From Carcharhinus longimanus (taxonomy: Eukaryota): a DNA stretch of 64,000 nucleotides. The notes under the pieces were generated by a model. The model was not told the DNA's origin, ran no database searches, and was given only the letters and a program-made list of their open reading frames with translations. This document shows positions 1 through 64,000 of this stretch, piece after piece. The stretch lies in the NCBI GenBank assembly GCA_030264375.1, contig JASCQW010000072.1, forward strand, positions 54,618,822-54,682,821. The letters are read 5' to 3'. Position numbers and translations under genes: made by a program. The stretch's first letter is position 1; each line of letters begins with the position of its first letter.

Positions 1-352
1 ACAGATGCACCATAGAAAGCATTCTTTCTGGTTGTATCACAGCTTGGTATGGCTCCTGCTCTGCCTAAGACTGCAAGCAACTACAAAGGGTCGTGAATGT
101 AGCCCAATCCGTCACGCAAACCAGCGTCCCACTCATTGACTCTGTCTACACTTCTACACTTCTGCAGCCTCAGCAAAACAGGCAGTATAATTAAGGACCC
201 CACACACCCCGGGCATTCTCTGTTATTCTTTCTTCCACCTTCTTCCATTGGGAGAAAGATACAAAAGTCTGTGGTCACTTACTAGCTAAGTCGAGGATAG
301 CTTCTTCCCTGCTGCCATCAGACTTTTGAATGGACTTACCTTGCATTAAGTT
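1..352 (+). mobile_element. Rex1/Babar-type non-LTR retrotransposon 3' fragment
   Basis: Frame 3 reads RCTIESILSGCITAWYGSCSA*, typical of the C-terminal region of Rex1-clade RT ORFs; has a stop codon. Confidence 0.75.
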
Positions 353-1075
353 GCCACCTATCTTGCTGTCATCTACAAACTTACTAACCATGCCTCCTAT
401 ATTCTCACCCAAATCATTAATATAAATGACAAATAACTGTGGACCCAGCACCGATCCCTGAGCACACCACTGGTCACAAGCCTCCAGTTTGAAAAATAAC
501 CCTCTACAACCACCATCTGGCTTCTGTCATCAAGTCAATTTTGTAACCATTTAGCTACCTCACCCTGGATCCAGTGAGATTTAACGCTATGCAACAACCT
601 AGCATGCAGTACCTGTCAAAGGCCTTGCCAAGGTCCATGTAGACAACATCAACTGCACTGCCCTCATCCACCTTCTTGGTTATCCCTCCAAAAAACTCAA
701 TCAATTCTGCTGGAAGTCTTAAAGCACATCAAGGTAGATAAATCTCCAGGACCTGATTAAGTGTATCCCAAGACATTTGGGAGACTAGGGAGGAAATTGC
801 GGGTCCCCTAGCAGAGATATTTGAATCACTGATAGTCACAGGGGAGGTGCTGAAATTTGGAGGGTAGCAAATGTTGTGCCTTTGTTTAGAAAGGGCTGCA
901 GGGAAAAGCCTGGGAACTACAGGTCAGTGAGCTTCACATCTGTGGTGAGTAAGTTGTTGGAAGGTATTTTGAAAGACAGGATCTACAAGCATTTAAAAAT
1001 GCAAAGACTGATTAGGGACAGTCAGCATGGGTTTGTGAGTGGAACATCATGTCTCACAAATTTGATTGAGCTTTT
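353..1075 (-). mobile_element. CR1-clade LINE RT fragment with inverted 5' segment
   Basis: 707-1075 (+) encodes PLFRKGCREKPGNYRSVSFTSVVSKLLE...QHGFVSGTSCLTNLIE; 353-706 (-) continues from LIEFF into downstream RT sequence. Confidence 0.85.
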
Positions 1076-1610
1076 TTTTTAACGTCTTTGGTGCTGTGAG
1101 GCAGCAGTGCTAAGCATGTGTTACTGTGCTGCCATTGTTAACTGATGTAGAGAAAAACACTTCGAATCACTGAACAGTCAGCTCCAGAAACATTGCTGCT
1201 GTTTTTTCAATCATCACCCTTTCACCGATAACAATGATTGAGGGTAACTCTAAGAAGCACTTGATCTCCTCCTCACATCAGGATGTTCCCATCCACACTC
1301 AAATCCAAACTCACAATTGGAGGGATTGCATCCACATTTGATCCTATACTTCAGGAGGGATTCATTCAAAATTCAAACTTCTACTCATTAATTTTCACAG
1401 CTAGAATAGGGTCTCAGCTATAACTAATCGGAAGCGGGTGGAGCAGACAGAGATCAGGAGCAGGCAGAACAGACAGAGCGGGAGTGGACAGAGATCGGGG
1501 GTGAGTGAGTATGACACAGTGTGAGGGGGTCTTGATGTGGAATGAGTTGTTATGGATCAGCAACGTTCCCTGGTTGACTTTGAATGAATAACAGGTATGT
1601 GTGAGATTAC

Positions 1611-1771
1611 CTGACTGAGATTGAGGGGTTGTTGTTGAAAGGAATGGGTTGTAGACCTCTGTTGCCGGTAAGATGATATCCCCGAGTAATTTGCTGAAGA
1701 GTGGGTTGTACTGGATGTTGTTGTGCTGGAGTTTTTGGTCTTATGACCCAATGAATGGTGCCCCTGCGTGC
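1611..1771 (-). CDS. HIPK2: HIPK2 coding exon (exon 14 equivalent)
   Basis: 161 bp, phase 1/0; cag|GC...CAG|gtaatc; (G)TQGHHSLGHKTKNSSTTTSSTTHSSANYSGISSYRQQRSTTHSFQQQPLNLSQ, ending in the conserved QQPLNLSQ. Confidence 0.92.
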
Positions 1772-2189
1772 CTGAAAAGTAGAAAGAGTATTAAAATAGG
1801 CAGCTTGGAGACCTGAGATTCAATTATCTAATTGTCATTAATCTGTTCAAAACAAATTGATTAGTGCCAATTGAAAAGCTTATGCTCCAAAAATCTAACT
1901 AAAGTGATAAGGCTGACAGGCCACTTTTGCAATGCATCACGAAGATTCAATCATTCAAACAGGTTATTAACTATAAAGGAAGTAGTGACGGCCAACAAAC
2001 TAAGATAAACCCTTTTGAGTTTGGTTTATGAGCCTGATTTTTGCATCAAGCTCTTTGTAGCACTACTAATTGAAACCCCTTGGCATTGTTCACAGATGTC
2101 ACTCTGCTTGCCATAACAGAATCTGCAAAGGACAAAGCATCAATTATCTGCTGAAGCGAAGTTATGTCTTATTAGTCAAAAAAATCTCT

Positions 2190-2920
2190 TCCTAGAATCA
2201 TTCAATAGTTACTGCAAACAAGGAGGCTATTCAACTTGTCATGTCTATGCCAGCTCCTTGCAAGAGCTTTTCACCTACTGCAACACCTCGGCCTTTAACT
2301 TCATAGCGCTGCACATTTTCTCCCTTCAGTTAATTTCCAACTTTCTTTTGAAAACCATGATTGAATCTGCCTCCATTACACTCTCAAGCAGTACATTCCA
2401 GATCCTGGCCATTGCCTTAAAAATGTTCTTCTTTGTGTTGCCATTGCATCTTTTGTCAATTACCTTAAATCTGTGTTCTCTGCTTCTTGATCCTTCTATC
2501 AATGGGAGTTGTTTCTTCCTTTCTACTCTGTCCAGTGCCATCATGATTTTATATACTTCTAGCAAATCTCCTCTCGACCTTCTATTTTTGAAGGAAAACA
2601 GTCCCAGCTAACTGAAGTCCCTACCCTGGGAACCATTTTGCTCATCTTTGGAACCATTCCCCTGAAACTCTTCTGTACCCTCTCTAAATGCCTTTACATC
2701 CTTTTTAAGGTATGGTGCCCAGAACTGGATGCAATACTTCATTTAAGAGCAAACCAGCATTTTGTACAGGTTTAATACAACTTCCTTGCCTTTGCATTCT
2801 ATGCCACTATTTACTACAACTTTATTACTTGCTCTTTCAACTTGCCTTGGCACCTTCAATGATTTGTGCACATATATTGCCAAGACTTTTTGTTCCTTTG
2901 GAAGTGTACCCTTTGTTTTA
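2190..2920 (-). mobile_element. CR1 LINE 3' fragment
   Basis: Minus-strand ORFs EVYKIMMALDRV...HRFKV and KEVVLNLYKMLV resemble the CR1 ORF2 C-terminus. Confidence 0.75.
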
Positions 2921-3147
2921 TAAAGGGTACGCTTCCAAAGGAACAGAAAGTTCTTCCTATAAATTGATTTCATGTTTCCTTTGGCTGTTAACTGCAAGGA
3001 TAACTTGCAATTGGGAAAAGATGGAAAAGCTCTATTGCTTTCTCTATGACTAAGCCCCAGCTAATCAGAGTCAACCTGTAAACCAATCAGCACTCTCTTC
3101 TCCTGTGGTATAAATTACTGTGATCATTTGAAATTTGGCATTCTTGC

Positions 3148-3186
3148 ATTTGTCCTGATGATTGCAAGATGAAAAGCTTCTGCAAC
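3148..3186 (+). ncRNA. degenerate minimal hammerhead ribozyme motif in a probable Penelope-like terminal repeat fragment (~3040-3210)
   Basis: TTGTC-CTGATGA-TTGCAAGAT-GAAA-AGCT-TC-TGCAA: core boxes and palindromic stem III present; stems I and II have mismatches. Confidence 0.4.
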
Positions 3187-3747
3187 AGGTCTCTTTTTTC
3201 AGCAATTTCCAAGTTCTATACCACCAAACAACTGTTTTATCAAATACCTTTCATAGAAGCACGTAGTGTAGTTGGTCCACTGTCTGTGCTGGCTGTTTGA
3301 AGAGCTATCCAATTAGTCCCATGCCCCATCCTCCCCTCGTAGTCTTGTAAGCTTTTCCTTTATGAGTATATATTCAATTTCCTTTTGAAAGCTGCTCTAC
3401 TTCCGATTGTCTCACCATTTAGAAAATATTCTGAGTTATCTATCTGGGGTCCAACATATTCCTCAGGTTCATAACATTTACTCTAGGCATGAATAAAACT
3501 GTAAACATGGATCAGGAAGGTGAAGCGGGGGAGACCTAGGTAGAGTGTAACAGTTCCAAATAATGTGTTCCCACCTCCACATAATACAAATGGCTGCCGA
3601 TAACGAGGTCAGCTTCTATTCATGGTTTCTGCTTATTTGGCAAATTTCAGCAAGAGCAAAGCACATCTGGGCAAATGCCCTCATGCGAGGCATGTCAGCC
3701 AGGGCTTTTTACCCAATTGCTATCTAATTCTCCCTGCAGAGAAGTGA

Positions 3748-4658
3748 ACCTATGATTTTACCACTTTCATTCTAAGCGCTGGGCAGACTTGAAACTGGGA
3801 GTGTTTCAGATCCGACTTTAAGGCCCATTTTTAGTCCCTCCTCCAATTACGCACTCTGCCTGCAAAATTTTGAGCGCATCAGATTCATGCTGCAGAACCC
3901 AGTGGCTGGGCCTTAGCATGCCTGAAAGACTGCAGAGGGAGGTAGCATGCAAGTGCAGGCTTCTGATTATGTGCATTAACAGTGGCAGTGGTCTGACAGA
4001 AAAGAGAGAACTGTCAGGCCCCTGCTACTGTAGGTTGCCTGAAGCAGCTCCCCCCCTACAATCGTGGGGGCGTGTGGCCAGAGATACAGCACCCACCGAC
4101 CCCCACCTCTGCCCAGATCGATCACAGATCCCTCCTCCCTCACTGATCGCAGACCGCAGGGTGACAGTGGGCCCCCTCTCCCTCCCACATTAGTCCCACT
4201 GGCCCCACCCCATTAACCCTGCCACTGTTGTCAGACTGGCATTGCCACATGCCAGGGGGGCACTGCCCAAGGGGCGCACCGCTCCTTGCCCTCAGACTCT
4301 GTGGGGGGGGCCTCAATGGCCTCCGGTTCCACCGGTGAGGCCAAATCAACTGCTCCCCATTCATGGAGAGCATGTCTGTTCCTCGCTGGCGTGAATCTTT
4401 CCCGGAGAGGTCATTAAAGAGGGGCCAAGCCCAAACGATTAAGCGCTGGGCTCGGTAAGCATATGCAAATTGCCATTTCAATAGATTTAAATACCTCTTG
4501 CCCATTTCCAGCGAGAGGCCAACTGCGCCAGTCAACTGTTGCTCATAAAATGGTGCCGGCTGCAAAAGCCAGTGCCAATCACGCACAGTGCTTTATAGCC
4601 CAATTTACCACCATGTCATGCCTGAAAATGGGTGCAACACAATAGTAAAATCACCCAC
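3748..4658. mobile_element. non-autonomous Harbinger-like DNA element
   Basis: Ends TGATTTTACCA...TAGTAAAATCA are inverted repeats; both termini resemble the 48869-49956 element in the opposite orientation. Confidence 0.55.
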
Positions 4659-5059
4659 ATGATGTCAGAACAGGAACCAATTGCTTGAGATGCCTATTGG
4701 TACTTCTTTGCCTTGCCTTATCATGAAGAGTGAAGACAGTGCAATGAATGTCAGAAGAGTCAGTGTCCTGAAGACACGAGGAGACAAAATGTTGTGAGGG
4801 AGGATTTGGACAAAAATGGCTACCGATACAACCAACCCTGTGAACTGAATACCTAGAATATTCTAAGACAAAAGGTTATACCTTACTACTTAATCATGAA
4901 GGACCAATGTCAGCTCCTGACTGAATTTTTCTCGTCATGACAATGGAGTTGGGAGGTTTGTCTGCCAAATCAGGGGTATGAACTGGCACTGATGATCTGA
5001 GATATTCTATGATGGACTGGGATACTAGTAAAGGACACAAGGAGGAACTGAGGGCAAAC

Positions 5060-5310
5060 CTGGCACAAGGCGGTCACAGCCTGCCACAGTTTCACTAGAC
5101 TGTGTCTTGAGAGGTGGTACAATGATGGTGCGTGGGTTACCACAGTAGTGGCTGTCTGATCGTCCTTTGGCTGGATTGTTTGCAGTGCTGCTGCTAATGG
5201 TGTGCTGCTGTCGCACAGCATATGGACTGTTGTTGCTCGAAGAGTCCGAGTCTGGCGAGTCATGAACTGTGACACAGCTGATGACATTCTTTCTCTGCTT
5301 TGACAGTCTG
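5060..5310 (-). CDS. HIPK2: HIPK2 coding exon (exon 13 equivalent)
   Basis: 251 bp, phase 2/1; cag|CAG (NAGNAG)...CCAG|gtttgc; (S)[32 protein letters not shown]...[27 protein letters not shown](G) (ORF 4970..5287). Confidence 0.92.
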
Positions 5311-8300
5311 CTGAAGAAAGGAAAGGATACAGTTTCAGTAACAGACAAGAAATTAATCCTTCTAGCTATACCACCATTCAACTTCTCCGTCACCCTCTAC
5401 CATTTCTCCCTGAGAGTCTTGACTCTTCCTGATCTGGGGCTTCACTGGCATTAACAAATCTCCAGTAATTTGTCAATGTTGTTTCTCTTTCAGGTGTGAT
5501 CCTTGACTGAGACAGTGAGTGGGCAACTCATCATGGCAAGGTATAATAGCTTAGCTCAATCTGGTTCTCACCCAATATCCATTTTTAAAGACACACAAAC
5601 ATAAACATACATACATACAATCTTCAGCAGCAATAGGAACCCTGACTCCCATTTTCTCATCTCCAGCTTACAGTCTCGATGTGTTGCCCTGACTGAGATC
5701 AGTTAATCCATAACAGACTTTGGATTTGAAGCTCCTGGTCTATACAGCTCAGTGGTACACCATCAGTTTATCATATGCTGGGTGACAATGTAAATGATGC
5801 CATTTTCCAATTCCATAAAATTAATTTCAATAATTGAGCCTCAGCTTTCTAATCTCTGAAAGGTTTGTGTTTAAGTGTCAAGGGGACTTAGCATATGTCT
5901 AAAGATTTGACTTATACATGGTATGCTGCAGGATGGGGCTTAAGGAGAGATGGGATGCCCTAAAAGAGCAAGTGTGAGAATGGAAAGTTATCACCATCCA
6001 TGAAGCAGTTTCCTTCATTGCAACAAAAACACAGATCAATTTCAAAATCAGGTGCAAGACGAACAACATCAGCTAAGCTTAGGTTGAAAGTCGAAAGATG
6101 TGGTTATGCTCTTGGGAGGGGAGGCAGGTGGGTTGGACTTTGGGATTGTGTTGGTTCGAAAATGCCAAGCATAGCAATGGCCGAGTGCTAGCTAACCAAT
6201 CCTGTGTAGCAGAGTTGAGGTAACCTCATACCCAAGTCAGGCAAGTTCCTGGCATTTGGCACACTTAATAATCAATAAACCATCCGGACTGAGATGGGGC
6301 CTGGAGTGAGGTTGCCATTCTTCCACTCAACTTTGGATAGCCCTGAAAACCAGCACCCTAAGTATAAGATGGTTAAAGCTGCACAAAAGTAAACTTACTA
6401 TTGCTCTCATATAATGCTCCAGCTCAGTCCATCTGTCAAGTCTGAAGTGCTGTTTTACTTCATATAAGCTCCATAGCTAAATTCTCCCACTTTCCCTGCC
6501 CACATACTTGAATATTCATCAGTTTCAAACATCTAATACTTATTGAAAAGAATTAAAGGACTCTGCTTTAATAATAGTTTGTGACAGGGATTTGACATTA
6601 TAATCATGTTCAGTAGAGAGAATGTTTTCCAAAATCTCCCTTTCAATTCCTAAGATTACCAGACTTCTGGGCCCTTTTGTTTCCTCTCTGTGTTGACTGG
6701 TGCAAACAATTGTTCATTATTTACTCTATCATAATAATTTGCAATTATGTAAACCTCAATCAGATCAGGTGAAAAACGCTCTGATTTCTCAAGACTCTGT
6801 TCAAAACTGCAACCCTTCATCTCTAGCTGTAATCCAGTAATTCCAGTCTTCATCCTTCCCACTGTTTTTATATCTTTCTAATAATGAGATGGTCAAAACT
6901 CTACATGGTCACAATTTACCATAATACTTGTTTGGTGTCATATGCAAGTTTTAGTGTCATTCCCTCAATTCTGAAGTCAAGATCACTTATGAAATACTTA
7001 AAATTAAGAGCAGTTCCAACAGAGACCTTTTATAAACAATTATTGCTTCTTTCCATTGAGAGAAACATTTTTTTTTAACGCCTACCCTTTGTTTCTTGTT
7101 GTCTGACCACCTTCACCTTAATGTCACATTCTTCTTAATTCCTTGTGTTATTGCCATCACTTTAAGCATTTTAAATTGAATTTTAACAAATCCACAGATC
7201 TCATCCATGACATTTGCTTTATCTATTTTCCCTGTTGTTTCTTCAAATAATGTTGTAAGGATGATCAAGTACAGTTTATGTTTTAGCAATCTATGCTGAC
7301 TGATCCTAACTGGTTCATTTTTTTTCAAGCACCTATTTTTTTAATCTCACATTATAAATTTGGGATTTATAAAATGGTTGATTAAATCTAAATGATCTGT
7401 AATTTTGTGGCATATCCTCCTTATTCTTCATGTCCTAAGAGGGTGTTGGTAACCATGGACTTCCACTGGATTGGTTTATGATTATGTTTGGCACTCCTTA
7501 AGGCTTCTTTGCTATCTGTCATCAGGAGTATTTGAAGGATAATCAACCTGTTTGGTCATGTTATGAACATACCTTCTATGCCACCAAGTCCAAGAGTGGG
7601 ACATGGACCTGGAGCTTCTGGCCCAGAGGTAGGCATGCCAACCACGCTACACACCATGACTAATCATATTTTTCCTTGAAGAGGAGAGTCACATTCCAAA
7701 TCTATGGGACAATTTTGCTTTGTACAATTATAGAAAATACTATTCCTTCACTGCCTTATCTATTAAGCTTGGATGTAAACCTCCTTTCCAGGTAAACAGC
7801 TAAGAAAGTGATAAAGAAAGATAGAGTATGAAGCTAAACTAGCTCTAAATATAAAAAAGATAGTAAAAGTTTTTACAAATATATAAAGAAGAAGAGACTG
7901 GCTAGAGTGAATGTTGGACCCTTGGAGGATGAGAGGGGNNNNNNNNNNNNNNNNNNNNNNNNNNNNNNNNNNNNNNNNNNNNNNNNNNNNNNNNNNNNNN
8001 NNNNNNNNNNNNNNNNNNNNNNNNNNNNNNNNNNNNNNCAGATCAGCCATGATCTTGTTGAATGGCGGGGCAGGCTCAAAGGGCTAGATGGCCTACTCCT
8101 GCTCCTATTTCTTATATTCTTATGTTCTTATGATTTTCACCTTGGTTAAATTCTAGTTAGCACTTACTATAGTCTCAGCTCTCTTTGAAAAGCTCTCTGC
8201 CATGTCATCTCTTGCCACTCCTTCAAAAGATTGTTGAAAGCTTGAACTGGAATTTTCTGGCTCTGTCGTGGTGGAAGATTCAGCAGTCCAGTCAATAGTT

Positions 8301-8769
8301 AATTGACTTTCAGCAGGGTTAGATGATCCTGGTGGGCAGGGAGGGGCTGGAAAATCCCACCCTAAATTTAGTTTCTGTGGCAAATTTGCTTAATGAATTT
8401 CAAAAGTGGTTGTATGCACCATTCAAGGGTTTTCAATGAACAATGTTGCTGGAGCCTGAGTCCTCACTTGGAGGACTAATGCTATCATTAATAATACCAA
8501 TGAATAATTCAAGAGAAACTTATTTCCTAGATAGGGGTTAGAATGTGGAACCTACAATTATATGCTGAGATGGATAGTTTAGATGGATTTAAAATGAAGT
8601 TAGATAAGTACAAGAGCAAATGGAACAGAAGATATATTCACAAGGTGAAACGAAGTTAGGTTGGAAGAGGCTCTTGTGGAGCATAAACATTAATGAGTGA
8701 ACCTACTGTCCTTTTTCTCTGCTGGAAATTCAATGTAATTCTACATAATGGCACCTCGTGTCTCTTCAC

Positions 8770-9051
8770 CTGTTGGGGACTCGTTTGCGTTCTTCCTCTT
8801 CATCCGTGTCACTACTGATGGTAATGACGCTTACTGCTGGGCTAGGTGTGTCGGGAATGACAATGGTCTGCCTCTGGTGCTCGTGGGTTGTGCTGGTGGC
8901 CTCCCCCCAGCCACACGTCAAGGTGCTGCATGCAGGACTGTCCTGTACGACGGCACACCTCGGTGGGGTGTTCTCCTTTACACGTTTCGAACGCTGTGGG
9001 GAGTGGGAGTTGAAGCTTCGGGAGGAGGAAACCTCGTAAGTTGAAATGTTC
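8770..9051 (-). CDS. HIPK2: HIPK2 coding exon (exon 12 equivalent): basic NLS, PEST/speckle-retention region with SUMO-interacting motif
   Basis: 282 bp, phase 2/2; cag|G...AG|gtgaag; [10 protein letters not shown]...[16 protein letters not shown]...[35 protein letters not shown] (ORF 8766..9074). Confidence 0.95.
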
Positions 9052-10354
9052 CTGTACAGGAAGAGTAGAAACATTAACCATTGTTTGCTGGAGCAGACAA
9101 GTGAAGGAGCAGAGAGACAGATAAGAAATTACCTGTTAAAAACCTGTTTAAATAAGNNNNNNNNNNNNNNNNNNNNNNNNNNNNNNNNNNNNNNNNNNNN
9201 NNNNNNNNNNNNNNNNNNNNNNNNNNNNNNNNNNNNNNNNNNNNNNNNNNNNNNNNTGCTCCTATTTCTTATGTTCTTATGTAAGAACCATTCACAGAAA
9301 AAAAAAACAAGATTTCTGAGAACTACTCTGTGAGTCATGCTAAACAAAACAGTTTTATTTAAGGCCCTGAAACTGTTTAATTCTGCGATTATTTCTAAGT
9401 GAATTTTATTTATTTCCCTTTTTTTCCATATTCCATTCTCCTCCTGAAAACACTGACTCTGTTTGCACAAAATCCGTTGGCTTCTCTCTAGTATCTCAGT
9501 CAATTTCTCACTCTTCGTGTTTAAATCCAAATTCAACAGGGTACCCAATAATGAAGGTCATAATTGAACGAGGACCTGATAACCTCTTTCCAGCAAAGAA
9601 AGAGTAGGGATCATTGAACAACGAGCAGGAACAGGACCCATGGCTAATTTTTCTTGGAGAGTGGTGAGGGGAGATGCTGTAACTCGGTGTGGGGAGAGAC
9701 ACAACTTGCCGGGGCAGGGGGGTGCGCGCTTGCAAGTTGGAGATTCTGCTGCTCCAAAACGGCACTAATCAAGTCTCGCAGCAAACAATATTAAAACAAA
9801 TCTATCAATGCTTAACAAGATTACAGGTCCCATTAACATAGCTACATTAAAACAAAACAATGTTAACAGGAGGTTAAAACAAGAATGTTTTGTAAACACT
9901 GTTACTAGACAGTCTGTGAAAATAACAGCTTAAATGTTGTATTCACTACAAATTAAAGTTCGATTTGACAAATATAAAGTGTTACATATTTCTCAAAAGA
10001 ATGGGTGGCATAAAAATTCAATGGAAGGAAAAAATTAACATGGGGCTATTTTAGAAGGAACCTTCAAATAACAGTGGACCTGTCACCTAGAAAAAATTAA
10101 ATGTTGGCTCATTCCTTACCAACATCATTCCAAAACTTAGATTTAGTTCACACATGTACGCTTAGCTCTACCTCACTGCCACTTTAATTGACTGTTTGCC
10201 TGACGTCCAGTACTGCATGAGCAGAAATTTCCTTCAACTAAATATTGAGAAGATCAAAACCCTTGGGCTGGGGTCCTTCCATGAACTCTGTATCTTGTCC
10301 ATTGACTCCATCCCTTTCCCTGATAATTTAATTAGACTGCTTTAAACCTTGTCA

Positions 10355-10930
10355 GATTTGACCCAAGATGAGCTTCAAACAAAATATCTGCACCATTGCT
10401 TATGCTGCCTATGTACACCCCATAGCATAACTCAGCGTCACCTTTACTTCAACTTATCTGTTGCTGAAGCACAATTCTGTGTCTTTGTTATCTCCTCGAG
10501 TTGATAATTCCAATCCATTACTGGTTAGCCTTCTACATTCGATCCTCCCTTAACTTAAATACTTCAAAATGCTGCTGCCCATGTCCTAGCTCACACCAAG
10601 ACTTGTTCACCCACCATCACTGTGCTCATTGACTTTCTTTGGCAATGCTCCAATTTTTACATTTTCGTTCATGCTTTCAAATCCTTACATGGCTTTACTC
10701 CTCTATTCTTTTTCGGCCACAGAATTCTTTTTACAATATCTTTGCTCCAATAATTCTGACTTCATGATCAAGCGCGATTTTAATTGTTCCACCATTGGTA
10801 TCTATGCCTTCAGCTGTCAAGTTCCTAAAATCTTAAATGCCCTCTCTGCTTCACTATTTTTTTTCCATCCTTTATGACACTTCTTAAAATCTAACTTCCT
10901 GACCAAGGTTTTGGTTATCTGTCCAAATAT
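10355..10930 (+). mobile_element. L2-clade LINE 3' fragment
   Basis: Degenerate L2 RT C-terminal sequence (gataattccaatcc..., caaaatgctgctgcc) and an L2-like 3' UTR. Confidence 0.6.
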
Positions 10931-11093
10931 AAAAGTAGTAAAAAGTCTGACAACACCAGGTTTTAGTCCAACCTATTTATTTGATAATATACTNNNNNNN
11001 NNNNNNNNNNNNNNNNNNNNNNNNNNNNNNNNNNNNNNNNNNNNNNNNNNNNNNNNNNNNNNNNNNNNNNNNNNNNNNNNNNNNNNNNNNNNN

Positions 11094-12690
11094 GAGCAGA
11101 TAGGTAGCAGATGAAGTTAAATGCAGAGAAGTATGAAGTGATGCATTTGGTAGGAAGAATATGGAGTGACAGTATAAAATAAGGGATAAAATTCTGAAAG
11201 GGGTACAGGAGCAGAGGGTGCATATGTGCATAGATCATTGAAAGTGGAAGGACAGATGAAGAGAGCAGTTAATAAGATATATATTATTCTGGATAAGAGA
11301 AAATTACTGCGGATGCTGGAACTTGAATACCAAAAGAGAAAATGCTGGAAAATCTCAGCAGGTCTGGCAGCATCTGTAAAGAGAGAAAAGAGCTGATGTT
11401 TCAAATCCAAATGACCTTTTGTCAAAGCTAAAAGGCATAGAAAGTGAGGGAATGAAAGATGAGTCTTAGCCACAGAAACTAGAGAAAAAGACTGCTAATG
11501 GCTGTCCACAGAGTGAATAAAGACTGTGAATGGCCAAATGGCAGAGAAGCTAAAATGAGAGGGTTAGCTGTGACAGATGAAGATGCTGGGGGAAGGGAAT
11601 GGATGGGACAGAAGTAAAATATAGAAAAGGGGAAAAAAAGGTCAGGGAAAGGGGATAAAATGGGGGAAAGAGTTGGGGGGGGGGGAAGAAAAATGAAGAA
11701 GACATTGTCTTTCCTAATTTTTCTTCCCCCCACTCTTTCTCCCTACTTTATTCTCCTTCCCTCATCTTTGTAAACTTTACCTCTGTCCCATCCATTCCTC
11801 TCCCCCCTCTTCATTTGTCACAGCTTACCCTCTCATTTTAGCTTCTCTGCCGTTTGGCCATTCACACTCTATTCTCTCTGTGGACAGCCATTAGCAATCT
11901 TTTCCTCTGGTTTCTGTGGCTAAGATCATCTTTCAGTCCCTCACCCTGCAGTATAAATATCTCCCACTTTCTTTGCCTTTTAGCTTTGACAATGGGTCAT
12001 CTGGACTCAGAACGTCAGCTCTTTTTTCTCCTTACAGATGCTGCCAGACCTGCTGAGATTTTCCAGCATTTTCTCTTTTGGTATATAGTATTCTGAGCTT
12101 TATTAATAGGAACATAGAGTACAAGAGCAAGGAGATTATACTGGACTTAGACGAGACATTAATTACACTTCAGCTGGAATACTTTGTAGTTCTGAGTGCC
12201 ACACTATAGGAAAGATGCGAAGACATCTGAGAGAGTGTAGAAGAGATTTACTAGAATGATTCCAGATATGAGTAATTTCAGTTATGAAGGCAGACTGGAG
12301 AGATTGGAACTGTTGTCCTTGGAGAGAAGGAGGCTAAGATGAGATTTGATGGAGAGGAAGCTGGACAGAGTAGATAAGGAGAAATTGTTTTCACTCATAA
12401 AAGGTGGAATGAGAGGGCACAGATTTAAAATGATTTGCAAAAGAAGCATATGTGATGTGAGGAAAAAACCTTTTCACACAGCAACTGGCTCAGGTCTGGA
12501 ATGCACTGCCTTGACATGTGGTGAAGGCAGGTCCAATCGAAGCATTCAAGAGGGCATTAGATGATTGTTTGAATAGAAACAAGTGTGCAGGGTAGGGGCA
12601 AAAGGCAGAGTAATAGCACTAAGCCACGATGCTTGTTTGTACAGTCATGATGGGCTGAGTGGCTTCCTCTGTGCTGCAACAGTCCTGTGA
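11094..12690 (+). mobile_element. CR1 LINE 3' fragment interrupted by a Penelope-like palindrome
   Basis: WQMKLNAEKYEVMHL-like sequence at 11100-11150; LDRVDKEKLF...RGHRFK at 12360-12430; the LINE sequence resumes at ~12085 after the insert. Confidence 0.8.
11292..12082. mobile_element. Penelope-like inverted pseudo-LTR insertion (long palindrome plus tail) with hammerhead motifs
   Basis: Inverted arms ~11327-11704 and ~11706-12084; ~35-nt unpaired tail 11292-11326; flanking duplication ATATA(T/G)TATTCTG at 11279-11291 and 12083-12095. Confidence 0.8.
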
Positions 12691-13670
12691 TTTGGCTGAC
12701 TGTCACATTTTGTTTTATAATGCTCCTGTGAAATACTAAAAAAATGCTTTACTACATTAAAGGTGCTATATAAATACAAGTTTTTGCTCTGCTTTCCGGA
12801 CAGTGGTGTATAAGAATCCACAGGGTGCATTTATGCCTTATTGAGATACGATCTGATAAGTTTAGCATGCTTGGGAGGAACAGGTGAATTTGGGCCTGTT
12901 TCCAAAGCTCTCCATCAGAATTTTTTTTGTCTCACATCTGGTGTGCTGTAAATTAATTGATATAAATTGATTGCTATAATTAGTTGACAACTCCATAATC
13001 ATTGTACTGTACAACTACCAGCATGGAATCTTTTCATCAAGCAATTCCTATGTTGCTAATAAATTCAGCAAATTGAACTTAATTTATATATAATTTTGTT
13101 TGTCACGTTCGGCACAGTATAAGGGCAATACTCAGGCCATTGAGCCAGAAAGTTGTGAGTTCAAACTCCACTCCTGGATAAGGATGCCTAAACTAGGCTG
13201 AGACAAGTGCCAAAGGAAGGTGCCACCTTTTGGGCAAATTGGCTACCTAATTTTACCACATTAAAACAGTGATTACACTTAAAAAGTACTTTTCCGGCTG
13301 TCAAGCATTTTGGGATATTCTGAGGTCATGGAAGGCAGTATAAATGAATTAATGATTTTTCTCCTTTCCCAGACCCCAAAACAAACATGGGGATCTTGTT
13401 GCATAATTAACCTACACCTATTGATTGAAATGGAGGCAGCATGCCAACTTCTTGCTGCATACTTTCTCATAATGATTTCTGCATGCTGCCAGCACTAACT
13501 GTGCTGTTCATTAACTGCATGCATTAGCAAGGGGCCCAAAAATCATAATTCTGGACCAAAGCTTAAAGCTAGCCTGTACTTCTTAAAGATAGCCTGCATC
13601 TCTTAAAGGTGGAGTGGATTGTGGCTGGAAGCAGTGCTGGGTTTGTGAAGGGAATCTGACTTAGGAAAGA

Positions 13671-13925
13671 ATGAAGAATTGTGTAAAAGGGAGAAAGTGC
13701 ACTCCAAGCTTTTTGGACACTGCACTGGAGGTCTTGGTGCAGGTCGTGGTAATAAGGAGAGATGTCATGTATCTACAGCAGGGCCAAAGATCTTCCAGAC
13801 ACACAGTAAAAAGGCAAAAGGAGAAGATAGTCATTGAGGTCATTGCCAAGGTTCGAGCCCTAAGGAATTGGATGAAATGCTACAAGAAGATCAGTTTATA
13901 TCAAACAAGTAAACAAGGTCAGTGA
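13671..13925 (+). mobile_element. Harbinger-type Myb/SANT-like gene fossil (first exon)
   Basis: TPSFLDTALEVLVQVVVIRRDVMY...RNWMKCYKK resembles the Myb/SANT-like DNA-binding protein of Harbinger transposons; ends at a donor-like AAG|GTCAGT. Confidence 0.6.
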
Positions 13926-14070
13926 ATGCTTCTTAAAATGCTACATTTCACCAACTGTGCCACTAGCCTGAGCCAAAGAGTAAATGATCACTCTACCATC
14001 ACTCACCTCACAATCAGTCATCTACAATCAGAGACAGTGGGAGCTAATCAGAGTGGAGCACTTACTTGCG

Positions 14071-14915
14071 TGTCATAACCTTGGGATGATAATAGTACAA
14101 CTAATATGGACATTGTATACAAGTTCCCTTGGTAACAAGCAATGACTTGCCCAGGTGGAACTCATCGCCTAAGCGCTTTATAAGGGAGACACTGGGCAGG
14201 GTCTGCAGAACTGTTGCCCTAGTAGGGATGTGTGTATGTATGCCATACATTCAGGGTAGTGGTTTTATTTTGTGTTCAACAATAAATACATTTGGGCCGT
14301 CTGAATTATTTTATATATATGTGTTTATGGGGAACGTTTAAAAATTTGGCTTTATGTTGCACACAGCTGGTATATCTGGGGGAATGCAACTCAGATGCTG
14401 GGTAAGCAGGATAATTCTTCACTTTAACCTTGCAAATGGTTATATTAAGTAGTGTTTGTTTACTCAAATTTCCCTGGGATTTCTGATTAGAGTGATTTGA
14501 TGGGGTCATATGATGTTGTGGTTTGAGTGCAGTCCTGGGTTTGAAGCAAAGAAAAAAGGCTCTTGCAGAAAGAAGTTTAGCTTAAGCTTGGTTGAAGTTA
14601 AGGATTTTGCAGTCTTCTGGAACTAACTCTTTCTTTCTGAAAGCTTCAAAACTGTCTACACTCATAGCAAGTATATTTATGGTTGCTAACTGTATTTAAT
14701 GTACCAATTGAGTCTAAGTGGAATTTTGCTTATTTGAAACAGTAAGTTTGAAATTGTTTCCTTTTCATTTGGTAGTTGTATTTAAACTATTACTAAATGT
14801 TTTACTATCAAAGATCCCTAATTTAACAGTGGAATTACTTCTGAAGCAAAATATCCTATTGTCACATTTATGTCAAAATAGAAAAAATATTGGAGCCTAG
14901 TCTGGTGTCCTAACA
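14071..14915. mobile_element. possible solo LTR
   Basis: Begins TGTCATAA, ends CCTAACA (TG...CA) and appears to interrupt Harbinger-like sequence; no clear TSD. Confidence 0.35.
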
Positions 14916-17393
14916 ACTTCAAGGGAGGAAGTAGTGCTTGTCATTATTGAATAGCCATTTCTGATGCCATTACCCACTAGCTAGTTCTGAAACCATTGAA
15001 GAGGACGGTATCTTCATACCTATTCTTTTTCTCAGATACCACTTACTGCTGCATATCAGTCTCTTCTGATTACAACTTGCAGATGGTGTAAGCATGCCTT
15101 ACTTTCACCTTTCTCCTCACCATAACCTTAGAATGACAATGTAGACACAATTTTTCACTTGATTCACACATGCAGCCACAGCTCAGATCCTGACGATGTG
15201 CATTTTTAGAGATGGGATCAAGAGACACTGGGTGTGTGGGGGCTGCAGCCAAGGCAAAGTGCAAGTACCAACTGACCAGAGGGTGAAGCCTCTCTCACCT
15301 CTTGATGGGGACATCAATGAGTCCACCTGCAGAAGCATGTTGATAGGTGTATGCAACAAATGTTTAGTTCATTCGGCAAGCCTGTCAAAGTTCAGGAACT
15401 TGGCATTGGGCTTGTTCAGGGCCTGGCCCCCACCTTTCCCAGTAGGGAAGTGGTGGTCAACTGTGGATGATGCAGCATATGATGGTAGGTGTCACAAATT
15501 CCATTGCAGTGCAAGCAGTAACTGCCCATTGTCCTTGTGCTGCTGTGGAAGATCAGACTGTTGTCATGCAAACTCCGATTCCCGCTGTTATGGCTGTGGA
15601 TCATAGTGTTCAAAGGGACTTGGAGGTGGCACTGTCATTCAGCAGTCTGTCTTCCAACAAATTACATGGATTGTTGAGATATTGCCTGTTAATTATATCC
15701 ATTAAGGTTCAGTGTATATATAGTGAAAGGCACCAATTGGATGGTTTCTTATGCATATAAAGAGAGATACTACTGATGCAGGGTGTGAATCAAACAAGAT
15801 ATCGCCCCATAATTTAATAATAAATCTATACCAAGTGAAGATTGACAATGTTTTTTTTCACCAGCTGGCTCTCAGGAATATAAAACTGCCCAATGGTGTG
15901 GCAGTGGCTTTTTTGGAGTACAAACTTCCTAGTAGCATTTGTGCTTCCACCCCTGCTTCTGTGTCATCTTGTTTTCCATCAGCCAGTAGTCCCTCAGGTT
16001 GCGGCTGTCCATGTTGAGATGGTGCTTTGTGCTGCTGTGACTGCTAAACCCAGAGTTGCTCAGTCATTCTCTAAGGCCATCTGCATTTTCCATCAGCCAT
16101 GCTTCAATCACTGGGATGTGCAAACATGTACTGCGAGAAGGCATGATTTCATTGATCACTTTGGCATTTAATGTTAATTTTTGCATTGCAGCCAAGTGGA
16201 TGCTGTGGTATTCAGTGATAGAGAGAAAGAAAAGTCTTGGGCTGTTGGTGAATGGGAAATTGAGATGTTAGTTACTGGTATTGCACCCAAATTATGTCTG
16301 CAAGGACAGCAGAGTAGAAAGGGGCATTTAAGGTTCATTCTACAGTGTTTGGTGCTTTCTATCATTCTTTCTGGTTAAAGGTCTACAGGGAGTGATGTGC
16401 CAGGTATTAGAGGATTGTTTGCTGACTTCAGGCCTTCAGAACAAACTTCCAGACATGGGTGCACTGGTAAATGAGACAGGGAGAATAAGCAGAGATGATA
16501 CACAGCAAAGACAAGTTGCTGGGAAAATAATTAGCATCCCTCATAATGGCAAGGTGGTCAGCACATAATAGACCACAATGAATCTTGACACACTTCTTGC
16601 TGGGTACTGTTGACACAGCTGACAGCAGAACGAAACATCATAACTACTGCCAGGATACCTGACCTTAATGATTTGTTCATTGCCTGTGGTCACACACCAG
16701 TTGGATGTTGAGAAAGTGGAATGACTTTTGATTCTAGTGTAAGAATGATAATGATTCAGTATTGACTACAGGGAGTCAATGGCACTGTGCACCGTGGGGT
16801 AAGCCTACAGTGTTGTCCTTACCCTGTACTGTGGTTGCACTTGTGGCTACAACAGGTGACAGATTTCAGTGAGGGCATCCATAGTGAAATGTAGGATCTC
16901 ACAATCTGTTCCTTGCTAAGGTTCACACAGGATTGAATTGGTGGATGTGGCTTTCTGCTGAGAGCTCTTCTCATGCTCTGCATGACTATAGAAAGCACCA
17001 AACACAATCATAGCAACAGCCTAAAGAAATTAATCAGGAGCTAACCTCTCAATGGTTGGTGATTTGTATAAATAGAGGGAGGAATCCTTACTTCTTAACA
17101 TGGGTTCAACCGTTCAAAGTTAAGAGAGTGCACTGACTGGAGGGCTGAGCTCCAAAACAGCACTGCTAACATCAAATCGGTGTTGCATGCTGGATGACAT
17201 TATGATTTGCCTGCCCTGCATAATTCAGATGAACGTCAGCCATGTTTGTGCTAATGGCCTCACCAAAGTAATTTGTGACAGAGATGTACACACACACATC
17301 AAATTCTATTTTGGTTCCTTTCAACAGAGGCTATTTGCTCCCCCGCCAACTCTGAGGGATGACAGTAAACATTAGATGACATATTCTACGCAC

Positions 17394-17573
17394 CTGGTAG
17401 AGGATTGCTGTTGCTTGTTTTTCTTTGAGGTGGAGCTTGAAGTGGGCTGTTGTCTCATTACATGAGCGACTCCAATATTTAATGGCTGGGCAGATGGCAG
17501 GGTTACGTGACTTGCCAGCAGGGCCGGCTGCTGCATGATGGTATTGTAATGGCTGGTGTGTGGATGAGAGTTC
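17394..17573 (-). CDS. HIPK2: HIPK2 coding exon (exon 11 equivalent)
   Basis: 180 bp, phase 2/2; cag|G...AG|gtgcgt; (R)[59 protein letters not shown](R). Confidence 0.95.
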
Positions 17574-18848
17574 CTGGACCAAACAAAAGGAGATTAAAGG
17601 AGATCATTGTGCTCACTCAGCACACAGCAACAACACATGTTTTACTGGTTAGAAGTAGTCAACCTTCTCCCAGAAATTTTCTCACTGCAGAGTTCTTCAC
17701 GTTATTGAAGGAAAAGGGGAAACAGGTTTTGTGTTTGACGTGGGCTGGACTTGCAATGGCCTCTTTCATTTACTCAGTTTCACAAATTCCAGGGCATTAT
17801 AATGCTGGGTAGGGTCATAATTGGAGAAGTAGAACTGACAAGTGACACATTTCTTTCCAATTCTTACGTGCCTAACTTGTGACAATTCTCCTTGACCTTT
17901 GTGGAACCAAGCCTCCTTAATACCTCCATTGATGGGAGACAAACAGCATCAAACAATTCTGAATGATGTGACCAGCAAGTGGCAGTCCTCTGAGTAGGAA
18001 AAGAGGGAGAGAGTGACCAGTTTCTTTGCAGGGTCAAGTTAGATCCACCAGGACACACTGGTCACTTATTGATGGGATTTTGGAATTGAGGCAAGCTTTC
18101 ATGGCAGTGTCAGCTTTCTGACACTGAAATACTTCAGTGATGACAAACCAGTTAGTCTGGATCAGTGATGGCACCTGAAAGAATAAGACCTGCTCTACAG
18201 ATGTATGAAAAAAGATGTCGAAACATTCTGCATACCATTTACCCACCCTTTGGTACATTATCTCCTTGGTGACATAGCATTGGGAGCCGGGGATGTTTTC
18301 TACTCAGCTGCAAATAATCCTGAAAGTCAACAGATATTACCAGCCTGAAGCTAACAGTGCTCTGTACTAGCAAATTATGTGGTATGTGTTTTTTAAACTC
18401 CTGTACATGCTTAGGTGGAGACTCTGATGATTTTTAGGTGAAGACATAAAATCAGGCTATATCCTGCCAGGAGAATGCTGACTCTACATTTAATCTTTCA
18501 ATAGTGTGCTTGGGGTGGTCAGAGAGGGGACGGGTCTCCTTTTCTTGCCCTGCCACTTTCGGCTCACATTCAACCCTTCTTGCCTTTTATATTTTGGCTT
18601 GTTGTCTTCTCGTCTCCTGGATCTCTTCAATTTTATTCACGTTAGTCTTGTATTTCAACTAACTAACACAGGGGCTCAGCAACCTACAGTTGTGATGATG
18701 ACATTAGCCAGACCATTACAGAGTGCCATAAGTCTGTCAGGCCAAGCTGTCTCGAGGCTTTGCTAAACTAAATGCTTTCTAATTATGTTGACAAGATGGC
18801 AGAAAATTAAGTAATCTAATTTTAATTAACGAGACCCGTTGAACCCAC

Positions 18849-18991
18849 CTCCAGTCTGTCAGTTGCTGGGTTCCTGCCATCGTCTCTGGAAGAACAGTAG
18901 TATGCTGCATCGAGGTATGGGCTGCCACACCAGTTAGCTGCTGCCAGGCTGGAGGCAAAAGGATCTGTTGGGTCCCACCAGGCCATGCCTG
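18849..18991 (-). CDS. HIPK2: HIPK2 coding exon (exon 10 equivalent)
   Basis: 143 bp, phase 0/2; tag|CAG (NAGNAG)...AG|gtgggt; [47 protein letters not shown](R). Confidence 0.95.
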
Positions 18992-21743
18992 CTACAAAGA
19001 AGCAAAACAAAATAAGGAATACTCATGAGGTTAAGGGGAATGGGCGGTTACAACAATGCCTCCCCCCACATCACCCCCTCAACCCCTGTACTCATTTTTC
19101 CAAGTTGCCAGAAACTCTGTTCCAAGTTTTGACTGACTCAATTAATTGAACATCGCCACACTGAAACTGTGGCAACTTTGTTGATGAAAGATTCTCACAC
19201 AAAATTATTATTTGTTTGGTTCAAGTATTTCCCATTACAACTTGTATAAGGTTTAATGTTAATGAACTCGTGATAGTTTCACGCTTCCTCATCAGTAACA
19301 TGTTTAAGTCCAATCCTGCTTCTACTCACTTTTCTAAGATCTGAATGGAGAAGAATACCCATCATTTGGATTAAATATGGAACAGTCCTACCTGCCTGCT
19401 TTAGTGAACATGAAAGCCTCAAGTTATTCCATCAGCCAGCATCATCAAAAACAGATTAATTTCACAAGAAGGAAGCCATTTTGTGCTGTCTCTTTCCACT
19501 AGCTGTTAAAACTAATTTTACTGCTTTGCTTTCTCCCTGTCTGTTCCTCTGCTTCAAATGTTTATCTCCTTCCTTTCAAGATGCAATGCTGTCTACTTCA
19601 ACCATTCCTGCTGGCAAAACATTCCACGCTCCAAAATCCCCCCTAGATAGAGAAATTTTACCAACCTAGTCGCTGCACAAAGTGATGGTTTTAAATTGAT
19701 GATCCCACTTCACTTACTATACAATCTGTGAAAATAGTCTTTCCATATTCACTCTACCAATGCTCTGCACAAAGTTATAACATTTGTTTACATCTCTTAT
19801 GCTTCTTGTAATGAAGAAGGCTTCTATGTCCCAAGCCCTCTCACATAAATAGTTTCCATTGGCAAAATCATAATGAATCTATCCTGGATGTTCTCTAGGA
19901 ATTTACAGGAGGATTTAAAAAAATCAATGGATTTTTTCAACAAAGAGCCGGTGAATTCTCTTCAGTGTTCCGGACAATATTTATCCTTCAGCTAACTATA
20001 ATCAAATAAAAAAAAAGAAAAGGGGTGATCTTGAGCCCATGTTTGCCATTTGCAGAAATGCCAGTAGGAGTTCAAGATCCAGAAAGACCCAGAGATGGCA
20101 AATCTCGCTGGTGAGATTGCAATTTCAGAGTTTTGCTGCCCCCTTGTTATCAAATTCATGCCCATACAAGATCAATTTTAATAAATTTGCATATTATTAA
20201 TAGCCCCCCCCACCATGCCAGATATTGAACCCCTGCTGTACTTTAAAACTGTGTTGACGTGGCAAATGCTGATCATGGGAGGAGGAGGTGTTAATTGTTT
20301 GGTCTGGGAAGGATGTCCTTTAAAAAATGGTGCCCCAATCTCAGTGCTGCCTGGCTTTGCCAGCTTGTAGAGTGCCTGTTCCCCCCACCCAAGTATGAAA
20401 CATGCCCACCTGTTTTTATTGATAGAATGTGGTAAGATCCGGAGAGAAAACGGGCATGTTTCTCTGGAGAGAAACATGCCATTTTTATTTTCTGAAACCA
20501 ACACTTCCGTTTTTTTGTTAAGATTTCACCCAGAATATCTAGTCAGTATCATACTGCGGGAGCTTGCTTTGTGTAAATTGATTGGCCTAACCCAAAACAG
20601 TAGGACTACACTGCGAAAGTACTTTCACTTTAAATAAAGCATTTTGGATGCTGCAATGTCATGATAAGCTCTATATAAATGCAAGGTTTTCTTTATTTGC
20701 ACCCAACATCCAAAGACATTCACTTTCCAAAAAGATCACTGGATAAAAGCAAAGTACTGTGGATGCTGGAGATCTGAAATAAAAACAATGTGCTGGAAAA
20801 ATTAGCTTTTGTCAATCATTGGATAGTGAACAGGAGTGAAATCTCTTTTTCTTGCCCCAAGGGTGGAGGTACAAAAATCACTTCCAGCAGCCACTCAACC
20901 AGTAGTTCATTTGAAATTAGTTGCCTCAGTAAAGACTAAAGCCTGGATTTTGGCAACTAAGACAGATAACATGAATAGGAAAATTTCCCGACATGCTGAA
21001 ACCACCTCGGTAAAGTCAAAATGCATGATTTTTGCTCTGGAGTATGGGGAGGGTTAGAGCTGGGCACGCTGACCCCAGAAGCAAAGTGTCGGCAGTCATA
21101 GATCAGGCAGATGCTGAAGTAGGCAGGAAACCTGTCTTGGCTGTCTAGAACTTCTTCAAAGCTGTTTTAGAAATCTTTCGGGTCTTTTGCCCTCACCCCT
21201 CGTCTCCACCCAACCCACATGACCCCTGATACCTGCCACGCCAATTTAAGCCCCCTTTTCCACTCTCCATGGCCCCTCATAACTTGCATGTCAACTCATG
21301 TCTGCACATAGTCCTTTATATCCTTTGTTCCTACCTCCACTGCCTCTCACGCGATATACACCATGGATAGACCTCAGGGCCAGGTGGAGATGAAAAAAAA
21401 TTAAAGACCTAATACAGTTTTCACACCTAAACAATGATAGTGAAAATAAATCTCATTCATGAAATCCATTCAAAGCTTTAAAATCTCAGTGTTTCATCTC
21501 TTATAAATACAAACTTCTAGTCAAACCCAGTATTAAAGACATTTAATCACTTAATGTCCTATTTAAGCTCTCAACCAAATTGTGTGTTCAGAACCCCCTT
21601 TTAAGATAATTGTAGCTTTTGAAATTCAGCCAAGCATTCAAAATGACATAGTTATAGCTCATTGGGTAAATGCTAACAAAGACCTCTATTGAAACAAAAC
21701 CAGATGCTACTTTTTCTCCTAACCTACCCCTGCCAGTCAAAAC

Positions 21744-21829
21744 TATGATGTGGAGATGCTGGCGCTGGACTGGGGTAAGCACAGTAAGAAGTCTCACAAT
21801 AGCAGGTTAAAGTCCAACAGGTTTATTTG
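21744..21829. mobile_element. Penelope-like terminal fragment (tail plus one arm)
   Basis: ATGATGTGGAGATGCTGGCGCTGGACTGGGGTAAGCACAGTAAGAAGTCTCACAATAGCAGGTTAAAGTCCAACAGGTTTATTTG, same family as the 45.3-kb and 58.0-kb elements. Confidence 0.7.
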
Positions 21830-22106
21830 TGCTACCAATCTCAGAGCTGAGTTTGGGTCACCTTCATGAATCATGCCCTGCCTCCTTTCTTCCAAGATCA
21901 AAAAGTGAATCTGTTGGAAATAGGGGTGAGACTTCCACATCTGGGTCCATCTGCTATTTTTAAAAGTTTGCGGAGTCTTGCTGACTCTGTGAAAATCTAG
22001 CCCTATAAGTCATATCTTCTGGTTTGCACACAGTCTATGTCTATCTGCCATGAGGGGTTTGTTGAATCTTTCTGAAATGTAACACCTTCTTGATCATTCC
22101 AACTAC

Positions 22107-22228
22107 CTGTGTCAATAGGCCAGGCTGGATCTGAAGAGGCTGAGCTCCCGGAGCCTGCGTGACAATAGGAAGAGCATTCTCCATTCGGACTGAGTACCCG
22201 GCATGCTTGGTCGGGGAAGCCTGCAACC
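22107..22228 (-). CDS. HIPK2: HIPK2 coding exon (exon 9 equivalent)
   Basis: 122 bp, phase 1/0; tag|GG...CAG|gtagtt; (G)[40 protein letters not shown]. Confidence 0.96.
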
Positions 22229-23020
22229 CTATTGGCACCAATGAGAGAGCATTTAAAAAGCAAGAAGAAAAACAAACAGAGAATGAACTGTCTGAAGCAA
22301 GTACGTTCAGTCAAGATTTGAGGAACACTATTTTCAAAAGTTATGCCTCCAGGTTCTCACACTCTCTATCACTCTTTTTCATATGTAAGTGACAGACTAT
22401 TCGGCCATTGAGGTCATCATAGTTGAATCAGATCTTGTTCTCACCCAACACCCATATATGCGCTTCTCAGCAAATGGTCTGGAATGGGAACTTTGTCTGT
22501 TCCCTCTCTTCCTCCTCCTTATCACTGAGGGCTGAGGACAAATGCATAGTATTTACAGCACATATACAGGTTATCCAAACTCATTGGTCTATACGCTGAG
22601 TCTCTTCCCAATATATTTGATCGTATCCCTTTATCATATTTTGCTATTCCTTTATCGTTTATATGTGACTCTTAAATGCTCTTCACTCTTAAGTTACTCT
22701 TAAATGCATTCATGTTTTTTACCTCAAGTATTCCTTGTGATTGTGAGTGCCACAGGCCAATCACTCTATTGGTAATTAAGTTCTCCTGACTTTCCTGATG
22801 GATTTATTTGTGACTTCTTTATATTTATGGCCTGTAGTTTTGAACTCCACCTGAAAAGGATTTCTGTGTCTACCTTAGCAAAACCCTTCATTATTTTTAA
22901 GTTGGTCACTCCTCAGTCTTTTCCTTATCTCAAGAAAGAATCCCCAAACTCAAGTCTTTATTGTAACATCTCCCTTTCCCTTTGATGCACAGGCCTGGTA
23001 TCANNNNNNNNNNTCCCTTA

Positions 23021-23142
23021 GTCTGCCTAACTATTTGCTAAATGTGTTGAGCAATCTTGTTGAGGGAGGGACAGCGACAGAAAAAAACTATTTTTAGCTC
23101 AATAAGAAATAGCGTTGTATGCACTGAATTATAAAGATCTGA
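23021..23142 (+). repeat. direct repeat copy A (partner at 24732-24852)
   Basis: 44-bp perfect match 23031-23074 vs 24742-24785, with further similarity on both sides. Confidence 0.9.
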
Positions 23143-23194
23143 ATTTGCCTAAACAGCAGGGTAAATAAATTGAGTCAAACAAAACACAACTCAC

Positions 23195-23414
23195 CTTGAA
23201 ATCCAGGTGGGCACACAATCAAGGCCTGTTGGAAGGGATCAGGCCGAGCACACAGCTGTGAGGCTCCCGTCTGCAGTGGCATGCTCCGCTGGGCAACAGC
23301 TGCCATGGATGCTGCTGAAGGCTGGTAAAGTGCAGATTGGTAGTTAAGTAAGGAGACATCGGGGTTGGCAAGGGAAAGGGTGGCACTTGTGGATGTGGGA
23401 GCCAGGCTGTTGGC
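23195..23414 (-). CDS. HIPK2: HIPK2 coding exon (exon 8 equivalent), homeoprotein-interaction region
   Basis: 220 bp, phase 0/1; tag|GCC...CAAG|gtgagt; [73 protein letters not shown](G); an internal alternative acceptor would start the exon at 23321. Confidence 0.93.
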
Positions 23415-23989
23415 CTAAAGGGATGATGGGATTTAATACAAATAATAGGAGATGGTAAGCATGGCTGTTTGGGGAGGAGAAATTAAAGCATAAAGAAAGC
23501 ACAAAATCTGGGTTGAAACAATTTGATTTCCTGCAACTTAGGAAATTGAGGGTCTAAAATGTGTACATTAAAAAAAAGTGAAGAATATACATTGAGATTA
23601 TCAGATTACTTCATATATTATTAAAAGAACTATTTTGCTTTGAAATCAAATTGTTGGAGCCTTGTATTGGAAGAACAATGAATGTTCAGAAAATCCTCAA
23701 TATTCTTAACTAGCAAACTTAACATGACAGAATATTGATATAGGAGCAAAGTATCATTTAAAATTGTTACTAACTGTGGAATATAACTTTTCATATGTAC
23801 CTATTCAAACTTCTATCTCTAAATATGAAAAAACAACAAAGGGCTAACTTTCCAGTAAATAAGTGATTTGTGGATGAATGATACTAACTTTTACTGATTG
23901 ATCTTGAGGTCACATCTGAGATCAATGTAAATCCTGTAACATTAAACACTGGAATACTTAGGTGCAGGTTTGTTGCTATATGAGGCAGC

Positions 23990-24680
23990 GATACAGCATT
24001 GGTGGGGACAGGTCAATGTATGAAACTAGGGTACAGTACTGATGGAGACACATCTGTCACTATATAACATTGGGGTACAGGTCAATATATAAAACTGGGG
24101 TACAGTACCAGTGGGGACAGGTTTGTCATTGCATAACACTAGGGTACAGGTCTGTCACTGTATGAAACTGGGATACACTATTGATGGGACAGGCACAGTA
24201 CTGGTGGTCTGCCTCTGTATCACACTAGGGTACAGTACTGGTGGGGACAGGTCTGCCACTGTATAACACTGGGTACAGCACTGGTGGGGACAGGTCTGCC
24301 ACTGTATAACACCAGGGTACAGCACTGGTGGAGACAGGTCAATGTATAAAACTGGGGTACAGTACTGATGAGGACACGTCTGTCACTGTATAACACTGGG
24401 GTACTGGTCAATGTGTGAAACTGGGGTACGTTATTGGTGGTGACAAGCACAGTACTGGTGGTCTGTCTCTGTATCAGACTGTGGTACAGTACTGGTGGGG
24501 ACAGGTCTCTCACTGTACAACTCTGGGGTATGGTACTGGTGGAGACAGGTCTCTCATTGTATAACTCTGGGGTATGGTACTGGTGGGGACAGGTCTGTAA
24601 CTGTATCACACTGGGGTATGGTACTGGTGGGCACAGGTCTGTCAGGATATAACACTGTGGCACAGTACTGGTAGCAGAAG
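23990..24680. repeat. ~44-bp minisatellite, roughly 15 degenerate units
   Basis: Unit CAGTACTGGTGGGGACAGGTCTGTCACTGTATAACACTGGGGTA; period 44 at 24487/24531/24575. Confidence 0.92.
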
Positions 24681-24731
24681 GTCCCTTCACTTTAGATGCA
24701 AAAACCTGGTGTCAATCCCAGCACTCTCTTG

Positions 24732-24852
24732 GTCTGCTTAGCTATTTGCTAAATGTGTTGAGCAATCTTGTTGAGGGAGGGACAGTGGTAGGAGAAATTA
24801 CTTCTAGCTCAATAAGAAATAGTGTTGTATGCACTGAGTTATAAAGATGTGA
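24732..24852 (+). repeat. direct repeat copy B (partner at 23021-23142)
   Basis: Aligns to copy A over ~120 bp, with weaker similarity extending ~45 bp upstream. Confidence 0.9.
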
Positions 24853-27347
24853 CCCAAATTGAGGTGCTTCTAAGTAAACACCCTAGGTGCCTATAAAACA
24901 ATGGCATCCTTTATTGCTCAAGAGAGGGGCCTAATAAACCGAAGATTTTCTAGAAAGCTATGAACAATGCAATCTGAGAATCAAGCAAGGATATAAGATA
25001 GTACTACCAATATGTAACTTCTGTTATTATGTCATTGTTTTGAAATTAAAATCAGTATATATTTTGCATTCAAATTTTCTTTTCCACCTTTGAAATTGCA
25101 ACTCACTGCAATATTGTCACTTTCCAGTACTTCACCTGAGGGACAAATCTTTGTGGGGGGATCTTACATTTACACCTTACACCTATTTCATTTTCCAGTT
25201 GGAATTGTTGGACAACAATCAGGAGCAATAGCTAAGGCTGATTTTTATTCCTCTCTTAAGAGTAGTAAAGTCAATATTATTTCTCAATTCATACTTGAAC
25301 CAAGATCATCTGTCTGAGTTGATAAAAAAAAACACGTCCACCTTTGAATTTCTCGAGTTCAATATAGTTGATTATTCCCTTTAAGTGGCCCCCAGTAGAT
25401 TATGTTCAGGTGCATGTACTGTCCAATATGTAATATCATAATGTAACCCAGGGTGTAAACTTAAGGTTCCCTTGTGATATGTATTGGATATTGTGTCTTT
25501 TTAAAGGTTCTGGTGACCAGTAATCAGATTTTAATTGTTAAGAAATTCTATTTTACAATTAGCAATTGCTCTAATCAAGTCTCACTTAGTTTGCTTAACT
25601 TTACTTCCCTCCATGAGTATAAGATGTACCATACACCTATCTGACTATGTCTTCCCCAGTTAACCTTCTAATTCCACACAGCTTTGTATTTAAGATGAGT
25701 GAAATATCCCGTTCTAGGCTAGCTACCTTCTCCAAACTTAACTCAATGGGCTAGCCTACACAGTTGTTTCTTTGCCCTCTTTTTTCTGTATTTTTGTAAA
25801 GACTTCTGTTGCTTCCGACTCCTATCCCATCCCTCACTCCTCCCACCTCCTCTTCCCAACCAGCAATTAAATTCTAACCCTTTCAGGGAGTTTCCAATAG
25901 GTTTGTCAACAAATCTGACTTACCTCCTAAGTAGATATTGTCAAAAGATACACTATACACATACCATGCTCCAATCAATAAATCATCCTAATTAACAATA
26001 GATTTTGCATGTTTATTATAGATTTCAACTGACTCCCGTTATCTGAAACATGGAGACCAATTTTGAGGTTCCAACTGTCAATGTAACTAAGATTAGTTGA
26101 CTCAGAATGATAAAGGAATAGGACTAGACCGCTTAAGTTTGCTGCACCATTCAGTTAGGTTAGGGTTCATCTGCATTTCAACTCATTTCCCTATCTTCGT
26201 TCCATATCTCTCGATATTGTCATGTCACAAAGAAAGCTGTCGATCTCATCTTACAAATTTCAGTTGATCCCACTGATTTGACTGTCTTTTCGGGCAGACA
26301 GTTTCAGATTTCCATTATCTTTTGCAACAGAAAGTGCTTTCTGATTTCATTCCTGAAAGGCCCAGTTATAATTTTAAGATTATTCTCCATTATTCTGGAC
26401 TGACTCACCAGAGGAACTGGCTTCTAAAATCTTAATTTGATGACTCCTTGACCTCTTAAACTTAGGGAAATACAAGCTTAGTTTATGCTTATCCTCACAA
26501 TTTAACCCTCCAAGACCAGTATCATTCCAATGAATCTGTGATTTATCTGCTCTGAGTCCAGATTGATTCACATGGCTCGCTGCTCATTCACCAGGTGAAA
26601 CTTTACTTTTCAGCAGAGAATCAAACACTTCAAAAAACATATACATTCTTTGAGTACTGACATAGGGGGAAAATACCATATTCTACCATATCAGAAAGGA
26701 ATGAGGAATAAATGCTTGAGATGCATTTTGAATTTTAAGACGCTTGGCTCTCGAGCTGAAGTGGACTATTTCCATTCACAAACTTAAAATGGAGAAAAAA
26801 AACCTCTTAAGGTTTTCTGTTTTGTTTCAATAGAAAAGGAATAAGTAAGAATACATGAATCAGAGCATAAGAAATACGGACTCCTTTTTGAAAATTGAGA
26901 TTTTTTATCTACAGGCTGAAATATCCTTGGGAGTAGTAACGGTACTCAAGAGTTAAACTAGTGCTATTTTTCACTTCAAAATTGCAAACAGATTTCAGCT
27001 GTTGCTATGTTCCTCATCTGATTGAACACAGTTCCTTTTAACCACACCCAGATCCTTTATCAATTTTTTAAAGAAGTGTTTAATTTCATTTTTTTGTTTG
27101 TTATTTCCCCTCCTGCTCACTTCTAAAACTGTGTTACAGTAATCACAGGTGGAAGAATGTCCTGTTATTCTACCCTGGTGACCATTTTTGAGCACGGCCC
27201 ATCCCAAACTTCTCATGCATAAGCACACACATACACACGCATATACAAATGCAACTGCATCTATATGCAGGCAGATATGCACAGACAGAAACACATATGT
27301 GGACAGATATGCATACATAGGTCTGCAGAGACATGCTCACACACAAG

Positions 27348-27694
27348 GGGTGGGAATTTCCACTTGTTCTGCAGTGTATATTGCAGTGGAGAGACTTTCT
27401 GGTTCTGCCATTGTCAACTGGATTTCCCATTGTTTGCACCCTCCAGCGCCAGGAACTTGCGGCAGAGGGTCGCCATCCTGCCAGCAAGAATGGTCAGAGG
27501 ATCCTGCTGGAAGGTGTCAGCAGAGGAATACCCAATCGCAATCAGGAGCAGGAACATTTTGCTGATTCTCCACCCCCAGCCCAACAAATTTAAGCTCCCT
27601 CTCCCTTTACTAATATTAGATAACTCAGCACAGAGCACACCTAGGTGCACAGGATTTTATGGCCTTGCTCGAGCAAGACTGGAAATTCCCACCT
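27348..27694. mobile_element. MITE-like element
   Basis: Terminal inverted repeat GGTGGGAATTTCCA ... TGGAAATTCCCACC. Confidence 0.5.
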
Positions 27695-29959
27695 GAGGTC
27701 AACGGACATTTCCGTTGTCCACCTCTTGTCGCTGATTCTGTGGTAGGCAGGGTGGTAAAATTCCAGTGCCGGTATCATTCCAGGGCCCTTCTGATTTTCA
27801 AATTCAAGCCGTCTATTTAGAGGAGGTGGGAGGGAAGCTAACATGCTATGCCTCAGATATGTGTCACTGGAAACAAACCTGCAGCCTTCTCACTGGAGTC
27901 TGCTGCTGCCTGAAATAAACAAGGGGATTGAGCTCTCCCACAGAGCAGAGGGTGACTGAGTCATAGAGTCATAGACTAGTTCTACTTCAGCCTTACTCAA
28001 ATAGAACTTTGCCTCAGAGGAGACACCTAGTGGGGAAATGTGATGAGACAATGAGAACTTAAAAATAGGAGCAGTTACCAGATTTGTCAACACAGACCCT
28101 GACAGCCTGTCCAGCTGTATGATTTAAGTTTAATTCTTGAACTTATCCTTAAAGCTGCTTTTGTTTTAGGGGAAGGGTAGTTCCAAAGAAGACAGAAGTC
28201 GTAATTTCTGAGGGCAACTGAGTTTTTGTTTTCTGAGTTATATCATGACGATTAATGTTATAAAGAATTTTTGCCAACACAGATGCAGCAGTGCCTCTTT
28301 AAGACTGAAACCCCAGTGTGAGCTGTTTTAACATATGGAGTTCCTGTTTACCCAACAGTTAAGTGTTTATTCATCAAAGTGAGAGCTAAGTGACTGGTTT
28401 CCAACTGGCCTGTGAATGACCTTGGCAATTCACTATCGCACATGTTTAGCTTTCAGTTCAAACGTTGTAGTTTTTACAAGAAAGGTCACATTTTGGTTGT
28501 TGGGATAGTTAAATGTGAATTATAAATTCAGGTGAATAAAATGAATGGCAGATTAAATTCTTGCCTTTTTTTGTCTCTTTAAGATACTGTGTCATGCTGA
28601 GTTAACATTTATACTGCTTCTAGCTGTCTTCCAGTCAAATTGTATTCTGGTCTCCCCAGCTTTGACATTGTGTTGCAGGCTATTCAACCATGGAAGGAAT
28701 CCTAGTTTAATGCCAACACTTCCCAACATATTTGACTAGACATTGATTTCCTATTTAATTCCTTTTTCATCATTCCATGGCAAAGTGATACAGAAGTCAA
28801 CTATAAATCCCAATTCAGCACATACTTGAAATCAGACTTGGGCCATTCAGTTCTTCACCAGGCAGAACTACTCCACTGAGGAACCATTTTTAGAATACTG
28901 CTTTAGAGCTGATTACAATCACAGGAGTATGAATTCATTCACTTCTCTCAGATGTAGTGGTCTAGGTATTTTATGTAAAACATTTGTTTTCAGAATCATT
29001 AGCCTAAATGCAAGCAATTTAATTCTCAGATTAAACTGGGATTTTAAGTTAAATCTGTATCCCATTCTTGACCTTGGGCAGTGATACTCAGAGACACCAT
29101 TGATTTCTTTCACCCTATTTCCACCTATTAATTCAACCAGGGGCCACATGCAGCCCATCTGGATTCTGAGTGTTTCCCATGAGAGATTTTATTGACCATT
29201 GCCCATGTGCAGAGTTGCCACATTCTTCTGATTTCCGTCCACAAAGTTTTTTCCTACTAGTAAAGTAAGGACAAGTGAAGTGAGGTGCATGCTGATTGCA
29301 CACAACATTGACTGTGAGAGCCGTACGTTCCCTCTGCGTTCAAGTGTACATATTTATTTTGTTTTTACCATTTGAAGTTGATGGCAATTCTATTAATATA
29401 TGAATGATTAAGCAATTTTGACAACTCATTATGAAATAGTGTGCATTAAATGTATTTAATCTTATTCATAAGGTCATGGTTGATGAATAAGCCTGATTTC
29501 AATCTTGTGGCCATTGAGAAGAAGGAGGGCCACTCATATGGCCCACTCACTAGCCTCAGTTGCCTATCATTGCTTTAATCTGACCATCAGCACAGAGCTG
29601 ATCTATTTCAATGTTTATCTGTCAGGTCTGATCTCTGATCATTTAATATCAATCTGATTGACTGGACTCTCTGAGCTGGTTTACCTAGTTTGGATCATTT
29701 TGCGTCTATCTCCCTCTGTAAAGCTGGTTCTGAACAATCAGTATAAACATATTCAGTTGTAGACTGTCTGTAGTTTTGGCCCTTCAGTCTCTGATTGTCC
29801 AGTTGTGGTTTTTGTTGACTTGGTCTGGATCACTATCTCTTTGCCCACTTGTGATTGTGTAGAACTGATTCAGAACACTCAGACCTGATGTCACATGTAA
29901 AAACACTCAAAATAACTAAAAGCTAGTGCATAAGTACAAAGAGTATTCCGAAAGCTCAC

Positions 29960-30760
29960 AGAATATTGGTCTTTATCTCGAGGTTTGGAAATTAAAAGTA
30001 AGGAAGTGATGTTTCAGTGATACCCAGCTCTGTTTAGATCCCATTTGGATTACTACATTCAGTTTTGGCCATTAAACATCAGACAAAATGATGGATTTGA
30101 AAGGGATACAATGTAGATTCACCAAAATGATAACAGGATTTAAAAGGTTAAGTTTTGAGAAAACAGACTGCATAAACATTGTTTGTATTCCTTTGACTGA
30201 AGGCTAATCTGATCAATGTCTTTAAAAATGTTTAAGCAATTCAACAGGGTAAACACAGAGAAACTGTTTCCTAAGGTGAGGAATCCAGAATAAGAGGGGG
30301 CATTATAAAATTAGAACTAGACAGTTTTGGAGTGAAATGAGGAGTCACTTTTACATATGAGCAGTAGTGGAAACAGAAGCAAAAGACGAGATCCATCTAG
30401 TTTGTCTGTTATCATTCTATTCGTCACAATGACAGTAGAGTTGTTGACTAAGCATGGTAATTCATTTCTATTCATTGGTCTGCAACAGACCCCCAGACAA
30501 TGACATGGGGAAAAGCCCAGTGGTAGAGTTCTGGGAACTATCGGCCCATAGTAATTGATTTATTCCAAACATACTACAATATACCACAATTCAAATCAGT
30601 TATAAAAAGTGCCCCTGAATATTAGTTTTGAATTCACTCCCCAAAAGGCTATGCCTCATGGAGGTCAAATGAAATCTTCAAAACTGAGACTGATGGGATT
30701 TTTATTAGGTAAGGGTATTAAAAGATATGGAGCAAAGGCAGACAAATAGATCAGATACAG
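29960..30760 (+). mobile_element. old CR1 LINE 3' fragment (interrupted)
   Basis: Degenerate KEVM.Q.Y..L.R.HL.Y..QFW and RVNTEKLF motifs. Confidence 0.65.
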
Positions 30761-31140
30761 ATTTCACACTAATACACAGAACTTAGCATATCAGTGGCAG
30801 TGGGACGCCCAGTGCTTTGAGTCATACCAACTTCCAGAAGAGTCCTCTAATGAGGGACAGGTTGGAAAATGACTTTTCCCCTACTTGGCACCCTACAAAG
30901 ACATATTTTTCTTCAGATTCTGTAAAGGTCAATCTCCCTTACTAGAGAGAAGTGCAACTCTGATCAGTATCTCAACTCGATTTACCTACCTGCATCCCAT
31001 ATTTTTGACTCCCCTATCCAATAAAAATGTGCTGATCTCACTACTATTCCTGTAGCACCTACCCCATAATAACCAGATGTCACCCCCACTGATCCTGAAA
31101 TGTAGGGGGTTTAGACCCATTGTTATCACCTTCCCATGTT

Positions 31141-31350
31141 GAGCTGGTTTTCATCATTCTCTCTACACATACCTGATTATACTCTGTGCTAAACTGGCTA
31201 TTATTATCTTCTTCACAACTATCTGGTTATGCACTGTGCTGAGCTGGTTTAGGTCACCCGTTCTACAAATATCTGGTTGTGCACTGTGCTGAGCTGGTTT
31301 AAATTACTTGTTCTGCACATACCTGGTTGTGCACTGTGCTGAGCTGGTTG
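31141..31350. repeat. 50-bp tandem repeat (~4.2 units) overlapping the HIPK2 exon 7 donor
   Basis: Units start at 31141, 31191, 31241, 31291, 31341: GAGCTGGTTT...ACATACCTGGTTGTGCACTGTGCT. Confidence 0.92.
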
Positions 31351-31485
31351 CTGAAGGTCATCGTTAGATTGCTTGATGTGCTTGGAGCCACATGCGTGAT
31401 GAAAGGCGTTTTACTCTGGTTGACTGTGTCATACATATTGACTCTTCGCTTGCAAATCTCCATGTTCTGAAAGCAGGACTTGACA
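31323..31485 (-). CDS. HIPK2: HIPK2 coding exon (exon 7 equivalent)
   Basis: 163 bp, phase 2/0; cag|T...CAG|gtatgt; (H)[54 protein letters not shown]. Confidence 0.96.
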
Positions 31486-31852
31486 CTGGAAGAAAAGCAA
31501 AGAACAATTCATCATCGAGAAGAAGGAAGCTATGGTGATTTCACTCATCACTCATTTCACTCAACATGAAGTGAGGGCTACTTCTACAAATTTAAATTTA
31601 ATTTAAACCATTTGATTAGATTACCATAAGTTATCAAGAGTCTTCCAGAACAACCGAGATAAAATGTGCTGAGAAAATCCATAATTTGGAGGGTATGAAG
31701 TTTAAAACAATTGGAAAAAGAACCAAAGGTTGCATGAGGAAAGTCGTTTATACACATCAAATTGTTAGAATCAGGTGTGCGCTCTCTGAGTGTGGTGGAG
31801 GAAGATACAATCAAAGGAAACTGAATAATTATCTGAAGAGAAAAGATTTTTA

Positions 31853-32266
<414 letters not shown>

Positions 32267-33709
32267 TCAGCACAGGGTGGCAAATGAAGGGGCTTTGCAG
32301 TATCCATGCAAAGTTTGTGGTAAGCAAAATAGAGAGGTTAATTTTCTGTACAAGGTTTTCTGTCCTAGTGCTTTGACACTTGCTAAAGTACAGTTTTCAT
32401 GGATGATCCTAGCAGAACAACAGGTTCCTCCTTTTCATTCTCATGTCCACAGCTGGACAGTAGGTGTTGCCATATATCCACAGACTCCTATCATATAACT
32501 ATTCCCTGTAAAGATCTATTTCAACATTGTGTCGGTTACCTAACTACACATCCATCCATATTGAATACATCTATATCTTTAAATATACTATATATTGATC
32601 TATATACTTCCATTTGTTTGTATATTCGTACAGAATATATAAAACATAGTTTGTTGTGTATATATATTCAGATCTATATACTTCCATCTGTCTAAACATA
32701 CATACAGAATATATAAAACATTAGTTTATTGTATATGTATGGTCTAGGATTTTCTGTCATAAGTGAGACAAATGGTATTTACTGATATGCATTAGCCTCA
32801 CCAGAGAAAGATGAGTAATAGCACTTTAATATTGAAATGTGTTCCTTACTGCCAATTAACATTAACAATTAATTATTACCAGTGTGGTTCTAATTCCTTC
32901 GGGTATTAATTGTTGTTGGAGATTTTAAAAGTGTAAAATTTACAATCTTACTGTATTAAACTTCCTTTTGTCTCTTTTTCTCTGTTCAATTTTGCTTTTC
33001 TTTTCCTTTCTCTTTGTACCTGACTTGGCATAGAATTGATCCACTATTCTTTATTCTTCTCAGTCCTTGCATTGATAATTTCACAGTCCATCAAGCTAAT
33101 TGTTAAGGATATAAACAGTTGCTTTGTCCTTTTCACCAAAGTTCCTAATTGTCACATTCCCAGCTCACACCACCAGATGTTTGCCATGCAAAAAATTAAA
33201 ATCCTAAACAAACAAGGGATAGCAGTAAGCCACCTACATAAGGTGTTTTCTTGAACACATCATGAAAAACGTCTCACTGCAGATACTTAATTTACTACAA
33301 TGCACTCCTGCAGTAATAGTTGAAGTGAGTTAGTTGGAAATTGAAGCATCTGAGCCATGCCATCTCAGCGCAGACAAGATACAGAAATTTAAGACAGCCC
33401 TTTACAAACCCAAGTGCCAACAGTTTTTCTAACATATCTGTATTTTCAGTTTTGGAGGGAAAAAATGGGTTGCAGTTGGCAGTTATGTTCATGACACCCC
33501 CTGCTCTGGGTCACAATGGTTGCAGATTTAGTCTTTGCTGAGATCACACTAAAATTTACTTCCGTTCTTTTGGGGTTTGAGATGAGGGGGAAAAATTTAC
33601 CAGGGTTGTTCTGGAAATGTACAAGTCTGTTTGTGATTGTGAGTGGACATTTGCATGCATGTTTCTGTGCGACTGTTTTCGTATGTGAATATGTTTTTAT
33701 ATGTGGGAA

Positions 33710-33940
33710 GTGGGTCAGCTCAGTTGGCTGGACATTTGGATCGTAATGCAGAGTGACGCCAACAACGCTGATTCAATTCCCAAACTGGCTGAGGTTATTC
33801 AGGAAGGCCCCCCTTCTCAACCTTGCCCCTCACTTGAATATGGTGATCCTCAGGTTAAATCACCACCAGTCAGCTTGCCCCTCAAAAGGGGAGAGCAGCC
33901 AATGGCCATCTGGGACTACAGAAACTTTACCTTTTTACCT
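33710..33940 (+). mobile_element. tRNA-derived SINE
   Basis: A-box-like CAGCTCAGTTGG, B-box-like GATTCAATTCCC, 3' tail ACTTTACCTTTTTACC; embedded in TG-rich low-complexity DNA. Confidence 0.7.
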
Positions 33941-34354
33941 CTATACGTGACAATGTGCATTGTGTTTTATATGTTAATGTGCAACTTTGATTTTTTCTGC
34001 AAGTGTATTTGAATCCATGTGTGTCTGAGAGTGTGGCTGTTCATATGTGTGCACATGCATGAGCATGTATCTGTGTGATTGTGTGTGACTCTGTATGTTT
34101 CTATGTGTAATTATATGCACATGAATTAATCTGTGTGAGTCCCTGTGTATAAATGTGGGTGCATTTCTGGAAGTTGGGTGAGTACAGTTTAGCTGTGATG
34201 GTCCAGGTCCTTTGTATTCAAATACCTGCCAGCACTCACCACCAGGGCTCAGATGTGGAAATCATTCCCTGGTGAGGCAGCTAGTGCCAGTAAAATTGTA
34301 GTCCAACAAGGAAACCAAAAGGAAACAGTATGAACTAGCCAGGAAAGACAATCA

Positions 34355-34531
<177 letters not shown>

Positions 34532-35249
34532 TTAGTGCCTTTAGCTATAGCTGTGTTTCTGACATGAGACATTATTTCAAAAGTACAACTGATAACTGAG
34601 AGCTCTGGGCACACCCACTGACTTCTCAGCTTCTCCGCACACTTGTAAGACTGGTCTCCCTCTCTCTTGTTATTTTACAGCTGCAGCCCGTCCATTAATC
34701 TTGGACTTTCTCAATTGCAAAGAAAACTGGCAGCCACATAAGGGACTCAAGTTGTTGAATGTCAACTGTAAGTTGTCCGTTCTTGTATCAACCACTGCCC
34801 CATGTTAATTCTTGCTTCCCTAAGGATATGGGCAAGTCCTCTTTAAAAGTAACCAAAGAACTCTGAGAAATGCTAACAAATGCTTTGGTGCTAGAAGGCT
34901 CTTTTAGACACGAGGCCCAAAAGCAGTGAATGTTTGTTTAAGTGCTGGGACGCGCCAGCTGTCAAATTAAATATTATTGGGACAGCTGATTTTTATTTTC
35001 ATCCTTTCCTGTAATTCAAAAGCAGAGTAATGTATTTCCTGGCCTGGGAGGACAAGCTGTCCCTGCACAGTATCACGACAAGTGAAAGAATGAGATTTAT
35101 GCCATCAAAAAGATAGGATAGATCACAGACCCATTTAATTGCACACTGCTGCATTTGAGCGAGAGAGATTTAGCAAGGTAGTTCACATTTTTTAAATCAA
35201 AAAAACGAGTAATCAATTGACATGAGGAACAAAGATATAGATTTTCATA

Positions 35250-35650
35250 ACCACAGAATATCTCAAAGTATTTCACAGGCAATAAAGTACTTTTGAAATG
35301 TAGTCACTATTATGTTATAACGAAATGTATCAGCTAATTTATGCATGGCAAGATCCCACGAATATCAATGTGATTATGGCCAAAAAATCTGACTCAGTGA
35401 TGTTGATTGAGCAATAAATACAAGCTGGAAGACTGGACAAACTCTCCTGTATTTTATCAAGTAGAGCAGTGGGATATTTTACATCCACCTTACAGGTAAA
35501 CGTGGCCTTAACTTAACGTCTCATCTGAAAGATGTCACCTCTGACACTGCAGTGAACTCTTAAGGGTATCAGCCTAGATGTGTTCAAATTTCTGAAGTGA
35601 AACTTAAACACCTCAACATTGACTCAGAGGTGACAATGACAAAGCATCTG
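35250..35650 (-). mobile_element. Deu-domain SINE (SacSINE1-like)
   Basis: Reverse complement resembles a DeuSINE body (plus strand reads tttacatccacct...ttaacgtctcatctgaaagatgtcacctctgaca) with an L2-like tail and tRNA-like head. Confidence 0.7.
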
Positions 35651-35957
35651 CAAGTACCATCAGCCCTCCAACAATCAGCCCCTGATGTCCTCTTCTTAAC
35701 TAAATCCTTTCTGGAGTAAAACCTGGTTCCAGGATTTCAAACCCTGGCAGGTTGTTTGCCTGGATATTTGAATCATGATATAAATTTACGCCAATATCTA
35801 AGTGAAACTTGCAGACATTCTTAGCAGATTTCTGCCTTCCTGCAGTCAATTACATCACTCAGTACAGGGATAAATAGGAATGAGCAATAAATGCTGGCAC
35901 AACCGGCTATGCCTACATCCCTGAATGAATAAAAAAAAAATTGTGAGTCTACTCTCA

Positions 35958-36482
<525 letters not shown>

Positions 36483-38794
36483 TTACCCTGAGTGAGGTTT
36501 GACATGGCTACTGATACTGAGGATAAGTTTGATTACCTTGCTGGGATGATTAGGGGCATCATACCCCACAGAATCCTGTCCTTGCCCAATTTTTCCTCAC
36601 ATGTAGCTACCATCAAGGTTTTCTGGATAGTAATCAAGAGAAGGAAATCTACGCCAGTTGACTTCTCCCTACATCCTCAAGTATTTTCAATTGATTTGAT
36701 ATTGGGTAATATATTGTGATGCTCTGCGTAACTTAGAGAAGTTCTTTTTTTGATTAGTTTGCTGTTGGTATTACTCTGTTTCTCCATTTTGGTCTTTAAA
36801 ATGCAAACCATTCTACTAGACTGGAACTGGAGGCTTTAACTGCCAAGCTAATTAATTAAAAAGTAATAGACCAAGCATATAATAAGGAATACAGAAGAAT
36901 AGGAGCAGGAGTAGGCTATCCAGCCCCTCAGGCCTGAACTGTCATTTGATTAGATTTGTACTTCAACTGCACTTAGCGACTGTTGATATATTTACAGTTG
37001 TGTTCACATTGTGCAAGGTCCTCATAAGGTACGAAGTAGGAAATATTCAGAATTTCAATATTAAAATTACAACCATAATTACCTGGATTATGTAGCTGCA
37101 TTTTAGTCATTTCCTTACCGACTCTGAAATCTGCCTGATTTATCTTATTCACTTTGCAATTTCTAATTATATAATCTTGCTTTGAAGAGCCCAAATCAAA
37201 CTCAATGATTAGAAAAAGCACAAACTGATAAATACCTCCTTGGAAACGAACAATTATTTAAATAAACTATCTGTTAATTCAAAGAGTCACCAACCAGACA
37301 CACATCTGAATAAATCACATAACATTTAAAATTGAATTGAGTAGTTTGCCTCACCCTCAAGCAAACTGCCTGGCACTAATTGATCAAATCATTGCAACAA
37401 TCTATTGACTTAGGCAAGGATGTGCTTTCTGTACATGAAACTCATTTTTGTAACCCTTCTTCACCATGAAAGAATTAAGTCTTAATTTGAACTAGGCTTT
37501 CTTGTTCAACTGAGGGGCACATTTACAATGAGGCTACAAATTAGACAAACACTTGTGGTTTCTTAGTAAAGCATCAGTCCTTCTCTTACCTCAGTCAGAC
37601 CATTGTGGGTAGTGGGTATGGGCACTAAAATAATGGGAACTGCTTTCCTATGTAGGTAGAGGACAAGACAAACTAGATTAAACAGGGTAGAGAGAGAGAG
37701 AGAAACTGTTTCATTTTGTGGCAGAATCAGAGGACAGTGAGTTAAAGTGAATAGGGAAAGAACTAATGGTGATATAAGCAAAGGCTATTTTTATGTAGTG
37801 TGGGGTTAGGATCTGAAATCCCCTGTCTGAGAGTGTAGTCGAGGCAGATTCAATTGTGGCTTTCAAAAGGGAATTGTTAAGCATCTGAAGAGAAAAATAT
37901 CGTGGTTACGGGTTAAAGCTGAGGGAGTGGGTCTAGCTGAGTTGCTCTTGCAGGGAGCCAGCACAAACTCAAAAGCTGAATGACTGCTTTGTGATGCAAC
38001 CTTTCTTTAATTCTATCTAACCAGAAACAAAGCAAAAGCATTGTGCTGCAGACACTAGGAATATGAAATGAAAGCATTAGTGCTATCTTCCTCTCTCCAC
38101 TTGTGTTGTCAGATCAGTTGCATGTTTCAAATTTTTTTTATTGCAGATAAAGCTCATTGTATTCCTCCCCAACAAATGCTTCTTGCCTACACTAAGAGAA
38201 GAACCTTTTTCAAGGGCTACGTACCATTTTATATTTCCTTTCACATCCTCTGATCTCCCTGAGTGAGATTGCCAACTTAAAACCATAGAATCTAAAGCAC
38301 AGAAAGAGGCCATTCTGTTAATCATGCTTGTGCTGGCTTTTTTAAAAGAGTTTTTCAATTAGTCCCATTCCGCCAATCTTTCCCCACAACATTACACATT
38401 TTTCCTTTGCAAGTATCCTGTTAGGTCTATATTTCATTCCAAGTTAGCCCATTAAGAATTGGACAAGAATTATGTGACATGGGGCAAATTTTCCATTCTG
38501 GAGACTAAATTCAGTGGTAGTCAGGAATGTTGGTGTGATTTCTGCTGGGTGGCAGGCTTAATCTGTGCAATCTTTTGCTTTTCATCTCATTAATTATGCA
38601 TCAGTTTGGAGTTTGTTGAACCCCATGGTGGGACCCGAAGGCAATTTTTCCACCCAGCCAGTACATCATGGGATTGAAAGTCCTGATGCCTTATTTAACT
38701 GGCGCCTACATTGATAGACATGCACTGCAGGCCAGGTGTGTTATTCCATTTTGGTTCTCAATGGTGCCCAAAAGAACCAAACCCTTTATGGATC

Positions 38795-39335
38795 AGTCAT
38801 AGAGGCTTACAGCATGGAAAGAGGCGCGTTGGTCCAACTTGTCCATGCCGCCCTTTTTATAAAAAACCTCTTAGCTAATCCCAATTGCCCCATTTGGCCG
38901 ATTTCTCTCTATACTCATCATACCCATGGCATCTAAATGCTTTTTTAAAAGACAAAATTGTACCCACCTCTACTACTACCTCTGGCAGTTTGTTCCAGAG
39001 ACTCACCACCCTCTGTGTGAAAAAATTGCCCCTCTGGACACTTTTGTATGTCTTCCCTCTTACCTTAAAACTCTGCCCTCTAGTTTTAGACTCCCCTACC
39101 TTTGGGAAAAGATATTGACTATCTAGCTGATCTGTGCCCCTCATTATTTTATAGACCTCCTACACTCCTGAGAAAAAAGTCCCAGTCTATCCAGCCTCTC
39201 CTTATAACTCAATCCATAAGGTCTTGGTAGCATCCTACTAAATCTCTTCTGCACTCTTTCTAGTTTAATAATATCCTTTCTGTAATAGAGTGACCAGAAC
39301 TGTAGACAGTATTCCAAGTGTGGCCTTACTCCAGG
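38795..39335 (-). mobile_element. CR1/HER1 LINE 3' end
   Basis: VRPHLEYCLQFWSLYYRKDIIKLERVQKRFSRMLP...SYKERLDRLGLFS and RGNFFTQRVVSLWNKLP. Confidence 0.9.
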
Positions 39336-40009
39336 ATGCCTTACTTGGGATGTCTTGTTGAAGTTGTACAAGACATCGTGCAAGAAGGCCTGGTGCGCGT
39401 CCTGATGTCATCATACACTCGCCCAATGCTTCGGTCAGCGGGCATGTGTGAGAGCTGGAAGCACGCCCACCGACAATCAAGCAGGCAGTTTAGTCCATTG
39501 CAGGGCCAATTGTGCGCTATTTTAGCTTGCCCATCAGCTTTTACAGTTGGCGGGTGGGCTGATTGGCCAAGCAGTCTTTATATTTTAACTTCAACCTCAA
39601 TCCAGGGCGTGAGGATGTGAAATAAAATTCACAGTGTATCTGGGGACTGAGGTCTGTGCGTGATTGTGCTTCCCAGACGCTCGTGGCACAGTTTTAACAT
39701 CAGTGTTTTTTTCCTCGCGGGTTGGCAGCTCCCTGAGACAGCTCAGCAGTGGCTGTCCCCCTGAGGGAGCAGGTTAGAAATGCCAGCCCGCAGTCCCCCT
39801 ATTCCCGTGCCTACCCTCTGCCCACCCTCCCCGCCAGCACTCAGCCTTCTACAAGTTCCTTTCACACTGGATGGCCATCATTCATGGCTGGCCAGCCTCA
39901 GATTGCGCTGTGGGGACAACAGTGGCTGGAGCGCGTTTCTGGACCTGCCGTGTGCACGCACCCAACAAATGCAAATTTCAGACCATAAGATTCGAGATGG
40001 TGACTTCAG

Positions 40010-40625
40010 AGACAGAAACATAGAAACTAGAAGCAGGAGGAGGCCATTCGGCCCTTCAAGCCTGCTCCACCATTCATTTTGATCATGGCTGATAATCAAA
40101 TTCAACATCCTGATCCCTCCTCCCCCCTCCGTACCCCTTGATCTCTTTAGCTCCAAGAGCTATAGCAAATTTCTTCTTGAAATCAGACTATTTTTGGCTC
40201 AGCCACATTCTATGGCAATGAATTCACCACTGTCTGGGTGAAGAAATTTCTCCTCATCTCAGTTCTAAAAGGTTTACCCCTTATCCTCAAACTGCGACCC
40301 CTAGCTCTCGACTTCCCAACCATTGGGAACATTCTTTCTGAATCTATCCTGGGAAACCCTGTTAGAATTTTATAAGTTTCTGTGAGATCCCCTCTCACTC
40401 TTCCAAACTCCAGTGAATATAATCCTAACCGACTCAGTCTCTCCTTATATGACAGACCTGCCATCCCAGGAATAAGCCTGGTAAACCTTCACTGTGCTCC
40501 CTCTGTAGCAAGGACATCCTTCCTCAGATAAGGAGACTTAAACTGTACACAATACTCCAGGTGTGGCCTCACCAACACCCTGTACAATAGCAGGAAAACA
40601 TCCTGAACCCTAAACTCAAATCCTC
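40010..40625 (-). mobile_element. CR1 LINE 3' end
   Basis: LYRVLVRPHLEYCVQF.SPYLRKD; GLSYKERLSRLGLYSLEF..RGDLTETYKIL; RRNFFTQ. Confidence 0.9.
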
Positions 40626-41689
40626 CTCTTGTGTAATTCTGTATCATGTATTTGAGTATAATAATGCCCCTGTGAATCTTCGTGGAATGTTTTATCACGT
40701 TAATGGCAATATTTAAATAGACGTTGTTGTTGTTCCCAGCCCTGCTGTTCTGTAACTGACAGATTTCCTGTTTTTTTTGTTCCCTCAGTGGTGTTTTTAT
40801 TGTCGTCTATTTTGTTCTGATCTGCTGTGAGGGACCCAGGTGAGTTCCTGTCTGCGCTGCCTGCTGAATGTTGGTCTTATTCCCAACACGGAGGGTCTTT
40901 TCCTCGTTGAGCTGATTCCCCCACCTCCCGGGATCCCCCCACAAGGTGCCCATGTGCACAGGGCTGGAGAGGACTCATCGACCAGGGGGTTTGTCATGGG
41001 AATGCAGTTGTGTTCCCTCAGCGTCTGTGGAACTGCCCCCTTTTCCCCACCCTCACAGCCTCCTGCAGGAGGGGGGTGGGGAACCAACCCCTGGGGAAGT
41101 GGCAGTTATTGACCACAGAATGATGCTGACAGATGGAGGCCATTCTGCCCATCTCGTATGTGCTGGTTCTTTGAAAACTCATGCATTTATTAAATCCCCC
41201 ATTTGTATTTATTTAGGAGGAAATTTCCCTGGAATGTGATCCTCCTGGCTATTTTTGTAAGTATTTTTAAAATTCCTCAGTAATTTATCTGTTAATTCAG
41301 CCTCACACCTTCTCCGTCCCAGCGTTCTGCTAAATGAAGCAATGCCAGCTGGACCATCCCTCACAGCATTGACCCAACTCCATTCCGATATTTGTCTTGA
41401 TATCTACAGTCACCGTGTCTAAGTCCAATTTCAGCCAGCCTCCCGGTGCTCTGCTGTATCTCACTCTGATGAACTGTCGCGCCCACCCGGTGGGGGGGGG
41501 GGGGTCACATTGAAACCACTTCAATAACATCTCCCACCTTTGCCCCGTTTCAACTCTCCTGCTGCTGAAACTCTGGTCCTGCTCACTAATACCTGGGGGA
41601 TTAGCAGGGTAAATATGTGGGGATGCGGAGATAGGGCCTGGGTGGGATTGTGGTCAGTGATGACTCGATGGGCCGCATGTCCTCCTTCT

Positions 41690-42197
41690 CATAGAATCAT
41701 AGAACCCTACAGTGCAGAAAGAGGCCCTTCAGCCCATCGAGTATGCACCGACCACAATCCCACCCAGNNNNNNNNNNNNNNNNNNNNNNNNNNNNNNNNN
41801 NNNNNNNNNNNNNNNNNNNNNNNNNNNNNNNNNNNNNNNNNNNNNNNNNNNNNNNNNNNNNNNNNNNATGCATCACCTCACATTTTTCTAAATTAAACTC
41901 CATTCATCAGCCCATTGGCCAAATTGATCAAGATCCCGCTGCAGTTGGAGATAACTTCCTTCACTGTCCACAATGTCACCAATCTTAGTATCATCTGCAA
42001 ACTTACTAACCATGCCTCTATATTCTCATCCAAATCATTAATATAAACGCCAAAAATCAGTGAACCCAGCACTGATCACTGAGGCACACCGTTGGTCACA
42101 GGCCTCCAGTTTGAAAAACAATTCTCTACAACCACCCTGTGGCTTCTGTCAAGAAGCCAATTTTGTATCCATTTAGATACCTCACCCTGGATCCAGT
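41690..42197 (-). mobile_element. CR1/HER1 LINE fragment spanning a gap; HE1-like SINE 3' part adjacent at ~41595-41690 (+)
   Basis: MEFNLEKCEVMH, FADD-type RT motif, ATAGAATC-type tail. Confidence 0.8.
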
Positions 42198-43870
42198 GGT
42201 GCCTCCCTGGAGATCCTCCTCCGTTCCATCCAGGAATAATGGGAGGTCCTCTTTTCTAAGGATGGGAATAAGAGGTCCTCCCAACCAATCACACGAAGAT
42301 GGGAGGAGATTGACAAGGAGGTGAGTGCTTGTGGTTAACAAAAAACACTCCGCCTGCAGTGCAAGAAGAGGATGAGTGATCTCGTGCACTTCATCAGGGT
42401 AAGTAAAACTCATTTCAAACTCATACCCTCATAAAGACATCAGGTTGTCTATGGGTTAGAGTCTACAGTGCTGTAACACACTACTAACAGGTCAGACATG
42501 AGTACTGAATGTCTGTCAACCACTTTCGGCTCACCATCTCATCCAGGTCTCTGCACAAGCGGCATCTTAATTGATAGAGGGCTCAGCATAGACAACAAGC
42601 GGACATGGTTCTGAACTGCTCTTTCATCACAATCAACCCATCTGCCTTTATGCAGGATAAGATTGCCACAGCAGAATGGAAAGCGCCAAGACTGGAGAAG
42701 GGTCCCCAGAATTGAGGACAGTCTCCTCCCATGAGGAGTAGGTGAAAAAACTTGCTGGAGAACATAGAGCTTGTTCTTATGCAGAAGGTGAGATCAATCT
42801 CTCCCAGCAAGCCAGTGAGGATCCATCCAGTATGCACTGGCCACATGTGGATAATGACTGTAAATGACCTATAATGTTTGAAGCTGCCTAGTCAAATACT
42901 CATTATCTCTTCTATCTATTCCAGCTATCAGTAAATAAAGACAAAGACCATCCTCAAGAAAGCAGCTCAGCCCCAGCCCACAGACCAACTCAGATAAGGA
43001 TGCAAAGAAACATCAGATGAAGACCTGTCACTGCATTCTTCTGCATTCTCCACCAATGCATATACTTGGACCTTGGTGGGATCTAGGTCTAGAGTCAGCT
43101 CAGATTTGTAATCTGGCAATCACCTCAACAATGCAGGTCCACAGCATGTGGAGGCAGTGACAGTTGAGGTCTGTGATACTCGGAGGACAGGCTCCTGCTG
43201 AGTCTGAGTTCAATGATGAGACTCTGGAATCAGTCTTGAGAGAAATGTTGGAGATTCAGAGACAGGCAGGGAACATTACACAGAGTTGTAGAGTCTATCA
43301 GCAGACTGCAGTGAAGGATGGAGGAGTCTGTTCACGTTCTGCCTGATATTACAGCTTCAGCATGCAAGAAGTCCCCGTGGGAAGGGTGGTGGCCACCTTG
43401 GAGAGCCAGGTCTAGCAGTTTCTGCTGTATTTGCGGTTGGGTCTGTACACTATCACTCTAGCAATGGGTGCATTCCAGCAGTGGTTAGGCAAGAGGGGGA
43501 TGAGGCACCTCAACCTTTCTTCGGGTGCCCCTTCTCAAGTAATCAGCGAAGGGTCCTTTGACACCAAAAGGAAAGATGACTGCCAGTCACACACACCAGA
43601 AACACCCACTCAGGATATTCCAAGTGTATCCTGCCATTCCAAATCCCCTCGGTCAGTGACTCCATCGAGATGCACCTGTTGCAGAACAAGAGGCCCTGAG
43701 CAGACTGGGCCTATCAAGTCCTTGGGCCATCTGAGGACACCTGCCAATGTCATCTTACACAACAGGGCATAGCAGTCAGCAGACTGCATCGATCTCTATT
43801 GCAGATGTTGGGGCTGCACTAGACGTCAAAGTAGGGTTAAAAGAATTAAGAAGTTTTGAATGCATAATGA
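42198..43870 (+). mobile_element. Harbinger Myb/SANT-like gene fossil with intron structure
   Basis: From 42201: ASLEILLRSIQE*WEVLFSKDG...RRWEEIDKEVSACG*...QCKKRMSDLVHFIR|gtaagt; a second exon after cag at ~42655 reads DKIA..(frameshift)..AKTGEG; in-frame stops. Confidence 0.7.
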
Positions 43871-44089
43871 TGTCTCTGGTATTCATTCGCGTGTATACTT
43901 TTCATTATTGTAAATATAGTTTATATTTACCTCTCTCCAAGTCTCAAGTACTCAGTGGCTAATAAATGGGATGCAAGGTCCATGTTCATTCAAGGGTCTG
44001 AAAGTTATCTCCCTCCACCACCCAAATTATCTGCCATTTGGATCCATAGTTCCATTGAGTGAGAGTTAATCTCATTGTAGTGATTTATA

Positions 44090-44700
44090 GAATCAGAGTC
44101 ATAGAGGTTTGCAACATAGAAACGGGCCGTTCAACCCAAATTGTTCATGCTGCCCAGTTTTTAACCACTAAGCTAGCCCCAAGTGCCTGCATTTGGCCCA
44201 AATCCCTCTGTACACAGCTTACCTATGTAGCTGTCTAAATGCTTCTTAAAAGCCAAAATTTGGAGCCGCCTCTACTATTGCCTCTAGCAGCTTGTTCCAG
44301 AAACTCACCACCCTCTAAGTGAAAAAATTGCCTCTCTGGACACTTTTGTATCTCTTGCCTCTCACTTTAAACCGATGCATTCTTGTTTTAGACTCCCCTG
44401 CCTTTAGGAAAAGATGTTGACTATCTACCTTATCTACGCCCCTCACTATTTTATTGATCTCTAAGATCACCCCCAAGGCTTCAGGGAAAAAGGTCCCAGT
44501 CTATCCCGTCTCTCCTTATAATTCAAACCATCAAGTCCCGGTAGCATCCTAGTAAATCTTTTCTGTACTCTTTCTAGTTTAATATCCTTTCTATAATAGG
44601 GTGATCAGAACTGTAAATAGTATTCCAAATGTGGCCTTACTAATGTCTTGTACAACTTCAACAAGACGTCTCAATTCCTGTATTCAATGTTCTGGTCAAT
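44090..44700 (-). mobile_element. CR1/HER1 LINE 3' end
   Basis: Colinear with and highly similar to the 38795-39335 copy. Confidence 0.88.
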
Positions 44701-45319
44701 TTGTAAATAAAATAAAAATTTGTCTTTTTTTTCCACATCTGCAACATGAACAAAGGCACTTCATACATGAAGGTGATAGTTACACAATACATGCTCAATC
44801 CTTGGATCTCAGGCAGACGTTTGGTCTCAGAAGAATTGCTCATCAGGAAATTCTGAATGTCAGGGTTGTCGACGCACAGAAGTCTTTAGTCTGTGGATAT
44901 AGCAAGTATTTTTCGTGAGCAATATTAGAATCTTTTTTCCTGGGTGCACCTTGCAATGGTGTTTACTTTATGTCAGTGAATTTTTAGAAAAAGTAGTACT
45001 CATCGTTGAATGCTGTAGCCATCTTCCTATTGCATGTTTTTGTCTCTGCGTTATTTTTAGTTCCAAATTTCCCCATGCATGATGCTGAATGACTGAAGTA
45101 GGTAATTCTTGGTGATGTTTGGAATACCTACAAAAAGGGATTGTGTGTGATGTCTGAGATGTGTGCTCATCCTCATGAAGCCATCTATTTATTTGCTCCT
45201 GAAAAACTGCCTTACGGAGCTTTATGGAATCCTTCTGCAAAGGCACAATATGCCATCAATGTGGAATTCATTGCATGACTGTGCACCTTAGGATAGATAG
45301 AAAGAACTGGCTTTTATGA

Positions 45320-45438
45320 GATGTAGAGATGCCAGCATTGGACTGGGGTAAACACAGTAAGAAATCTCACAACACCAGGTTAGAGTCCAACCAGCGGTTG
45401 GACTCTAACCTGGTGTTGTGAGACTTCTTACTGTGTTT
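45320..45438. mobile_element. short Penelope-like palindrome with tail
   Basis: 43-bp arms 45350-45392 and 45396-45438, 3-nt loop; flanking TTTTATG(A/G)GATG duplication. Confidence 0.8.
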
Positions 45439-46239
45439 TATGGGATGGACAGTGTCAAGGGCTGTAATGCTATGAAAGCAGCACTTAGCACATTTGCTGA
45501 ATGTTCAGTAGGATCAATGACAAGAAGAAATTGTCATTCACTCCTGTGTCAATACTGACTGGACCACGACTTTCCTAAATGCAGGGCATAGACTTAGCAG
45601 GATCATGACTGCAAATAATCAAATAATGGTCCTGCTGAGCCACTATGAGGCCAGTGTGCATATAACTTGCAGTTTTGGATGTATGCTGTGGTGTAACAGG
45701 TCACTGCATCCTGATGTCCAAAGGAACACTGGCACTTAATAGCAAGATGAGGCCTCTGCATTATCCATCCACCACAGCTGGAATTTGGAGAGATGCTGCT
45801 GTCTGGATGTTGCTCACTCTTGAGATGGTCATGCACCAACCATTGATGAATGTTTTTTCTGTTTGCACCACCTTGCTAAGCTGCTGTCATACTGGCATCA
45901 GTGCATCCATGTGTACAATGGTGTTTCAGCTGCTTAAAGCTGCTATGCCCACTGACCTGTTGACACCATGGTTGAAAGGACTGCACTGCGTAGTTGGAGG
46001 TACACGAGTAGAGTGCTAATCACATTCCATTGCAGCCACATGGTCCATTGGCTTCCACACTTTCCAAGGAGGACCCCATTATTAGGCGAAGGTGACTGAT
46101 GCTTCTTTCATGATAATTGTGAGATTGATGACCTTTCATAATATATTGCACTGACAATGAAGGTTTTCTTGTTCCCCTGCATCAAAGCCTAAAGAGAACT
46201 TAGATTGTGAGAACTTAACATCAGCTTATTCCTCTTGGA

Positions 46240-46850
46240 ATTTTGTAGCTATGAGTTCCTAACAGGCACATCTGCTGTGAATTGCCCATGCAATGCCATC
46301 CTCATTTGGCTCATCTGAATCTTTACCATCTTCAAGTTCATCCCCTTCCAAGGAGACATCAATTCTCCCTCTGGCAAAACATCCCCGTTTTTCAGCACTA
46401 GGTTATGCAGGATGCAGCAAACAACAATGATGTGGGACACTTTCTGCTGTGACAATACTGCCTGACTGGTCTAAGTATTGGAAACACATCTTTAAAAGGC
46501 CAGCAGTTTGCTCTAATAAGGACCTTCTGGTGGAACGTGCAGCATTGCGTCTCTCCTTGGATGCATTCTATGTCCAACTAACAAGCATCATTAGCCAGGT
46601 CTTCTGTGAGTACCTCTCATCACCAAGAAGCCAACCCTCTAAGTGCCGAGGTCGTTCAAATATTTTTGGCACTTTGGAGTGACCCAAAATGTAAAAGTTG
46701 TGTGAGTTCTCTAGGTACCTAGCACAAATATGATCTGCTTTCTGTGATCACAAATTAGCTGCGTGTTCATGATGATCAGAGATTGCAATCCTTTTCTACT
46801 TATGAGTCGTACAGGCTGCTGCCAGGAAACTCTCAAACCATAGGTGTGTC
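46240..46850 (-). mobile_element. Harbinger/HARBI1-like DDE transposase pseudogene fragment
   Basis: MNTQLICDHRKQI..CARYLENSHNFYIL, GWLLGD and VSHIIVVCCILHNL motifs; frameshifted. Confidence 0.8.
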
Positions 46851-47049
46851 GACTATAGCGTACTGCCCTTGTGGGAAACCTGAGAATCTTCCAGCTCAGG
46901 CAGCCTGGTTTGCTTCATCCATATCGAACTGCACGTAATAGTGAACTTTATTGAAAACAGCATTTGTGTTACCAGTTGTGGGATTCCACAAAGATTCCCA
47001 GTCAAGCCTGGGCAAAAAGATTTAGTGCAACAGTAATAGAGCAATAGGC

Positions 47050-47145
47050 ACTGGCTACTCTCCAAGACAGATAGTCACCCAAGACTGTAATCAAACCTGG
47101 GTCCTTGGTGCTCTGAGGCAGCAACGCTAACCACCATGCTGCCCA
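47050..47145 (-). mobile_element. HE1-like SINE tRNA head
   Basis: ...CTGGGTCCTTGGTGCTCTGAGGCAGCAACGCTAACCACCATGCTGCCC; similar fragment at ~1085-1133. Confidence 0.65.
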
Positions 47146-47194
47146 TTACACTCCTATTTTAATTTGGCTCAATGCCTTAAATTAGGAATGTAGG

Positions 47195-48292
47195 AACATA
47201 AGAAATAGGAGCAGGAGTAGGCCATCTAGCCCCTCAAGCCTGCCCCGCCNNNNNNNNNNNNNNNNNNNNNNNNNNNNNNNNNNNNNNNNNNNNNNNNNNN
47301 NNNNNNNNNNNNNNNNNNNNNNNNNNNNNNNNNNNNNNNNNNNNNNNNNNNNNNNNNNNNNNNNNNNNNNNNNNNNNNNNNNNNNNNNNNNNNNNNNNNN
47401 NNNNNNNNNNNNNNNNNNNNNNNNNNNNNNNNNNNNNNNNNNNNNNNNNNNNNNNNNNNNNNNNNNNNNNNNNNNNNNNNNNNNNNNNNNNNNNNNNNNN
47501 NNNNNNNNNNNNNNNNNNNNNNNNNNNNNNNNNNNNNNNNNNNNNNNNNNNNNNNNNNNNNNNNNNNNNNNNNNNNNNNNNNNNNNNNNNNNNNNNNNNN
47601 NNNNNNNNNNNNNNNNNNNNNNNNNNNNNNNNNNNNNNNNNNNNNNNNNNNNNNNNNNNNNNNNNNNNNNNNNNNNNNNNNNNNNNNNNNNNNNNNNNNN
47701 NNNNNNNNNNNNNNNNNNNNNNNNNNNNNNNNNNNNNNNNNNNNNNNNNNNNNNNNNNNNNNNNNNNNNNNNNNNNNNNNNNNNNNNNNNNNNNNNNNNN
47801 NNNNNNNNNNNNNNNNNNNNNNNNNNNNNNNNNNNNNNNNNNNNNNNNNNNNNNNNNNNNNNNNNNNNNNNNNNNNNNNNNNNNNNNNNNNNNNNNNNNN
47901 NNNNNNNNNNNNNNNNNNNNNNNNNNNNNNNNNNNNNNNNNNNNNNNNNNNNNNNNNNNNNNNNNNNNNNNNNNNNNNNNNNNNNNNNNNNNNNNNNNNN
48001 NNNNNNNNNNNNNNNNNNNNNNNNNNNNNNNNCTCATCTTCATGTCATCAGCAAATTTTGTTACCCTACACTCAGCCCCCTCCTCCAGATCGTCTATGTA
48101 AATGGTAAACAGTTGAGACCCCAGCACCGATCCCTGCGGCACTCCACTAGTCACCAACTGCCAACCAGAAAAGCATCTATTGATTCCAACTCTCTGCTTC
48201 CTGTTAGATAACCAATCCTCAATCCATGCTAACACTTCACCCCCAACTCCGTGTACCCTAACCTTCTGCAGCAACCTTTCGTGACGCACCTG
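47195..48292 (-). mobile_element. CR1 LINE RT fragment spanning a gap
   Basis: HERLLQKV...WIEDWLSNRKQRVGIN..FSGWQLVTSGVPQGSVLGSQLFTIYIDDL...KFADD. Confidence 0.92.
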
Positions 48293-48868
48293 AGGAAGGA
48301 AGAAAGAAAGTGAGGGAGAAAGAAAACAATGGTTTCTGCTTCTGATCCCTATCCTCAGATCACTACTAAAAATGGGTATCTTTAGACACTGATGTCTTAC
48401 TCACCTACCCCAATTCCATCACTCCACCACGAACAGTTGTGCCTTCTGCTGTCCAGGCTCTATGTTCAGGAATTCCTCCACTTCTCTCTTCTCCTTTAAG
48501 ATCCTCCCTTAAGACCTACCTCATTGACCAAATGTTTGACCAACTGCCCTAATGGCTTCTTATGTGGCTTAATGTCAAACTTTGTCTGATTATGCTTTGT
48601 ACATTGTCAGTTAAGCTACTGAACTCAATGCTCCCTGAATTGGTGGGGGAAGGTACAGACTATCAGCTAGTGTTCCTGCTTTTGAACAATATCAAAAGTT
48701 GTTGATGTTGGTTGAGGGTAGGATTGCCCTTCATGGGCAAACAGCTTCACACTATTCACTGTCTAGGCTCATACGTGATGAACAGCCACTTATTTCAATT
48801 ACCAGTACCTTTGGAACTGCATTTTGGCAAAGGCTTGATGCTGGGGAACATGTAAGAAGAAAAATTAA

Positions 48869-49956
48869 GGGCCTGATTTTACCATTGCGTCACGCCCAAA
48901 AATGTGGTAAAGTTGGGTGTGAGGTTACTAATGCGATCCGCGCCCACGTCCACGCAGATTGCCACTTTACCGAAACCCGGGAATGGCGGCGATCCGATTC
49001 GCACCTGAAACAGGCTCAATGGCAATTTAAATGCTTTTGCATGCATTCGCTGTGTTCGCTGATCCGGAATCGCATCAAAATTAATCTGCTGAATGAAAGT
49101 CTGAATCGGACGCTCCTGCTGCTGAAGAGTGCATTCAGAGTGCATTCAGCACTTCCACTGGCTCTCTGACTCAAATCGGTGGTGCTTGGTGGGGGGAGGA
49201 GGAANNNNNNNNNNNNNNNNNNNNNNNNNNNNNNNNNNNNNNNNNNNNNNNNNNNNNNNNNNNNNNNNNNNNNNNNNNNNNNNNNNNNNNNNNNNNNNNN
49301 NNNNNNNNNNNNNNNNNNNNNNNNNNNNNNNNNNNNNNNNNNNNNNNNNNNNNNNNNNNNNNNNNNNNNNNNNNNNNNNNNNNNNNNNNNNNNNNNNNNN
49401 NNNNNNNNNNNNNNNNNNNNNNNNNNNNNNNNNNNNNNNNNNNNNNNNNNNNNNNNNNNNNNNNNNNNNNNNNNNNNNNNNNNNNNNNNNNNNNNNNNNN
49501 NNNNNNNNNNNNNNNNNNNNNNNNNNNNNNNNNNNNNNNNNNNNNNNNNNNNNNNNNNNNNNNNNNNNNNNNNNNNNNNNNNNNNNNNNNNNNNNNNNNN
49601 NNNNNNNNNNNNNNNNNNNNNNNNNNNNNNNNNNNNNNNNNNNNNNNNNNNNNNNNNNNNNNNNNNNNNNNNNNNNNNNNNNNNNNNNNNNNNNNNNNNN
49701 NNNNNNNNNNNNNNNNNNNNNNNNNNNNNNNNNNNGATCTGACACAGATGTGCTTTGTCCATTTTGTTCTAACTGTGCATGCACAGTTAAGAGCTCCGAT
49801 CGTTCCAGGCGCACTAAGCTCCGTCCACAGCACGAATGGGACCCGTGTTTTTTTTCAGGCTAAATGCATATGGAGGTGCCTGAAAGCAGATTTCTAAGTC
49901 GGATCTGCATTACGCCCAGATTCAGCATTTAGAATGAAAATGGTAAAATCAGGTCC
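48869..49956. mobile_element. non-autonomous PIF/Harbinger DNA transposon
   Basis: 18-bp TIRs GGGCCTGATTTTACCATT / AATGGTAAAATCAGGTCC (1 mismatch); TAA TSD at 48866-48868 and 49957-49959; CpG-rich; internal gap. Confidence 0.88.
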
Positions 49957-52242
49957 TAAGAGGAGAAAAATAAATGACAGGAACTGAACAGGTGAAGACA
50001 GTTGAGTGGGTGAATCATACAAACAAGGTCTGGGTCCATCCCAGAATTAGTTGTGCACAGTCAGAGTGCAACAATTTACATCCACTTTGTGAATCATGGG
50101 GGCAGAAAGCTGGCCAGGTTTTTGTTATCTCATTGCTACATAGTGATGAGCTCTGCCGCATGCAGACATCTGCGAGGATGGCCTTGGAATCCGGGGTGTT
50201 CTGGTTCAATTGGCGGTCCTTACTAAGGAGGCTTATCTGAGCTAGGTTGAGGCAGGATAATGTTGGGCTTTTGTGATCCTGGGTTAAAAAATTCAGTACA
50301 AATCCTTATCACTGTCCATGGGAATATGCACGGCAAGTGAAGAGATCAGCAGATTTGTCTATGATTGTCTTTCTCATCAAATAGCCTGTCAATCCTGGGC
50401 TCATACAGGCAGAATAGGAGACGACAGCAGCCAGTGTTCCTGAAGACCTTTCAAGTGTCAACGCTTCCCAGAAACAGTGGGAGGAATCAAAATATGGAGC
50501 ACTAAAGTACTTGAATCAAATATTGTGTAGGAGGTGTAGACCATTTTTCCTTTTGTTGATTCAACAATGATTTTTAAGTCAGAATAGTTATCTCCCCTCA
50601 CTGTCAAGCACAATGAAGTAATTCTGTTGGCTGAATTATAGCTGCTCCTTTAAGTTCCTAGCTACCCGGCATTAAACTGGGGATATTAGTGGGGTTGGAT
50701 GTTGACATGATGATGCTGATAGTCCTTGATACTTCTGACCTCCATGAATAGCGAGAAGATTCCTCCATGGTCCCATGTGTAACCATTCCAAGTGGGGGGA
50801 AAATGGCAACAAAATTGGGAAATGCGCATGTCTCCACTTCAGAGTTCCTTTCACAGAATTCTGGCATCAGTGCTACGGTTTTCAATCATCAATTCCCCTG
50901 GTCTGCAATAATTAATGTGATTTTATTTCCCACACAGCGCCTGCAGCATTCATGGATCTTTAGATTATGTTACCAATGCAAATGCAGGTTTGATCTCTTC
51001 TTGGGGAGCTAAGAGTATGTCTATGAAACTGGCATCCTTTGCTGAATAAGACAAGTTTTTCAGTGACATAAGTTTGAATTTAAACTGTCAACAAGATACT
51101 GTTGACAGTGAATCAAATCCAATGCACTTACATACCCAGGAATTTTTAAGAGAAGGGCCGCTCGTTAGCTCTAATAAGACTACCCCTTTTTAACAGATTA
51201 ACTAATAGAATAGCAACACAATCATAGCTAAGTATGCTAAGGCATTCCAGCACAGAAGGAGGAACTGAAACAGAAACTTAGGGAAGTTGAAGAAGCAGTG
51301 GAAGCCAAGGTTCAACAGGTAAAACAAGGAACAACTTTCAACCACTTGAAAGGGATGCCAGTGAGAGCAGTGAGGTAATGTTATGGAGGGACAACAGTGT
51401 TAGCACAGTGGGTGGCTGAGAATCAAATAGACTGCTATGCCTTTTTCACCAGAACCTGTGTAATGACTTGGCATGAAATGATCAAGTTTCCTCTCTGTAA
51501 CTTTTGTGTTACTAGCCAAGTATAATTCTGAGCAATAAATTACAATATCAGTGAGGTTGCAGAGGTCTCCCTCCCATCCTACCATCCCCTCATCCACCCC
51601 ACCATTTCCTACCTACTCCACTATCTCCCCACCCACCCACCTTCCCCGTTTCCAACTGATTCACTTGAACATTCCCCCCCACCCTATTTTTTTTCTGCCC
51701 ACGCTACTGTCTATTCAACTCTCTACTGACCTCCGACTCATCCAACTGTCCCCCACCAGCATCCTAACATCCATGTTACTCACCCAACCACCTTGACATA
51801 GCATTGCTTCCACACCAACTCAACTCTCTCCCCATCCATCCATTCTCCCAATCCACCTATCATTCTCTGGATTGAGCTGTTATTTGGGTGGAAATCATAC
51901 AGAAACTCCAGGCTTATGGGAACTGATGCATACAATCCCTATAGAGTGCAAGTGTGACACTAATAAATTTAGATCCTTTTCAGGTACTGGAACAAGCAAT
52001 CCTAACTGTGTGTACATTGTACTTACATAGATATGAATATGGTACTATAACAATAGATAAAATCCATAGAGTTGCAGTGAGTACCATGGGTACATTTAAT
52101 GGGAAACAAAATGAACATAAGAGAGAAAGGAATAGAATAGGCTAATGTGATGAAAGAAAGTTGGGGGTGGAGGAGGTTTACAAGGAACACAAACAATGGC
52201 ATATAACAATCAAGTTGAATAGGGGGATAGAGTTGAGTGGCC

Positions 52243-54220
52243 ATCACTAAGGGGAAGGTTCTGGAGAAACCGAAAGTTCTGAAGGTGGATAAATCACCTG
52301 GACTGATGGACTACAGTCCAGCATTCTAAAACAGGTAGCTGAAGAAATTGTGGAGGCATTGGTGGTGATCTTTCAGGAATCACTGAAAGCAGAGAAGATC
52401 CCAGAGGATTGGAAAGTAGATAATGTAACATCGCTGTTTAAGAAGGGAGGGAGACAGCAGATGGGAAATTATAAGCCAGTTAGATTGACTTCGGTCACCG
52501 GCAAGATTTTAGAGTACATTATTAAAGATGAGATCACGGAGTACTTGGAAGTGCACGATAAAATAGGACTGAGTCAGCACGGCTTCGTCAAGGGGAGATC
52601 ATATCTGACAAATCAGAAAGTGTTCTTTGGGGAAGGAAGTTGGATAAAGGAGAACAAGTGGACATGATTTATTTAGATTTCCAGAAGGCCTTTGACAAGA
52701 TGCCACATAGGAGACTGTTAAATATGTTAAGAGCCATGATGTTAAGGGTAAGATCCTGGCATAGATAGAGGATTGGCTGACTGGCAGAAGGCAGAGAGTG
52801 GGGATAAAGGGGCCTTTTTCAGGATGGCAGCCAATGACTAGTGGTGTGCTCAGGGATTGGTGCTGGGACCACAATTTTTCACAATATACATTAAGGATTT
52901 GGAAGAAGGAACTGAAGACAGTGTTGCTAAGTTTGTAGATGACACAAAGGTACGTGGAGGGACAAGTAGTATTGAGGAAGTGGGGGGGCTGCAGAAGGAC
53001 TTGGACAGGCTAGGAGAGTGGGCAAAGAAGTGGCAAATGGAATACAATGTGGAAAAGTGCAAGGTTATGCATTTGGGAAGGAGGAATGGAGGCATGGACT
53101 ATTTTCTAAATGGGAAATGCTTAGGAAATCAGAAATACAAAAGGTCTTGGAAGTCAAACAACAAAGAAAATTACAGCACAGGAACAGGCCCTTCGCCCTC
53201 CAAGGCTGCACCGACCATACTGTCCAACTGAACTAAAACCTTCCGGGGACCATATTCCCCTATTCCTATCCTATTCATGTATTTGTCCAGATGCCCCTTA
53301 AAACTCACTATTGTATCTGCTTCTGCTATCTCCCCCGGCAGCGAGTTCCAGGCACCCACCACTCTCTGTGTAAAAACACTTGCCTCGTACATCCCCTTTA
53401 AACATTGCCCCTCGCACCTTAAACCTGTGCCCCCTAGTAATTGACTCTTCCACCCTGGGAAAAAGCTTCTGATGATCCATAGCTCTTCACCTTGGGCAAA
53501 AGCTTCTGACTATCCAGTCAGTCCTTGTTCAAGATTCTCTTGAGGTTAATGTTTAGGTTCAGTTGGCAGTTAGGAAGGCAAATACAATATTAGCATTCAT
53601 GTTATGAGCGCTAGAATAGAAGAGCAAGGATGTACTTCTGAGGCTGTATAAGGCTCTGGTCAGACTCTATTTGGACTATTGTGAACAGTTTTAGGTCGTG
53701 TATCTATGGTAGGATGTGCTGGCCTTGGAAAGGGTCCAGAGGAGGTTCACAAAAATGATCCCTGGAATGAAGAGCTTGTTGTATGAATAATGGTTGAGGA
53801 CTCTGGGTCTGTACTCGTTGGAGTTGAGAAGGATGGGGGGGATGGGATTCTATTGAAACTTACAGGATATTACAAGGTCTGGATAGAGTGGACATGGAGA
53901 GGATGTTTCTACTAGTAGGAAAACTGGAACCAGAGGGCACAACCTCAGGCTAAAGGGATGATCCTTTAAAGCAGAGATGAGGAGGAATTTCTCCAGCCAG
54001 AGCATGGTGAATGTGTGGAATTCTTTGCTGCAGAAGGCTGTGGAGGCCGGTCATTGAGTTTCTTTAAGACAGAGATAGATAGGTGATTAATAAGGGGATC
54101 AGGAGTTACAGTGAAAAGGCAGGAGAATGAGGATGAGAAAAATATCAACCACGATTGAATGGTGGAACAGGCTCAATGGGCAGAGTGGCCTAATTCTACT
54201 CCTATGTCTTATGGTCTTAC
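52243..54220 (+). mobile_element. 5'-truncated CR1 LINE (RT domain, frameshifted) with a nested antisense HER1-type 3' fragment at ~53157-53516
   Basis: IPEDWKVDNVTSLFKKG...NYKPVRLTS...QHGFVKGRS; LGPQFFTIYIKDL...KFVDDTK...WAKKWQMEYNVEKCKVMH; the nested minus-strand piece reads FTQRVVGAWNSLP. Confidence 0.92.
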
Positions 54221-54284
54221 TGACCAGTAAGTCTCATATCTGTGGTTAGGAAATACTGGAGAAGATTCTGAAGGAGAGAAGCTA

Positions 54285-55372
54285 CCTCCATTTGGAGAAG
54301 CAAGGATAGTCAGCCTGATAGAGGGAGGTCATGCCTAACAAATTTGATAGAATTTTTTTGAGCATGTAATCAATTGTGTGGATAAGGACAGTGCAGTTGA
54401 TGTAGTTTACATGGATTTCACGAAGCCTTTGACAAAGTCCCACATGGGACAGTTATTAAGAAGGCTAATGCGCATGGGATACAGGGTGATCTGATAAGGT
54501 GGATTCATAATTGGCTTAGCTGTAGGAAGCAGAGGGTGGTGACAGAAGGCTGTTTTAATGACTGGAGGCCAGTGACCAGTGGCATAGCCAGGGATCCATT
54601 CACCATCCCCTATTGTTCATCATTTATATAAATGACATAGATAATTATGTGGGAGGGTGGGATCAGTAAGTTTGCCGATGACACAAAGATTGGCCGGGTG
54701 GTTAACAGTGAGGCTGAGTGTCTTGGGTTACAGGAATATAGAACATAGAACATAGAACATTACAGCGCAGAACAGGCCCTTCGGCCCACGATGTTGCGCC
54801 GACCAGTTACNNNNNNNNNNNNNNNNNNNNNNNNNNNNNNNNNNNNNNNNNNNNNNNNNNNNNNNNNNNNNNNNNNNNNNNNNNNNNNNNNNNNNNNNNN
54901 NNNNNNNNNNGAGGTTCACAAAAATGATTCCTGGAATGAAGCACTTGTTGTATGAGGAACAGCTGAGGACTCTGGGTCTGTACTTGTTGGGGGGGGGTAT
55001 CTCATTGAAACTTAAAGGATACTGCGACGCCTTCATAGAATGAAGGTGGAGAGGACGTTTCCACTGGTAGGAAAAACTAGAACCAGAGGGCACAACTTCA
55101 AGCTAAAGGGACAATCCTTTAAAACAGAGATAAGGAGGAATTTCTTCAGCCAGGGAGTGGTGAATCTGTAGAACTCTTTGCCCCAGAAAGCTGTGGAGAC
55201 CAGGCCACTGAGTGTCTTTAAGACAGAAATAGATAGGTTCTTGATTAATAAGGGGATCAGGGGTTATGAGGAAAAGGCAGGAGAACGGGGATGAGAAAAT
55301 ATCAGCCATGATTGAATGGCGGAGCAGACCAGATGGACCGAGTGGCCTAATTCTGCTGCTAGGGCTTATGAA
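54285..55372 (+). mobile_element. cluster of CR1 fragments around a gap
   Basis: RT motifs (VYMDF..AFDKVPH, FADDTK) at 54300-54740; (ATAGAAC)n tail at 54738-54759; 54911-55372 resembles 53741-54220. Confidence 0.85.
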
Positions 55373-55750
55373 ATAGCCTATTGCTATGCTGTACATCATA
55401 TGCAACATAGGACAGTAAGGCAGAAAAGTAGGAGGTTCGTGCTGTTGAACATGCACAAACCTCCTATTTTAAACTGTGCACCAATCTTGAACTATGCACC
55501 AATGTTTGAATTGTTTCAATCTAGACTTTGTACTCAAGCCTTTGGAATAGGACTTGAACCCTGAACCTTAACTCTGAAGGCAAGAGTGCCAACCACTGAG
55601 CCATGAATCATAGGCATTGAAAACATGAAGCCACAAATAATCAAGACGAGATTATCAATGGAAATAATGATGAAGAGATCAAAATCACACAACTATCAAT
55701 CAATTTGGCAAGGTATGGTATTTGACCCGATATCCAATCCTATTAAATCA

Positions 55751-55957
<207 letters not shown>

Positions 55958-58038
55958 TTATGGTTCTGCATGCATTGACAGCTCTCCAGTATCTTACACT
56001 AGCCCTCTGCAAGCTCAGATAATAAGTGCCACCTGGCAACTGGACAGAAGGGGCCACAAGATAGTATCCAAGAATGGAAGCTCCAGTTCCCCTCCTTGCC
56101 GTATGCATGGGCATTGAGCACAAGTCCAAAATCTTCCCATCTCATCAACTGTCAAGATCAACAAACATAGGAAGCAAGAATTAGATATCTGGGGCACGAT
56201 TTCTGTGTGCTGAATTGGGTCAGAGCAGAGGTGAGCAACTAAAAAAATGGCGTCAACATCATCCATGATTGTATCACTTTCCATTCCTACCTCTGTTAAT
56301 TTTCACGAAGGTGGGAAGACAGCGAGATAAGGGCAGGGAAGTGAAATCATCTACATCTTTACTTAGGGCATTTCAGCAATTAAGCAGCTAGTTAAGTGCT
56401 TGTCTTCTAAGTTATTGAATTTTTTGCTAAACCAGGTAGCTGTTAGGAGCTGTGTAAAGCTGATCAACTCCAGCCTATTGTGAACAAGGTCAAGGTCATG
56501 AAAAATGTTATATTTGAACAAAGTGGAAGTTTTAAAGAAAATTTATGCCACAGCAATGGAATTTTAATAAGGCTAATATTCTCCTACTCTATTCCAGGCT
56601 GCAGCTTTCCATGGCCCAAGTCAATATGAAGATTCAGATATGCAGGTAACAGCTGCAGCAATGGTTACGAGTCAGGCCACAATGTGGCCTACCTCGCCAG
56701 AGTCCTGCTTTCATTTCAACTCATCACTAATCAGGTGCCTCTCCCGACTCCCATCGATTAACCCCTTGCTTCCACCAGAGTCTGAAACTTCACAACCTAG
56801 GAACAAACTGCCTCTCGAATCCCACCTCCTCAGCCAAAATTCAATCCTTGAGACCTTTGGTGATAACACAGTCCTTTCAGTTAGATGTAGATCTGTGCTA
56901 TTTTACACTAACCCCTCCAACGGCCTTCACACCAAGCTACCACATTTTCCTTACCAGCGGCAAACTGGGCACAGATCAAAGCAACTTGAAATGAATATAA
57001 CTCAACAGGCCAAAAAAAAAAAGATTTATAGAAAGCGAAAATGCAGCTCAACAAACAAGAGAAAAACCAGATAAAAGTATATAACATTACTTTATAACAG
57101 TGACTACACTTTCAAGGTGCTTCATTGGCTGTAAAGTTCTTTGGAATTTTCTGCAGTTGTGAAGGGTACTATGTTAATGCAAATCCTCCTTCTTTAGATA
57201 CTTGGAAAGATAGAACTATATCCATAGGTAAGCTATATCCATAGGTATATATAGATCCAAATGGATAGACAGGGATTTGTAAACAGCTAAATATAGATCT
57301 TTGATTCAGTATGAACTGTTCAAATTGGAGTTGTATTTCCATGTGATCCAAACCAGAATTCAAATTACAGCTCCTACAACCTCCATGCAGCCCAAGATCT
57401 TCTAACGCTGATATTAATTTGGTAAATAAATAGCATTCTCGCACCATGATTGCATTTTGTTTATTATTATGTGCAGAAGGTTACTTATAATTTCCCCCTG
57501 CTCTTCTATTTCCACAACACCATTCCATGATAGGGAGTTGGACTGAGTATTGTTTTNNNNNNNNNNGTTTTCCTGATCTAAGCCATCTCAGATCTGAACA
57601 AGGAGTTTCAACTGATCAAATCATTTCCTGCTCACCCTTATTACATAGAACGTGTGATTGGGTCATAACCTTTAGGGTTATTTAATTCTGTAGTGTTCCT
57701 GATTAATCCTGTGATGATGGGTCACATCGTCAGCCTCCAGGTAAAAGGATCAAGTTTCTGCAACACTGGGCTTTGTTTCTATTTACCTTCAGCACGAGTT
57801 ATTAAATAATGCGGCTCAGGGATACTATAACCTGTTAATAAAATGAAAGTTAAAAGCTGCCCTCTGACTCAGCTAGCGAGGCAGTAAGTGAAGGAAGGAC
57901 AGAACAGTAAATGCCTAAAACCATCTCATTTGTATGACTACAATCTCAGCTAGGACAGTGGTTAGACCACCACAATCAACCTTGTTGCCTCTAGAGAAGG
58001 GAAAATCAAACAACTTCACTCACCTATTGAAAGTGGGT

Positions 58039-58273
58039 ACAGGAAGAAGTCTCACAAAGCCAGGTTAAAGTCCAACATGTTTATTTGGAATCATGAGCTT
58101 TCAGAGCACTGCTTCTTTATCAAGTGAGTCATTAGAGCTTGACTCACCTGATGAAGGAGCAGCACTCTGAAAGCTTGTGATTCCAAATAAACCTGTTGAA
58201 CTTTAACCTGGTGATATAAGACTTCTTACTTTGCCCATTCCAGTCCAACACCAGCACCTCCACATCATGGTTA
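58039..58273. mobile_element. Penelope-like palindromic insertion with tail and TSD
   Basis: 88-bp arms 58044-58131 and 58140-58227, 8-nt loop, ~45-nt tail; TSD CTATTG(A/G)AAGTGGGT at 58024-58038 and 58274-58288. Confidence 0.88.
58141..58183 (+). ncRNA. minimal type I hammerhead ribozyme motif
   Basis: GACUCAC-CUGAUGA-A-GGAG(CAGCA)CUCU-GAA-AGCU-U-GUGAUUC: intact core boxes, stem I UCAC/GUGA, 4-bp stem II, palindromic AGCU stem III. Confidence 0.7.
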
Positions 58274-61269
58274 CTATTGGAAGTGGGTGAGGAGGAAAAG
58301 AATATGTAGTCAATTCAGGATTGTGCTATATAAAATTATGTAACAAAAGAAAATAGTGAGCAAGGAAATAATGGCTCAACATTTTTTCCCTTTCCTTATT
58401 TGATCAGTGTTTTTAATTCTGGGTTGCCATTTAAGATCAGATTCTCTCCAAACCTGAGCTCAAATCCATAACCTTCAAGTCTCTGGATGATGAAGAAGAT
58501 GAGGTTGGTTGTGTTCGTGTGTGAGTCAACTTGCCTGCCTCTGTTCATATGTCCAGACACTAGACACATGAACACTAGTTACTTGGGCATACTCCATCAA
58601 GGGCCAACACAGTCAAGCTTCAGGGTGGGGAACCTTGGCTGGAGAAACTACTGCAAGTAGTTTCCTGAAACCTAGATTAGATCAGCCAGCATCCTTTTCT
58701 GAACGAGTTGGGGGTAGGGGGGTGCAGGATAAACTTGTTCAACAAGGTAACAAGCAAAGGTGCAGAATGGTCAGAATGTAAGGTTGGATGAATGAGGTTG
58801 GATTTTTTGCTCAGGTTTCGTGATCATGCATTGTATTATTTAAGATCAAGTTTTTCTCAGGAGATTAAATGGACCAGATTCAACTGATGATTGGTTAGAT
58901 GTTACATGATCTGTCAAAACTATTCCTTATTTTGTTCTGTGAATATTCCGACACATTGCTGTTCCCTAATAGCATTCTAATCAGTCTAGATCTGACCTGC
59001 CCTGTTAACTCTTTGGCCTGGATTTTCATCCTTGAGGTGCGGGGGGGTGGGAATTGGGAAAATTTGTGACTCGGTCTGCCCACCTTGACACAAAGTGCCC
59101 ACATAGGTGTTACCTTCATTGCCAGGGGTGGTTAGAGCCAGGCCAGTTGACCCAGGAAAAGGTTTGAAGGTAACCACAGGTATGTATCCAGAAATGGGCT
59201 GGTTAAAAGGTAGTGAGACTTCATCTCAGCTAAAATAAGAACACAGAGACTCTCCAGCCTCCTCAATCACTCCCCACGCCCCATCCATTCACCTCATGCC
59301 TCCCACCCATCCTTTATGGCTCCTCCTGCCCCGATGCCTAGCTCTGCCCGTGTCTCTAAATGTTCCCCATGCCAAGCTGTGGCATTTCCATGCCTTATTG
59401 GTTTTTTCAGTGCATTGTGGGTCAGCAAATGCTATTGTGACAATAGGACGTTAAAAACAGTTTTTCAAAAATAATTAATTCATAACTTTCTCTTATGTTT
59501 GGAAAAAGGTCATTTCACTATAAGCTAAAAATGTCAACCATCCAAACCTCATAAAGTATTAGTAACAAAATCCACAAACCCTTGAAACCACTTAAGGTTG
59601 TGTAAACCATTGTGAAAGTAACAGCCGAGATCAGACAGCTTGAACTGTCAAACAAACATCTTTTTCCCCAGGATTCAGGTGTTTCAGTAAGCTCTGCCCA
59701 TGTCCAGGTTCTCAGTTAAGCCTCATTATTATATGAACCACAACACATTAAAGACCTGCCCAACTCCAGAAAAATTGTAGAGAAGTAGGCCATAATGGAG
59801 ACATCCAGATAGGCAGTACTGGATGTGGTCTTTTGCCAGGGACCAGCCCACACCCTTTAAAGACACTTCTAAAAACCAGACAGCCTGGGAATGGAGTCAG
59901 AAATTTCAGAATTTGGACCCCTCCACCATTTTTAAAGGGCTGCCGAGTCATTTGGAGCTAATCCAGACCTATGTCTCCGGAAGTGAATAGTTCATTTGAA
60001 GTAATAGGAGATTGGTGTGTGAGCGTATATTCTGAAACATTGAAGCATTGACGAGTATCAGAAAAACTCATGAGAATTTAACCACCCAACTGTAATCTCT
60101 CCTCGCAGGCTCAGTCACCTCCTCAGCTTCCAGTTGCCTTAGTCTCACTCAATCTTGCCATCGTCCCAGCCTTGACCAATTCCAACACCTTCCTAGAACT
60201 AACATCCCCACACCCTCCTCTGCAGTTTAATTAGAGCAGGTGGTGGGTTGGCTCATTATTTATCACAGCAAGAACTACCAAAATGAGCGAACCCTCAATT
60301 CAGTCACATCTCAAACTGCGTTCTCTAGTTAAGAAGCACTAGCCCAACTGCCATTTCATTGTTTAACATTTTCCTTTGCTACCCAACATCTTACAGTACA
60401 AGCCTGACCTATCCTCCTCACCAAATATTGAAATCATTTTTAGTCTCAATGCAAAAGATGTCCACCATGTATGGACTGCATTGTAAAAGCAGCAAAGCAT
60501 CTGGGACCAATCTGCATCCACTTAGTTTTCCCTATCAGCGCAGATTCATAAACTGGTGGCACAGTAAATACATAGTTGCATCAGCTGCCAACATTTCAAA
60601 CCTTTGGAACAGCTGTAAAATGTCTCATTAGATTTTGTTCATCCATTTGAGCTTAGTCTGCAACAACCCAAATAGATTGAGAATACTTTAACTGGCAAAT
60701 AGAAAATTACAGCACTGGAGATAATACTCTTGATTTTTTTCAGTGTAAGTGGAGCATCAGAGAACAGTGAGCCGCCAGACTCTCCAGCATCCTGGATAAA
60801 CGTTCATCCCATACTATTGGTTCTATGTCTTCTTTCTCGGTCAACCATGTGAAATGTGGTTGGAACATCTTCAGTTTAGATCTTACAGGTAAAAGTCCAT
60901 ATAACCAATTGTCCCTAATTTGTACGCTAAATACAGAATTGTTCAGTCGATTACAATATTTATGCTTCATATGAACCATCTCCTACCTTATTTCATCTCA
61001 AAATATTACTCTATTTCTTTCTTCTTCATGTACTCATCTAACAGCACCAGATGCAGAACCAGTGCTTCATGATATTTGGATTGTTCAGGTATATGTGATG
61101 TTTTCAGTGTCAAGAGGCTCACACCACATACGGGCCCTTACTCACAGTGAATGAATGCCTGGCCATATACAAAAGTTGTCTCATTCTAAAAATTAGAATA
61201 GAATACCCGCAGTAGTGTATTTTGCCCATGAAATCTCTTGTGTCACCCTAGTCTTTGGATAGTATACGT

Positions 61270-61740
61270 ACAACCAGATTATCAACCTCTAAATTTATCA
61301 CTTTCAAATATGTATCCAACTCTCTTTTGAAACCTCCTGTGGAATCCGACTCCACCATTCTCCAGGTAGTGCATTCCAAATCTCAATTAACTCTGAGTAA
61401 AGAAGTTTCTCTTCTTTTCACTCCTAGGTCTCTTGCTGACCATCTTGAAATTGTGACTCCCAAGTCACTTACATACCAACTAGTGAAAACAGAATATCCT
61501 TCTTTACCTTGTCAAAATTGTTCATAATTTTGAACATCTCAATAAGGTCATCTCTTAAACTTCTCTGCTCCAAGGAGAATAAGCCCAATTTTCTAATCTT
61601 TCCTTGTATCTAAAATTCCTCATTCCTAGTATCATTCTAGTAAATCTGTTTTGTATTCTCTCTGGGGCTTAACATCCTTCCTTAAATAAGGTGCCCACAA
61701 CTGAACACAACACTCCAAGTGTAGTCTAAATCAACATAGC
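61270..61740 (-). mobile_element. old CR1 LINE 3' fragment
   Basis: Reverse complement reads LHLECCVQLWAPYLRKDV and GLFSLEQR.LR.DLIE. Confidence 0.75.
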
Positions 61741-63234
61741 CTTCCATTTCTTTCTCTGTCATGTATTTAACCAGCTTCCCTTTATTAAATGTGTCAAAAT
61801 CTTGGTGTAAGGCTAACTGATAAACTTGAGGTTGTGAGTTCAATTCATATCAACTTATCAGCATTAAGAGTCCTTTCTAAAGTTAGACCATCCACTGGCC
61901 ACAAGAACCCAAACCTGTCTTCAGGACTAACCAAAAATTTCAGTGCAAGTGTGAGTGCTCTCCCAATGCAGAGAGTTCAAGTCTGCAGTCACTAATTCAA
62001 AGTGCCCTCATGATAATCGTTCTGTCATTACAGAATAATTTTATAATTCTATATTGAATTATAGANNNNNNNNNNTCAGTCCATTGTCAGTCCCAGCTCT
62101 TTGAAAGAACTATTCAGGTGGTCCCACTTTCCTGCTCTTTCCCCATAGCTCTGAATTATAAAATAAAATGCTTAAATTAAGATTTCAATGATTTTAAACT
62201 GAATGAATTTCACAAAGAGGTGGGATGCATTTTTACCCAGCAGACACTTCTGAAAATGGAGCTTAAAATTGGAAAGAAAAGGATAGATTTGATTTAAAAT
62301 AATATGAAGGAATTGAGATGCAAGAAAAGGAGATATAGAGAAGGATTCTGCAAAACCTGAAAGAGGTAGGTTCAAGTTGCTGCGATGTCATTTGTTAGAA
62401 GAGGGTGGTCAATATAAGGAAATCAGCATAGTGTCAATGAGCCTTCAAACAAGATACCCTGTAGCTCCCACTTCAAAAATAATCCTTTCCTCACCAACTC
62501 TCATGTAAACACTACCTGACTCCAAGCAGGAATCTACAGGAAATGAACCTAGAGTTACAGATGCATTTCCGAGTAATCTCCTCAATGATGCCTCCTTTGG
62601 GAACAATGTGAAATTACTGAGAAGCTATTCCAGTTTGTAAAAATGCTTTGTTTTAATCACATAAGGGGAGCGTACAGCAGCTCAGTCTCAGAAAATGAAA
62701 GCCGTTAAATTAATTTACATTTTACATGGGAATAAAGACACAATTTGTAGGTCTGGTCTAATGAAAAATCCCATTTGAAATGTTAATTCTAGGTTAACCA
62801 ATAGCCATTTAAAAAAGTCAAGATCAGAACCAACCGAGATCTTGTTTATGCAGCCTGATTGATATTTGCGATGGCTTGCTGCAAAGGTTAAATTTGATTT
62901 CTTGCTTCAAATGTGTTATCATAAAAGGCAAAGCCAGTCCCTGAGATTGAATGACATTTTTTGTTTTAAATCGAGCATCCTGCATTAGATACACAATGGA
63001 GCTACCTCTATCCACCCCAGCTAGTTTCCCCAAAGCTGATTGCAAAGTTTTCAATTTCCTGATTTCTTTGAATAAGATTACCACATTAAATTTTATGCTT
63101 CCAATAAAAGTTGCAATCTTCCATGACTTGTTTTCAGGATGCAATCTAGATTAAGAATACAAAGTGGTATTGTCATAACTGTCCCCTTGTTGAATTGCCT
63201 AGCAATCCTTGACAGCAATAACTGTTACTACGGT

Positions 63235-63672
63235 GTGCTGCTGTACCAGAATGGTCAGGATTAGGATAATATTCTAACTCGCACCAAGTCCTAATCGTCC
63301 AACATTCTGTGCTTGTTAACTGCCTAATTTGGCAACACCTCAATTTAGAATTTCTCGTTCTGTTTTGCCCCGACCTCTGTAACGTCCTCTAGCCCTATAA
63401 CCAAACCTCTGCAATTCCTGCACTCCTCCAATTCTAGCCTCATGTTCATTTTCCATTTGCCCAGCTGTGATTACGGCAGTTTACAAGCCTTAAATTCTGT
63501 AATTCCCTCTTAAAGCTCTCTTCCCTTCCTTCTTGAAGAAGGTTCACAAAACCAGTCTTTGACTAATATCTTCACAATGACACGATATTGAATTGTACTT
63601 GATAATGCTCCTGTGAAGTGCCTTGGGATGTTTAACTGCGTTAAAGGTGACATATAAATACAGGCTGCTATT
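63235..63672 (+). mobile_element. L2-like 3' fragment
   Basis: Ends TGATAATGCTCCTGTGAAGTGCCTTGGGATGTTTAACTGCGTTAAAGGTG..ATAAATAC, like other L2-type tails in the window (e.g. 12720-12785). Confidence 0.55.
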
Positions 63673-64000
63673 TGGGGTACCACAATTACCTGAAGGACAG
63701 GCTCAGGAAAAGCGAGTGGGGTGGTGGGAAAGTGAGGAAGTGGTGGTTTTGGATTGGACAGGATAAGCATTCTCCAGAATAGCGGTGACTATAGCAAAGT
63801 CGGGGTTACACTGATGATCCCAAGCAGATAGAGATAGTAAAACACTGGAGAATAGTGAAATAGCACTAGAGAGGATCAGATTAGCAGCATTGCAGTTTAT
63901 AAGTGATGCAGTGATAAAATGCATTTGCAGATAACATCTCCAAGAATACTAATGTTGCTCCTGCAATGATCAACTGTTTCCCTAACTAAAGTTTTGCCTT

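Follow-up and report, generated by a model that had tools for sequence, protein, structure and literature searches.

A palindromic Penelope-like insertion in a predicted HIPK2 intron of Carcharhinus longimanus and the probable compensatory U3-A8 core of its hammerhead motifs

The window (the whole 64,000-nt stretch of Carcharhinus longimanus DNA that was analysed) carries minus-strand exons of a gene that is, as judged by translation, HIPK2: an exon at 32012-32221 (minus strand), compared with PDB entries, matched HIPK2 with an E-value of 3.6e-32 and HIPK3 with an E-value of 1.1e-24. The HIPK2 exons that flank the element described here (end at approximately 17394 and start at approximately 9051, minus strand) were chosen by eye from translations and splice motifs. 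They delimit a predicted minus-strand intron of approximately 8.3 kb (9052-17393, with approximate ends and possibly small inner exons) that would hold the insertion. The element is bordered on the left by a fragment of a CR1-like LINE reverse transcriptase (RT) gene (11094-11291, plus strand), recognized by its match to a paralogous fragment, and on the right by the continuation of the same fragment (12083-12620, plus strand, right end approximate). When this paralogue, from another part of the window, is aligned to the two flanks, the match on the left ends at its residue 83 and the match on the right resumes there, so the two flanks are collinear and the element lies within the LINE fragment, as the preliminary description had proposed. 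CR1 is a presumed family name; a different RT-like copy in the window matches RVT_1 (E-value: 2.4e-9).

The insertion is a 791 bp head-to-head palindrome (11292-12082) delimited by self-BLAST, which reports an inverted repeat over 11327-12084 with its centre at 11705/11706. The two arms agree in 317 of 352 aligned columns (90%), the mismatches being 25 transitions and 10 transversions. The left arm (11327-11705, minus strand, in the same sense as HIPK2) is a 5'-truncated non-coding pLTR that lost its TATA box through a 23-nt deletion. The right arm (11706-12082, plus strand, antisense to HIPK2) is an inverted pLTR without a tail, and retains a TATAAA box (11952-11957, plus strand) that is the predicted pLTR promoter and lies 30 nt upstream of the first base of helix I. 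Only the minus-strand arm has a 35-nt 3' tail (11292-11326), defined by the alignment of the arms and by the two clusters of 3' ends, approximately 35 nt apart, in the family. The target-site duplications (11279-11291 and 12083-12095) are 13 bp in length and differ at one position. Self-BLAST and alignment thus recovered the long inverted arms centred near 11705, the 35-nt tail and the 13-bp duplication that had been described initially. In each of two public runs (one sample of another organism), a single contig continues from the left flank into the first 24 nt of the element, which is below the bar of 31 letters; DNA contigs from four public runs were mostly repeat copies.

Other repeats in the window have a similar form. 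A second palindromic element at 58034-58237 belongs to another repeat family and has a hammerhead-shaped motif in each arm. Its family gave 7,252 pattern matches, and among the 100 listed 84 were C3-G8 and none was U3-A8; the left arm of the window element reads U3/A8 by eye, which is likely private decay. Further pieces of this family are found at 45350-45438 (a short palindrome, 94%), 21710-21829 and 10942-10975, the last of which, identified by eye, directly precedes an assembly gap (10994-11093). A tail-end fragment at 20744-20800 stands alone and is related to the present element (81% identity), and short palindromes of different repeats are located at 41638-41767 (75% self-complementary) and 2885-2951 (87%). 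A regular-expression scan of the window for more hammerhead motifs returned none and is unreliable, as it missed 58034-58237.

At least 2,491 candidate relatives of the arm are present in the 2.68-Gb genome, and a 37-nt tag downstream of the motif has 2,176 exact matches genome-wide. Together with a copy divergence of approximately 7%, the tag matches imply a family of tens of thousands of copies. Those copies that extend upstream hold a broken open reading frame with RT, a Cys linker and a GIY-YIG endonuclease domain in order; one long copy of the subfamily designated B below (L101) and other long B copies match protein P0003 over residues 259-694 in order (tblastn, E-value: 2e-50). A direct Pfam comparison of six degraded pieces of the reading frame gave no matches. 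Domains were therefore assigned via three homologous proteins, of which one (P0002) has GIY-YIG over the cut-off and none has RVT_1 over it; both matches are sub-threshold in P0003. When four long loci were extended, every reading frame was broken and no upstream motif-bearing pLTR was seen. The linker, visible in translations and alignments between RT and endonuclease, is of the CX2-5CxxC type described as common to Neptune and Nematis (PMC8557442). Because the reading frame ends 379-481 nt upstream of the motif (five copies) and the window arms reach only approximately 280 nt upstream of it, these arms contain no coding sequence and represent pLTR sequence from downstream of the stop codon.

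Three further features of the family are consistent with this identity. First, 3' ends fall at +91 to +101 in 29 of 59 copies and at +128 to +130 in 25 of 59. Second, an inverted partner lies within 1 kb in 18 of 70 copies; such pairs are common in the family and their apexes vary. Third, target duplications of at least 8 nt were detected by a strict test in 3 of 23 short copies, as against none in five shuffled pairings. With RT, a C-terminal GIY-YIG domain, an optional tail, an inverted copy and a duplication, the element can be classified from its sequence as an EN+ Penelope-like element (PLE), in agreement with the Penelope-like identity given in the preliminary description, and as Neptune-type by domain layout rather than by an RT tree, with a linker motif that is shared with Nematis. 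EN+ PLEs of the Neptune/Nematis type are described with the same order of RT, Cys linker and C-terminal GIY-YIG, with inverted 5'-truncated copies, target duplications and a 30-40-bp tail at one end (PMC8557442, PMC3846280), and in Adineta with a TATA-like box in the pLTR (PMC3846280); unlike the elements described there, the window copy has no coding sequence. Two clusters of 3' ends with an optional tail are also reported for the Poseidon PLE of Anolis carolinensis, where two RT start sites were identified as the source of the tail (PMC11167929). By analogy with published PLE work, the GIY-YIG endonuclease would have nicked the CR1 target, giving rise to the 13-bp duplication, and reverse transcription would have started at either of two internal sites, leaving one end with the 35-nt tail and one without; a fold-back or template switch may then have produced the inverted arm. 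In one copy (L216), a few telomere-like repeats take over part-way through the motif, directly upstream of the tag match. Many copies among L135-L234 lie next to assembly gaps, which would be expected if short-read assembly fails at hairpins, and palindromic copies are perhaps undercounted.

Each arm contains a minimal hammerhead motif, and both readings given in the preliminary description were confirmed as written. The minus-strand motif (11391-11429) reads AGCU-UUGACAA-A-AGGUC(AUUUG)GAUUU-GAAA-CAUC-AGCU, with U3 at 11425 and A8 at 11420, and the plus-strand motif (11982-12020) reads AGCU-UUGACAA-U-GGGUC(AUCUG)GACUC-AGAA-CGUC-AGCU, with U3 at 11986 and A8 at 11991. Further decay was evident in both copies, as had been suggested. 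The minus-strand motif has five changes with respect to the subfamily majority, including G16.2>A, by which the helix III palindrome is lost, and G10.1>A/C11.1>U, which leaves an A-U pair at 10.1-11.1; the core of the plus-strand motif is disrupted by G12>A and A13>G. Neither motif conforms to a minimal hammerhead in both core and helix III palindrome. Both are broken and likely inactive, and the palindrome is likely dead.

The element has a predicted folding energy of -538.9 kcal/mol (z-score of -42.6 against 20 shuffled sequences), with 340 pairs and a longest unbroken helix of 56 bp; 34 of the 39 nt of the minus-strand motif pair with the other arm. Pairing of several hundred bp between the arms in HIPK2 pre-mRNA, as previously proposed, is thus predicted by folding: a hairpin of approximately 340 bp would bury the sense motif. 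The stability of this hairpin, the retention in the plus arm of a TATA box that points antisense to HIPK2 and five derived changes common to both arms could be taken to mean that the palindrome has been co-opted in HIPK2 (as an editing substrate, intronic ribozyme or antisense promoter) or that it is a fold-back element mobile as a whole. We consider this very improbable, as the arms have 16 and 18 private changes against the five shared and have diverged from the family majority about as far as ordinary copies do (6.2% and 6.6%, against 7%), while both motifs are broken and inverted pairs with variable apexes are common in the family. An editing scar left by ADAR in the DNA of the window copy was ruled out, since neither arm has an A>G excess when its DNA is compared with the family majority. 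The window copy fits an old neutral insertion, and would be a neutral intronic fossil.

The U3-A8 core is carried by the whole subfamily to which the window copy belongs and was not generated at this locus. An exact pattern for U3-A8 gave 718 matches genome-wide, as compared with 313 for the G8 class (86 C3, 8 U3 and 6 G3 by hand count among the 100 listed) and 175 for A8 with a base other than U at position 3 (92 C3 by hand count among the 100 listed); backwards-pattern controls gave none. To this we added a motif-blind sample of 70 of the 100 tag matches listed, all from one contig, with two already-sampled loci and one inverted partner left out. Among aligned copies of this sample, all 43 that cover position 3 have U there, 42 of 45 have A at position 8 and 40 of 42 have a U-A pair at 3-8, the remaining copies being truncated, gapped or clipped. 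G12 and G16.2 are the majority bases and are decaying as CpGs (40/51 and 32/56). The majority base fits a minimal hammerhead at every position (invariant core, 3-8 Watson-Crick pair, H17, helices I and II, palindromic 15.2-16.2), and only one of 31 fully aligned copies satisfies every hammerhead rule. The consensus of this sample is therefore not canonical, and U3/A8 is not private to the window copy. Private decay of a canonical core would have precedents, as decay in canonical families often yields C3-A8 or U3-G8 single changes and one arm of the palindrome at 58034-58237 reads U3/A8; given 40 of 42 motif-blind copies and 718 exact matches, this explanation is ruled out here for practical purposes.

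The distribution of the core among subfamilies indicates when it arose. Using eight sites downstream of the motif, 129 loci were classed as subfamily B (81), subfamily A (43) or unclassed (5). U3-A8 is present in 71 of 81 B copies and in none of 43 A copies, in a sample that was stratified by core patterns and in which a few truncated copies are misclassed and a few A rows are from an older family, C. In family C itself, U3-A8 is found in 0 of 56 copies and C3-G8 in 40 of 56; U3-A8 was likewise absent among the 100 matches listed for the unrelated hammerhead-motif family of the palindrome at 58034-58237. Copy divergence is 17% in C, 9% in A and 7% in B. A midpoint-rooted tree of 48 rows, built from few columns with core positions 3-9 excluded, groups all 16 B rows in a single clade (100/97) that is nested within A+B (94/95) and separate from C. 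As B forms one clade while its sister A and the older C keep C3-G8, C3-G8 is ancestral and the swap arose once. Based on these alignments, U3-A8 is the inherited source state of subfamily B and not private decay, in support of the variant-core source family proposed in the preliminary description.

Rfam searches at E-values up to 10 returned no hammerhead among 51 matches for the window arms, and none in a B copy or in a canonical C3-G8 copy of subfamily A. Since the canonical copy was missed as well, the variant core is not the reason that Rfam overlooks the motif. As expected in the preliminary description, ribozyme counts based on CUGANGA only would skip a subfamily with this core, here the larger of the two sisters (718 versus about 270 exact matches); Rfam misses the canonical sister too.

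U3-A8 in nature and in PLEs, inverted ends and tails are already known. Natural hammerheads covary from C3-G8 to U3-A8, and the covarying pairs are stated to be active in vitro (Perreault et al. 2011, PMC3088659), which agrees with the tolerance assumed in the preliminary description; as far as that report describes them, these are not tied to retrotransposon ends lacking helix III. In Schistosoma mansoni, minimal PLE hammerheads with U3-A8 were given a dedicated descriptor, with about 1,300 matches (Cervera and De la Pena 2014, PMC4209133). The shark motifs resemble those reported for the Cercyon PLEs of that species (PMC4209133) in being minimal type I motifs in a pLTR with U3-A8 in place of C3-G8, in having an extra base between 9 and 10.1, a G10.1-C11.1 pair and a palindromic 15.2-16.2, and in occurring as pairs on opposite strands 100-700 bp apart. 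They differ in their vertebrate genome, their 5-bp helix II and the presence of a close canonical sister subfamily, by which the swap can be placed on one branch. The Anolis Poseidon PLE belongs to another clade and has a canonical C3-G8 core; its C3G/G8C double mutant is reported as a rescue (PMC11167929). No published vertebrate or shark U3-A8 PLE family was found in the literature covered, to which Lunse et al. 2017, which may list the variant, and one supplement of PMC4209133 would be additions.

A and B differ at six positions of the 39-nt motif: 3, 8, two in loop II, 17 and 1.1. All six differences obey hammerhead rules, as do six random changes in 0.5-0.9% of simulations under rules fixed after the data were seen. 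Both subfamilies have C7, which creates a CpG at 7-8 in the canonical form, and decay at this dinucleotide is near symmetric: C7>U occurs in 42 among the 100 G8-class matches listed (approximately 130 of 313), and C3-A8 copies number approximately 160. Decay of subfamily A by C7>U and by G8>A in nearly equal measure shows that the CpG is hypermutable, and suggests that the swap proceeded via G8>A and then C3>U. A surviving C3-A8 source subfamily is not needed as an intermediate, as the C7>U and C3-A8 counts fit CpG decay. In the proposed sequence of events, N7 would have changed to C in the common ancestor of A and B, creating the CpG, after which deamination would have produced G8>A and C3>U would have restored the tertiary pair on the branch that leads to the U3-A8 clade. 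The result may have been retained because a dimer- or protein-assisted ribozyme was under selection in the source. We regard it as highly probable that the window element consists of head-to-head 5'-truncated ends of a Neptune-type PLE, that U3-A8 is a compensatory swap likely fixed once in a working source and that the window motifs are likely inactive.

An alternative explanation, which we consider unlikely, is that the U3-A8 core is a relic: the ribozyme would already have been dispensable in the source, and two transitions would have become fixed in a single master copy through drift and CpG decay. The swap has a single origin, and as one evolutionary event it is a single data point; both of its changes are transitions, one of them at a CpG. 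The motif is no better conserved than its flank between A and B (6 of 39 nt versus 7 in approximately 65 columns 3' of the motif). Clean two-sided stem changes are absent and family C is mixed at position 2.2, so that the stem covariation anticipated for the family proved thin, with only one-sided G-U/A-U changes between subfamilies. No copy begins at the cleavage site (0 of 57 motif-blind copies). In the predicted monomer fold of both A and B, an alternative helix between core and cleavage strand is preferred (P of 0.98 and 0.95). Published work points the same way: PLE insertion proceeds in vitro without cleavage, no Anolis reads are reported to end at the cleavage site (PMC11167929) and metazoan minimal motifs cleave poorly in vitro (PMC4209133). 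Three observations argue against a relic. First, all six A/B differences spare the invariant core and retain pairing, an outcome seen in approximately 0.3% of simulations given a change at position 8. Second, the 3/8 swap weakens the alternative helix, so this helix does not explain the swap. Third, the same swap is reported independently in Schistosoma PLEs (PMC4209133) and elsewhere (PMC3088659). Selection on a working dimer- or protein-assisted ribozyme, unproven as it is, is placed well ahead of the relic. In A and B (L031-L134), C7 permits pairing between the core and the cleavage strand, in the same register in both; this predicted off-state is absent from family C.

In both subfamilies, many copies begin abruptly at helix I. 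In the pattern-found set, which is biased to whole motifs, the start lies no more than 8 nt from position 3 in 36 of 48 B copies and 37 of 43 A copies; in the motif-blind set, 29 of 57 start between -9 and 0, 14 of these exactly at -4. Among longer copies, a TATAAA box precedes this first base of helix I by 30 nt in 41 B copies and in five copies classed as A, while the spacer differs between the subfamilies. The simplest reading of this 5' edge is a putative transcription start. A splice acceptor is a less likely cause than a start site, as nothing is common to the sequences upstream of -4. The Drosophila Penelope promoter is described as internal and TATA-less (PMC2377424), while a putative TATA box is reported in the Adineta pLTR (PMC3846280). 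Poseidon is similar in that its copies do not begin at the cleavage site; in the description covered here (PMC11167929), no such edge at helix I is mentioned. We tentatively put forward, as a possibility that we do not favour, that the main mobile RNA is a 100/135-nt TATA-driven transcript that starts at the first base of helix I and is copied uncleaved as a SINE-like ribozyme stub, to tens of thousands of copies, with the source ribozyme under selection and a CpG-driven G8>A rescued by C3>U on one datable branch.

Whether minimal motifs of this kind are under selection has been left open so far, as they cleave poorly in vitro and as cleavage was reported to be dispensable for insertion in one reconstituted system (PMC11167929). 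Sister subfamilies in one genome that differ by a compensatory swap of the 3-8 tertiary pair provide indirect evidence of selection on the minimal motif. The abrupt 5' ends downstream of a conserved TATA box offer a start site that can be tested and, should the stub model be true, A and B would form a natural matched pair for testing the role of the Penelope hammerhead.
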